64,000 bases of DNA from Paecilomyces variotii (taxonomy: Eukaryota), in NCBI GenBank assembly GCA_004022145.1, contig RCNU01000002.1; one strand, 5' to 3'. The first letter of the stretch is position 1; each line of letters begins with the position of its first letter. This document shows positions 1 through 64,000 of the stretch, piece after piece. The position numbers and the translations under genes are program-made. The notes under the pieces are model-generated. The model searched no databases, was not told where the DNA came from, and saw only the letters and a list, made by a program, of their open reading frames with translations.

Positions 1-1659
1 ATCTTGGTCGTTTGCCTTCTTGGGCGCGTTGCTTTGCTGGGTTTTGGATCTGCATGTTGACGAATTTGATGGTTTACTGGTTTTCTTTCCCTGTTTGTCA
101 CCGATGTTATGAACTGCAAAAATTTCCCCACGTATATGCCCCGACATCCTGTCAGAGTCTTGCATTATGTATGTATCTTATGGTAGTTATGGTGTCATGG
201 TTTTCCTAGAATATAATTCAGAAGTTCTACATTAGCCAATGACCGGCGCTCCGCCAGTATCTCGTAGAGTTGATTTTTGTAACTACGTACTTGTTGTAGG
301 CGCTGAACCATCGGCTCCGTCGATCCCTGTCATGCATGACATTCCGGCTGTGCAGCCATCGTCCCTGAACGGACAGCATATCAATTCTGAGTCTTTCTGA
401 CTCAAAAGTCTTGCATTCGTCATCTACAGCTAGGCAACCGAACTGTCAATACTATCTTGACATCCGCAAGGCTGGAGATTATATCAGCAGTAAATTTTAG
501 TTATCGGCATCCCATGATCCAACAAACTACAGACGACGAAGGGCGGGTATCGTGTCAGCAGCACCAATCGCCCCTCTTCTTTTCACCTGCGAGTTGCGTC
601 AGTGGATCTTAGGGCTGAACCAGCTGGAGGTTCAGAAGCAAGTGCCAACTAGGTAGGTACCTAGTGGTAACTAAGACCCTGACATTTAGTGCTTACGCGA
701 TTCGGTGAGGACCCTGCATTTGGATCATCTCATGCGAATTGCAGACGTCGTCAATTTATTCTTCACCGTCTGTCATAATATCATAGTCAGATATAATTGG
801 TATAAAATCTACGAATGCCTTTCTGTTTGACGGAGACCCTGGATATGATTTCGCAAAAGGCGGTCCATCGGGAAGGAGATATACCACAGGGGAGATACTC
901 GGCACAACTACTCCATAGGTGCCAGACTAAAACTGTGACAAGTCGTTATCGGCCAACAGTTCTCAAATAATGCACGTTGGTTATCTGCTCACCGGCATAA
1001 GCGCTTGTAGCGAGGGGCGCGCCACCTTAGCTGGACTTTGAGCCTCCGATGCTGGGATATCGCGCGGCTGGGGATGAGGGGATTCGCTGTCAATCAGGTT
1101 ATTTTAGCCGGACAGGTGATGCCTAGGTATCGATGAGGCTATAATGTAGATAGCAGAAGATTGACTACGCTGTCGACACACCCTGGCTATCGAGGTATTC
1201 CAAATTGTCTCGATTCTCCAGCTTGATTGGAGCGCGTGATACAACCCTAAGACGAGGCTGATCATGATAACGATAGCTGATAATCAGTCTAGACCCATGG
1301 ACCCTTCTTTTACATGCACGTGGATGGAGACTGCTGCCTTTCCATGGCCATGCGTCTATCCGGAAGCGTTCGTTCCGCAGCAATCGTTATTGACGGTATA
1401 GAACAGACAGTCCCCACGTGGGGGCCTGAAAGCTGGGAAGAAGAGAAGACGCAGTTTTGGATACGTATGAAGCTGAAAATTGGGGCTATCCTATCGGAGC
1501 TGTTGGGATGTTCTTTTCTGTCCTTGAAAGACTGTATATAAAGATGGTACGGTACCTGTGTAGTAGTGTAGTTTGATTGTCCTATCAATTGCTTCTGAAA
1601 CATCTTTCTTTTCTGCTTTCAAGAAATATCTACAGCTTCGAACTCAGGACATAATCATA

Positions 1660-3554
1660 ATGGCTCTAAGTTATCTCCGTCAAGCGCCTCATCTTTCTTA
1701 TCCTCTCAAACGTGCCTTTAGCTTCAAGAGAGGAGTGAAGAAGGACACTTACGACAATGCAGCGCTACCGCCAATTACCGAGAAGTCTCCTGTCCAGGAG
1801 ACTACATCCAAGATACTAGGCTCTACTCCCACTTCGGAGGTTAGAAATGAAGACGATGCTGTGCCAGAGGGCATGATGCGGATACCGGATCTGTTCGTCT
1901 CGTGGGCCGCTCAGAAACCTCGAGTCAATCCGTTCTACGAAGAAGTGAAGCCGCAGGTGGAGGAGTGGTTTAAAGTGTATGATTATGAGTATCCTTTTCT
2001 TTTTTATTTTTCTCTTCGGATCATTTCTTGTTTTGTGTAATGGGTCAATGGATAGATGGGCAAGGGGCTAATTCTAAGTGTGGTTGGAAAAGGAAATGCA
2101 AGCTCGATGGCGCTCAATACAACAAATTCGTCGCTGCAGACCTGTGTTGGTTCGCTGCTGTATGGGCCCCTGATGCCGATAAGGAAGCTTTTCGTCTCGC
2201 GTGCCATTGGGTCGGATGGGTAGGTACCTCTTTTCTTTTCCGTACTTGGCTCTGCCATTGATTGAGGTTGTTATATGCTGACAGAGGGGATCGGAAGGTT
2301 TTTGTCTTCGACGACCGTAGGAATAAGACTGTCCCATACACATTCGATGATTCAATTCGCTCATACCAGAAACAGGCATCGACGAAGGAGTGTTGAAATA
2401 CAAAACAGACATCGTGAGAGAGGAAATCGACACCGCTCTGTCTCGTCTGAGTCCCGATCCAGCACCTTATTCAGAAGAGCAAGGGGAGATGTTGACCTTT
2501 GACTTGATATGCCAGGAGATCAAGAAGGTAGCACGATCAATTTCCAGAGGACCGAGGTTATATATGAGTTCAAGCTGACTTGCTTCTTTCTTTCTCTTTT
2601 CCCATAATAGTGCTCTAAAGGTGAGTCTAAGATTACTTACTTACTACCAACCCAATCTGAAAACTAAACTCAACATAAAACAGGTCTTCAGGAGAGATTC
2701 CTCAAGAAACATCTATTCTACATGAACGAAGTCCTCGAACAGACTGAGCCTGAAGCAATCAAGGCTTCTCATGACCTGGAGTCTTTTATCGACCACCATA
2801 GAGGCTCTGTTGGGATTTATCCGATTTATCCCATACTAGAGTAAGTAGCAGCGGTCATCAAATTATTATATCCAACCTGTCAAAATTAACATGGCATATA
2901 TCGCAGATACTGCAACAACCTCAACCTGCCAGACTACGTATTTGAATCTGCTTCTATACAGAAACTCGAAGCGTTAGCTGCGGAGATCGTTCTGCTGTAA
3001 GATACCTATGCTTTTAGACTATCCCGTTCTATAGCCGCATACTAACACAGGATAATAGAACGAATGATTCAATGTCCTACCTCAAAGAAGCAGTACGTTA
3101 CCATATTAACCCCTCCCCCAACCCCTTTCCACCCACTTCAGAAAGGACAGACCAGTACTGACTAACTCAAACCAGGTCAACGGCGACGAACACAACCTCA
3201 TCATGCTCCTCCGCCAACAAGGCCTGTCCCAAGAAGCAGCCTACCAACGCCTAGGCGAGGAAATCACCCGTCGATACCAAGAATGGTACGTTGCGCTGGT
3301 GGAACTGCCGCTGTGGGGAGAAGAGATCGATACGCAAGTGCAGAGATACGTGGCTGCGTTGCAGGAAACGGTTCTTGCGAATTTGAATTGGAGGTTTGTT
3401 ATTGCCTTTCTGTATATTTTTTTTATGTCTAGTTACTTGAAGGGTATGACGGTTGCTGATGTTGTGTTTGTTTCCTAGTTTCCACACGAAACGCTACTTT
3501 GGAAAGGGAAATGAGATCGCGAGGAAACAGAGGTTGATTAAGCTTATTCCTTGA
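1660..3554 (+). CDS. Class I terpene cyclase, probable sesquiterpene synthase; 10 exons
   Basis: Exons joined by eye: 1660-1976, 2093-2219, 2298-2316, 2376-2527, 2611-2620, 2684-2840, 2907-2996, 3059-3092, 3176-3393, 3479-3554. They give one open frame with the Asp-rich motif VFVFDDRIDE, RGSVG, the NSE/DTE motif NDSMSYLKE, HNLI and the C-terminal WSFHTKRY motif. All introns are GT-AG. Confidence 0.9.
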
Positions 3555-4190
3555 GGAGGGAGTAGAATGGTTTCTCAGATACTAGAAATTGCCTAATTGC
3601 CTTTCCTCCTTTCTTCTCGTCTTTGTGTCGGATTGGGAATTATATATATATGTCTATTTTATATACGAATGAGAAGATCAGATATATAGATTGTCGAATA
3701 TAATGAGGGAAAGCTTCTTGATTTAAGTTTTAGTATCTATCCCCCCCTCTCTCTCTCCTAACCTATAAGATGGGGGAAATACAGCAGTACCCTAGAAATT
3801 ACATTCTCATATCCTCTTCGAACAGAACCAACGACAACAATAATAGGATTAAGCAAGCAACTACATGCTAGAAAGGGAATTCCCGTCAAATTCTATTCAA
3901 GGTCGGGTATACAAACAAAGCTACACAATGAAATGCTTAACTTCCTATAGGGATTTTCCCTTCGTGTCTACCAAACATTCAACACGACCTTTGAGTGTCT
4001 CTACAGTTAATTATTTGGTAGGAAAATACCGTCCTGACTGGCAATAACGAGAAACAACAAGCAAGATAAGGGCATATTCACTTAATCGATATATATTCTC
4101 AACAGAGTCATATTTTCGTATATGAAACCAGAATAGACATACCTAATCTCATTCTATACAACACCTAGTCCCAGCCTTCTCCCTAACCTC

Positions 4191-4964
4191 ATGCACAACA
4201 AACCAACCCGCCCCCTCCACCCCTCCGACACCACCCTCCCTATCCACACGATCCGCATCGCCATCTATACCATCGGTCTATTCCTCTCCTCCGACACGCG
4301 CAGCGGGAGTCACGTCTCGATCTACCTCCTCCCAGGCACCGGGACATCTATCAGACTCGACATGTTCCAGGCCGACTTGACCGATACATTGGGCACGTAT
4401 CGGGTGCGGTGGTGCGAGTATGAGCTTTCGAAGAGGGCGGTGAGGATGTGGGATTTGATGCCTGTGCAGGGGTTAGTTGTGGGGGATGTGTTGGGGATGA
4501 TGGTGGAGAGGGAAAGGGGGGGGGGGGGGCGGTATAGGTTGGCGAGGAATGGGGTGGGGTGTAGGTTTTGGGTGTATGTGTGCTACCTACTTACTTACTA
4601 TACTGTGTTCTTGGTTCTGGTTTTTTTGTGGTTGTTGTTGTTGATTTTCTTTTGGGACTATAAGAGAGAAACAAGGAGTATCGATACTGTAACTAATGAA
4701 ATGTATGTATTGGGTCTGACATAGAAAAACCATCCTCACCGATATAGAGAAATACAACTACATATCATCACCACATAAGTCCACTCAGTCCTGCATTCGT
4801 GAAGGAGTTCCTTACGGTACAATTATTCGAAATCCGCGGAGCCGGTCCTTGATGAGATTGTTCAGGGGACGTTTCTATCTGAGAAGCAGGTTTGCGATGG
4901 ACCGATGGCAAGCTGTGAAGATTTAGGATGTGGCGTGTCGTGTTATGCAGGACTGGAGTTTTAG
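4191..4964 (+). pseudogene. Small fungal hypothetical protein (DUF7770-like), possibly frameshifted in exon 2
   Basis: Exon 1 (4191-4573) has SHVSIYLL...SIRLDM and RYRLARNGVGCRFWV. Intron 4574-4724 (GTATGT...ATAG). Exon 2 continues KTILTDIEKYNYI, but the family-like tail LRYNYSKSAEPVLDEIVQGTF (from 4812) is in another frame. Family assignment is from memory of the motifs. Confidence 0.5.
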
Positions 4965-7728
4965 TTTCTTACTTTGGAGTACGGAGTAGATATGGCGAGT
5001 TTGGTTGGTAACTACCCCGGGTTTCGAATGGTTTGTATGTACATTTTTGGCATGATGGTTGTATGGGATATTGTTTGAATGGGTATGCTTATGCTGTTTG
5101 AGAGATTAACTTGCAAGGAAGGAATATGGAATTATCCAGGAAGAATCTCCTTCGTCAAATGGGAGTACTATTTTGCTAGACGGTAGGATGTCTTTCCGAT
5201 TGGACACTTCAAGTACGTTTCTTGCAAATGCCAACTCGGAGTTAGTTACACATCTCAACTGCCTATTCTGATAGCTATCAAATCAACCCTCCAGAAAAAC
5301 TGCCATAACGAATCGACCAATTAATCAATTGCTTCTTCCATGCTTATCTAACGGTCGAGGTGAGAAACAATCGGATGTTTTAGGCGGACAATATACTCAC
5401 GTGATCGCAGCCACCTGGATGCCGGCGACCACACCTTTTTGGTTATAGATCGGATACCATTTCCATTTCCGGCGAGACATCGCAGCATCAGGTTCCATCG
5501 AACGCCATTTCTGATCCAACTGCTCGAAGAACCGTATTGCTCGGGACTTGCCACTTTGTCATGGTCTTCCACCGCCTACACCACCATTGGCGTGTTGTCG
5601 CTCGCCGCCTGCAGGAATGTTAGAGCGGCAATGGCCGACTACGGTGAAGAGATTTGCGCTCATACTGCTCCCCCTCCATTGGACATGGGGAATTAGGCGT
5701 TCGTCCAGTTTTCGCCCGACGGCCGTCCTTCGGATCTCGCAAAGTCTAGCCAGCCGTCGAAGTGTCTGGATTTGGACCTTTGCTGGGTTCATCGAATGAG
5801 CTGGGGTAGGGTGAATACTAATAGCTGTGGATTATTCCAGCGTTGACGTGGAAGCCAGTCATTTCAAAGCAGTTGCAAAGGACCTGTTTTTCCAGCGAGG
5901 ATTCAAACGGTTTCAAGGATGATCCTGGAGTCGAGAACCTCAGAAGGACATGTTCGCTACAGGGAAGTCACCCGGAGTGTATGGATGGAGGATAGGTCTC
6001 CTGCAGGAACGTGTTCATTCCCGCGGTTCAACTATCCGTCCCGTCGCATGGGTTGTAGTATTCATGACGGACGTTAGAGCCGAGTTGCAGCCATCTCGTA
6101 AACCGATGTCTTACTATGTTGGAAAGTAGAGATATGCGAATCCCGCAAGAGTATACTAATTACCGTTCACACGCGGAAGTCTAAGGCAAGAGCCCGGGAT
6201 TGACAGACCTGGTAGAAAGCACATGCCTCAGGTCTGAGAGGTCATAAAAATTGTAATTGAGCGTCAACCAAGGTTGACAGCATTCGGATGTCGACTGTGG
6301 ACGGTATCCGAAATCGCCCGTCGGCCGACTTGCCCTCCCACGGAGGCCAGAGGCAATACCGTTGATGATTCCGAGGGCTCTTACAAAGAACACTGGTGGC
6401 AGCGTTAGACCTGGAAAAGTCGTCCTGTGGTTCCAGTTGCAGGCTGAAGCCATGATACAACATGGTGGCAACGGAGACGATCGTCCATGGAGCTTTACGA
6501 GAGAGAAGAAGCAAAGAGGAAACGGCAGAGAGGGTCCAGAGGCAGCTGCGCCTCAGACACTCTGGATATGATTCCATATCCCCGTCAAAATGGCTAGAGG
6601 AAGTGTCTGGCTCGAGAGTATTCTAGGATCATGAAGAATGCAGCGGGGACACACGCAACACCGCAATGATCAGAAGGGCAAGCAATGTGATGATCGAAGC
6701 CGATGCGCTTGTTCATTCGATCTTATTGTACGCCGTTCCGCCAGGGCCACACCCTATGGCGATTAAAGACCGACCGGGCCATCGTCCACGCCCATCGAGA
6801 GGGGGCTCCCGTCCAGCCTGCTCCACGTCGCAGTGGGTATGCGAACGCGACTGACTCCAGACTGCAGAGGGATGCTTGAGTTTGCAAGAAGAGCAAAATC
6901 GCGCAGTGGACGCCTGCGAGAAGAATCTGAGGCGGGGAGATCTAGACCGGGTATGGTGGAGAGTGGCCGTTAGGGCTGGCGACCTGTGCTGGAGCGCCAA
7001 GCAGATGTTGAAGTTCGTGGCTTTTGCAGACCAGCAAATAATTGCTCTGGAGTCTGCAGATTCTTCACGGTTTGCACAGTTGCAGAGACTGACTTATCGA
7101 TACGGGCTTGGTCAGTGCCAGATACACGTGGCGCGAAGGCGATTGTCGGCCTGTGAGTAACGATAGTAATTCCAGCCCAGGGACATTGGCCAGGGAGTGG
7201 TCTTGCTTCTCGGTACTGTTGCCGGGATCCAGGAAGCTGGGCAATAGAAAACTCTGAAGGAAGGGGGGATTCTTGCCGTCGAGATGATGAATATGGCCGG
7301 AGTTGGTATAGAGTAGTCCAGAGTGAGTCCACAGAAAGGGATCCGATACTCTATTTCGCATTGAGAATCTGGTTCAATCGCCTTGAGTGGAACTGTTCAA
7401 CTGAACTGAACCGAACCAACATGATCCCCGGGAAGCGCCCGATGGAAACTCGCGGGCCTTAATTGCTCTAGCGCAGGCACAGGCGAGTCGTGCCTGGAGC
7501 CAACGCACGGTACCTTTGGCTGCGTGTCGGCGCTAATATTAGAGGGTTTCGACTTTCTACCAATTGCGCCACGTTCAGGATATCCACGGCACAATGAGGG
7601 CGTCTCCAGGACGGTGTGATATCCCAGGTGTTCATGATTCCAACATCGAGCACTGCGGGTGATCAGGGAGATAGAGTCGGTATAGAGGACACAGCCGAGC
7701 AGAGAAGACTTCCAGAGTTGATCCAGGG

Positions 7729-7749
7729 AATAATAATAATAATAATAAT
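7729..7749. repeat. (AAT)7 microsatellite
   Basis: Direct reading of the sequence. Confidence 0.95.
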
Positions 7750-7907
7750 TACCATTAATAATGAACAAGGATGAAACGAAACAAAGCTCCTGGTTCGGGC
7801 CCCAATGGATGTGCTCCATCCAGCCCCAATATAATCCCATGGACCAGACACGCTTGTGCCTGTGCCACTTCCTCCACTCTCTGCGCCATCCCGTTCTTTT
7901 CTCCATC

Positions 7908-7932
7908 CTCTCTCTCTCTCTCTCTCTCTCTC
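7908..7932. repeat. (CT)12 microsatellite in the pyrimidine-rich promoter/leader of the expansin-like gene
   Basis: Direct reading; lies about 300 bp upstream of the ATG at 8230. Confidence 0.9.
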
Positions 7933-8229
7933 GCGTTCCCTACTTAAGCGTCCGGATCCCACAGGAGCCTCTCTCCTTCTTTCTTGCTCCCCATCCAGAC
8001 AGTCATTCCCTTGTCAATCCTTTGACCGTTTCTTCATTTCACTCCCTTTCGGGTGCACTGCTATCAGTCCTTTCCTGCTGTGCAGAACTTCAGTCCCTCA
8101 GTCCTGCTTGCATCTATCTCTATTGATTCTTGAGTCGCTTGGTTCGATTCGATCTCATTCCCTCACATCACCACTACGCATTGCACCTTTCTTTGAAGAA
8201 ACCGTCAGCTCTTCTCTCTACCAAACACA

Positions 8230-9060
8230 ATGGCTCCTGTCTCCAAGTCTCTCGCCCTTGCTGGCGCCCTCTTCTCTGTCCTCAGCACCGCTCTCCCTCT
8301 GAACAAGCGTGCCGTCGTTTGGGAGACCGTCACTGATGTCGTCTGGACCACCGTCGACACCACCATCACCATCGCCCCTGGACAGACCTTCAGCACCCCG
8401 ACGCCCTCCGCTGGTGACTTCGTCGAGCTGACCGTCACTGCGGAGGCTTCTGCCACTTCCTCCGTGGCCGCCAGCTCCAGCTCCAGCTCTGCTGCTCCGG
8501 TCCAGACTGCTACTTCCAGCCAGGCTCCTGAGGAGTCCTCCTCTGTGGCCCCCGCTCCTTCGACCACTGCGGCTCCCTCGACTACTGCGGCCCCGGCCCC
8601 AGCTCCCACCACTTCTTCCGTCGAGACTCCCGCTCCTCAGCCCACTACCTCTTCGACTACCTCCTCCTCGACCACCTCCAGCGCTCCCGCTGCCTCCAGC
8701 AGCTCTAGCTCCAGCAGCGGCAGCAGCGGCTACAGTGGCCAGTGTGACGAGAGCTCGCCTTGCTCCGGTGACGGTACCTACTACGACACTGCCACCCTCG
8801 TTACCAACCCCAGCTCTTGCGGCACCACCAACGACGGCCTCACCGAGAACGTTCTGGCCCTCCCCGTTGGCCTGATGAGCGAGGAGTACTGTGGCAAGAC
8901 CGTCACCGTCAGCTACAACGGCAAGACCGCTCAGGGTACCGTCGTCGACAAGTGCATGGGATGCGAGGGCGACTCCATCGACCTGTCCCGTCACTTCTTC
9001 TCCTCTCTGGCTGACCTCGCCGAGGGCCGTCTCACCGACGTCAAGTGGTACATCAACTAA
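8230..9060 (+). CDS. Secreted expansin-like / allergen Asp f 7-like protein (RlpA-like double-psi beta-barrel domain)
   Basis: Single exon, 276 aa. Signal peptide, KR processing site and a long Ser/Thr/Pro/Ala linker, then GDGTYY...SCG...VLALP...CGKTVTV...VVDKCMGC...IDLS typical of DPBB/expansin-like proteins. Strong C-ending codon bias. Confidence 0.92.
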   Translation: MAPVSKSLALAGALFSVLSTALPLNKRAVVWETVTDVVWTTVDTTITIAPGQTFSTPTPSAGDFVELTVTAEASATSSVAASSSSSSAAPVQTATSSQAPEESSSVAPAPSTTAAPSTTAAPAPAPTTSSVETPAPQPTTSSTTSSSTTSSAPAASSSSSSSSGSSGYSGQCDESSPCSGDGTYYDTATLVTNPSSCGTTNDGLTENVLALPVGLMSEEYCGKTVTVSYNGKTAQGTVVDKCMGCEGDSIDLSRHFFSSLADLAEGRLTDVKWYIN

Positions 9061-12000
9061 GATCGACTCTGTGGACGGATCGGTCTGGTACCTAGCTCGT
9101 AGACATGAACCTGGACGGGCTGGGCCGGTATAGGACATTTTCATTCAACACTTTTACTCTTCGTCTTCTACTCGAAGTTCCCCAAGTTGGGACTTCGCGG
9201 CGATCACAGTCCGGGCTCGATGGCTCAGGACCGGGATCTTTTCTTTCCGTGTGAATAGACTTTCATTCGATTTTTTTGTCATCTATTAACAGAAACAAAA
9301 ACGGAAGCATCTGGATTGATGCGACGAGAGACGTATACACGTCGTCTCGCAGTTTTCACTTTTTCGGGCTCTTCTTCGCTTCTTCTGTCATTCTTTTCTA
9401 GGACATGTTGAACATGGCCGGAACATAGAAAAAGTGCCCTGCAAGATCGGGACACAGGCGCAACGAAACGGGTTACCGGGAAATGGGATTCGGGAACTTT
9501 TCTCCCAGTGGAGAATGGACCCGAGGGCAATGTCAAATGTTCAAATATGTCTTAGGCTGTTCTAACGAAGCATACGAGAGAAAAATTGTATCTGATTTGA
9601 CCAGAGTGCTTTTTCTAGTAGGCTATTCACGTCGATCGTCGTAACACCGGGCGTCAAGTTTTCTGTAGATATCCCGCCCTGCGCTTCTGGCAACGATAGT
9701 CAGGAACCGGGCCTGCCGATCGGCGGCAACTCGGAGGGGCTTTCGAACAGTGCGTCAGCCCTCTCAGGCTTTCATTCAGCCCAGCTAAACACCCCCTTAA
9801 AAGGCATATCATAAATGAGAAAATGACCGGTCTTAGCTAGGTACTTTCTATATTTACCCACACCCCTTTTTTTTCATCTGAATTCGATATATGTATACGT
9901 CACGTCATCTAACTAGGTTTCTTGTTCGCGAATAATGAGCCAGGAGTCGAAATAAAGATCTGTCACATTCCATTCTATGGATTAAAGTATAACGTTGTCT
10001 GCAGGTATATTGATAAGATAGAATAAATGCCAAGTGGAATATTGATAGGTTGACTAGCTGATCAACTCGTCTTGTCTTGTCTTGTCTTGTATAGCGATGC
10101 GCTCTCTATGGGTTTTGATTTTCTGTAGAGTATTACTGTACTTAATTACATCCTAGGTACTTGGAGAAGTGTATATCGTTAATAATAATAATAGTGTAAT
10201 AACTAGTCACCTAGCTAGGATATAATCCTTCTTATTATTGTACATGTGTTGGATTTTCTCGAGGCTGAGGCGCAGGGCCGCGTAAGTAACAATAATTCCT
10301 GCTTGCTATAAGCCTAAGGTTAAGGGAGGCTAAGCTTCCCAGTCAGGAACCGCATCGCGCGCCGGTGTTTCGGGGAGAAAGTTTATTATACCGTACCATA
10401 CGTTAACTATTCCAGGCGATAGGTAATTGGCTTTGGTTTTGTTTGATTTGATTTGCTATGTGTTATTTATCATATTAGAGGTGTGATTGGGTTTATAGTA
10501 GATAGTACTCTGGTTCAGATTCGATTTTTTTGGTATATCTGAAGAGTAAATGGGGTAATTTAGGTCGTTGTTTTGATGCGATATGTCGCTGGTTAAAGAA
10601 AGGACTACAGTACATACTGATAGGAGATGGGCATAATTATCTTGTAAGTCTAGAATAGTCCGTGTGATAATAGTTAGTTATTTACGCTGTATTTTCTCGA
10701 AACCGGCTGGCTGGCTAGCTGGCTATCCCCAAATCTTCATCCAATCTGACTTAAAACCTCGTTGTTTGCTGTCGCTCGTTCCTCTGGGCTGGACATTAAC
10801 GTCCTTTGAAGTATAATATCTAGGATAGTCACGCTCTTATCTTACTATGTATCTTTACATATGCCGTCTTTCTGCCGCTGTACTCATATGCATGTACACC
10901 CCGCTTGAAATAATCCTCAAAGAGACCAACAAAACAAGTTGATTATTCTTTGACTCTCCTCTTTCTTCGAAAATAAAATACTCTCACCGTGCCTCCCACT
11001 TACTTAAGTTATCCCATCACTTAACAGTCCAATGGCATCCGCCTCGCCTGCTTAGAAGACGTATCATCTACCGTAGCAAGAGTCGCGTCAAATAGCGATC
11101 GCGAGACGAAGATATGCGCCTCAGTGGGTATGATTTCGTGACCTTTTTTTTTTCTTTTCCGAACCATACTGGCGCATCTCCATGAGAAGAAACGCCAGGT
11201 AGGTAGGAGAGGTAGTCGCATGCATAACTACCTAAGCTCCGCGCAGGGCTTACTGAACTTTTCGTAGAAACTTTTCTTCGATGGAGATGCTATCGAAGCT
11301 AGTCAGCTGGGATCCGTATCAAGAATGTTTTTTCAAGATGGAGATCTAACTAAAACTCGCTATTAGTATACATCTTCCAGTGCTTGTGAGCTTTACTAGT
11401 AACAATATGAGAGGTAGTTAGTTATATATGCAGAGATCAGCATAGAGTTCTACTCGATTATTAAACTCGTTTTACGATGAATACTTATACGTCAACAGCA
11501 AGGATAAGCTAAGCAATAATAATAGAGCATGTTATGCTAGCGATGTGACCAGTTCCTATTCCGTGGGATGGTGGGAAAGTTGAAAGATAATAGACATCAG
11601 TTCGTTTATGTTGCTGTATCTGTTCATATAGTGAGATATGAGCTGTGAGATTGCAGCAGCATATAGAGTGTAATCAGATGCATTTTTGGTCAGGTCTGTT
11701 TTTCCAAACACAAGTACGACCACATAATCTGAAAGAGGTAGTTGCTTGGATGATTTCCTCAAAGATCTCGAATTGATGCAGGGTGTAACGGATCGTAAGT
11801 GTATCTAGCTACTAAAAGAGTTTAGTAATCCTAGAGGATCGCTCAATATTTTAACTTCTGACATGTATCCCGTTGGGGATCACCTCTTTCGGGATATCGA
11901 ACGAATTCAAATGTCAAGTGGGCCTATGCATAGAAAAGCCCAACATCATTAGGCGTTAGCCATGAGAGAGATATTTCGACGTGAGTCTTCTTTTTCACTG

Positions 12001-13890
12001 CTGGTCAGGTAAGTATACCATTTCACCAGACATGCAGCCCGTCTACCGTACTGCATTTGATGCGGTGAACAAGTAGCCGGAACTCAGCGGTGAACACAAT
12101 CAATCTCCTCTCGCGTCAGTGGCTGAAGTCAATCATCTATTGCCACGAAAATCAGCATCGGCTCGACATGGATCTTTAATAATATGGCTTAGTAGAGAGA
12201 TGAGAGATAAGAAGTGAAAAGTTTTTAAAGAAAAATTTTCCTTCCACATTCTGTTTCCAACGTTGCAGTGCGCAGTGTGCAGCTGTCCTGATCCCTGTAC
12301 GCCTCGGGGCGTCAAATTTGTCAATGAGCCACTCGTGCTTACTTTCCCTTCGCGGTAACTACACGAGCAGTTGCGTAATATTGGCTGTCAAAAGTCTCCA
12401 TTATTATTATTATTGTCGAACGGTCGACGCTAATTGATCAATTAATCGCTGGAAGAGGGATGGCAGCCACGTGAGATTTGCTCCAACTTGCTCCAACTTA
12501 CTCCAACTCGGTATACGACCGACGGGTTGAAGTTTATTCTTCGAGATCATCTCCGCAACCAGGAGGTTCCTGTTGAGCGTAGCGAGGGGGAATGCCACGC
12601 GGACCACTCCTATGTGGGGGATGACAGCTCGTCGAACGCAATTCTGACGATGAACGATTATCTTGCAACGAGACGATCTGGTATTACCGGTCCACGCACT
12701 GGTGAAGCTCTTTCAAGATTTTTAGAGTATCCCTGCGGTAGACATGCCCGCCGTGCCTGTCATGTTCAAAACGCTTCTTCGCTGACGGGTTGCTTCGAAT
12801 GGACAATGCGTGATGTGTCCCTTCTCCAGCCAGTCGCGGGGTGTTCGGATACGCGGCCATCTGGGGGATACAACCCTCCTCTCTCTCACTGGCCAAGAGG
12901 ATACTGATCCCGAAAGCACTGCCGTGTTCCCTGGTTGCGAGTCGAACAAACTTCGCCATCTCGCGTGCTGCTAACGTTGCGGCGCTTGTTTCTCCACCGG
13001 TAGAAATTTTTTGCACGTTCAGGGCAGAGTCCGTGCGAGCAAAGGAGGAAAAGAGCGAGAGGCAAAACCAGAGGTTCGTTCATCGAGAACCAGCATGCTG
13101 GGTGGTCAGGAACACCAACAAGAGTATCACTGATGATCTATCCGACGGGAGGAATAGATACATCACTTCTGTAACGAAACCGGTTTTTTTTGGCTGGGAA
13201 GAACAATCCTATCCTACTCTAGAATACTGTGCTTTACTCGACGAGTATATACCATAGAGAAGCGCCGGTAACGGGCCCAACACGGGCGCCATCCGCGGTT
13301 CTCCGTCACATCGACAGTCCCCGACAGCCATTCTGCATTCGTACAAATAAGACACCGACGAGAAATCAGTTACTACTACTACTATCAAATTCTCTCTTGA
13401 CAAACTCAGATATCGGCCGTGCGGGACCCGACCAACTGGAGAGTCGTCGCTAACCCGCCCTGGACAACGGACGACCCACGCACCACACTGCTTAGGCATG
13501 GGGTACTCTACAAGACATTCCGATCTGATATTATTATTATTATGGATTCCGTCGTCGCCTTCTGCTGACCAGAACTCTGCCTCGAGGGTTTCTTGCTCCT
13601 CTTGCACCGGGTTCCAGGCAGACGACCGTCAATATCGTTGCACTGCCTGTTCTTTTCTCTGCCCTGTGTTGCACTGACATCTCAAGCTTCGATAGAATCT
13701 GATTGATCTCACGCGACCTCGGCCATTCTTCGCCTCGGATTCCTTCGCGCGGAGACCATGGAGACTTTGTTGTTCCGATCTGATAGCAAAATAGATCTAT
13801 GGCGGATGAGAACAAAGTAGTCCTGGTTTTCAGTCGAGCAGCTCGCGCTGGGGGTTTACCCCGCGGGCACTGTGTCTCTGTCGATCAAAC

Positions 13891-16721
13891 ATGCAGAGCC
13901 GCAGAGCCGCCGTTCTGGTGGTGTCGATTATACTCTTTGCCATTGCTACGGTCATTGTTGTATTGCGCTTCATATCAAGGATCGCTATTGTCAAGAAGGT
14001 CCTGTTGCATGATTACTTGATGCTGCTAGCATGGGTAAGTGCAGAGCTTCCGTACAACCGCTCCGCGTTTGCGACTGACTCGTGGAAAGGTGCTCGACCT
14101 TGGTTTTTCGGTCTCCCTCTTCGTCGCGACCTCGAAAGGGTTAGGTCTTCACGAGAAAGATGTCAACCCGGCTGATCAGCCCGTTCTTAACCGGGCGGAA
14201 TACACCTTCACGGTGCTCTATGTAAGTAATGCAACCAGAAGCGACCACAGAATCCCACACTGGCGTATACTGAACGAACGCTCTTTCCTTTTAGAACCCG
14301 GTATTAATGGCGATGAAAACATCAATCCTCGTCTTCTACCTCACCCTGACTAGAACAGACAAATTCTTTCGGTGGGCCAATTATGTGACCCTGGGTGTGG
14401 TGAACATCGCGGGCTTTGCGTTGACGTTTGTCAACCTCTTTCAGTGCCGTCCGGTGGGCGCAGCTTTCACCTATCCAGTACCAGCTCATGCGACATGTAC
14501 GGACATCGTCACTCTGTACCTCTCGTCTGCTCCCGTCAATATCATCACGGACCTCCTGATCCTCGTTCTCCCCATGCCTATATTGACGAGGATGCGCCTC
14601 CCACAGAAACAGAAGATCATTTTGGTGCTCACCTTCAGTTTCGGCTTCTTCGTCGCAGTCGTGGATGTGATTCGAATCGCTTATCTGCAGAACGCCTCGA
14701 CATCCCGCTTCTTGGCGTATAAAGCGTACGACACTTCCTATAACAATTCTGTGGAGTATTCCGACTTCACCTGGTACGCTTCTCTGGCGTTTATGTGGTC
14801 TGCTATCGAAGTCAACGTTGGTATGATATGCGCCTGCGTCCCGAGTCTTAAGCCCCTCGTATCTCGGATATTTCCCAGAATGCTTCGCGACACCGACGAA
14901 GTTACCTATGATGGTTCGGTCGAGCCTCCCAGACCATCCGCGGACATGGCTGCCACGACCCCTTCTCCTCCGGGCCCAAGAGCTATGGCACCTGGTTTGC
15001 GTAACTCCGGTTCCGGCGTCACTGGCAGTGGAAGTGGGAGCAGAACTGGAACGGGATGGAGCGGCGACGATACGATCAGGAACAGCTCCGCAGGGCAGAG
15101 TACATTTATGGAATTTCTGCTGTCTTCACAGCGAAGGGAAAATGTTGAAGAAGCAGACACGACGAATGCCGGTGGCACCGTGCAGCGGCACATTCATTTC
15201 TTCGATTTCGTCAATGTGAATCAACCGAAGAGCATGCTGAAGATGACCAATAAAGAGTCCATACTTCCCATCGCATCGACCACGATCCTTTTTTTCCTAT
15301 TGGGTTTCGCGTACGGCCTATTGGATATCTTGAACGACCAGTTCCAGAAGGTCATCGAGTTGGACTCATGGAGCTCACAGGGCATGCATGGCGCCTACTA
15401 CGGCGGTTATTTGGTCGGTCCGTTCCTCGTCGGTTATCCGGTTCTTACGAAATGGGGCTTCAAGCCAACCTTCATGACGGGCTTGTTCATCTACGCCTGC
15501 GGGAGTCTGATCTTCTGGCCTTCTGCTGTCCTGACCTCGTTTTCGGCCTACATAGTATCCAACTTCGTCGTGGGTTGTGGACTTGCCGTTCTGGAGACCG
15601 CAGCGAATCCGTTCATCTCGCTCTGTGGGCCACAGGAGAACTCCGAAATCCGATTGAACATATCCCAAGGTGTTCAGGCTATTGGCAGCGTGGTTTCTCC
15701 GCTGCTTGCCAAGAAGGTGCTCTTCAAGCAGGTTAAGGATGCGCCAAGCTTTGTGGATGTTCAGTGGACCTACTTGGCCATTGCCCTCTTTGATATGCTC
15801 CTGGCAGTGGTCTTTTACTATATGCCTATCCCGGAAGCATCCGACGAGGACCTGAAAGAACTAGCTTATCAGCGCCACGATGATAACTCTGCCAAGGTTG
15901 GGCCGATTCCTGTCGTTTGGCTCACCTTCGGACTGGGTGTGTTCTCGATGTTCTGCTATGTCGGTGGCCAGGAGACAGTCTCTACCAACCTCGAACCTCT
16001 TGTGGATTACTTGAAACCCAAATCTTCCAGTCTCAGTTCTTTTGAATATCTCACAATCGGTCATACAGTGTTCGCAGTCGGGCGCTTCCTGACAGCATTT
16101 GCTCAGTGGATCCTCAAACCTCGCTGGATCCTTCTTGTCGCATATATCGGCATGATCGTATTTTCGATTCTCTGCATGAACGTTTCAGGTTATGCAGGCA
16201 TTGCCATGGCATTGATGGTGTATGTTTTCGAAAGCGGCGTCTTCAGCATCATCTTTGCAATCTCTCTGCGCGGCACCGCTCAATACACCAAGACCGCAGC
16301 AGTCATAATGACCGCTGCCATCAGCGGTGGAAGCGTCTTCCCTTTCCCACAATACGCCGCTTCTAGGGCGCGCGGTGTCCAATACTCGTTCTGTGTCACC
16401 GTCGCTGTTTTCTGTGCGGGCGCGATCTTCCCATTGTACCTGAATCTGGTCCCAGCAGCCCGCAAGCAAGTCGATCCGGTGCCTAACGAATACTTGCGTC
16501 GACATCATCCGCTACGACATCTTCAAAAACAAGACATCGTCGGTGAAAAGGACGACTCCCCTCGCGGTGGAGTAGCATCCCGACGAGGCAGCGGCAACTC
16601 GAATCTATTTGCCGATTGTCAAAGACCAGCAGCCAGCCATCGACGCGATTACACGAGCATGACCGGCTCTACCAGCACTGGTGGCATCATGCACGAACTC
16701 GCACCATGGCCAAACACATAA
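13891..16721 (+). CDS. Fusion protein: N-terminal PTH11-like fungal rhodopsin (7TM GPCR-like) domain plus C-terminal FucP/glucose-galactose family MFS permease
   Basis: Exons 13891-14034, 14090-14221, 14295-16721. The N-half has PTH11-like hallmarks (LRFISR..DYLMLLAW, GLGLH, KTSILVFY, FQCRPV, NIITDLLILVLPMP, IRI, WSAIEVNVGMICACVPSLKP). The C-half has FucP hallmarks (GLLDILN, LETAANPF, RLNISQG, FCYVGGQ). Both domains continue within one stop-free 804-aa ORF. The exact start codon is uncertain. Confidence 0.88.
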
Positions 16722-16970
16722 AATCCCTCAAACATCCTTCTACATTTCTCATTTTCCCTATCTCTTCCTTGCACTTTTTTCTCTTTTCTTATCCATTGAT
16801 ACCCCCTATCTCGTTAGATGTCCCACACCTGACATTAAACTCTCTTATCCACAGCAGAAAACTGCATCTGCGCTTTCAGATACCAACGGTCTATCTATCC
16901 CATTTATCTTCTCATACTACCTTTTAATCTATCAGATCCTTTTTGTGACTTTTATAATGTAGATACTCTT

Positions 16971-17073
16971 CTTTCTTCCTTTCTTTCTTCCTTTCTTTCT
17001 TCCTTTCTTTCTTCCTTTCTTTCTTCCTTTCTTTCTTCCTTTCTTTCTTCCTTTCTTTCTTCCTTTCTTTCTT
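16971..17073. repeat. Polypyrimidine minisatellite, about 8 copies of CTTTCTTTCTTC
   Basis: Direct reading; it produces the spurious KKER/RKKG repeat ORFs on the minus strand. Confidence 0.95.
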
Positions 17074-17929
17074 CTTTTCTTTTCTTTTTTTGTGACGATA
17101 CACTTCATTTTTTCCACACCCATACATACTTTAGTTATAATATGTGTAGTTATGTTTTTTTTTCCTTTCAAGCGACGGCGTTACCATTAGACAACAATTT
17201 TCGCATCCTATCCACTTGCATTGGGAGAAAAGCTTTTTTTCTAATTTTTTTTTATTTTGGGTCCTTCTCCAAATTAAAAGTTACGTGACATGCGGGGGGG
17301 AACTAGAAGACAAGTTTTTTTTTTTTGTTTTTCTCTTTTTTAGAATCATTTTTAGTCAAGGGACTTACTTCTCTTTACATTCTATCAAGTATATAGAGTA
17401 CATACATGGTTATCATATTCTTATTCGCTGTTTTATAGAATAGATGCTTCGCATAATATATCGGTGCAATACATATCTATGTCCTGTCTTGCTATATAAC
17501 TTGTAAGCGTTAACTACCGTGAGTAATTAGTTAAGTGTTGTTGTTGTTGGGATTCCTGGGGCGGGATACCACATGACTTGCACGAAGGCTGCGTTGTCGC
17601 TGGATATGGCTGAGACGTCGGAATGGATCTACAACCACTTAATATCATTACTATCGGTCTTCACGTTCTACCAGGAAAAAAAAAAGATCGAGTTTATGAT
17701 CGTAATCATCTATATTCATTTTTCATTCCGTAGCTAACCGAAAGGCCAAAATATATCGCTAGAAGTACCAATGCCAAAACACACGGCTCCACGCCAACAG
17801 GAGGTATATATAGTCCATGAAAGAGATATGTCTATATCTCTATATTGAGAAAGAAGAGAAAAAAAAAAATATGTATCAAGTCAAGAAGGGAAGAGAGGGA
17901 TCAGCAAACCAGTGCTGTTCGGATGGCCC

Positions 17930-19516
<1,587 letters not shown>

Positions 19517-19902
19517 TTTGACGATTGAAGAAAAGTCTTTTTTTAAAATTGAAGGGGGAAAAAAGAGCTCAATGGAGAGGTATGTATAAAAAAGTCAAGG
19601 ACGATCACGAGGGAGAATACCAACGTATATTCTTTCCAGACAAGACAAGACAGAACAGACCAGAGACTCGACCACGACAGAAAGAAGCAATCCGAGATGA
19701 AGAAGAAAGAGAAGAAAAGAAGGGAAAAAAGGAGGGGGCGTCTGGCGGGGAAAGAAGGGATTTTATGGGCGGGCAGAGGGGGTTTCCGTCGACGAAAAGA
19801 ATAAGGTAAAGCAATGCTCGGGTCGTCCGCCGGCTGCTCACCGCCCGCCCATCCCGAGCGTCTGGCTGGCTGGCTGGCTGGCCAGTTCTGCCCCGACATC
19901 GC

Positions 19903-19973
19903 CCGTTGGCCGGGCTCGCCACCGGAGCCGGAAAGGCCAGATCGGGCAGGTTTCTCCGTCCGACGTCGGACGG
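19903..19973. promoter_or_regulatory. Cluster of Zn2Cys6 (Leu3/LeuB-type) sites upstream of gdhA, including an 18-bp perfect palindrome
   Basis: CCG-N5-CGG at 19903-19913, CCG-N4-CGG at 19922-19931, and CCGTCCGACGTCGGACGG at 19956-19973 (self-complementary, with CCG-ACGT-CGG at its core). CCG-N4-CGG is the Leu3 consensus and Leu3/LeuB are known activators of fungal NADP-GDH genes. Confidence 0.65.
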
Positions 19974-20832
19974 CGCGACTCATGGCCTTCTGTCACTGTT
20001 TGCGGTCTTCCCACTCGCTCGGGCTGCTTCTTATCTGGCCACCCCAGAAGCTGCCGAAATCGCACGGAGAATGCCCCCTCCTCCCCGCATTCAATGAAGG
20101 AAATTTGGTCTCGTGTCCGGGGAGGGCACGTGCGTCTCCGGTTTAGCGTCCAGCCTTACGGGATTCAATTTTGTATTATCCAACTGATAACTGGTTCACT
20201 TGCAGCACACACTTTGCTCTCGAAACTTGAACAGTGAATATCTGGATTCGATACTATTAATGTAACTCAACACGAAGAAGACGTCGAAAATAGGGCACAG
20301 ATGAATTTATACCCAACAAGGATCAACGACTGTTGATATGGTAGTTTCTATGGAAATACGCTCGCAAGCATCTTTGAAAAGGTATAAGGAATTCTGTTCT
20401 GCTGGCTTGAAACAAATAATACAATGACTTGTCAGCGCTCACGGCTTCAATGGAGGCGAGCTGCAAAACGCCACTACTATTCTATGTACAGGTGGTGGCA
20501 GTGCTCCAGGCAGCAGTCGTTCAGGATGACGTCCATGGGCATAAATAGTCAATAAATTTCATCCCCTCTAGCTCTTTAAGCAATCAAGCTCTCAGTCCCG
20601 TATCAGATGCTATTTCAACATCCTTCCTTCCGTGGTCTTCGATCCTGACATAAATTGACGGTGAGATATGAGATGAGATTAGGCTGAGTCTATTGTTGGC
20701 ACGGCGTGAACGACGGAAAAAGTAATGTACGTCTCTATTATTTGTTCCCTATTCTACTCGATACATTCTGCCGTGTGACAGAGAGTGTGGTTCCCGTGTC
20801 CCAGCACAAATACAAGGTCTTGATAACATTGT

Positions 20833-22039
20833 TCATGGCGCGTCGACCGGGTCCCAATCTGTATTTGTTAGTTAGTATGTACGCACCTTGCAGACAAAAC
20901 AGGACGACCGAATACTTACCCGTCACAAGGTATTCATCCAACCCATCCAGGGTCTTCATGTCAGCCTCGTCAATCTCAAATCCGCCCACATCCGCGTTCG
21001 AAATGATCCGCTCCTTCGACGTGCTCTTCGGCAGCGGCACGTATCCATGCTGCAGACTCCATCGCACCAGCAGCTGGGCCCAAGTGCATCCATACTTCTT
21101 CGACAGCGCGACAACGGTCGGGTGACTCTTGCGATACGCACGTGCCAGTGGCGCATACGCTTCCACCACGATGTTGTTCTCTTGACAGAATGAAGTGATA
21201 TCGGTGCGAGTATTGAACGGATGCACCTCAATCTGGTTGACCGCAGGACGGATGCGAGGGCTCGATCCAAGCAGCTCCTTCAGATGTCGGACACCAAAGT
21301 TGCTGACCCCTCCCGTGCGGATTTCATTATCCAGAATGGCATCCTCAATAGCGCGCCAGGCCTCAAGTCGCTGAGCCTTTCCGCCATAGGGACTGTGGAT
21401 GAGGAAGAGATCAATGTAGTCCAGCCCTGAAACACTCAAAGACTTCTTGATCGACCGACGGGTGGCGTCGTAGCCATTGTTGGAAGCCAGCTTCGTTGTG
21501 AAGAAGATATCCTCCCGCGTCAGTCCATTGGGCTTGTTCTTCTCTTTCTCGAGGAAGGACAGGATGGCACGGCCGACCTCCCTCTCATTGTGGTACATCT
21601 GAGCACTATCGACCCTGTTTCATCATTCCAGCATTGAAGCCTCAGAGTCAGCTTGTTTGATCCGACAAGAGGATCCGATCTGGTCTAGCGAGACTGGACA
21701 CACCCTCGATATCCGGCCTACGCAATGGAACCGTCAGCTGGTCTGGTCCACAGTGGTGAAACATTGACTATCCAGATGACCAGCAACTCACCTCTAGGGC
21801 CCATTTGACTGCATTCTCGGTCTCCTTCCCAGAGGTCATGTAGACTCCTAGCTGGATCTGCGGCATGAACGCGCCATTGGGAAGCTATACGAAACAGGCA
21901 ATCGCAGACGGTGTCAGCAACCATGAACCGATGGATCAATTGACCCTCAAGAATGAGAAAGTGCTAGAATTAGGGATGGAGATCCAGTTCTGACCTTGAT
22001 CTTCGTCGACAGGGAAAATACGTTCTTGGGAGACGCCAT
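20833..22039 (-). CDS. Aldo-keto reductase (AKR family)
   Basis: Spliced model: [15 protein letters not shown] / [19 protein letters not shown]...WALE / AGYRG / [10 protein letters not shown]...FFTTKL...[10 protein letters not shown]...GVSNFG...NQIEVHPF...PLPKS...DEYLVT / DWDPVDAP*. The catalytic Asp, Tyr, Lys and His are all visible. Confidence 0.93.
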
Positions 22040-25000
22040 GCTGACCAATCGGACTGGAAGCGCAGGATCCGAGGCTGAAGATAGCACCGAGATTCTTCGT
22101 ATCCCGATGATCAACAATGAATGAACAGAAACTTTACGCGAAAGCTCAGAGCTCGGTGTATCTCGTTGACGACGGTAGGTAGTTGCTGGTGTTCAAGTCT
22201 GCCGGATTCCTGGGCTACGGGATCTATGACGCATGGTCACGGGCCGAAAGAGGAGGGGAACAAGAGTGGGGCGTTCAAGCCACAGTTCTGGGCCCGACAC
22301 GGGAGGCTACAGTAATCGTACTCCCAAGTTACTATGAGAACTGCCAGAATGATCGATTTCCATCAGCATTACTCACCAGGACTTGACTGATCACAATGGA
22401 TGATATTGCGGTGTCGCAATTTTGAGACTAAATAGTTCTGTCGATCAACTACATGATTCTCCCCATTCTTCTGGTGTCTGAGTGTCTGTGGACCTGTCTG
22501 TTCCCAGTGCAGCAAAAGCCTCATCAAGGTCTCGGGGTCCGGCGGAAGCTGTGGCTAGAGCAACACCAGTGGCTGATGATGATGGCTGCAGGTCCAAATA
22601 CTTACTAGTAAGCTATGGCGGTGCCAACCTGCATGGGCCAAAATTCCAGGATGCGGATCGGATCGACTAGCCACAGTGGCTTCATAGTAAGCTAGAGGAT
22701 TCTAACTAATGTGTGGCTGTAACTAGTTCTGCATCGCTATGTGGCTGGTGCGATCTTCTTCTGTTTCGCACAGGGCACTATCGATATTCTCCCAGTCGGT
22801 GTCTCCGCCGCACCCTCTTGAGATGAGACAAACCAGAGTAAGCTGCTTACGTGCCCTATACTGCATTGTGAAGTAAGTCTTTGCATTTGGCCCCTTACAT
22901 GCCTTTTGTGGCAGCAATATCTTTTTCCCTGTTGTGGCACATTCAGTGAACGTGGTCTGCATCTGGCTAGGTAAAGTTCCAAGCTACAGCTGAAAACTTT
23001 GACGGCTCGAGTATTCAAGCCACAGCTGCACGGATGATCGATGGGACTAGTACTGCAGATGCGGCTACAGCATCGTGGTGAGCCGCCAAAGGTGCATCAT
23101 GTTGTCGATAGCTGTGGAGAATTAGGGCCACACAGGTCTGGCGTTCTATTTTGCTTCAGGAATCAGTACTGAGCATACTCAATTAATAATTTAGACTAAG
23201 GTTCGGCTATCGCTCTGCATGAAACTAGTTGAGTTTAAAAAAAAAAACTCTTGATTGCTGGCTTGCGATATCGTTTCCAAAACGGGTAAATAGTGGTCGA
23301 CTCGGGTCCTGGGAGCAAAACACAGACCATGACCATCGACAAAACATGCAAGCAGCAGTTTAGTCATGGGGCTTCTTTTTGTTTTTGTCTCTTCTTTTTT
23401 CTCTTGCAGGGGTTCGGTGATGGCGACAGCTGACTGATAGGTCCCCTACATTGTGTAACTAACTTACTTGCCAGTATACCGCTCAACGCCCGCGGGATAA
23501 GCTGGAGAAGGATCGAGTAGTAATAAATAGCATTCCTTACTTGAAAGATCGAGATGCAGAAAGAAATTTTGAGTGGCAAGCCGCTTAACCCCTGAGGATG
23601 CTCAGATTAGCGCTCACACCAGAAAAAAAAAGATAAAAATTCTACAGCAGCTGAAACCGAACTGTGGCGAGTGCCGCCAACGCGATGCGGTTCCTGGACA
23701 TGCGATGCGGCCTTTTGCGTCCGCTGTCAAAGCAAGTCGTAGGTATGCGGAGGATGCACGGAGTTAGTTTCCGCAGAATAAACTGCCCTATCTGGAATAG
23801 CATCTCAACCACATAAAGTGTTCTTTGTGAAATGATTTCCATTATTTTTATTATCATACTCATTGTAGATTACCGGTTCGGTGGAGAACACTAGGCCACA
23901 GGGGAAAAAAAAAATTAAAAATTAAAAAGCTCAGGATGCGTTTCCCGTAATGGGAGAAACCGATTGGCCAATGTAGCCAGTACATCTAACTTAGAGTCCT
24001 AGACCAACTCGAGAGAGCCAAAAAAAAATAAAAATAATGTTGGATCCCCCTTGGTGGACTTCATGGGATAGACCGGGTGAGAGATGAGCGGGACTGCTTG
24101 TCCCGCTCAACGGACGGCACGACTCTTACCTGGTCGAGTAAAGAGTCCACCGTCCAGATCTGCCCGGGCTTCTCCAGCAAGCGTGGAGATCTGGCGAACT
24201 GACTCCTCTCCCATGCTCCGCCTCTGGGGATCCTCGTGTTGGACCAATCTATTCAATCTGGTTCAATCTGGCCCCATACCTGTCTTCCCGGCGATTCTGC
24301 GGCAGGAAAAACATGGCGGATCTGCTGGTCGTCTCCCCTGTACATGCCAGACAAGACGTTCGCGGACGTCAGCCCTTGACCCAACTGCCGTCAAAGTGTC
24401 ACGGCCCCGACCGTTTGCTGGCAGCTGAAGCGCACCATTGAACCCTGTAGATCCCACAGCAACCAGGGACACAGTTCTCGCGAACACACAGACATGCTAC
24501 AGTACTATCTATCTACTACCTACGGGTGGCATTCGCTTTCGGTCTGCTTGGCCCTCAGCGGGCGGGCGATCCATTCGTGGGTGTCATTGAACTAGCCCGC
24601 TAGGGACATTATTGAGGCTGTCACTGCTTCTCAAGATCAATGCTTTCCAAGAAACGGCGGGTCGCCAATTAATTGTCTCTTACTCACGGCCGGTGGGCTG
24701 CAGAATTCCTCAGTAACGCCGGGTCGTCCATGAAGAGCGGTCTCGGTCCGTCGTTTCGTTCCACGCCGGAAGGGCCATGCAAACGCCGTCGCTCAGAGTC
24801 CGAATTCGTCCTTGCTGTCCCCCTATGGTGCAGGTCATACTTACTACTACTATGACTATCTACTACTACGACTAGTGGAAAGGGCCCGTCTGTGGACGCT
24901 GCGAGTTGGGAATCGCAAGGACGATGATCATCATGGATCTCTGCCCGGCGTGAAGCAGGGGTCATTTGCAGCCCACTGCGGATTGCCATCTGCCCTCCAG

Positions 25001-25882
25001 ATCGATCCGGTCAGAAAGAAAAAAGATCGTCCCCGAACAAGCAGAAGGGTACCGGCGCTGTGGGAATGGCGAAACCTCTAGCTTGGCGAATCCGCGGCCG
25101 GAATCCTATCCCCATTCCCCTAGCCCTGTGCAAGCCACAGCTGCACGGATGATATCGATCTGGCGATGAAGGCCCGATCGTCCCAGGGTCCACTCGGTCG
25201 AAGGACTGGGCGATGGGGAAGACCAGCATCATCTTTGCCATCGTTGCTTCTTTCCCCATCAGCCTGTCTGATTCGCAGCAGCGCCAGATCTACTCTAGAG
25301 TGGCCTCTCTACACTAGTTTGTAAAGCTAGCTGACCCGGATGGCATGCACTGCAGTTCGCTTCTATTCAGCTCCGCAGAGCCTGCTCCTCCTTGTTAAAA
25401 ACCATCTGGGATGCGATGCGATGTCCGGGCTTCATAAGTTCTATTGTTTCCCCCATCGAACTCCCTTCTTGGTCCCTCATCATCTTTCCTTCCTGGCCCT
25501 CATGCGACGTCTCCTTCTTAACGTGGACCGTCGCCCCTTTCCGATTCGGACGGCTTCCGGTAGCAGATATCCATGAATGATCCCCGCCCCAACAGACAGT
25601 CGAATTTCTCAGTTAGAAATATTTTGCGCCCATCTTCTTCTACTCGGTCTTCGACCCTGTCTCGACGGGATAGGCTCTCTCTCCTGATCCGTCGCGGTAG
25701 AGCCTACTTTTCGCGCAAGTAACTGGCTCCTGCCCTCCTACTTTGGTTTTGCTGCTATATACATACAACAACCCTACCCTCCTGTCCTTCGTCTCCACCT
25801 GCCAGTCGTACGGGCGGAATCGCTGAGATCTGTATCCAGCAGACGTCCCGCAGAGCGGCCGCAATATCCCTCCAACCCCCTA

Positions 25883-26527
25883 ATGAGTGCCCCTCCGCCA
25901 TTCGACCCCGCGACGATGGTCGGGCTGTCGGAAGCATCTCAAGGAATGGATGATGCCAATTTCGATATCTTCGAATGGTACCCTCGCTATCAGAGTTGCC
26001 AGCGATACTTCCTGGATCATGCACAGCACAGCGTTCCGGTGCAGGCCCTCTCGGCGTTCTTGAACATTCAATTACCTCTCCAGAGACAGCCGAATCCAGT
26101 CTTCAACTCTTCCACCACAGCATCGGCATCTGCTGCTTCTCCTCTGCCTCCCTCCGTTTCACTGATTCCTTACCTTCGACGCCTGGTAGCGACCGGGATG
26201 GATTTTCCTGGCATTCTACATGGGTTCTTTGGTGATGACTGGGCCGCGGGCATCGGTCCCCTTCACGAGCAAGAACGTCGCAATTATCTTTTTGCGGCAA
26301 AGAGTGGTGGATGGGCTGCTGTCAAAAAGGATTATGATATACCTCCTCTGGAGACCGTCCCCTTCCTACGCCCACTACAGGGACCCGCAGATGCTGAAAT
26401 CGAGGCGGCAGAGAGGAGCTGGAGCGAATGGCTTGCCATGGAGGATTGGATGGTAGGACCGCGGGCGCCTGATGTCCTCCGCGATTCATCTTCGCAGATT
26501 TCTCGATCACGAGGTTCAAGAGCATGA
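25883..26527 (+). CDS. Conserved hypothetical fungal protein, 214 aa
   Basis: Single-exon ATG ORF after a CT-rich leader. Blocks FDIFEWYPRYQSCQRYFLDHAQH, SLIPYLRRLVATGMD, FFGDDW, ERRNYLFAAKS and SWSEWLAMEDWMVGPR resemble a conserved filamentous-ascomycete family of unknown function. Confidence 0.8.
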   Translation: MSAPPPFDPATMVGLSEASQGMDDANFDIFEWYPRYQSCQRYFLDHAQHSVPVQALSAFLNIQLPLQRQPNPVFNSSTTASASAASPLPPSVSLIPYLRRLVATGMDFPGILHGFFGDDWAAGIGPLHEQERRNYLFAAKSGGWAAVKKDYDIPPLETVPFLRPLQGPADAEIEAAERSWSEWLAMEDWMVGPRAPDVLRDSSSQISRSRGSRA

Positions 26528-29500
26528 AACGTGAATCTCGAGCTTTCCATCTCCTTGACCACGGACAACAATTACAGAGCGGTCCGGCGTTTGGTGCGTT
26601 CAAAACGCCATGTTTGCTACGAGACAACGAGTATCTGGAATTCATCAACGGCGCTGTGAATGAGATATCATGCATTTCTTATTTCTATTTTTATTTATTT
26701 TTTACACCTTGTGTGGCAGCATTGGCGGCCATGAAAATGATCCAGAATCCACGGCGCTGGAACTCCTTACTTGTCCATGGGGCATTTTCTTGGAGCAGTT
26801 GAGAGACTATAACATTCATGAGTTTTCATTACATATCATGATTTCCACTTTCCTTGGTATCCACAAAGGCATTTGAGGTTACCGGAACTGTTTCTTTGTC
26901 CTTCTATTATTATGATGTCTCCATACCATGGTCCCCATTCTCTCCCCGAATGACATCCACGTGTGCGCTTTTTTTTTCTTTGGTGTCTCGATATAGACAT
27001 TATTTACTACGATCTGAATCGTAATTTATTAATCCACTATACCCCTTAATGCTTCTCTCTGGCAGTACGCAGCCGAGCATGTGCGAATGCACTCAGGCTG
27101 CTCTGGCTTTGTGCCATCGTGGCGGGGAAATCCCAATCTGGCCCCAAAACTGACAAATCAGTCAGGATAACATGTACCGTTTGTCGAGTTACGGGCGTCT
27201 CCACTGCTTGTTCTCGTGTGAAGTTTTAAACAGATGAGACCCCGCTCAACGACGGCCCCCTGAACAGGTGGACAGGGCTTTCGGCGAATCTAAGGGCAAA
27301 ACTGTCCTGCACCTTACGTGAGTGGTAACACCGGCCTCCTACGGAAGCGGCTCAGAGACGCTGATGAAGTGATCAAGAGAGCAACGCCTCTGATTATGAG
27401 GAGAAATATACCTTACACTTTGTTCCGTGTATGCTGCAAACATAGTTCCAGTATCCCGCGCACATTTCACACGCGAAGATCAACCTAAGTGTTCCTTTCG
27501 AGCCCGAAGATCATTGCAAGCTTGATGCGTATGCACCGTTGAGAAATTATTACCTGGCTTGGCTGGCTCTGTAAATGGGGGCCACTGTCCAGGCCGTTAG
27601 TGAGATGGAGCAACGGTTAAAATCTCCGCCGTCGTGGGCCGGTCCCTGCTAACAAACGGTGTCAATCTGCCAGCAGGCCGTTGAGTGACCATTCCGCCAT
27701 ATGATTCGACCGTTTACATAAGAAGGATGGCACTCACGGCGGATTATACAATAGAAGAACCGCCAAAAGAAGGTGGACTGCCCGTCTTACACCGTCGTCG
27801 AGTAGAATAACCTCAAGGTAGGCGCATAAGGTTCAACCGGCTTTGGACTTTTGCAGGTTCTAACCCCCAACTGGTGCCAGTCGCTTTCATTTTTGTACCG
27901 GTGGGGAAGAACGACAGCCACCCTAACGGGCACGTCGTTTCATGCTGTAGATTTTGCTCCAATGGAGCCTTACGCGTCACAGATAGTGGAGAAAAGATGG
28001 CATGAGGACCTCAGCGAAGTAGCGACTCAGGAGGCATGTGCCTCTACCGGTTCAGGTGTCAGGTGTCAAGTGTCGAAGTGTATCCGTTATCGATTTTGTG
28101 ACTGCCCCTCTTTCTCTCCCGCTTTCCAAACTTCGGGCTCTGCAGCCCGTCTCATGGATAACATATGAGAGCGGTAGGCTCTGATCTGTTACAGGGAGTC
28201 GACAGTTGGCTGCTGTGCCTTTCGGCCTGAATCTTGCTAGTCCGTATCGTCTGACAGATGGGCGCGTCACCACGAATATCAAACGTCCTTTATATGCTAT
28301 GTTCTCTCCAGGACGACAAAGAGGGAACATGGGCAAATTTCGGACGGCTGGAATTGGGCCAGATTGGATCCCCTTTTCGTTACTAGCCAGCAGAGTGGCA
28401 AGAGAGAGTAGAGGAGTGGATCTTGGGCCACTTGGCGGTCTTCAGCTCTTTCTGCGAACCTACCGTGGAACCAACTATTGAGATCAATGAGCACAGTAGT
28501 AGTAACCTGTGATCGAGTTTCTGGATCTTCTCGATATCGTGATCGTCATTCCTCTTTTGGAACCCCGCATCTCGTGGCACAGTTCGTTCCAACGGAAACG
28601 GTCGCCGAAAGTATCGTGTCGGGGCTCTCAGGAGTGGACTGGGAACGCTAATCAGATGGCTGTGGAATCTGTGGATAATAGATGGATCATGGCAGTGTCC
28701 TAGGAGCTGATCATCTCCCGGGCCGTTGGGAGATAGCACGATCAACTATGTCACGGAGGGCAAGTGAGAGAGCAAGAGGGCTTCGAGTCAAGCCCTACGA
28801 GAGAGTGTAGTGACGGGATCAAGGAACCAGCGTTAATCGACCTGTAAGTCCCGCCGTGCTGGAGACATCGAGATGCTCTCGGCGGGGATTTGGCCGTTTT
28901 TGGCAATCCTCCCTTCCAGGAACGGAGACGGATGAACGCACAACAACCCGCCTCGGCCGTGCGGCTACCCTCATTTTGGGGCTTCAACAGCAGATTGCTA
29001 AATGGTAAAGAACTGGAGGGGCAGTGGACTGTGTCTCGAAGCGAGCCTTTTGGTATCAGATGTGGAGTCATGGACTGGCCCTAGCGTAACCGTTAGGATG
29101 TCAGTGAGAGGGGGGCGGTAACAGCCATGTAGACGTTTTGGATGACGCTCAGGGACATCATCATTATTAACATCTTATTCCCAATGCAGGTTATAGCCGC
29201 ATATTAGCAGGATGCTCTCGCATGAAGAAATGGAAATAGATTGCCTCCTATGGGTCTCTCGGGAGAAAGATAGTACTTTGGGGAAAAAAGAACTATAGAC
29301 GCCTCAATCGGCAGGGGCATACGGTCATGGGGTGCCTATAGATATTCATGTTGCAGTTAGAGTGGCCCTCGATGAGTTGGACTCTGCATAGCATTGGGGA
29401 ATACTCTATCAGCCTTCACATTCATTGCAGTTGTGGCTTATCACACCAAGCCAGCTCGCACTACCGCTGTCCTCAGATTAGCCTAATAGTGACCTCTTTT

Positions 29501-30146
29501 CAGCCCTTGTCAATGAACAATACTTTCCCTGATACAGTGTACATCGTATCCAGAATGTAGAGGTCGCTTAGTTAGGGAACAGAACATACATGATTTTAGA
29601 CGGATCTAGATTACTGCATCCCTTCGCTCAAGCTCATGCACATCAGTGCAACACTAACTGGAAAATCTCAATTGAGTAGTCCTGCATGACTTGTGGGAAA
29701 TGGGTTAAGCAACAAGAAATATGAAGGGTGAAGAATAAGCCAGCAGGCTGATCTACATGCTTAAACTTCGGAAATGATATAGTAGTAATTGAGTTAAGTA
29801 GGGGGCAAGGAACTTCCCTGGAGGCAACAGATCAGATCTCGATCCAAGCGGGAGGCGGTGCACCTGCTTATGTAACCAACCCACGTGATCTGGTTTCGCT
29901 CAGGCTCCGACGGTCCAAACAGACGGAGCCTTGATGTATGTGGTCTGAAGAGGCATGGTACTTGTGGTCTCTAGCTCTGGCGCAGCATTAGGACATCGAG
30001 CCTGTCATAATCTCCATCCGATCTGGAATATTCTCTATTTCGATAGCATCTCGATGAGACTGTTGAAGTGTTGAACCAAACAAAGAAAAGCAAAAACAAA
30101 AAGCCTCTGGATTTCGATCCCGATTTATTTGGATTTCAATAATAGC

Positions 30147-30164
30147 ATGCTCGGTCCCAACTAA
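30147..30164 (+). promoter_or_regulatory. Five-codon uORF (MLGPN*) directly abutting the MED5 start codon
   Basis: ATG CTC GGT CCC AAC TAA is immediately followed by ATG at 30165, in the same frame. Confidence 0.55.
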
Positions 30165-33100
30165 ATGGGAACCGCGGTGGAACAATGGAGGAAACTCCTC
30201 CACCAATGTCTAATCCAGCGGATCGACGCCAATGAATTCAAGAGCCTTTCCAAGCTCTTACTGCGTCGTTCACCCCTGCCCGAAGCCACTCTGCTGGATG
30301 TGGTTCTCGAGTCCCGGACCGTCACTGATGTCCAGTGGGACCCGCTACTACCTCTGTATGTCGATTCGTTAGCTAAATTGGGCCATGTCAAAATATCGAC
30401 TGTCCTTTCTTCCGCGCTGAAGTATTCGACTATTGTCGATAATAAGTCTGGGGATTCGCCGGGTGGGACAGCGGCGGCGGGGGAGGAAATCAAGAAGAAG
30501 AAAGGGAGGAAAGTATCCTCATCGCTCATGACTGATATCCGGATTATTCAAGATGCCATGATGACGATTTCTGCTGGGTTTTCACCCAAGACTACAGTGG
30601 AGGCCGTGAATATCTTCTCTGCTGTTGCGGAGTGGATCATTGCTGTTGTCGCGTGGCATAATGGCAATGTCGACGAGCAGCATCAGACCGGTGGTTTGAT
30701 GAATTCTCCCGATGGGATGACGTTGTTTGAGTCCCTGGGTATTTTACTTGCTGCGTTGTCGGCGACGGGGAAGGCGTTGGAAGCGCTGGCTATGGGAAAC
30801 TCTGAAGGTGATAATAACCATCCGATATAGTGGAAGAAAAAGGATTCGTGTTTCTTGGAGAGATTGATGCTAATGTTTGCATAGCCTGGAAAGTGAAACT
30901 GGGCCAGGCCCTTTCTGCCTATCTTCCACTTTGTGCGGGGGTGTCATTGCCTTTGCGGAATCGGCTGGATAGCTTGCAGAAAGAGTTCAATCTCTATGGT
31001 GATTCTGCGTCCAAGTCGTTAGAAGTGTCGATGATGGATGGTGTCAATGTGAATGCGTTGCAATTTGAAGCTTCTGTTATTGATGGGCCAGTGGTCAACT
31101 CGAGAGCCGGTTTGTACGTCTATGTTAATGCCATGGTAAGTGTTAGCCAGAGACGTGGAGTCGAATGTCGTTGAAGCTAACGGAACGTAGCTGGTGGGAC
31201 GTCCTCTTGTCGATGATAGCATGTTGATCAACTATCTTACCAACCGTTATGGGGTAAGTCCATGAGATACTTGTTAGTGCGTTCGAGTATTGACGATAGT
31301 CTAGGGACATCATGGAGTGCTCGTCGAAGAACTCATTACGGCAGCGTTTGATGTACTCTCCAACGCGATGTATCGGAACGAGTCCAGTCGGACGATGTTC
31401 GTGTTTCGATCATTCCTTGTGAATAAGTTACCGTCCTTTTTCGCCAGTATGTCGGCTGCGTCGATGGAGCCAATCCCTATGGAACTCTGCATCAGTAACG
31501 CTCTCAACCGGGTTGATCCGAATGCTTTCCCGTCATTCTCTCAGATGTTCGCCATGCAGGGGAACACGGTCCTTTCTGATGTGCGACAAGAGTTCCTATT
31601 TGCCTGTGCTACGCACAAGCTCATCCCTGAATCCAGTATTGAGCGCTTGCTGGGCGAAAATCCGATGCAGACTCTTTCAGCCAGTGGTCAATACGTCAAG
31701 GATGAACTTGTTTCTCAGATTAATGCTAATCCTGAGCGGGCGGAACATCTCATCGGCGAGATCGAGTCGATGGAAGGAAACGCCGGCGCAATAGTCGCTG
31801 CAATCACGGAGGTAAGGCGCTGTATCATCTGAAGATGGAACGGCAGCTAACACGACCAGGTTATGCACAATCTCTGCGACCAGAAAGAGACCATGACGTT
31901 GAAAAATATCTGCAACTCTTTGTCTCGACGGCCCCAGGCGCTCGATGTTATACTGCTCTTCCGCAGTCCGAAGACGGTGCTGCAGCCTCTATGTGCCTTA
32001 CTGGATGCGTGGCACTGGGATGAAGACCAAGGTGAGAATAGACGAGGTAGTTCTGGTAGGACCTAGTGCTAATGGGATTAATAGGCGAAAATCAGCCTGT
32101 ATATGATGAATTCGGGAGCATCCTACTGCTGGTGCTCGCCTTCAAGCATCGATACAATTTAAGCCAATATGACCTTGGAATCTCGACTAATAATTCATTC
32201 GTGCTAACACTCCTGGATCGCGGTCCCAGCAGCCAGAAACTGGATGATCTGACTGATTCTCAACACAAGAACCTAGGTGCTTGGATTTCGGCTCTCTTCA
32301 TTGCTGAAGGAATCAGCGAGGAGTCCATGTCTTCATGTAGTCCTCAAGAATTCTACATGCTCGTTGCTACTCTGTTCAGTCAAAGCCTAGGCGCATGTGA
32401 GGCCGGGAAGCTCGAGTTTGATACTCTGAAGGGAGGATTCGAATGTTAGTATAAACCCTCTGTGTTTCACGTTGCGTCCTCACTGATAGTTACAGATTTG
32501 CTGGAGCCATTCCTGCTTCCGTCACTTGTTGTCGCTCTTACATGGCTAGGAAACTATATTTGGGAATCAGAAAGCGACCCAACGATTCCACTGAAGGTCC
32601 TATACTCCCTCGTGAAACCAAGTTCTATCTCAGGAGAAGCACAGGCCATCCATCGGACAGTTCTACAGATCACGGCACGAACATTGGAAGAACAGCTGAA
32701 AGACGTTCGCACCCGCCAGCCGTCTAGGTCGGATATCAAGCCCATCCTTGACGGTCTCGAACCGTATCTGTCTTTCCAAAGGACAGGAAGCTGTCATCGG
32801 TCCGAGCTTGAAGGCTGGACAAATTCCAGTGGTGGCCTGCTGGGTAGCATCAGAAACACTTTCCAGTCCCTTGTCCTCTGGAGCACGAATCCTGTGATAA
32901 GCATGACGCCTCATTCATATACGCATCGTCAGATCTTGGCTGGAATTCGAATTCTAGGTGCTTCCCGAGTGCTCGCGGCTTTGATTGAAGAACTAAAGTT
33001 ACAGACCGAAGCCGGCAGTGGCGATTTGGCACTTGATGTCGCTGTGACCCTGGTTTGCTCCCCGATGGCGGAATCCTTCGCTGTTGACCAAAGCTTCTAT

Positions 33101-33601
33101 CATCCTATAGATCCTAACAAGGATGCTTTGCCTCGATGTCCCATACTCACCCTCCGAGACGCCCTCATCATCCAGCATGATGACGTGCCAAAAATATCGG
33201 AAAAGGATCCACTGCGCGCAGAAGTTATCGTACGGCTGTACCGCCGTCTGAACAATTTGATGGCGCCTCCGTCCCAGGTGACCAACCTCGATGTTAGCAA
33301 TATAATCCAGAATATGAATCTGGATGGCGTTGGCGAACACGGGCAGATGGGCCTTGGCCCTGGCGAACATGGAGTTGGGCAAGGGGGAGTAGGTGACGAA
33401 GATCCGGAAAACATCAATCAGATGCTCAATGAAGCTGCAGCCGCAGCCGCCGCTGGGGTCGACCACGGCGTTGGCCAAGGCATGGGTCTTGATGGTTCCG
33501 GAGCTGGTCTCCACGCAAACATTGATGACATGCTAAACAGCGCTGATATGGGAGTTGGTAATCCGGAGTTCCTTGACTTGGATATGGAAGGAATGTTTTA
33601 G
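30165..33601 (+). CDS. MED5: Mediator of RNA polymerase II transcription subunit 5 (Nut1), about 8 exons
   Basis: Chained ORFs separated by short GT-AG introns. Motifs [83 protein letters not shown] and EPFLLPSLV are typical of fungal Med5. Acidic low-complexity C-terminal tail. Confidence 0.9.
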
Positions 33602-34024
33602 GAAACTGCGTGTACGATGGCTGATTTACGTTTGTCTATCTCAGAAGCGATGTGATGTTATATATTCAAGATACTACTTGAGGAATGTCTTAATATGGTA
33701 TGCTAGGATTTCAACATACGGTGTCACTTACTGGTGATGACTAGAGACTACATCGATCTGTAGAATTGCAGTACCATAGCTATATCCGAGTCTCTAATTG
33801 TACTGTGCTTGTTCCTCATATGGATTCCCAAATCACCGCGCTAACTAAAAATACCATCCAGGACTATTACTTCTCGTGCCAATCAGTCCCGTTTCACACA
33901 ACTAAACATCCTGAAACCGAGATAGAATGAGCATCTCCAAACGTATACATCATCTGCTGATGCAAAGAATCTCACCTTAAACACTCTGTATTACATCCTA
34001 ATATATCCCTGTACCTTTACGAAT

Positions 34025-34388
34025 TTACAGGTTCCCAGGCGACTCAGCCCCCTGCTTCCCAGGGTGAGTTCCAGGCTGGTGGTCCTCCACAGCTAGATAA
34101 ACACGAACCCTTGCGGTCAGCATACATACGTATAAACCACCAGGAAAGAACAAAAAAAATAAAAAATAACCCGAAAAGAAACTCACCATCCTCCAACTTC
34201 GCCGGCAATTTATCAATTCCAGAATTCTTAATATCAACAGGCACCAAGAGACCACCCGCAATATCGGCAATTTGCGAAAGAGGGTTTTGACGCGCTACTA
34301 CCATCTTCTTCTCCTCTTCCGCGGAGGGAAGGGGAGCAGCGAGGGAAAGGCCAAGAAGGGCGGAAAGGATGAGGAGCGTGAGTTTCAT
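34025..34388 (-). CDS. Small secreted protein, about 89 aa, 2 exons
   Basis: Signal peptide MKLTLLILSALLGLSLA followed by AP. An intron GTGAGT...CTAG with a GCTGAC branch site joins ...LPAKLED to AVEDHQPGTHPGKQGAESPGNL*. Confidence 0.75.
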
Positions 34389-37300
34389 CTTGAGCTTTGC
34401 GATTGTGTTTCGGTATTTGAGTTTGTGGTTCTAGGGGTTTGTTTGGTTGATTGGAGATCTAATAGGTAGACGAATGAATGAATGAATGGATAGATAAATA
34501 GAGAGTTATTACGTTTTATGATAGAAGCAGAAACAGCCGAAGAGAGAGAGAAAATAAATTATATACAGTACATAAGCGCAGGAATAGAGGTAAACACGAC
34601 GCGTCTGGTAAGTAAAAAGAGCAGACAAAAATAAAAGAGACGCGAAATGTACATACATACCATGTACATTCACCATGTATGTAGTTTACCTCTTTCTTTC
34701 CACATATTACTGAAGGTATGTATGTAAGTCGTATACTGAATTGGGTGTTTTCGCATGTTTCAGCTCGAGGTGGGGAAGAATGTTGAGTTTGTTTCGAAAC
34801 TGCTTTCGTAGTACATAGTAACTATATTGTAGTTTAGAGTTTCTACGGTGTTAGTTAGTCCCTAGGTATGTTACTGTCAGATAGATTGGTGAGGATATTA
34901 ATTAGTTACTATGGAGGTGGTAAGTGGATAAATGATTTCTTGTTCCCTTTGTGTGTATGGAGTTAGCCTTGACGATAGATCAATTATTCAAGGGAAGGGA
35001 ATGGTAAGGGAAGAACGGCAGGGAGAGGGGATAACTACTCTACTCTATTTTGAAGGGACTGGAATGTGGAATATCATCCCTTAAGTACACGCCGAAACGT
35101 AAACATGCGACTAAGAACGAACTTTTCATTGCACCTTTGAACTGATCGATTCCTCTATTTCGTATTTCGATACAATTATCTTATTTTCGAATTTTGTCGC
35201 TTCTGTACTCCAGACATGTTGTATGTGATATAAAGTATCTTTGTTGGACTCCATTCGAGAAACCAACCAAAAGTATCCGACGACATGCCGTAGTCTAAAA
35301 TGGCACATGATGCATACAATAAGAACATCAAGATGGTAGATCTTCTGGCTGATCTATATTTTCCTAATTGGTTTTGGATTTCATCAGCAACTGTTGATCT
35401 TGTGCATTAATGTAACGACAGAATCATCTTATTCAGAAATACAGCATATAACTCTGTAACAACAGAAAGAAGGTCGCCTTTTTTGTAGTAGATCGTATTT
35501 TGTATTTTCTGTTATTACGAATCGAATTTTCTCAACGGCTCCGAAGAGATGCGTTACGAACTATCCCAGCAATCGTTGCGCATTTCCTACTGTTGGTGGA
35601 AATCGCTAATCATGTTATGTACATAGATATAAAAGGTTATTCTGCGCGAGAACTTATCTCGGCTAGCGAGATTGCTTGTTTCTGCTCATCAAGAATGCTT
35701 ACGGCGGGACGCTCTATATATAATAATACTCGATAGTGGTATGGTAGGGATATATTTTATTATCTTTAGGATTTGAAGTAGTCCAAGTGGCCTTAGAAGG
35801 GGTATCTAGACCATTGACATGGCCCTCATAGATGCAATTGAGAAGTCAAGAACTAACCAGCCATAATCACAATGGCTCCCAGAAGATGCAGGCCATTTAA
35901 TATCTTGGGAATAGTATATCTCTTTCTGGCTAATAAGCAGTAGCTACCGCGCATTCAAGCCAGATATTGAGTTCAAACCCGACCACTAGATCCTAAGTAC
36001 TGTATTATACCAGTAAACTGTAAGCAGGTTACAATTGTCCTATTTTGGCGTTTTGCATGATCACTTCGCGCGAATGCAAGAGAGACCATATCCGTGTAGC
36101 GATGAAAATTCAGGACGTATGAAAATTCGGAATATAAATCACCCCTTACATAGTCTTCCTTAATGACCCGGTGGCAAGTCGATACGTCTCTGATTGTGGG
36201 CCGAGGCGGCCAGACTAGGTTCGCCGTGGCGTGAAAGAAAGACAATGTGAATTGTTTACCTTGGACTCCGATGGAATAAAAGGCGGGGTGGCGGGGCTTC
36301 GGAGAATTGATGGCGCTCAGCCAGACTTTCTCGTGTTACACGTCTGTCAAAACTCCATGTACAGTACCATACTCTAGAGTAGAGTATGGCAGATGGGCTT
36401 TTCCAGGAAATTTTTCACCTGGCCCATTATTAGAGATTGAATATCTTTGTATGGTCGGCCATTTGTGAAGATGAGGGTCATGAAGAGCCGACAATTCTTG
36501 GACCTGTCCAATATAGTTTGCAGTCATATCCGCTCCTCCGATTTCTGACAATTGACGACTGCTGATAAGCGGAAGTAACACTCCATGTGAGTTCCTGGCG
36601 TGATCAACGGGGCGGATTTGCAAGTGACGTCGTAAAGACAGTGCGCAGGAAGTGATGAGATTCAAGGTTTGACACACGACAATCTGTTGATCCCTTCAGT
36701 ATCACAACATGAAAGATCCCCAAAAAAGGGACCGGGAGACTTGACCCGGGATTATTAGAACGAACCACACCTTATCAGTAGACAAGTCGGGGCACGTCGT
36801 AAGCCCACCCCTTGCGGAGTGGGCGTCCCACTTCGGAACTTTGTTAAATATACTCTCTGGTTGATCGTATTGAGGATGTTCTCGATCCCCTGAAACTATA
36901 CTGAAGGACAATCACAAAAGCATAGCGATATCCGGTGGCGATAGCACAAGTCCGACATAGGACCGGTAAGGCATGATGGCCATAACGGTCGGACATTTGT
37001 TTACCTCGACCAGTGTCGAAAACAACGTTTGCTAGACACAGATGGTGAAACCTAACATCGTCAAGTTAGAACTCCGTTCCCAAGTACATATGCTCTGAGC
37101 TAGCACTAGGGTACCATATTTTGGGGTGCTTACCCTCGATATTCGGCCCGTCTCGTACCTAGGTAGATACGACGGATATGATGTTAAATAATAATGGCTT
37201 GCCACGAAGATAACAAAGTTTCGGAAGCTTCCGGTGGTCCCAGAAACTCAAGAGCAAGCTTTCCACCATGATCCAGGAATTCAATAGCTGGCGATCCATG

Positions 37301-40300
37301 CAGCACAGTATCGATCAAAGGGTTCATTGAAGAGCCAACTAGAGTGAAAAATATCACAGGGCGGAATCTTGAGTTCATGTCCGAGGCGGGAGATCAACTT
37401 AGCTTCTATTATGGTCCTTTTTCTGTCAATGGCATAAAACGAAAACGCTCCTTAGCAACAGGAATCGGGTTGTTATCAATGAACGTGCCTTTGACCCGAC
37501 AAAGTGGAAGAGCGACAATATGAGCACGTGTAGGCGATCCATTGAGATTTGAGACAACCCTATAGCTTCAGACGCTTGTCCTGATGGGGATATGTCTGCA
37601 CATCAAGTAATATATATTCACTACTTTTGCAGCTACTCCATGACCGAGAGCAGGACTCATTGAAGGGGAATTGTCTGAGCTTCTGGACTCTACTAGCATA
37701 TTTGACTCTCGAGAAAGCCGATAGACATCGATATTATCAAAATTCCTCGTTCAGCAACTGCGTGATCTCTTAGAAGGTTCGCTGTTTCGGCAAGATCAAT
37801 GTCTCAGCTTAGGCGATGAATGACCAAAATAAAGTTGGCCCCCTTCAACCGGTGTACGACTAGCCAAATCCAATTTCCCGGAGGCTCTTCTACTTCTGTT
37901 AAGGATTGTCGCTTCAAAAGTGCCTGCGCAGTTCTCCATCGCGGAAAACCACGCAATGCACCCCGAACAGAGCAGAGAAAGACATTGGCTATGGTGGCTA
38001 AAAGTGACAGGGTGGTTTCCTACTATCGATCAGCAGCTGAGCATTTTAGAAAGCGGATGACAATTTTCGGATCAAGGCAAAATAAAGCCTAAAACTGAGC
38101 AAATAATCTTCATGGTTATGCCTACTGTCAGCCATGCATAGCCGCGTTCGGCGGTCGCCTAGACGTCGGTTGCTGATGCAGGTGGAGAGCGTCTAGATAT
38201 CGGCATAATTGCAACCCTGAATTTTGCGCATTTCATTACATGCGGTCGGCAGTTCTACAAGCCATTGTACTTGGACTGATCGGATGACTGTTTGCCCAGC
38301 TAATAATTTAGTTAGATTGATAATCGATTAACCATTAGTTAAAACTTTTGGTGTTCTTTGGTTCGTTGTTAGTACTCGTGGCGTCGAGGCAATGAACGTA
38401 GTCGTCATGGCGGATGTCACAGCAAAACATAGGCCGATAAGAACCCATTCGCACAAGCCCCCTGTTGGTACAAATTAATTGACCGCTTGATCCGGAAAAA
38501 TGAGAGCGATAGAAAACCGTCTGGATAGATAACCATATGGAAGATCTTAGGCAGAAATCACGACGTCTCCGCGGAGCAACCGGCACGGGATTCGAATGCT
38601 GCTCGATAACAAAGAAGGACGATAATTTGTACCCCTTCCTGATCAAGTCTGCAATGAGCCAGAGCCGCCCGTGCCATTAGTGTATATTGAAAAATATTTC
38701 CTTATGAGGAAGCTAAGAATTATTTCTATTTCGCGGTGATACTGTGAGTATTGCATTGCCGACTCGCTATGCCGAGCATGCTGTAGACAGATGTATCTTA
38801 ACATAGTATAGTACTGTACTATGCATTGACCTTGCGCACAAGTCATGGTTAGTGAGATCATCGGTCAACAACGCGTACCATTTACGCATGCGAAGTGGAC
38901 TTCATTATTGAAGAGACTTAAGTCGCTATTCAGGCTCGTACTTCCCAGGACATGATGCTTTATCATCCAGACCGACACCTCCAAAGGCATATCCCAGAAG
39001 CACCAGCATAGTACTTTGCATTTGCAAGTTTATACTAGATACCATACTGGAGCAAGCCTAAGTTCGCAAGATGGCCTAGAACCCTACACACGAGTCATTG
39101 ATTCATAAGGCTGCGGCTTTCTCTCAACTTCTCAAGTGGCTTGAGCTCCACTGAACCGACGTCTCGCGTAGCACTGAACACTTTTCGGCGTGAGCTGAAC
39201 GTGTGGGACCCAGAGTTCGAGAGAATCCTGAACAGTATCTACGGACTCCGGAGTAAATTATTACTCGACGGAACAGGCGTGGATCTCGGGGAGGTTCGAG
39301 CGTTGCCTCTATCGTTCACAGAGGCCCTGAGCTCCAGTCGACGGGCTCACCGTCCGTGCGAGCGTGATGAGCCTGAATTCATCTGCATGGAGCTATGGAG
39401 GGGACATGAATCATCTATTAGGATTTGGTCAACAAGAGGCGGCAGTTGAGGACCTCCAGTGAGATTGTGAGAGCTAGAGTTTCACATACATACATACCTG
39501 AGCGCGAGCACGTGTCGAACTGCCGTTGTTTTCCTGGGATTTTCTGATCTTCTTCCCCCACGAAATGTCGCGAACGATACGATCGAGAACAATGTCTAAC
39601 GGAGCCCTGTAAACCCGTCTGCCATTTTTTCCCGATCCCTCTCTACTGACATGCGCGGATGTGCCATCACTGACCGACGTCAAGTACTGTACAATAATGG
39701 AGACGGTGTGATCGCGACTTCGATGTGTATCATGGTGAAGGCAGGCGTCTTTTCAATAATACGGGATAATTATTCCCTGTCAGTTGGAGCGCGAACCTTG
39801 GCCCGGCCCCTCGAGCATCGAGATTATCCAATTCCAGGAGACATCACGACGTTGGTCCGTCAGTTGGCTAAAACAGCTGAAGACGGGATCGACTCGGCAG
39901 GCGTGGGTTTAGCGAGTTACCGTTGCTGGGAAGCCTGGGATTCGCCTTCGCCCCTACCGCTATCACTCATCATTATTTAGCTAGTCTGAACCCGCGGAGT
40001 ACAGACGGTTCAGATGCTAGTGGACTATCTAGCGGTTATCTTGATTTCCCAGAAAAAAAGATCGTCGCATGGCTGTTTTTCGAGTTTCCACTTTTGATCT
40101 GGTTCCTGGATGGCGCGCGCCTTTGGGCCATATGGGCGATCTCATCAACAGTCGCCTAACTCGTACAGTACGTGTTTCGTTTGACGATCCGTTCTGATGA
40201 CGCCGAAAAAGACTGCCAAAGATACACACGTGCCTATACTGCTACCAGTAGTGGCAAATAAGCTCGAAGAATAACTGAATAGCTAGAGAGCTTACCACAC

Positions 40301-43300
40301 CTGGCACACCATTATTAGCCAAACAATAATAACGGTCGTTCTTCGGTAAAGATGAAGGAAAAGTACTCCGTACTATCTATCTATTACGCAGTATCTAGGG
40401 CACAATTTTCCCCAGACAGGAAATTGTAGCCCCGACATTTCGACAGCAGGGTTTGATTGCTGATCTTCAGCAAGCCACAGGAGGTTATACCGGAATGGCC
40501 TTCATGCAGTAGTATTAGTCACAATCAGACCCTGCGCTGACAGGCTAAAGTACTCCGTACACTCCGCAGTCACTTGTTCCCTGTGCTAACTATACTAGGT
40601 TGAGAAAGGCCAACCGTCACGGGTAGATTGGATGCAGGACTGAAGATTTCTACTCGGATATTATTGTTGTCAACGAGACCGGTCACAATTCATGTTGGGC
40701 AGAACGATTGAAGCCGTTAGTGAAATCGTATGTTTTCTTTTTGCGCTTCCTGTTGGGCATCGACATGAAAAACAAATTGCGAGCACCGCATAGATATTCT
40801 GTACAGGGAAGAGATGGCGTGCCTCACTTCTTCCGGCTTTTTAACATTATTGTCTCGCATTAAGCTCGCCAAACATACCTGATGTGAGAACCTGGTGATT
40901 GAATTATATAGAGGTGAGAGTTAAGACGGCATTACGGGACTGGCAATGATACCGGCAGAGCAGATTCCCGAACCCCAGAGCTTAAATGTGAAGCCGGTAG
41001 ATCTTATTCCATGCTCTGACACGGCCCTCGTGCGATAACTGGCATGTGGAGAGCACCCGCCACCTAAAAGCAATGCAAAGTCTCGACGATTGACAATGAG
41101 AACCACACTGTCTCCATTAGGTCACGGGAAGGAAAGTGAACTGTAAAATAATAGCTCAATCTTCCGAGTGGCTGGTTTGCGATAGGGAATTATACAGTAA
41201 CGCGTCGAATTCCCCGCCATTTCAGACTGACGTGCGTGCATTGGTACAGTACATGCTCTACTGCGATACACAAGAACTGGTGGCGAAGTCGGTTACCATC
41301 ACCTAAGAATGATTACTGATGCATTATCTGAAATCGGGCTTCGCGCGCATAACTCCTCTGATTTTTTTCCGGGTCAAAAGCCGTCCATATAATAACGATC
41401 GGAGTCTCGAGTGCGATATGCGGTCTGAATGTCAATAATGAAATGCGACCCCTAGACTGTAAAGGTCAGACCCTCGTTCACAATGGTATCTCGAACAATG
41501 GACTTTTCAGTCTTCATGTGACGGAATTCGCCAAAAGGTTAGATCTGGCCTCGGATAATCGTCTGCCCTTGTTCTTCTGGAGACTTGCGACGCTTTATCG
41601 TGTCGAATCGTGCATAATATCCTAGTATCACATCATGAAGTGTTTGAGCTGTGGGTTGTTCCGGACTGGACGAGGCGAGCGAGCAATAAGGCGACATTCT
41701 CCTTTTCATCCAAAGTACTCGGTATTATTCGCATGACTCTCCGGATGAGAATAGTTAGTGTCGCGGTCCGGAATCATACAAATGACGGTAGCAACTTATA
41801 ATGTCTATAATAATATTAACCCCTGCTGTACTTCGAGGCCTAGCCAGGAATCCGGAATAGTGTGATTGATAATACGCGGGCGGGTAATATGCGCCGTACA
41901 GAAACCCCTGAGCGGTTGGAAAGTTCGAAGGACGTTAGTTAGTAGTAGGGCGGACCCCGGCCCTTCGGCCTGGGCCATGGTTCATCCTCGTGGGTTCCGT
42001 CTCTAAAGGATATGATTTTCCACACTTTTGCCGTCACTAACATGCCCCTCCTGGAGTCTTGAGCCTTTGCCTCAGCAACCGTGCCATGACGATGAGCTGA
42101 GCTTCTCTGGGGTTCTGGGGGAAGGGCACTGTTGTCTGTACTTTGCCAACTAGCTCTGCGAGTAGATAGAGCACGGATCACTCCGCAAGTCCCATCTGCA
42201 TTATCTTCATGCTAGGTCCTCGTGCGGCCCGGGGCGGGTGATGGAATAAGAAAAAAAAAAACGAATTCAGGAATAGCACAAGAAAAAGGCATGATGAAGG
42301 AGAAAAATGATTGGGCATAAAAACAGACACGGCACAAGAAAAAAAAAAAAAGTTAAAGCCAGTGACAAGGCTGCATGGGAAGCGAATGCAGGCACAGCAA
42401 TACCATACTCTCTAGAGAGAGGCCTGCGTACGGCGTAATAATAATAATAATACATGGCCCTTCGCTCCCCCAAGAGAGCACGCCTGGGCTGTTCTGCGCC
42501 GTAGATCGCATCCACGGCGACCCATCGACGGCGACCCAATATTGTATCTGTTCAAGTGGTCCCCGGCAAGGGGAGGCGCCGTCCGTCACAAGAACCATCG
42601 TGGATTCGTGCTGCTAGTTAGTTGAACCTTAGCACAATGACCCGCTGGAGAGAGGGATATCTCTAGTGCCTCCTGAGTCCTTAGCCTCTCTAGGCTGGAG
42701 GGCGGATAACATCGAACCCTGTCCCTGTTCGACGGTTTATAGCACAAGCCCCAAGGTGGACCGGCGCAGATAGGCGGAGGCTGAAGAACAACCACATCTC
42801 CATGGCGTTGACCGTGCGGGATCGGATTATGGGGCGGATACTGAGTCGCTTGCCTCGTCACCCCCATGGCAGGGGCTGGAACAGCTGGAACTCGAACCGT
42901 TCAGCGAGCCGTTTTCTTTCACGGGCCAACTGTCATTTCTGTCTTGGCTCTAGTCAGTGTTGTCGTGGAGAACTGGAAGTTTGGGAAGCGTACGGAGTGC
43001 CATAGTTAGAGTAGAGTAAAGTAGAGTAGTAGTCCGCCCCGACGTCTGGCGCTCCACGACGTCGTCGCCTTTCTCTTGACTACTTACTGTCTTTCCTCTT
43101 ATCGTTCGATCTGTATGTACATACTCATTCGTGGATCTGTCTTGCCTCTTAATTATATCGCATTTCCCGGGATCTTATCCATTGCTGCAGGTGGCAAGCG
43201 TTTCGCCGCGAGTTCGTCGAGCGTTCATTCCTCCCTTCTCAGACCCCCTTCTGGCGGTCCTTGCGTATACCCTTCGGCTCTCGAACACGTCTCTGCACAT

Positions 43301-44059
43301 ACTCCTCACCATCCTTACCGTTGAGTTTCTTGCTCAAGACGTCTTTCCTTGCTGCCGCTCGTTTGTACGCGGCGTGATTGAGGGGCAACAAACACGTTCC
43401 TTTGGCGTCCGCAATACCCTACGTCGTCGGCTCGTTACATCTAGAATCATACCGCGATCGAAACACCATCGCCTGGCGGCATATCGGATTTTTTTCCCCT
43501 AGCAATTCATCATCTACGTGATCGCTCTTTTGCAGCGCTGTTGAGATAAACAAGCTTACTAGGACTGAGACTGTCTTTTTGGACTAAAAGAGCTTCATCG
43601 TTTTGACTTGCCTCAGCACAGGCGCAAGCATAACTACGGGTGAGTAAACGGCGTCGCGCTCCAACATTCCTCATCCCCTCCACCCCTAGAGTCGGGACAT
43701 TCCCCGCTTGATCCTGTGGCCCCCTACTGCTTTCCACCACATTTCCATGGGGGGTATCTAATTGTGGAAAAACAGTGCCACTGATGCGCATGCAGGGTAG
43801 GAACATTAATCGTACGAAGCCCCATCTCCACGTTCGTTGACTCGACCTTGATTCTTCCGACCTACACCAAACTATCAGCGAGAGTCAATCGACATCAACA
43901 TTCGCGGATAATCCGTGGATGGTTGTCTTCTACAGCGTTTCCTTCTTGTCTTGGAGAATGTTTGTTTGGTTATCCCGGGCATAACACCGCGGTCAATGAC
44001 GAACTACTTCGTCTTTCATCGACGAACAGATTATTGAACATCATATACGTGAAGAGAGC

Positions 44060-47000
44060 ATGGAAGATACAGAACCTAGCGTTGCTCCATTGAATATTGC
44101 GAAAAAGGGCAAAGCTGGCCCTAGGGTTCCATATCTCTCCTTCTCGACATCCACATATCACAACAACTACGGCACCCGCCAACAACAACATTTGCAGATG
44201 ACTCCGCCCTTAACTCCCCACGACTCCATGGAGGAGTCGAGGGAGCCTGCAGGAACGGACAGAGTCGTCTTTCATAACTACTTGCGCGCGTTTTATCCAT
44301 TCCACCCTTCTGGTTCCGTTTCGCCTTCGACAGTAACCCTCCCTCTGGACCAAGGCGATATTATTTTAGTTCACTCAGTCCATGTAAACGGCTGGGCCGA
44401 CGGGACATTACTCGAAAATGGAGCACGGGGATGGTTGCCAACAAATTACTGTGAAGCCTATGATCAGCTACCCATGCGACCGCTCTTGAAAGCACTGACA
44501 GATTTCTGGGATATCATACGAGGCGGGTGCGGATCAGACTTGAAGGATTTTGGCAATCAGGACTTAATGAGAGGTCTGGTGGCTGGCGTTAGGTTCTTGC
44601 TGGTGAGTTTCCGGTTATTACTGAGGAATTGACGTGCCTTTTTGCTAACTGCAGTAGGAAAAATCCGAATGCCTTACAAGGGAATCTACCTTGGTGCAGA
44701 ACCACGACAGACTGCGCAGGAATCGCAAAATATTACTTTCTGACTTATCATCCTTGGTCAAGATCGCCAAGAAACTCCAAGATGTCGCTAATGGCGCACC
44801 TCTGAATGATGCCGTCGAGAATATCCTGGATGAAATGCTCCTCAAAGCGTTCAAAATAGTAACAAGGGGAGTTAGATTTCTAGACGTTTGGAACGAGGAA
44901 GTCGGCCTTAGCAGAGCTATGGAAGATCTAGAACAGCCTGGCGACTCGCTGTACGACTCCCCGTTGACGCCGCCGTCGGACACCTTCCCGCTAGCAGTCA
45001 AAGGCAGTTCAGTCATGGCATCTATCGCCGACAGACGAGAGTCGAGAGAGTTCAACAGGAGTCGTTTGAATGCCAGCCGGGCCTCTTCAGCGCGTACCGA
45101 CATGTACGATTTCCAACCCCGGTCGGCTTCGGTCCAGACGAAGAGAGTCTCAGTTTCCCATCGCGTCTCGTACTCTGCGCCATCAGCAGGTGCACGGAAT
45201 GGGAATCTCGCATCGGAGCGGCTTGGAGTGGCATACGATGGATTTTTGGGCGTGCTCGGATCTTTTATTGGATTGCATCTACAGTCACGTTCCTCTACAG
45301 AACTGATTCTGACCACTCAACAGTCTGTACAGTCTTGCAGGGCCCTGCTTTCCGTCGTGGAGGCTGTTTGCGAGCACGATCTTCATCGCTCAGAATTGTT
45401 AGAGGAGGCAAAGGATGCGATGTATGAGAGGATAACGGAGCTGGTACACGCAGCTCGGGATGCTTTCCGCCCAGCCAACGCTGCTGACGATGAGCTAATA
45501 TTCATGCCGGATGAAGGAAAGAGGCTTGTAGATGCTGCTACAGACTGTGTCCGGGGTGCTGGAAACTGCGTGGCAAAGGCTCGCCTTGTCCTCGAACAGA
45601 TTGGCGATTTCGAACTTGAGCCTGTTGGACAAGGGTTTGAAGTCCCTGATATGAGCACTCCACAGCCGCAACACCCCGACGAGATGGAAGTGAATACAGA
45701 CAAGCCGCATGAGCCGTCTATGCGCCTACCACCGCCGCCGCTGCAGATCCCAAGTGGAGAGCTTACTCCTACCCTCACTGATGGAACTACGCCCTCGTCA
45801 TTTTACTCGAGGTTGACAGCTACCAGTCCAGCTAATACCGATCAACGCTCTTCAGTCTACTCGACTGCATCTCCGTACCCTGGATTGGAACCCCATATTA
45901 TCTCCAGCGAGACCAGCCCTACTGATGCGCAACAAGACTACAGCTTTGAAAGCAGGGGTGTCACAAGTACTGGGAGCAACCTCACGTACAAAAGCAATGT
46001 CCGTGACTCAGAAATGAGTGGCATGTCCCAGACATCGACACGAGCAACGTCTCCCGATATCCATAGCCAGCATCGAGAACCATCGTTGAAAGGCAGCGTT
46101 AGCCATTCGACGTTGGCTGAGGAGAGTGAGGAAACAGAAGCGAACATTTTGGAGAAGACTTATGCTCATGAACTGATGTTCAAGGACGGCCAGGTCGTCG
46201 GCGGTAGTCTGCGTGCTCTGATAGAAAAGCTTACCGCTCATCAGTCAACACCTGATGCTATGTTTGTTGCGACATTCTATTTGACCTTTCGACTGTTCGC
46301 GTCTCCTCTGGAATTTGCGCAGGGACTTGCTGAACGCTATGACTACATTGGCGATACGCCACATGCAGCCGGCCCTGTCCGACTCCGAGTGTATAACGTA
46401 TTTAAAGGCTGGCTGGAGTCTCACTGGCGCCATGATTGTGACAATGTTGCCCTGGACTTCATCGTCAACTTTGCTAAGACAAAATTGATGGCCACCATTC
46501 CAACTGCAGGCAAACGACTTCTTGAACTAGCAGACAAGGTCTCTGCTGTGCACGGACCCGTCGTACCACGGCTTGTTTCTTCCATCGGAAAGACGAATAC
46601 CTCCATTGCGCAATATGTGCACCCAGACACTCCTCTTCCACCGCCGATCATCACAAAGAGTCAACTTAATATGTTACGGCAGTGGCAAAAAGGTGGTCCA
46701 AATGTCAGCATACTGGATTTCGATCCTCTGGAATTAGCCAGGCAGTTCACGATCAAGGAGTCGAGGATCTTCTGCTCTATTCTTCCTGAAGAGCTTTTGG
46801 CTACTGAATGGATGAAGAAGAGTGGCTCATTAGCGGTCAACGTACGCGCCATGTCGACTTTGTCTACCGATCTCGCCAACCTGGTGGCGGATTCGATCCT
46901 TCAGCTCGAAGAGCCCAAGAAGAGAGCCGTCATCATCAAACAGTGGGTGAAGATCGCCAGCAGATGTCTGGACCTCAATAACTACGATTCCCTTATGGCG

Positions 47001-47579
47001 ATCATATGCTCGCTTAACTCATCTACCATTTCGCGCCTGAAGCGTACGTGGGAGCTAGTCTCCCAAAAGACAAAGGCCAGCCTGGAGCATCTGCGGGGCG
47101 TTGTTGATGTCTCCCGGAATTATGCAGTTCTTCGACAGCGTTTACAGAACCACGTCCCACCATGTCTCCCATTTGTTGGGACGTATCTGACTGACTTGAC
47201 CTTTGTTGATCACGGGAACCAGCCAGTGAGAAATCTCCCAACAGAAGATGGAGCCATGGCAGTGATAAACTTCGACAAGCACATGAAGACGGCGAAGATA
47301 ATTAGTGAGCTTCAGCGGTTTCAGATCCCTTACCGCCTGACTGAAGTGCCAGAGCTTCAAACCTGGATGCAGGATCAACTCATCCGTGTCCGCTCTAACG
47401 GAGAGAAAAGCTTCCAGAGTTATTATCGCCGCTCGCTCGTTCTCGAACCAAGAGAGATGCAACGCGCTACAACGGAATCGAGCCAATCTATCCAGTTCAA
47501 GGAGAACGGGAAAGATAAATTCGACTTCCTCGCTTGGACGCATAGTTCCAAAGCAAAGGGGGTCACGACTACAAGTTAA
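44060..47579 (+). CDS. Ras-family guanine nucleotide exchange factor (SH3 + REM + CDC25 domains; Bud5/Cdc25-like)
   Basis: Exons 44060-44602 and 44658-47579. SH3 motifs LRAFYPF...GWADG...RGWLPTNY; REM motifs GGSLRALIEKL and FYLTFRLF; RasGEF motifs DPLELARQFT, LNNYDSLMAI, RLKRTW, PCLPFVGTYLTDLTFVDHGN and INFDK. Confidence 0.95.
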
Positions 47580-48977
47580 TCTTGTACACACTCTCTATAC
47601 TTTCTCGGCTTATTCTATTGTCTACTGTGAATCAATCTTGACCACAAAATGTGCTGAGAGCTGTTGGTGATCTCTCTGGACATTTACTTTTATGACTTAC
47701 GACTTGAGACTTTTTATGCGGGTTATTGCTTTTATTTTCTGGCTGATTGAATTGACGCATCATACCCCTATCGCTTTTACTTGGGATTGTTAATATTTTT
47801 GGGCGGTTGTCGATTTCTGGAATGGCCACAGCGGTTTGGGAAAATGAACATGGAGTACGGGATCGCCAAAAGCATCGGGATGCTCAACTGCATTTTGTCC
47901 TTAGACCACAACGTCTGCCATGTGGGGGCGAAAGCAAAATTCAAGAGCCTAGGCAGCTGGACGTTTCGATTTACTCTTTTTGGTTGTGTCTTGTCCCATT
48001 ACTCTCCCTGACTCTTTCGGTCTCAGAATATCCTTGGCTTTGTCTGATGGTTCATGCTTTGGTCTTTCATGGAAATCTCGCAGGAGGGACGGCTCTTCTC
48101 GGAAATTGGTATGTTAATGACTTTGGGACTTCGTTGTATGTTTTTTGCCATTTTCATGTATCGATATTATTACCCTTATTGTTATGGTCGTTGTCATCAT
48201 CCGAGAGCATGCTCTCACCCCTTGTACATAATACACACTTGCAGAATTGCAGCAACTAGAGTTGCCTTCATCATCATCGTGGAATATAGCATACTATGCC
48301 AATAAAATGAATCCACAACTCATCTTCATTACTCCCTGTTTTACTTTCAGTGTTTCGGATAAGGTGGCCACGATCTTGGCGAAATTATCCCCCTGCAACC
48401 AACTAACTAGTCAGTTCACACCTTACCAGGGTTACCCCTACCTCGAAATCTCCTTAGTTCAGGCCACCCCTCAGGCCCCTAATAGAAATAAGCATGCATT
48501 ATCCCTGCCAGGCCGTCAAGGTGAAAAAAAAAAAAAAAAACTAACTAACTAGAAGTTATGTACCTACAAAATCTCCGTGTGTCTCTGACTAGCTCCCCCT
48601 ACCATACTTTAGAGTATAGGTAGTTGATCCCCCATATCCGGACTATTTCCGAACTAAAACTTGAAATTAGATTATCGCTCTACTCAAGACGAGGAGGGCG
48701 AGGCCTGTTTCCTAGGGAGTCAAGTTACCTACCTACCTACCTAGGTATCCTAGACGTTTAGAGGATCTACAGTACGTATAACTACATACGCATCAGGGAT
48801 ACTCCTTAATCTTATCTTATTACAGTACAATAATGGAGACATACGAGAAAGGAATCATAGGTGGAATTTTCCCTGAAATTAAGATGAGGACGTATGTATT
48901 TTCTTTCATCTACTCATGCGGCCGTTAGTTGTTGAGTGTATTAATTACTTTATTATTGACTCAGTGCATAACTTTGT

Positions 48978-49017
48978 GATTGATTGATTGATGGATGGAT
49001 GGATGGATGGATGGATG
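48978..49017. repeat. Compound microsatellite (GATT)3(GATG)7
   Basis: Direct reading of the sequence. Confidence 0.9.
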
Positions 49018-49720
49018 GAAGGGTATGTTTAAGTCCACTCTGTGTTCAGCGAATTTGCGAATCAAAATCAATCCCCTACCTAGCCAAGCCCTGCGAGGCG
49101 CGCCTCGGATAAGTTGACTTAAACTCCTTCGTAGATCATTTCTTTAGACAACGGCATAAGTGAGAAAAGCCCTGTTATTGTTAGCTTTCGCGTTCTATAC
49201 CTGCAAGAAGGACGAGTGCGATTGCGAATGTGGAGTTGGGGGAAAGGAAGGGGGAGTGCTTGTTTAGTTTTTGGTAGTGGTTGGTTGGTTGGTGGTGGCT
49301 TTGATGACGGATTATGACATTTCAGATGTTGCTGTGGACACGACGACATATGTCGCATGGAACGATTGATAGCTTGAAAGCCTTGGCATCGTCTGTAGTT
49401 GTGGTGAGAGGTCAGTTCATCGCAGGGCAGCCAAACCGGGGTTATTGAATTCATCGTCATCATAAGTTCGTCGCTTTTGGGGATATCCCTTCTTCGTGTC
49501 TCAGAATTTGTATGCCGTGGAACGCGAGTCACATTCTAAAGTATGTTGAGTTATATAGTTGTTCACGGGGATCAATGCAGGTGAGTCACGCTCCAGGGTA
49601 TTGCATTGTATTGTTCTATGCATGAACTTTGATTATCACCGCCCACTTACGGCATTGCATAATCTATATCCAGAAATATCAAAATGATGTCCAAAGTAAA
49701 AATGAAAACCTGATTCGAGA

Positions 49721-52700
49721 CTAGTGCACTGTATGTCTCCAAGCTTTGAATGCATCTGCGAAGCCAAGTCCCTCTATTGAATCAATGCTGTTTTCTTTAG
49801 CCCTGAAGTTATCACTGCCAGGGTTGGTCGACCCAGGCTCATCCTCTGTTGAATTTTGCAATCCAAGATCCATTATGGGTATCATAGTCGGCCGTCCATG
49901 TGCGCATTGGAAAGGAAAAGCACACCGAGAAAGGCGGGAGACTAGATTTCTGGATTCACCAAGAGTCAGCGGGTCATTAAACATGATCGCACTCCTGCAG
50001 GCTCGAGAATTGAGAAGGTCAATTATCCCTTGAGGGCAGTCGGCGATATGGTCAACCCAGAATGATGACTTCTCATCCGCCAGCGTCTCATCCTGATCTG
50101 ACGGCGGGGAAATGGCATCCTTTTGTTGTCTCAACTGTTCAGCGGACGATGTCCTCGTAATGATCCCGGGAATATTCTTGCCGGTCTCCTCACGCTTCCA
50201 GATTTCTCCTCGTAGCATATCTATAGCTAAAGTAGATTCCATTCTGCAGCGTTCCACAATACCAGTTGGAAGTGCAGTCAGGGAGACTTTACCGCCTTTC
50301 GTCTCCGGGACTTTAGAAAGCTCATAATGGCAACCCCATGAAGTAAAGAATTCAGAGTATTTTCTGAACAGCCTGAATTCGACTGCTGATGTTTCAAATT
50401 CGATTGGTGGCAGCAGCTCCGTTGTGTGCACTTCAACATGCTGGCCAATACCGCCAGTTAGGGCCGGCGGTAGAAAAATCTCTTCGAAGAGTTTTTCAAT
50501 ACGGCACCTTTCGTCGGCTGCATGTTGATCCACTATGGCCAAAACGCTCCCCGACACCTCCAGATCAGATGCGGTTGTCATCTTGATAAGAATAAATTTG
50601 CAGTCGACCTGGGCTATAACTTCTGCCTTCTGAAGCGCAATTTTGGAAAGCTTCCCCCTGAATGGTGTAAAGCTTTCAGCCTGTGCCGAGAAAGCTGAGC
50701 AGTGATGACTTCTGTCAAGAAAGGATCTCTCCGCTTGTCGGCTCGCAACAGGATCGACTGCAGTTATCGGCCTCTCCCATCGCGACAACACTGGATTATT
50801 CCACCTTTTCATTATATCATCTAACCAACCGCTGCCCACAGTTGGAAGTGCCGACGCTGGGCGTTTGATCATCTCTGCGTTGTTGCTTCTGTCCCGCAGA
50901 AAACTGGCAGAATGCGGTCTAGAAATAATTTCCTTAGGCCGTGTCAGCTTAGTCGTGGACTGGCCTGGAGGCACAACCTGCCCGGTTCGCGAATTTATCA
51001 AAACGCGAGTCTTTGAGACCGGGTCCACCCATACATGTGTACCATCAACTGTACTAGTCTCATGATGAAGAGGAGTACTCTCGAGTAAGGGATCGTCAGC
51101 AAACTCTGACCCCAGCAAAGTAGAGGAACCATGATTTGCAATATCTTCATTAACAGAAGATATGCGGTTTTTAGAATTAGAGAGCGCAGGAGGAGCTGAC
51201 AGTTTGCCACGAGGGAGGCCGGCACAGATAGCATCAAGCGTACACTCTTTCCCGCTTTTAATCCTCGACAAGCCGCTAAAATACAAAGATGTACTTGATG
51301 AAGGTCTGTTTCTGAATTTTGGAAGTATTATTCGGTCATCCAAGGACTCTTCTGTGCTGTGGCCGAATTTGCTGCGTGTTCGATCTCTCCCGGGAGGTAA
51401 TTTATGTTTTGAGGAAGTTTTTGACCGACCAGATGTTTGTTGGGCATTGTCCTCAGTATCAAAAGATACCTGAGTCTCCTCTTTCTTTTGGCGTCCAAAC
51501 CTTGGCCGAAGACAATGCTGCTGTAAGAACTGGTGCAGCATAGCACTCAGCACGTCCAGCATATGTTGCAGGGAACTATCAGAAGTGAAAATGTCACTTT
51601 CTTCGCCAACACGCCCATCGTCATCTTGTGTATCAATTCGTATATAGAACATGGGCCACCGAGCCACGGTCTTGCTTGCCGACTTGAACCCTGGTAGAGT
51701 ATCCCTTTGGGTGCTTCTCAGTCTTATCATATCAGAAGAGCTGTTGACTGAAGATTCCATATTACCAAAGTCAGATGAGCCGAATATCCTGTTAACTTCA
51801 TTGAATAGGACGTTCGCATTGTTTCGTGGAAAGATCGGATGCTTTCCCAGTGACATGAACTGCACCTGTTTCGTTGGACTCGGTTCGAGCGAAATAGCAG
51901 CTTGGATAGATAACTCGGGAGTGCTCGCAGACACTGATGCCCAGGAGCCGCCATTCTGAGAGGTGAGGAAGCCGGCATTTCTCAGTAAGAAGGTGACCTG
52001 TCCGATATCTATCATCGGTGTGGCAGGTTCCGAAGGAAGAACCGAGGAACTCCGACCTCGGATGCTGAACTTCCTGTTTCCGACTGCATCAGAAACAGAC
52101 ACCTTGGTGGATCTGTCATTTGCGAGCATGAGAGCAGTGAGTATCCTTCTCAAGTTATCCCACTCCCTGTCAATCTCCTCTGGCTTCTGAAGAGCCAGTG
52201 CTCGGCTTTTCACACGCACAGGAATATTCCCAAACAGGTCGTGAACATTGACTCTGGTGCCATGGTCACTCAACTCCAGTTCCTGCTGTGGAGGAGCTGG
52301 TAGTAATCTAGCAACAAGCTTCCCTTGGTGGAAGATGATAGAATTCGTACTCTCATGTGGAACGTGACGAGACGTTATAGTCAGTAATGAGAGAGCCGCC
52401 AACGAGGCAAGGAACATGCCTTTATGGCCATATGTCAGTCTCTTTGACTCAAATTTCGAAGTGCCTTCGAAATTGTAAGTTAGTAATTAGTCAATGAAAA
52501 TCGAGGTGTACCATACAGTATGTTTTTCCAAGCCCCCCATCTCGCTCAAACTCCCGAGGAGGGATACCATGGCCATCATCCTCTACCACGCATCCGCCGC
52601 GCTGATAATCGACAGTGATCTTGATTGTCCCGGCATCTGCGTCAAGCGAGTTCTTGACCAGTTCTAGAATGACACCGTTCAGAGAGGTGATGGAAATGGA

Positions 52701-52763
52701 GGACTTGATCTTTGCAACTACATCTTCGGGTAAGGGCTGGATAGTCGCATCACGTTGAGACAT
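49721..52763 (-). CDS. MLH3: DNA mismatch repair / meiotic crossover protein MutL homolog 3
   Basis: Exons 52763-52517 and 52464-49721. GHKL ATPase motifs ELVKNSLDA, DDGHGI and TSK; endonuclease motif DQHAADER; ACRSAIMFND and PFQCAHGRP in the C-terminal domain. Confidence 0.92.
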
Positions 52764-53550
52764 AACACTTGTTCATCTCATCCAGTATATGATACCACGG
52801 AGTTCGGTACGGAAGACGTGAGCCCTCTTCCAAGGCTACGGGCGCTCCTTTGATATATTGGATGACTGTGACCTGGCCCGAAAGGGATCTTGTCTGACTA
52901 TGAGTCCGGTAGAATGAAGAGAAATACCTCTTTCTAGCCAAAGTCAATGAATGGCCAGCTCTTCATAATTGAGGGCAGAAAAAGGGAGTAGCAACCAAGG
53001 TTGATCTCCAGACGATGTCGTTGCTGGAAAGATTGACCCGGACTCGCCATCATATCACGTGATACCATCAACCTTGACCACTGAGGGTCGCTACAGCCAA
53101 TAGATGGACAATGTCGGTCTGCGGCTTTGTGAGTCGCCATCAAAGAAAGCTATATGGATGTGAGACCCCTTTGACCACAAGAATCCACTAGTCTACTAGC
53201 TTCGACTTCTTTGTGTAGAATTTAGGATTACGGATTTGCTGATCTCCATATTTATTCTTAGGACATGTTTCAAGTAGTTTTCAACGAACGTCAATAGAAA
53301 GTTCTTCCTATTTGTGGCACAAGCGATTCATAATGGTCATTAACAAGACAACAGAAGACAAGTAGCAGATGTTTGCAGATCGAGTAAAGAGACGTAAGTA
53401 CTAATATAGCTACAGGGTGAGATGCTCTTCAGCCAGATCACGGAGATTTTACCTCCAAACCAAAAGAGCTCCGAGATATTTCGCAGAATATTTGATCATT
53501 CATTCATACATAAGGACCAGGGGAACATTGGCCTTCCCAAGCCTTCCTAA

Positions 53551-54788
53551 TCATACCACCGCGTTCTTTACGACACGGAAGAACCAAATCGCATCGGACC
53601 AACCGCCCTTGTCACCTGGCTTCTCAATATTCACACCATGGTTGTCTTCTTCGGAAGACAAGGCATGATGATCCTCTTCAGTATGTTGCTCTTCGCCGTC
53701 ATGAGCATCCTCTCGAAAAGTCACAGACTCTTCTGCACCTGATGCCACAGGCGCGATAGTGGGCGGCCACTCCTCATCGACACCAAAAAGGGTCCATTCT
53801 ACAAAGCGGTCCAGCCAACTTCCTAGGCCAAAGCCCCGCTCGCGGGTCAGTCGCTGCAGCTCAATTTCATCAATATCGTATTCCGAATCCGTCTCTGAGG
53901 CAGATGATGACAGATACTCCTCCAAATAATCTTGGCGCATTGAAGCCATCTCGGATCGAACGTGATCATCCACGAAGTCCGGCACAAAATGTTGGGCTTC
54001 AGCCGGAGAAACAGCCTGAGAATAGTTGCATCCCACCGTCGAGTCGGTCGTTGTCATAGTAAGATCGACTCTGCTCCCCTTTTTACTCCCGCCACGCGAG
54101 CGGGACGCTCGTCTCGAAGCCGGGACTGGAGTGGCTCTGCCCGATCTTGACTTTCGTCCGATAACATCGTGTCGAGATGGTAGTACTGTCTCTTGCTCTT
54201 GCTCAACCAAACTCGTCGAGCTGTCCCGCTTGACCAACCAGCTCTGACCTTTCTCCTCACGGGTGGATGCTGCAAGCGCCAGACCCGCGCGGAGTACCCA
54301 TTCTGGATCCTGGTGAATTAAGCCACTGGTGTGTTTGTGTCGATATGATGTTGTTCTTCTCTTGTCACCGTCATGGGGATGGTGATGATGGAGTGGCTCA
54401 CTGCTATCGAGACCCTTCAAATTGGTCTCATTGAGAGGGCCACGGTTTGCACTTCTGCTCCGATTATATTGTCGTACACGCGATCCGCTCCGCGAATGCG
54501 ACAGGATGGGAGGTGTCGACGGAACTGAGGCGCTGGAGAGATATGACGTCTTTACGGCACCCTGGGGTGTATAGGTTGATCCCAGCTCCCTGCGGTCTCG
54601 GGAAAAATAATCCTCAAATTCTGGATCATCGTCGAGCGGGATGCGAGAGGTCAGGGGAGCGACAGAGATATGCTGTAAAGAGGGATAGGAACGACGCGAC
54701 CGGAACGAGCCTCCTGCAGGAGTAAGTGGCTGCGGGTACGAACATTAGCAGTTATGACATTGGAGACGACGAGTCAACCTACATCCAT
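53551..54788 (-). CDS. Conserved hypothetical protein (DUF3984-like)
   Basis: A 6-nt first exon (ATGGAT, 54788-54783) and a GTAGGT...GCAG intron precede an open frame PLTPAGGSFRSRRSYPSLQHISVAPLT...TSYLSSASVPSTPPILS. This runs into the listed ORF with EWVLRAG, REEKGQSWLVKRDSSTSL, GFGLGSWLDRFVEWTLF and GGWSDAIW. Confidence 0.78.
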
Positions 54789-55019
54789 GGCCGACTGCTT
54801 TCTGGTTTGTGATAGAGAACTCGTGAGAAGAGTGAATTCCCTGAACGACTGACTGACACGTCGGACATGATCGATTTGAATCCCCCCGCAAGGTTGGCGG
54901 TGCCGAGTCTGGACTCCTGACATGTGATGAACACCCCCGGATACGAGAGGTCCGACACCTCGTCGTGAGGAGATCTGCTCACCGCTATGATCGGATCGAC
55001 TCATGAGGCCAGTTGACTG

Positions 55020-55020
<1 letters not shown>

Positions 55021-55050
<30 letters not shown>
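55021..55050. repeat. Poly(T)30 tract
   Basis: Direct reading; lies in the intergenic region between two divergent genes. Confidence 0.95.
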
Positions 55051-55052
<2 letters not shown>

Positions 55053-56205
55053 GCGGAGAGCCACAACCGGGAACAATCATATATATAATTACCCATTGAA
55101 CGTCAAATGGAGGCATGAGATGAACCCCTTGCGAACAGGTGAGATCGCTAACGTGTGTGGAGCGGATCATCGCGCTCCCAGTACAGTACGATACCAAGAT
55201 CTAAGGGTGAACTTGGACCAATTCCTGGAAAATCGTAGAGATCTACCATCTCCGGTTCCCACTCAGATTTCACAAACTGCAGACACTTTTCAGGATCTTT
55301 GGAGTAACTGCAGAAAAATTTGAGCAGCCAAATACATGGAGTGAGTGGTATCGTATGGAACAAAAAGGTGAACAAAAAGGTTACAAGTCCACATACGCAA
55401 CCAAACGACTGTAGTATAAATTACTCTTTGCATGCTATTCAATTTGAAGCTTGATAGTCATTGTATTTTCTCCCTTTTTGGATTTTCATATATGACGATC
55501 ATGGGTACATAGCTGGTAGAGTGTGGACATACTTTACTGAGGTTCATTGTAAGCTCCCGGCAAACTGCACCAGCTGCCGACTCCGATTCAGGACAGCAAT
55601 ATGCATGCCCGTAGCGTGGGATAATCATATCTGACAACAAAAGAATTTACGGAAAATACATAGCCCCATATCGATCGATGGATAAGATACGAGAGACCAC
55701 TAGGCTACACTAGTAAGTATGCGGAACCTTGGAAAGTCTAAATTTCCGAGAACACGAGGGATGGGGCAAATATAGATCTACTGGAGTACAAAATGAGGAC
55801 TAAGTGTTAGTTATACGGAGATAATAATACTATTGCAATTAACTTATCACCGCTCTTCATTATTGCATCAATTGATCCGTACCATCCACAGAAAAGGGTT
55901 ATAGTGGATCGAACTGTGACGCTATCGCAAGCGGTTTTATCGAATTGCAGAGAAGCATGTGGTAAGTTACACCCCAACCATGATTGGTAAGAAGTTAACT
56001 GGCTTACTTAGCTAGCAAGCATCCCAAGCTTGATCTTACAAATCTACAACAACAGCATTGCGTGAACTCAAAAACTGCTGCCGCCGCCGCTGCTGCTGCT
56101 AATACATCTTTCGTGGACCTTAAAAAACTAACTATCTACCTAAAGTGCTTGATCTACCCTTTCTGATATACGTAGAGCGCTTGAAGAGGCAAATACAACT
56201 CCACG

Positions 56206-57466
56206 ATGCTTGAAGTTATCATCCGCCCCGGTCCCAAGACGGAGGTTATCGGCTCCGATATCCCTGTCCCAAATGATGACCAGGTCGTCATCAAGGTCGT
56301 GGTGTCTGGCAGCAATCCTAAAGACTGGAAGGTACCGGAGTGGAGAGGTATGACCATCAACCAAGGTGATGATATTGCTGGTATCGTGCACCAGGTTGGG
56401 AAAAATGTAACGGAGTTCAAGGTAAGTCGTTGTGCATTATGAACTCGGTATTTATAGAGTCTGCGGGTGTCTCAGGTACTAACGTTATAACATTCATCTA
56501 TAGCCTGGAGACCGTGTTGCTGCTTTCCATGAAATGATGGCTCCCGGTGGTAGCTATGCGGAATATGCGGTCGCATGGGCGGACACAACGTTCCATATCC
56601 CGGCCAAGATTTCCTTTGAGGGTAAGCATCGATATTTTGACCCATAACTACTGTCTTGGAACTCATACTGATTCTGTTCTTAGAGGCTGCTACTATCCCG
56701 TATGTCGTTATGTCCCTAGATAATCCCCACTTCACCTCGCCTTCAAGCTCCTAACAGCTATCAATGCAGTCTGGCAGGTATGACTGCCGCACTTGGTCTC
56801 TTCGCTCGTCTGCAACTTCCCGACCCATGGACCCCCGCGCGCTCTCCCACCCCGTTGATTGTCTATGGTGGATCGACCGCCGTGGGCTCGTTCGCTCTGA
56901 AACTTGCCGTGAAGGCCAACATCCACCCACTGATTGTGGTGGCTGGCTCCGGCGCTTCGCACGTTGAGACCCTCATCGACCGCTCGAAGGGTGACACCAT
57001 CGTCGACTACCGCAATGGTGATGACGCCGTCCTTGAGGGAATCAAAAATGCTCTGCGTGCTGGCGGCCATGAATCAGTCAAGTACGCACTCGACGCCGTG
57101 TCTGAAAAGGGTAGTATCCAGAATATTGCGAAGGTCATTGACCCGCATGGAAACGCCACCTTCGTCCTACCATACCAGGATGCGGAGAAGGAATTCCCAG
57201 AGACGGTAAGACTCTCCATGACAATGGTAGGTAGCGTGCATGGCCAGGGGACCGGGGAGGGAGATAAGGATTTTGGTTATGTGTATTTCCGTTATTTTGG
57301 AAAGGGCCTCGCGGAAGGCTGGTTTACGGGCCATCCGTATGAAGTACGCAAGGGTGGCCTGGAGGGTGTTGAGGCAGCTTTGCAGGATCTGAAGGCTGGC
57401 AAGGCGAGTGCTGTCAAGTATGTGTTCAGGATTAGGGACACGCCCGGCCTCGAGGCAGCCAAATAA
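56206..57466 (+). CDS. Medium-chain dehydrogenase/reductase, trans-enoyl-reductase-like (LovC/YNL134C type)
   Basis: Exons about 56206-56421, 56504-56621, 56684-56699 and 56770-57466. Motifs GSNPKDWK, GDDIAGIV, GDRVAAFHEM, GSYAEYA, EEAATIPL, YGGSTAVG and GKASAVKYVFRI. Confidence 0.9.
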
Positions 57467-57654
57467 CTAGAACTGTTAGGTTGAGGTCTCACTACCGAAT
57501 CGTGGGACTATGTTCCATTTTGCAATATGTGTGTACATGCTGGTAATGTCATTTCGTTTTGCCTCATGCTTCCTAGTTCAAAACCAGAAACTATACTGTA
57601 TTTTATAGTACCTGATTTTATTGCTCCCCTCCTGCCCGTAGGTGGGTTGCTAAA

Positions 57655-58562
57655 TCAAGAACTCCCCTCCGGCATAAATGCAAACATCTTGATCTCAATA
57701 CTCTCTCGAGCTTTGGAATTTGCATACTCCGGGTCGATGAAAGCACAATGCGCCAGAGTCACACCTCCATTTCCCGTCTCCTTACTGTCAAACTGCTTAA
57801 ACACCAACGGTTCCGACGGCTCCTGATGCGAAAGGTAGAACCACTTGTGTTTATCATTATAGACGACACTACCAAACTCATTCCTGCCGTGAGGAAATAT
57901 CAGTCGATTAACCATCCAATCCGTCTCTGGATCCACTGAGGTCCAGTCACAGACCGTCAAAGGATCGCGGGTGATGGTCTTCAGGGGCCGCCACACATTA
58001 ATGATGCAGAACCGGCCTTTCGTGAGCTGTTCTCTTTCTGCTGGGTCTTTTACATTCACTTCGAGGTGATGCAGAGCCCCGGGAACTGTGAAGTCAGAAT
58101 GCACAATGTAAGCTGGGGCGCGGCTATCCCCCCGCTTGGCAGTATCAGTTGCCTTGCAGCGAATGCGATGGGCAAATACGATAGTCTTTGTAGCACCAGT
58201 CCTGTCCAATGATTAGTCCAATATCTTCATAGGATGGCGAGACGAGACACTCACAATTTCTGGACCAATGTTTCGGTTTCTGGAATCAGGAGAGCAGCGA
58301 CTAAGTCCTCATTCGAACAGTCCTTCAGTCCAGGAACTTCGTGATGGATATACTGAAACCCATTGCGGTCGAGGGTGAAGTCGTTCTCCTGGCCGCGAAT
58401 ATCATGGATTGTGACTGGGTGGGTGGTCCTCAAACTCTCGAGAGCATTGAACCTCTCTTCCCCGCCAGGAGTGGTGAAGTCTGTGCTAATGACCTTGCCA
58501 GGGGCAGGTTTCCAGTACACAAGCTCTGTTGTGACGTCCCTTCTGCAAGTTGTGGCAGCCAT
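57655..58562 (-). CDS. AsaB/CmcJ-like hydroxylase/desaturase (putative non-heme Fe oxygenase)
   Basis: Exons 58562-58255 and 58201-57655. Motifs IHDIRG...FTLDRNGFQY, LTGA...FAHRIR, VHSDFT (HxD), INVWRPL, DPLTVCD, HKWFYLS, FKQFDS, LAHCAF and RESIEIK match the AsaB-like family. Confidence 0.85.
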
Positions 58563-58976
58563 AGCCGTTCTCTTTTTCTTGTTTTCCAATGGTCCGAGTT
58601 AACAAGACACTTCAGGTACCTATTTTGTGATTCAGGAGAGGTACATACATAGGGCAAGACGTAGTATCGAAAGTGAATTGACATATTCCTCGTTGTAAAA
58701 GCTAGGCTAAAGCAGTGTTTGCTGTAGACAAGGAGGGGGTCCTTAGTTAATTCGTCCTTGAAGCCAATTAGAAACCTGATTATTAGTAGCATGCAAGTAG
58801 TTTGCCGTATTCGTATTCGCATTCGGAAAGAATACTGGATTCAGGAACACTTGAAGCTTTCGCATATACTACCTGACAAGTCTATCTGGACAGGATTTCT
58901 AGAAAACAAAATTACGCATAAACTTTTCCTTTCGTTTTGTTATTAGGTAGTGGTTTCAGCCGTGACTTCTCATCAT

Positions 58977-60110
58977 CTATTCGATCTTTCCCTTATTAAC
59001 CACGAAGCCCTCCAGGGCAGAGATGGCCGCCCACAATCGGTTCTCTGCCTCTGGGAAAACAAGAGAGCGTCTGCTGTAGAAGACTTCGTCGCTGACTTCT
59101 TCTGGGTGGCGTGGCAGACAGTGCATGAACTTCCAGCCCTCCTTGGCTCCTCCCCGTTTGGCAAGTTCTGAAGTGATCTGGAAACCCTCAAATGCCTTCA
59201 TTCTCTTGACCTTTTCTTCCTCCTGTCCCATGGACACCCAGGTGTCTGTCACGAGAATATCCGCACCCTTCACTGCCTCCTCGGGAACATTCGTCTGAAT
59301 GAGCTTTCCGGGAGAGCTGACTCCTGCACCGGCCTGCTTGATGATTTCAAGCATGGAAGCAGGAATTTCATACCCCTTTGGTGTCGCCACTGCGAGATCG
59401 ACACCCATCTTGGCCGCTCCAATTGCCATATCGAAGAGCACATTGTTCGCATCACCAACCCAGGCAATCTTCAGGCCCTCCAGGCCCAGGCTGGAGAGAC
59501 CGGCCTTGCCTGTCGTAGGAAACGTCTCGTGAATGGTCAAGAAGTCCGCGATAATCTGGAGCGGATGGAACGAATCGCAAAGGGCGTTGATAACCGGGAC
59601 CGTAGAGTGCTTCGCGAGATCGGCCACATCAGAGTGCTTTGCAACACGGGCGACAATGCACGACACCATCGACGACACCACTACTGAGGTATCGTACGAT
59701 GACTCATTGACCCCAAGCTGAATATCGTCCTTCCCCAAGAACATGGGGTGGCCACCCATTTGAACCACCGCTCCTTCTGTAGAAACCCTGGTCCTGGTAC
59801 TTCGCTTGTTGAAGATCATGGCGACCGTCTTGCCTGACAGAGAACCCAGGAGATTCCTCGGAATTGATCCCGACTTGATGGCTTTTTTGTGGGCAGAGGC
59901 ATTGCGGACAAGTGTAGCGAATTCGGCCGGTGTGAGGTCGGCAATTGAGAGCAGATGCCTAGGAGCGAAAGGAGAGGTGGGAGGTGTCGAGGGGGAGGAA
60001 TATTGTCGCAATTGACGAGCTCGGACAGCTCGAGAAAGCTGGTTGTTGCTGGTCAATCGATTTACATTGTGCAGACCATTGCGTGCTGCGACGTGCAGAC
60101 TGCAAGCCAT
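58977..60110 (-). CDS. argB: Ornithine carbamoyltransferase, mitochondrial
   Basis: Single exon from the ATG at 60110 with an Arg-rich presequence. Motifs RHLLSIADL, KRSTRTR, HPLQ, WVGDANNV, TDTWVSMG, FMHCLPR and EAENR. Confidence 0.98.
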   Translation of the reverse strand: MACSLHVAARNGLHNVNRLTSNNQLSRAVRARQLRQYSSPSTPPTSPFAPRHLLSIADLTPAEFATLVRNASAHKKAIKSGSIPRNLLGSLSGKTVAMIFNKRSTRTRVSTEGAVVQMGGHPMFLGKDDIQLGVNESSYDTSVVVSSMVSCIVARVAKHSDVADLAKHSTVPVINALCDSFHPLQIIADFLTIHETFPTTGKAGLSSLGLEGLKIAWVGDANNVLFDMAIGAAKMGVDLAVATPKGYEIPASMLEIIKQAGAGVSSPGKLIQTNVPEEAVKGADILVTDTWVSMGQEEEKVKRMKAFEGFQITSELAKRGGAKEGWKFMHCLPRHPEEVSDEVFYSRRSLVFPEAENRLWAAISALEGFVVNKGKIE

Positions 60111-60591
60111 TGTGGATGCGCAAGAATTGTAACGCTTTTTTTTCCTGCGTGGAATGGTTGAAAGCACTCAAGAGTGAGTCTGAGAAAACCGAAAGATAGC
60201 AAAGTCGGGATGCGAGCCGATGACACAAGTTCATATTCAATTGATACGGTAAATAATAATAATTACAGTACCAACACAATACGAACCGGTTACCGCTTGT
60301 TGGCCCGAGCGGCCGCTAAACCGTGGGGACGTCATCTCCAGGTCCAGTAACCTTACGGGGCCCGTACAAAAGAGGCTTGGCGAGGTCGGCCGTCGTAGAT
60401 AAGTACTAGAAGGCTTAGATTACATCTGCCTCAGGTACTGGTACAACGTCCCTCTCCGTTGTCACCGTCTGTCATCGACTCTTCCATCATCCAAAGTTTC
60501 TTGGAATAATAATGTGAAGCATCTCCCGCCTTTTGAAACAGGTCCAGATCCTCGTTCTGAGTCGGACCCCGCTAATCCACCTTCAACCATT

Positions 60592-63513
60592 ATGACTGAC
60601 GACGACGCAAACGCGCCCCTGCTGGACAGGGCGTCACGATCACCCTCACCTCAGCGTTCTATGAGGTCTAGTCGATCTGGGCATCAACAACAACCGAGTC
60701 CTTTCATTCCATCCACAGAATCGACACCCCTCCTGCTACATCACGACGATGGAGCATCCCGATACGGTTCAGCACTTGAAGCAAGGTCCTCACCGCCAGC
60801 CTCGAGAGACTCTTCGCTTTGTCGAACGACCGACGAATCCAAAGCTCACCGGCGGTTGCCAACATATCTAGCTATAGCTGTCTTAAGTGCGACCATCATC
60901 GCCATCCTCGTTCTTGTATTTGTCACGCCGGCTGCCGTCAAGGAATATGCCGAACAAGCAGTTGTCTTCAAACCTACCAATCTGTCCATCCATTCATCTA
61001 CTGCAGACGGCGTGAGGGCTAGAGTGCAGGGAGATTTCGTTCTGGATGCATCTCGTGTGCGGAAGAAGTCTGTTCGAGACCTTGGTCGGTTTGGCACATG
61101 GGTCGCAAGGGAAGTCAAAGCGGATGAATCCGAGGTGCAAGTCTACCTGCCCGAGTACGGTAACGTGCTTATTGGAACCGCATATGTACCCTCCATCAAG
61201 GCCAATGTCAGAAATGGTCATGTCAATCACATCGACTTTCTCACCGATTTGGTGGCTGGTGATATTGCCGGCATTCGACCGATTGCCAACGACTGGTTGG
61301 CGGGAAGGCTAGGTCAACTACGCTTCAAAGCGACCGCAGCTGTTACCCTAAGTTCGGGTCTGCTCAGTCTAGGCACTCAGGTTCTGTCTGATGTCGTTAC
61401 ATTTTCAGGTAGGTCGTCCAGTTCCAGTCAACGGTTACCCCTGCGTATAGGACTAATCTCCCAAACAGGCCGCGACCTGCCCCAGTTTCCGGAATTCAAT
61501 ATCACGAAGCTTAATGTCCATGAGGCAAAGATGCCTGGAAACAAACAAGCAATGGCTGTTGATGTCTCAGCCACTGTGCTGAATAGTTATCCGTTCAAGC
61601 TCACCGTCCCGCCTCTTGGTTTCGATATCTTGGTGCCGAATTGCTCGCCAGGAGACCCATATATCTTAGTGGCCGATGCCATCACAGAGACAGTCCATAT
61701 TCAACCAAAACAACCTACCGCTCTTGACGTCAGTGGACTGATCCATAATCTACCCGTCGAATTGACCAAAGTGTGCCCAGGACAGAAGAGCTCTCCGCTG
61801 GATTTGCTCGTGGCAAATTATATCCAGGGCTTGGAGACAACCATCTTTGTTCGCGGAGCGGATTCTCCGTCAGACGAGACTCCCACTTGGATAGTGGACC
61901 TAATGAAAAGTGTTATAGTACCTTTGCCATTCGCGGGGCATGCATTTGACAACCTGATCAAGAACTTTTCAATGACGAATGTGCATTTTAGCCTTCCAGA
62001 TCCCCTAGCTGAGCCAGGGAGTCCTGAAGCTCAGCCGAAGATATCGGCCTTCGTCAATGTCCTAATCAATTTGCCCGAGCAAATGAATTTTGCTGTGGAT
62101 ATACCCCGTGTGCGTGCTAATGCGGATGTCTTCTATCATGGAAACAAGCTTGGATTTCTAGATCTGAAGAAGTGGCAGCCTGCGAACGCTACCCGTCTTG
62201 AAGGTTCCGACGGGCCCCCTAGCCTGCTGGTAGTATTCGATATCAAAGATGCACCGCTCCACGTTACAGATGAGGATGTATTCACCGAAGCTATACAGGC
62301 TTTGATCTTTGGAGGACAGCCTATTTCCCTCAAGGTGGCTGCAGATGTTGATGCGGAGGTGAAGACGGCATTGGGGCAGTTTCTGATACGCAAGATACCT
62401 GCTGAAGGCAAGATCAATGTGAAGCGTAAGTCGAGGCCGACTGACTTGAAGACCCTCACGACTGAACATCCTTTAGCTCCCTACGGTCAGTCTTTATCTG
62501 ACATAAACCCCCGCGTCGAATCCCTGAAACTTCTACACACGACGGAAACGTCTGTTCTAGTTCAGGCAATGGTCAACTTCACGAACCCGACAAAGTATGC
62601 GGCGATGATCCCCCTGGCTGACCTGCTCCTGTCATACAATGGAATAGGAGTCGCACATTTGATTATGCGAAACGTCTCTGTTGTTCCTGGATCAAATTCT
62701 GGTGTTCCTCTAGAACTCCTCTGGAATCCATTCGATTCAAATGGCACTGATGGGATAGCAGCTGGTAGAGACATGCTGTCACAATACGTTTCAGGTCGGT
62801 ATCTTTGGGATATATTTTTCTTGGGTTAAGTGACTAAATTATCTTAGGAATGAACACTACTGTGACGCTCCAGAGCCACGAGGGTACTATACCTGCGCTA
62901 CCGCAGCTTGGCCGAGCGTTTTCCGAATTGCGACTAGATCTTCAAGTTCCCAGGCTTCGGTTACCGGGTGCACCACGCGATGACGATGACGATCCTGATG
63001 CTGATGATGGACCCCATTTCATCAAGGATGCAACGGTACTGTCTTCTTTCCTCGCTACTTCAGCCTTCTAGCGATTCTAACCAGTGTATACCGGTGGGGT
63101 GTCCCTCTTGTCACCACATTTGACCATTCCAGTCTAAATCACGACAGCAAGCTAACATCTATGCTTGATAGTTTCATCTGTGGACTTCAACCGCTGTTTT
63201 TACGCTGCTCTCACCGTTCGCTGAGACCACTGTATTTGTGACTTCGGTCGATGCGGTAGCTTTCTACAACCATACAGAAGCCCTTGCGAAGATTCTTTAT
63301 CAACTTCCTTTTGCAGTTCCGCCCGGCGAGTCAGAGACTCCAAGGCTCCCTGTCGATTTAAACGTGAATGATGCTGGTCTTGATGTTTTGAAAAGAGCTC
63401 TGGGTGGTACACTACGGATGGATGCTCTTGCGAAGATAGGCGTTAGGATGGGGGAATACCAGACAGTTATATTATACAAGGGTAAAGGTATTGGAGCGAA
63501 AGTCAGGATATAG
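60592..63513 (+). CDS. Tag1-like single-pass (type II) membrane protein with large beta-rich lumenal domains, probably vacuolar
   Basis: Exons 60592-61408, 61469-62425, 62477-62794, 62848-63035, 63172-63513. Cytosolic N-terminus with acidic dileucine-like motifs (DANAPLL, TESTPLL), one transmembrane helix, repeated beta-rich domains (NFTNPT, PLELLWNP) and the end GKGIGAKVRI. Confidence 0.75.
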
Positions 63514-64000
63514 CGCTGGTTCGTTATGATTTGCGGAATATCCCCGCCATTGTTCTTCAGGGAGGGGTTATTGGAGTATAGGGATAGGACCATTATCTAG
63601 CTCAGTTGGTTTTCTCTTCGCGGATATTTCATCCGCGACATGGCAAATATTAGGTTGCGTCGATTGATTGCTTATGAAGTACCAATTCACAGACTCTAGG
63701 TTATTGTGCCAGATCCTCGGAGCGGTTTCAGCTTCAATTTCTTTCATGATCTATAAGACATTCTCCTCCCCATTTTGCCTAACGAGATTCCCAGTGTCAC
63801 TTCAGTAACTAGTATGATGCTGAGGTGGCTCGTCTTGTCTTTTAATTCGACAACACCGTCGATCAACGAAGCAGCTATACAACGCACCATCGACTCGTAC
63901 CTATCATCGCTCACCCCGTGGTCTCGGATGGCTGGAAAGAACGGTCTTGGAACAAACTCCTCGTTCTATCACCTTTGACCAGAAATTGCACCTCATTACT

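Follow-up and report, generated by a model that had tools for sequence, protein, structure and literature searches.

Gene structure and transcription

The window analysed here is a 64,000-nt stretch of contig RCNU01000002.1 from Paecilomyces variotii. A three-exon gene occupies positions 13891-16721 on its plus strand, with a predicted product of 900 aa (48+44+808 codons; Table 1). The start ATG at 13891 is the first in-frame ATG downstream of a stop codon at 13807-13809, and the stop-free frame of the third exon ends with a TAA at 16719-16721. The exon joins agree letter for letter with the database protein P0002, whose N-terminus is identical to the translation of exon 1, and the full-length protein is 99% identical to a P. 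variotii database record.

Spliced RNA contigs come from runs X2 (3481 nt) and X3 (2380 nt), which belong to two studies. In both, the two introns are removed and the sequence runs through the interdomain linker into the transporter part without a break; record 2 of the X2 contig aligns unbroken on 14295-16961, and RNA contigs from independent runs are identical to the window. Two metatranscriptome runs are uninformative on splicing and transcript ends, X1 providing a single unspliced contig of 5445 nt and X5 three pieces with adapter sequence at their loose ends. The gene gives rise to one spliced mRNA encoding a 900-residue chain. Since the spliced contigs of two studies bridge the linker within a single exon, the fusion is a real in-frame one and not a merger of two gene models. 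The original prediction had placed the fusion inside the stop-free exon, with no gene-model artefact, and had proposed cDNA across the linker as a check; the open frame and the continuity of the X2 and X3 contigs bear this out. All of the RNA evidence consists of assembled contigs, with which an additional internal transcript start is compatible.

Pfam matched three of the ten neighbouring ORFs scanned (glutamate dehydrogenase, an aldo-keto reductase and DUF7770), with no hint of a substrate among these matched neighbours.

Table 1. Features of the fusion gene in the window
Feature	Position	Strand	Content and basis
Exon 1	13891..14034	+	48 codons: ATG, TM1, start of TM2; RNA contigs X2, X3
Intron 1	14035..14089	+	55 nt, GTAAGT...AG; absent from X2/X3 spliced contigs
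Exon 2	14090..14221	+	44 codons: remaining TM2, outer loop 1, start of TM3
Intron 2	14222..14294	+	73 nt, GTAAGT...AG; absent from the same X2 and X3 contigs as intron 1
Exon 3	14295..16721	+	808 codons + TAA: TM3-TM7, linker, whole MFS domain, C-terminal tail
PTH11-like / Fung_rhodopsin 7TM domain, residues 1-290	13891..14888, introns included	+	Pfam, model helices, fold match
Ser/Gly/Thr-rich disordered linker, residues 296-392	14904..15194	+	Composition, pLDDT, low conservation
Pre-MFS motif FFDFV, residues 394-398	15198..15212	+	Conservation in fused proteins
FucP-type (FHS family) MFS domain, 12 TM helices, residues 411-818	15249..16472	+	Sequence and fold matches
Asp436 codon, counterpart of FucP Asp46	15324..15326	+	phmmer alignment, GLLDILN; D in 101/132 fused proteins
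Glu526 codon, counterpart of FucP Glu135	15594..15596	+	phmmer alignment, LETAANP; E in 125/132
Gln553 codon at the FucP Asn162 position	15675..15677	+	phmmer alignment, SQGVQAIG; Q in 126/132

The N-terminal half is a PTH11-like seven-helix domain

Pfam family PF20684 (Fung_rhodopsin) matched the ORF of exon 3 with an E-value of 7.2e-44 and 150.5 bits, well over the cut-off of 27. The match (ORF residues 3-191) covers profile positions 69-237 of 237, so exon 3 carries most of the 7TM domain, in agreement with the original reading, which had named this profile search as a check. In the AlphaFold2 model, the half forms seven long helices, for the most part at pLDDT above 90. TM1 begins at about residue 5, which leaves some 4-6 residues ahead of it, and no CFEM domain was found in exon 1, exon 2 or exon 3 (Pfam, E ≤ 0.1); the half belongs to the PTH11-like class and lacks the CFEM ectodomain. 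Lys/Arg-rich loops follow TM1, TM3, TM5 and TM7, and a conserved cysteine pair (C143/C160) lies in the TM4-TM5 loop, which is predicted to be an outer one.

Fold comparisons of this half used the model of P0269, a homologue that shares 41% identity with the window's protein. The closest fold retrieved with VIA-align is the class D receptor Ste2 of Saccharomyces cerevisiae (PDB 7AD3; Z 18.6, rmsd 4.0 Å over 251 residues), with the next entry about 3 Z units lower, although at 7% identity no Pfam or sequence relationship to Ste2 was detected. TAS2R14 follows at Z 15.8 and dozens of class A, C and F receptors lie at Z 12-14; the adiponectin receptor, designed soluble bundles and microbial rhodopsins also reach Z 13-16. 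A Foldseek search of the 7TM model against the PDB returned no solved structure at E ≤ 0.001, its top rows being HCA3, a class T GPCR and the KR2 rhodopsin (E 5e-3 to 1e-2, rmsd 8-9 Å), and the statement about a GPCR fold therefore rests on VIA-align. As modelled, the half is GPCR-like by fold only, and such a match is no evidence of G-protein coupling.

The C-terminal half is a FucP-type permease

The exon-3 ORF was matched by PF07690 (MFS_1) at residues 332-681 (Pfam, E 4.1e-14), and phmmer aligned it with residues 22-426 of Escherichia coli FucP (3o7q) at an E-value of 1.1e-33 and about 24% identity. Foldseek placed the two FucP structures 3o7p and 3o7q at ranks 1-2 (E 6e-14, TM-score 0.80 on the target), and twelve long helices are present in the AlphaFold2 model of this region. 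TIGR00885 (fucP) was the best of the NCBIfam models (E 1.4e-42); its score of 146.3 bits is far under the equivalog cut-off of 280.4, and the name of the model is therefore no guide to the substrate. Judged by sequence, the half is a family-level homologue of bacterial FucP and no equivalog. The Pfam, NCBIfam and 3o7q matches together agree with both domain identities that had been predicted, PTH11-like and FucP-type MFS.

The acidic cavity residues Asp46 and Glu135 of FucP reportedly act in H+/fucose symport. The alignment to 3o7q recovers the predicted state of all three positions considered, with both acidic residues retained and Asn162 replaced by Gln, and a further residue, R545, is kept in 132/132 fused proteins. 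The D-E-Q triplet is present in the window's protein and in 95 of the 101 relatives with at least 50% identity. The Asp46 position is the least constant: 4 of these 101 relatives have A, S or G there, and 27 of the 31 fused relatives below 50% identity have N, G, S, A, F or L, with A found in an A. tubingensis orthologue cluster and D in the stand-alone Mycena relatives inspected. Because a residue other than D stands there in 31/132 fused proteins, classical FucP-type proton coupling does not appear to be preserved by selection family-wide, which weakens the analogy with H+/fucose symport as a family property. Of the first reading, the one-exon fusion, domains, FucP residues, 7+12 helices and linker stand, while uptake of a plant-wall monosaccharide, signalling by the 7TM half and phosphorylation of the linker are predictions.

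Linker, tail and full-length architecture

The 97-residue linker contains 14 Ser, 13 Gly and 11 Thr, and pLDDT falls below 50 across residues 299-361, both as expected of the Ser/Gly/Thr-rich segment first described. Nowhere else in the protein is conservation so low: column values over the 132 fused proteins are 0.25-0.40, with gaps of 0.19-0.39, against about 0.6-0.9 in both domains. A cytosolic position of the linker, as had been proposed, fits the positive-inside loops and the conserved cysteine pair in the predicted outer loop, from which its side was deduced. Immediately ahead of the MFS domain, the pattern F[FY]DF[VIL] occurs in 104/132 full-length fused proteins, and F395, F397 and V398 are each at least 90% conserved; no FFDFV-type motif was found ahead of the MFS domain in the five stand-alone Mycena proteins inspected. 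Along with 299-361, the AlphaFold2 model contains a second disordered segment at 838-900, and both are predicted to be cytosolic. A C-terminal LAPWP motif was dropped as a family feature, being carried by only 27/132 proteins.

The full-length AlphaFold2 model contains 7 + 12 long helices, in line with the roughly 19 TM helices originally estimated. A crude hydropathy scan also showed the seven helices of the N-terminal half, but it returned 26 overlapping peaks and left several MFS helices undetected, and the helices of the model were used instead for this reason. The model has a pTM of 0.81, with 702/900 residues at pLDDT of at least 70. As pTM is generally understood, such a value with this share of confident residues would require the two bundles to be placed confidently relative to each other; the pTM value, taken by itself, implies that the 7TM and MFS bundles would pack together. 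The predicted topology has the N-terminus outside and the 7TM C-terminus, the linker and both ends of the MFS domain in the cytosol.

The fusion is old and kept across Pezizomycotina

Both halves were found, in the same domain order, in 120/120 best database matches, a recurrence that makes the two-domain arrangement more than chance, and in 87 of 150 representatives at 50% identity. This orthologue survey had been suggested with the original prediction, and public database matches do hold the architecture in annotations of other moulds, as was then surmised. PF20684 also matched 10/10 distant fused relatives tested. Fused forms occur in Eurotiomycetes, Sordariomycetes, Leotiomycetes, Dothideomycetes and Pezizomycetes, with named members in Fusarium, Pseudogymnoascus, Phaeosphaeriaceae, Microsporum, Pyronema and Sphaerosporella; the database matches also include members from Thermoascus and Rasamsonia. 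All 132 full-length fused proteins in the alignment, which represent five or more Pezizomycotina classes, keep the frame open across the linker.

In a tree of the MFS domain, stand-alone basidiomycete forms are basal and the fused forms make up one clade (support 0.999). Four apparently stand-alone rows inspected within the fused clade (P0145, P0139, P0179 and P0255) begin with remnants of the linker or of the segment after TM7 and their gene models hence appear truncated. The fusion is an old one that has been retained throughout Pezizomycotina.

Comparison with known transporters and receptors

With E. coli FucP (TC 2.A.1.7), the permease half shares the 12-TM MFS fold and the counterparts of Asp46 and Glu135. 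It differs by its low identity, its score under the equivalog cut-off and the Gln at the Asn162 position, and the fungal protein adds the N-terminal 7TM domain, the linker and a disordered tail of 60-80 residues. Characterised fungal members of the FHS family include the rhamnose or fucose/rhamnose transporters RhtA of Aspergillus niger and FRT-1 of Neurospora crassa; compared by description only, they belong to the same MFS family, and the excerpted accounts present them as FucP-domain transporters with no mention of a 7TM domain (PMC5161314, PMC10774165). An excerpt of the latter account also gives protein lengths up to 1050 aa and names three more N. crassa FHS genes, all uncharacterised (PMC10774165), one of which may be a fused form.

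PTH11-like proteins are classed, according to the excerpts consulted, as fungal GPCR class XIV (PMC13308352) and are mainly confined to Pezizomycotina (10.1101/2024.11.25.625238). The window's protein has in common with Magnaporthe oryzae PTH11 and its class the PF20684 domain, the seven helices and the mainly Pezizomycotina distribution. In contrast to PTH11 itself, it lacks CFEM (PF05730), which is not universal in the class, and has essentially no extracellular N-terminus; its 7TM C-terminus runs into a transporter and is not a free cytosolic tail as in the class.

The use of a transporter fold for nutrient sensing, together with long cytosolic tails, is known from the yeast proteins Gap1, Pho84, Mep2 and Snf3/Rgt2, which the fungal fusion would resemble in these respects. 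They employ the transporter fold alone, and we know of none with a separate 7TM receptor-like domain. In LYCHOS, a lysosomal protein with a DEP domain, the transporter precedes the 7TM domain, whereas here the 7TM domain comes first. Its transporter is PIN/AEC-like and not of the MFS, the 7TM classes differ too, and LYCHOS has no sequence relationship to the window's protein and is absent from the Foldseek and VIA-align lists. It is the nearest known analogue all the same, described in the excerpts at hand as a 17-TM 'transceptor' that joins transporter and 7TM GPCR-like folds in a single chain (LYCHOS/GPR155; PMC11525196, PMC11574030, 10.1101/2024.09.24.614577).

Proposed mechanism and alternatives

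The explanation that we favor, and consider probable, is a spliced 7TM-permease chain whose MFS half is transport-competent and whose 7TM half serves as a fixed partner. [quoted passage not shown] This permease would most likely import a hexose or 6-deoxyhexose through alternating access, with protons presumably coupled through Asp436 and Glu526. The 7TM bundle may lie laterally against the permease in the membrane as an intramolecular partner, where it would tune or read the state of the transporter. The cytosolic face of the 7TM bundle would, with the linker, the C-terminal tail and the conserved FFDFV motif, make up a regulatory surface that could act in phosphorylation, turnover or partner binding. 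True G-protein signalling as the output is a less likely extension of this scheme.

That extension corresponds to a true one-chain transceptor, in which sugar binding or transport by the MFS half shifts the conformation of the 7TM half and acts on heterotrimeric G proteins or cAMP. We consider it plausible and unproven, and on the whole unlikely. The proximity to Ste2, a G-protein-coupled fungal receptor, points in this direction, as do the class XIV assignment in the excerpted literature, the age and conservation of the fusion, the fixed assembly that the model implies and the precedent that LYCHOS/GPR155 offers in the excerpts cited. A shared fold shows no function, however, given the scores of the adiponectin receptor, designed bundles and microbial rhodopsins; Foldseek gave no match within its threshold, and the few residues ahead of TM1 leave no ectodomain. 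To our knowledge, PTH11 itself is the only PTH11-like protein examined for coupling to G proteins, and most of the class is orphan.

A Snf3/Rgt2-type sugar sensor without transport activity, with an MFS half that only binds its ligand and a 7TM half that signals together with the tails, appears improbable to us. The replacements at the Asp46 position, concentrated in the relatives below 50% identity, suggest that much of the family can do without proton-coupled transport, and the long disordered cytosolic segments predicted by the model would suit such a role. Against this stand the D-E-Q triplet of the window's protein and its closer relatives, the constancy of E526 and R545, the rank of the MFS core among the most conserved parts of the protein and the D found in the stand-alone Mycena relatives inspected.

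We give very little credence to the production of two proteins with no joint function from this gene, through an internal promoter, an internal start (Met406/Met409) or proteolysis of the linker. In its favor, the linker is disordered and poorly conserved, methionines do stand ahead of the MFS domain, and assembled contigs are blind to transcript ends. Yet the linker frame is open in every fused protein aligned, the spliced contigs of both studies continue over it, and the inspected stand-alone rows of the fused clade resemble truncated models; the pTM of the full-length model would also imply a co-evolved contact between the halves. An artefact, whether a chance frame, an assembly error or a recent, strain-specific deletion merging neighbours, is refuted by the architecture shared among all 120 best matches from many genera and by window-identical RNA contigs from independent runs.

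Significance

Among the receptor-like families of filamentous ascomycetes, that of the PTH11-like proteins is the largest. Fungal GPCRs are mostly orphan, as the excerpted literature has it, and a PTH11-like clade welded to a sugar permease could serve as a 'Rosetta stone' that offers both a probable ligand class and a physical partner. No paper on a PTH11-MFS fusion was found in open-licence full text (PMC, bioRxiv), where supplement catalogues may list the genes uncommented, and no study of uptake, localisation or signalling of any family member was found in the same literature, which accords with the original statement that no functional characterisation was known. The architecture is already in public annotations, and a published description was not found in that text.

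It is conceivable, if doubtful, that the family represents a second class of transporter-GPCR hybrid, which arose independently in fungi and is roughly the age of Pezizomycotina, and in which the sugar-loaded conformational cycle of the MFS permease is read by the attached PTH11-type 7TM domain and passed on to G proteins or cAMP. This would provide the first ligand class for a clade of orphan PTH11-like receptors and would extend the hybrid idea beyond LYCHOS/GPR155 to another kingdom and another transporter superfamily. Should the 7TM half be a mere regulatory appendage, the case would be an ordinary domain fusion, well documented and already visible in public annotations. The fusion itself offers a tractable assay, sugar uptake with and without the 7TM half, and can be checked in several systems, as it is carried by model moulds and by others of medical or industrial relevance, among them Aspergillus fumigatus, A. 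terreus, Penicillium rubens, dermatophytes and Fusarium oxysporum.

Domain identity and predicted structure

The exon-3 reading frame carries a Fung_rhodopsin domain of the PTH11-like family (PF20684; E 7.2e-44, ORF residues 3-191, profile positions 69-237 of 237) followed by MFS_1 (E 4.1e-14, ORF residues 332-681); a Pfam search found no match to CFEM in any of the three exons. The best NCBIfam model was fucP TIGR00885 (E 1.4e-42), with gluP and NagP ranking below. Its score of 146 bits lies below the equivalog cut-off of 280; the transporter is thus a family-level homologue of the fucose:H+ symporters (FHS) and no FucP equivalog. A sequence search of solved structures returned only E. coli FucP (3o7q and 3o7p; E 1e-33). 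Alignment to FucP, with codons checked in the window, places FucP D46, E135 and N162 at D436, E526 and Q553 (numbered on the full-length protein). The original prediction of a one-chain sugar transceptor was correct on all three (Asp46 and Glu135 kept, Asn162 replaced by Gln), and the two domains and roughly 7+12 helices that it anticipated were recovered by the profile search and by AlphaFold2, respectively.

The full-length AlphaFold2 model, with P0002, a 900-aa Paecilomyces variotii record, as the first row of an alignment of 132 full-length fused homologues (A1), had a mean pLDDT of 83. A pTM of 0.81 is possible only with confident relative placement of both bundles, and because the model reached this value with only 702 of 900 residues at pLDDT of at least 70, we infer a fixed 7TM-MFS packing. 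The MFS half superposes on FucP with a TM-score of 0.80 on the target (Foldseek). The 7TM half was modelled from P0269, a protein 41% identical to that of the window and ending just past the linker (pLDDT 80); this model had no Foldseek match at E <= 0.001. With an all-against-representatives aligner the top match was Ste2, the fungal pheromone receptor (Z 18.6, rmsd 4.0 A over 251 residues), followed by TAS2R14 (Z 15.8), designed GPCR-like bundles and adiponectin receptor 2 (Z 15.2), with numerous receptors of classes A, C and F at Z 12-14; unrelated helical bundles can score about Z 13-14 in this aligner, and Ste2 is the only match clearly above that level.

Lys/Arg-rich loops follow TM1 (RFISRIAIVKK), TM3 (TRTDKFFR), TM5 (TRMRLPQKQK) and TM7 (KPLVSRIFPRMLR), and a nearly invariant C143/C160 pair lies in the TM4-TM5 loop, a pattern that fits an N-terminus outside and a 7TM C-terminus inside. 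With the latter inside, the linker and MFS N-terminus would be cytosolic, as the MFS fold requires, and seven plus twelve helices in one chain are topologically compatible.

We consider it reasonably probable that the protein is a transport-competent FHS-type permease, predicted to act on sugar, with a permanently attached GPCR-fold 7TM partner. The partner would pack against the permease within the membrane, as modelled, and may modulate it or read its state, while the disordered linker, the FFDFV segment and the C-tail could provide a cytosolic regulatory surface. The modelled 7TM half has a GPCR fold, an assignment of fold only that implies no function, and the stronger claim of a true transceptor with G-protein-coupled signalling appears unlikely. 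The data establish the architecture, its transcription into spliced RNA, its conservation and the folds assigned to both halves; transport, substrate, packing interface and signalling are predictions.

Conservation within the fused family

Among the 132 full-length fused proteins, the commonest residue has a mean share of ~0.6-0.9 per 20-residue block in both domains and of 0.25-0.40 in linker residues 301-380, where gaps amount to 19-39%. Just ahead of the transporter, F[FY]DF[VIL] occurs in 104/132, with F395, F397 and V398 each at least 90% conserved; the segment is absent from five inspected stand-alone Mycena proteins, and is therefore a candidate fusion-specific coupling element.

As to the permease half of the favoured reading, R545 is invariant (132/132), and E526 and Q553 are matched in 125/132 and 126/132 fused proteins, D436 in only 101/132. 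The D-E-Q triplet is present in 95 of the 101 relatives of at least 50% identity, in 4 of which the D436 position is A, S or G; Asp is found there in only 4/31 more distant relatives. By these counts the window's protein looks transport-competent by FucP criteria, yet the fused family as a whole seems not to depend on the Asp46-type residue; a non-transporting sensor is a quite unlikely reading of the former. Elsewhere in the family, dermatophyte members (Microsporum, 5 rows) have N at the Asp46 and Q at the Glu135 position, neutralising both cavity acids, and Fusarium oxysporum members have F at the Asp46 position; judged by residues, such members are the strongest candidates for fused sensors that do not transport.

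The motif LAPWP (window 16698-16712, +), five residues from the protein's end, is found again close to the C-terminus in members from A. fumigatus, Arachnomyces and others, in only 27/132 aligned fused proteins; the 3' gene models may differ among records, or the motif may be a sorting signal particular to one clade.

Gene model and transcripts

Features of the gene, its predicted product and neighbouring reading frames
Feature	Position	Strand	Evidence
DUF7770 ORF	4137-4724	+	E 4e-18
Start codon ATG	13891	+	sequence
Exon 1, 144 nt	from ATG 13891	+	sequence
Intron 1, 55 nt, GTAAGT...AG	14035-14089	+	sequence; absent from X2 and X3 contigs
Exon 2, 132 nt	14090-14221	+	sequence
Intron 2, 73 nt, GTAAGT...AG	14222-14294	+	sequence; absent from X2 and X3 contigs
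Exon 3, open frame of 808 codons	14295-16721	+	sequence
Stop TAA	16719-16721	+	sequence
Glu/Leu/Phe/Val dehydrogenase, convergent neighbour	17930-19108	-	ELFV_dehydrog E 3.5e-82 and dimerisation domain
Aldo/keto reductase ORF	20738-21619	-	E 2e-32
Seven long 7TM helices	residues 5-34, 39-63, 75-110, 115-140, 163-191, 196-238, 250-284		AlphaFold2
Linker disorder, pLDDT <50	residues 299-361		AlphaFold2
Twelve transporter helices	between residues 411 and 818		AlphaFold2
Disordered C-terminal tail	residues 838-900		AlphaFold2

The three joined exons encode 900 residues; P0002 has the same exon joins and shows 99% identity with the exon-3 ORF, so that the window derives from P. variotii or a strain very near to it. 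Four public runs (X1, X2, X3 and X5) were mapped to window 13500-17100. The X2 contig (3481 letters) aligns to 13500-14033, 14089-14221 and 14295-16961, and the X3 contig (2380 letters), from a different study, to 13782-14033, 14089-14221 and 14295-16289. Both omit exactly the two predicted GT..AG introns, with no other joint, and therefore derive from spliced RNA; each is unbroken between the 7TM exons and the transporter, linker included. X1, a metatranscriptome, gave a single unspliced contig, and X5, also a metatranscriptome, three fragments with adapter sequence at their ends; neither is informative on splicing. All four runs consist of assembled contigs, which do not show transcript starts or ends and so leave room for an additional internal start; two separate products from the gene are very unlikely, and an artefact can be practically dismissed.

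An upstream ATG opens a 73-codon ORF (MADENK..., window 13799-14020, +) that overlaps the main ATG out of frame; the spliced X2 and X3 contigs, which start at 13500 and 13782, extend over it, and it may exert uORF translational control. A further upstream ATG, a shorter one, is present near 13759.

Distribution and origin of the fusion

The best 120 matches of a 5.8-billion-protein search, from Aspergillus, Penicillium, Talaromyces, Thermoascus, Rasamsonia, Elaphomyces, Penicilliopsis and Arachnomyces, all contained both halves (120/120, phmmer); precomputed Pfam annotation listed both families in 119, and only PF20684 in P0108. An exhaustive search of 50%-identity representatives gave 315 clusters at E <= 1e-30, the best 150 of which comprised 87 with both halves, 52 MFS only and 11 7TM only. 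Ten distant fused representatives (33-42% identity), chosen for closer inspection, include Fusarium oxysporum, Pseudogymnoascus, a Phaeosphaeriaceae species, Microsporum, Pyronema omphalodes, Sphaerosporella brunnea, a Talaromyces atroroseus paralogue and a "Tremellales sp." record; PF20684 was found in 10/10 and MFS_1 also in 9/10 (E <= 0.001). PTH11-like proteins are confined mainly to Pezizomycotina, according to the available part of 10.1101/2024.11.25.625238, and the fused P0147, deposited under the basidiomycete label 'Tremellales sp. Uapishka_1', may represent ascomycete contamination or gene transfer.

Named stand-alone MFS relatives come from Mycena species (Basidiomycota) and Drechslerella stenobrocha (Orbiliomycetes). 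A FastTree of 211 MFS domains (185 of fused proteins, 26 of proteins with the MFS part only), restricted to rows spanning positions <=35 to >=395 of the 430-residue query, was rooted on Mycena by our choice; at its base stand the Mycena group and three unnamed stand-alone sequences, and all fused MFS domains fall in one clade together with P0254 (support 0.999). MFS-only rows inside this clade appear to be mostly truncated models: P0145, P0139, P0179 and P0255 start with linker, FFDFV-type or post-TM7 remnants, and P0167 and P0227 fall into 90% clusters that also contain fused members. The 515-aa, MFS-only P0220 of Drechslerella stenobrocha is nested after the Pezizomycetes branch; its 7TM half may have been lost secondarily, or the gene model may be incomplete. 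Most simply, the tree would reflect a single early fusion in Pezizomycotina with later duplication, a reading that is provisional because of the chosen root and low-support inner nodes.

Relation to known systems and genomic neighbourhood

The transporter half is of the same family as FucP and the fungal FHS members RhtA and FRT-1 (PMC5161314, PMC10774165), and the 7TM half is of fungal GPCR class XIV (PMC13308352). The closest known system by design, as far as the partial sources extend, is the human protein LYCHOS/GPR155, which combines a PIN-like transporter with a GPCR; its domain order, its transporter superfamily and the class of its 7TM part all differ from those of the fungal fusion. 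Full-text searches of the main texts of openly licensed PMC papers and bioRxiv found no paper describing or testing the fusion, nor do the accessible sections of 10.1101/2024.11.25.625238, 10.64898/2026.06.16.732702, PMC4015282, PMC10774165, PMC5161314 and PMC13308352 describe it. Public annotations already contain the architecture, e.g., as 'Rhodopsin domain-containing protein', 'L-fucose-proton symporter' or 'putative MFS monosaccharide transporter'; the sequence itself is not new, while the hybrid is ancient, testable and, in the sources covered, unremarked.

A Pfam scan of neighbouring ORFs revealed no glycoside hydrolase or sugar-catabolic cluster beside the permease gene. The convergent dehydrogenase, where GC locally rises to 0.62-0.65, is probably an NADP-glutamate dehydrogenase. 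A perfect-looking microsatellite at 16969-17082 (period 12, TTCTTTCTTCCT; 9.5 copies, 99% matches) lies about 250 nt beyond the stop, where the sequence is AT-rich (GC 0.32 at 17000-17499); RNA contigs end beside it, at about 16961-16964, repeats being skipped in contig mapping.
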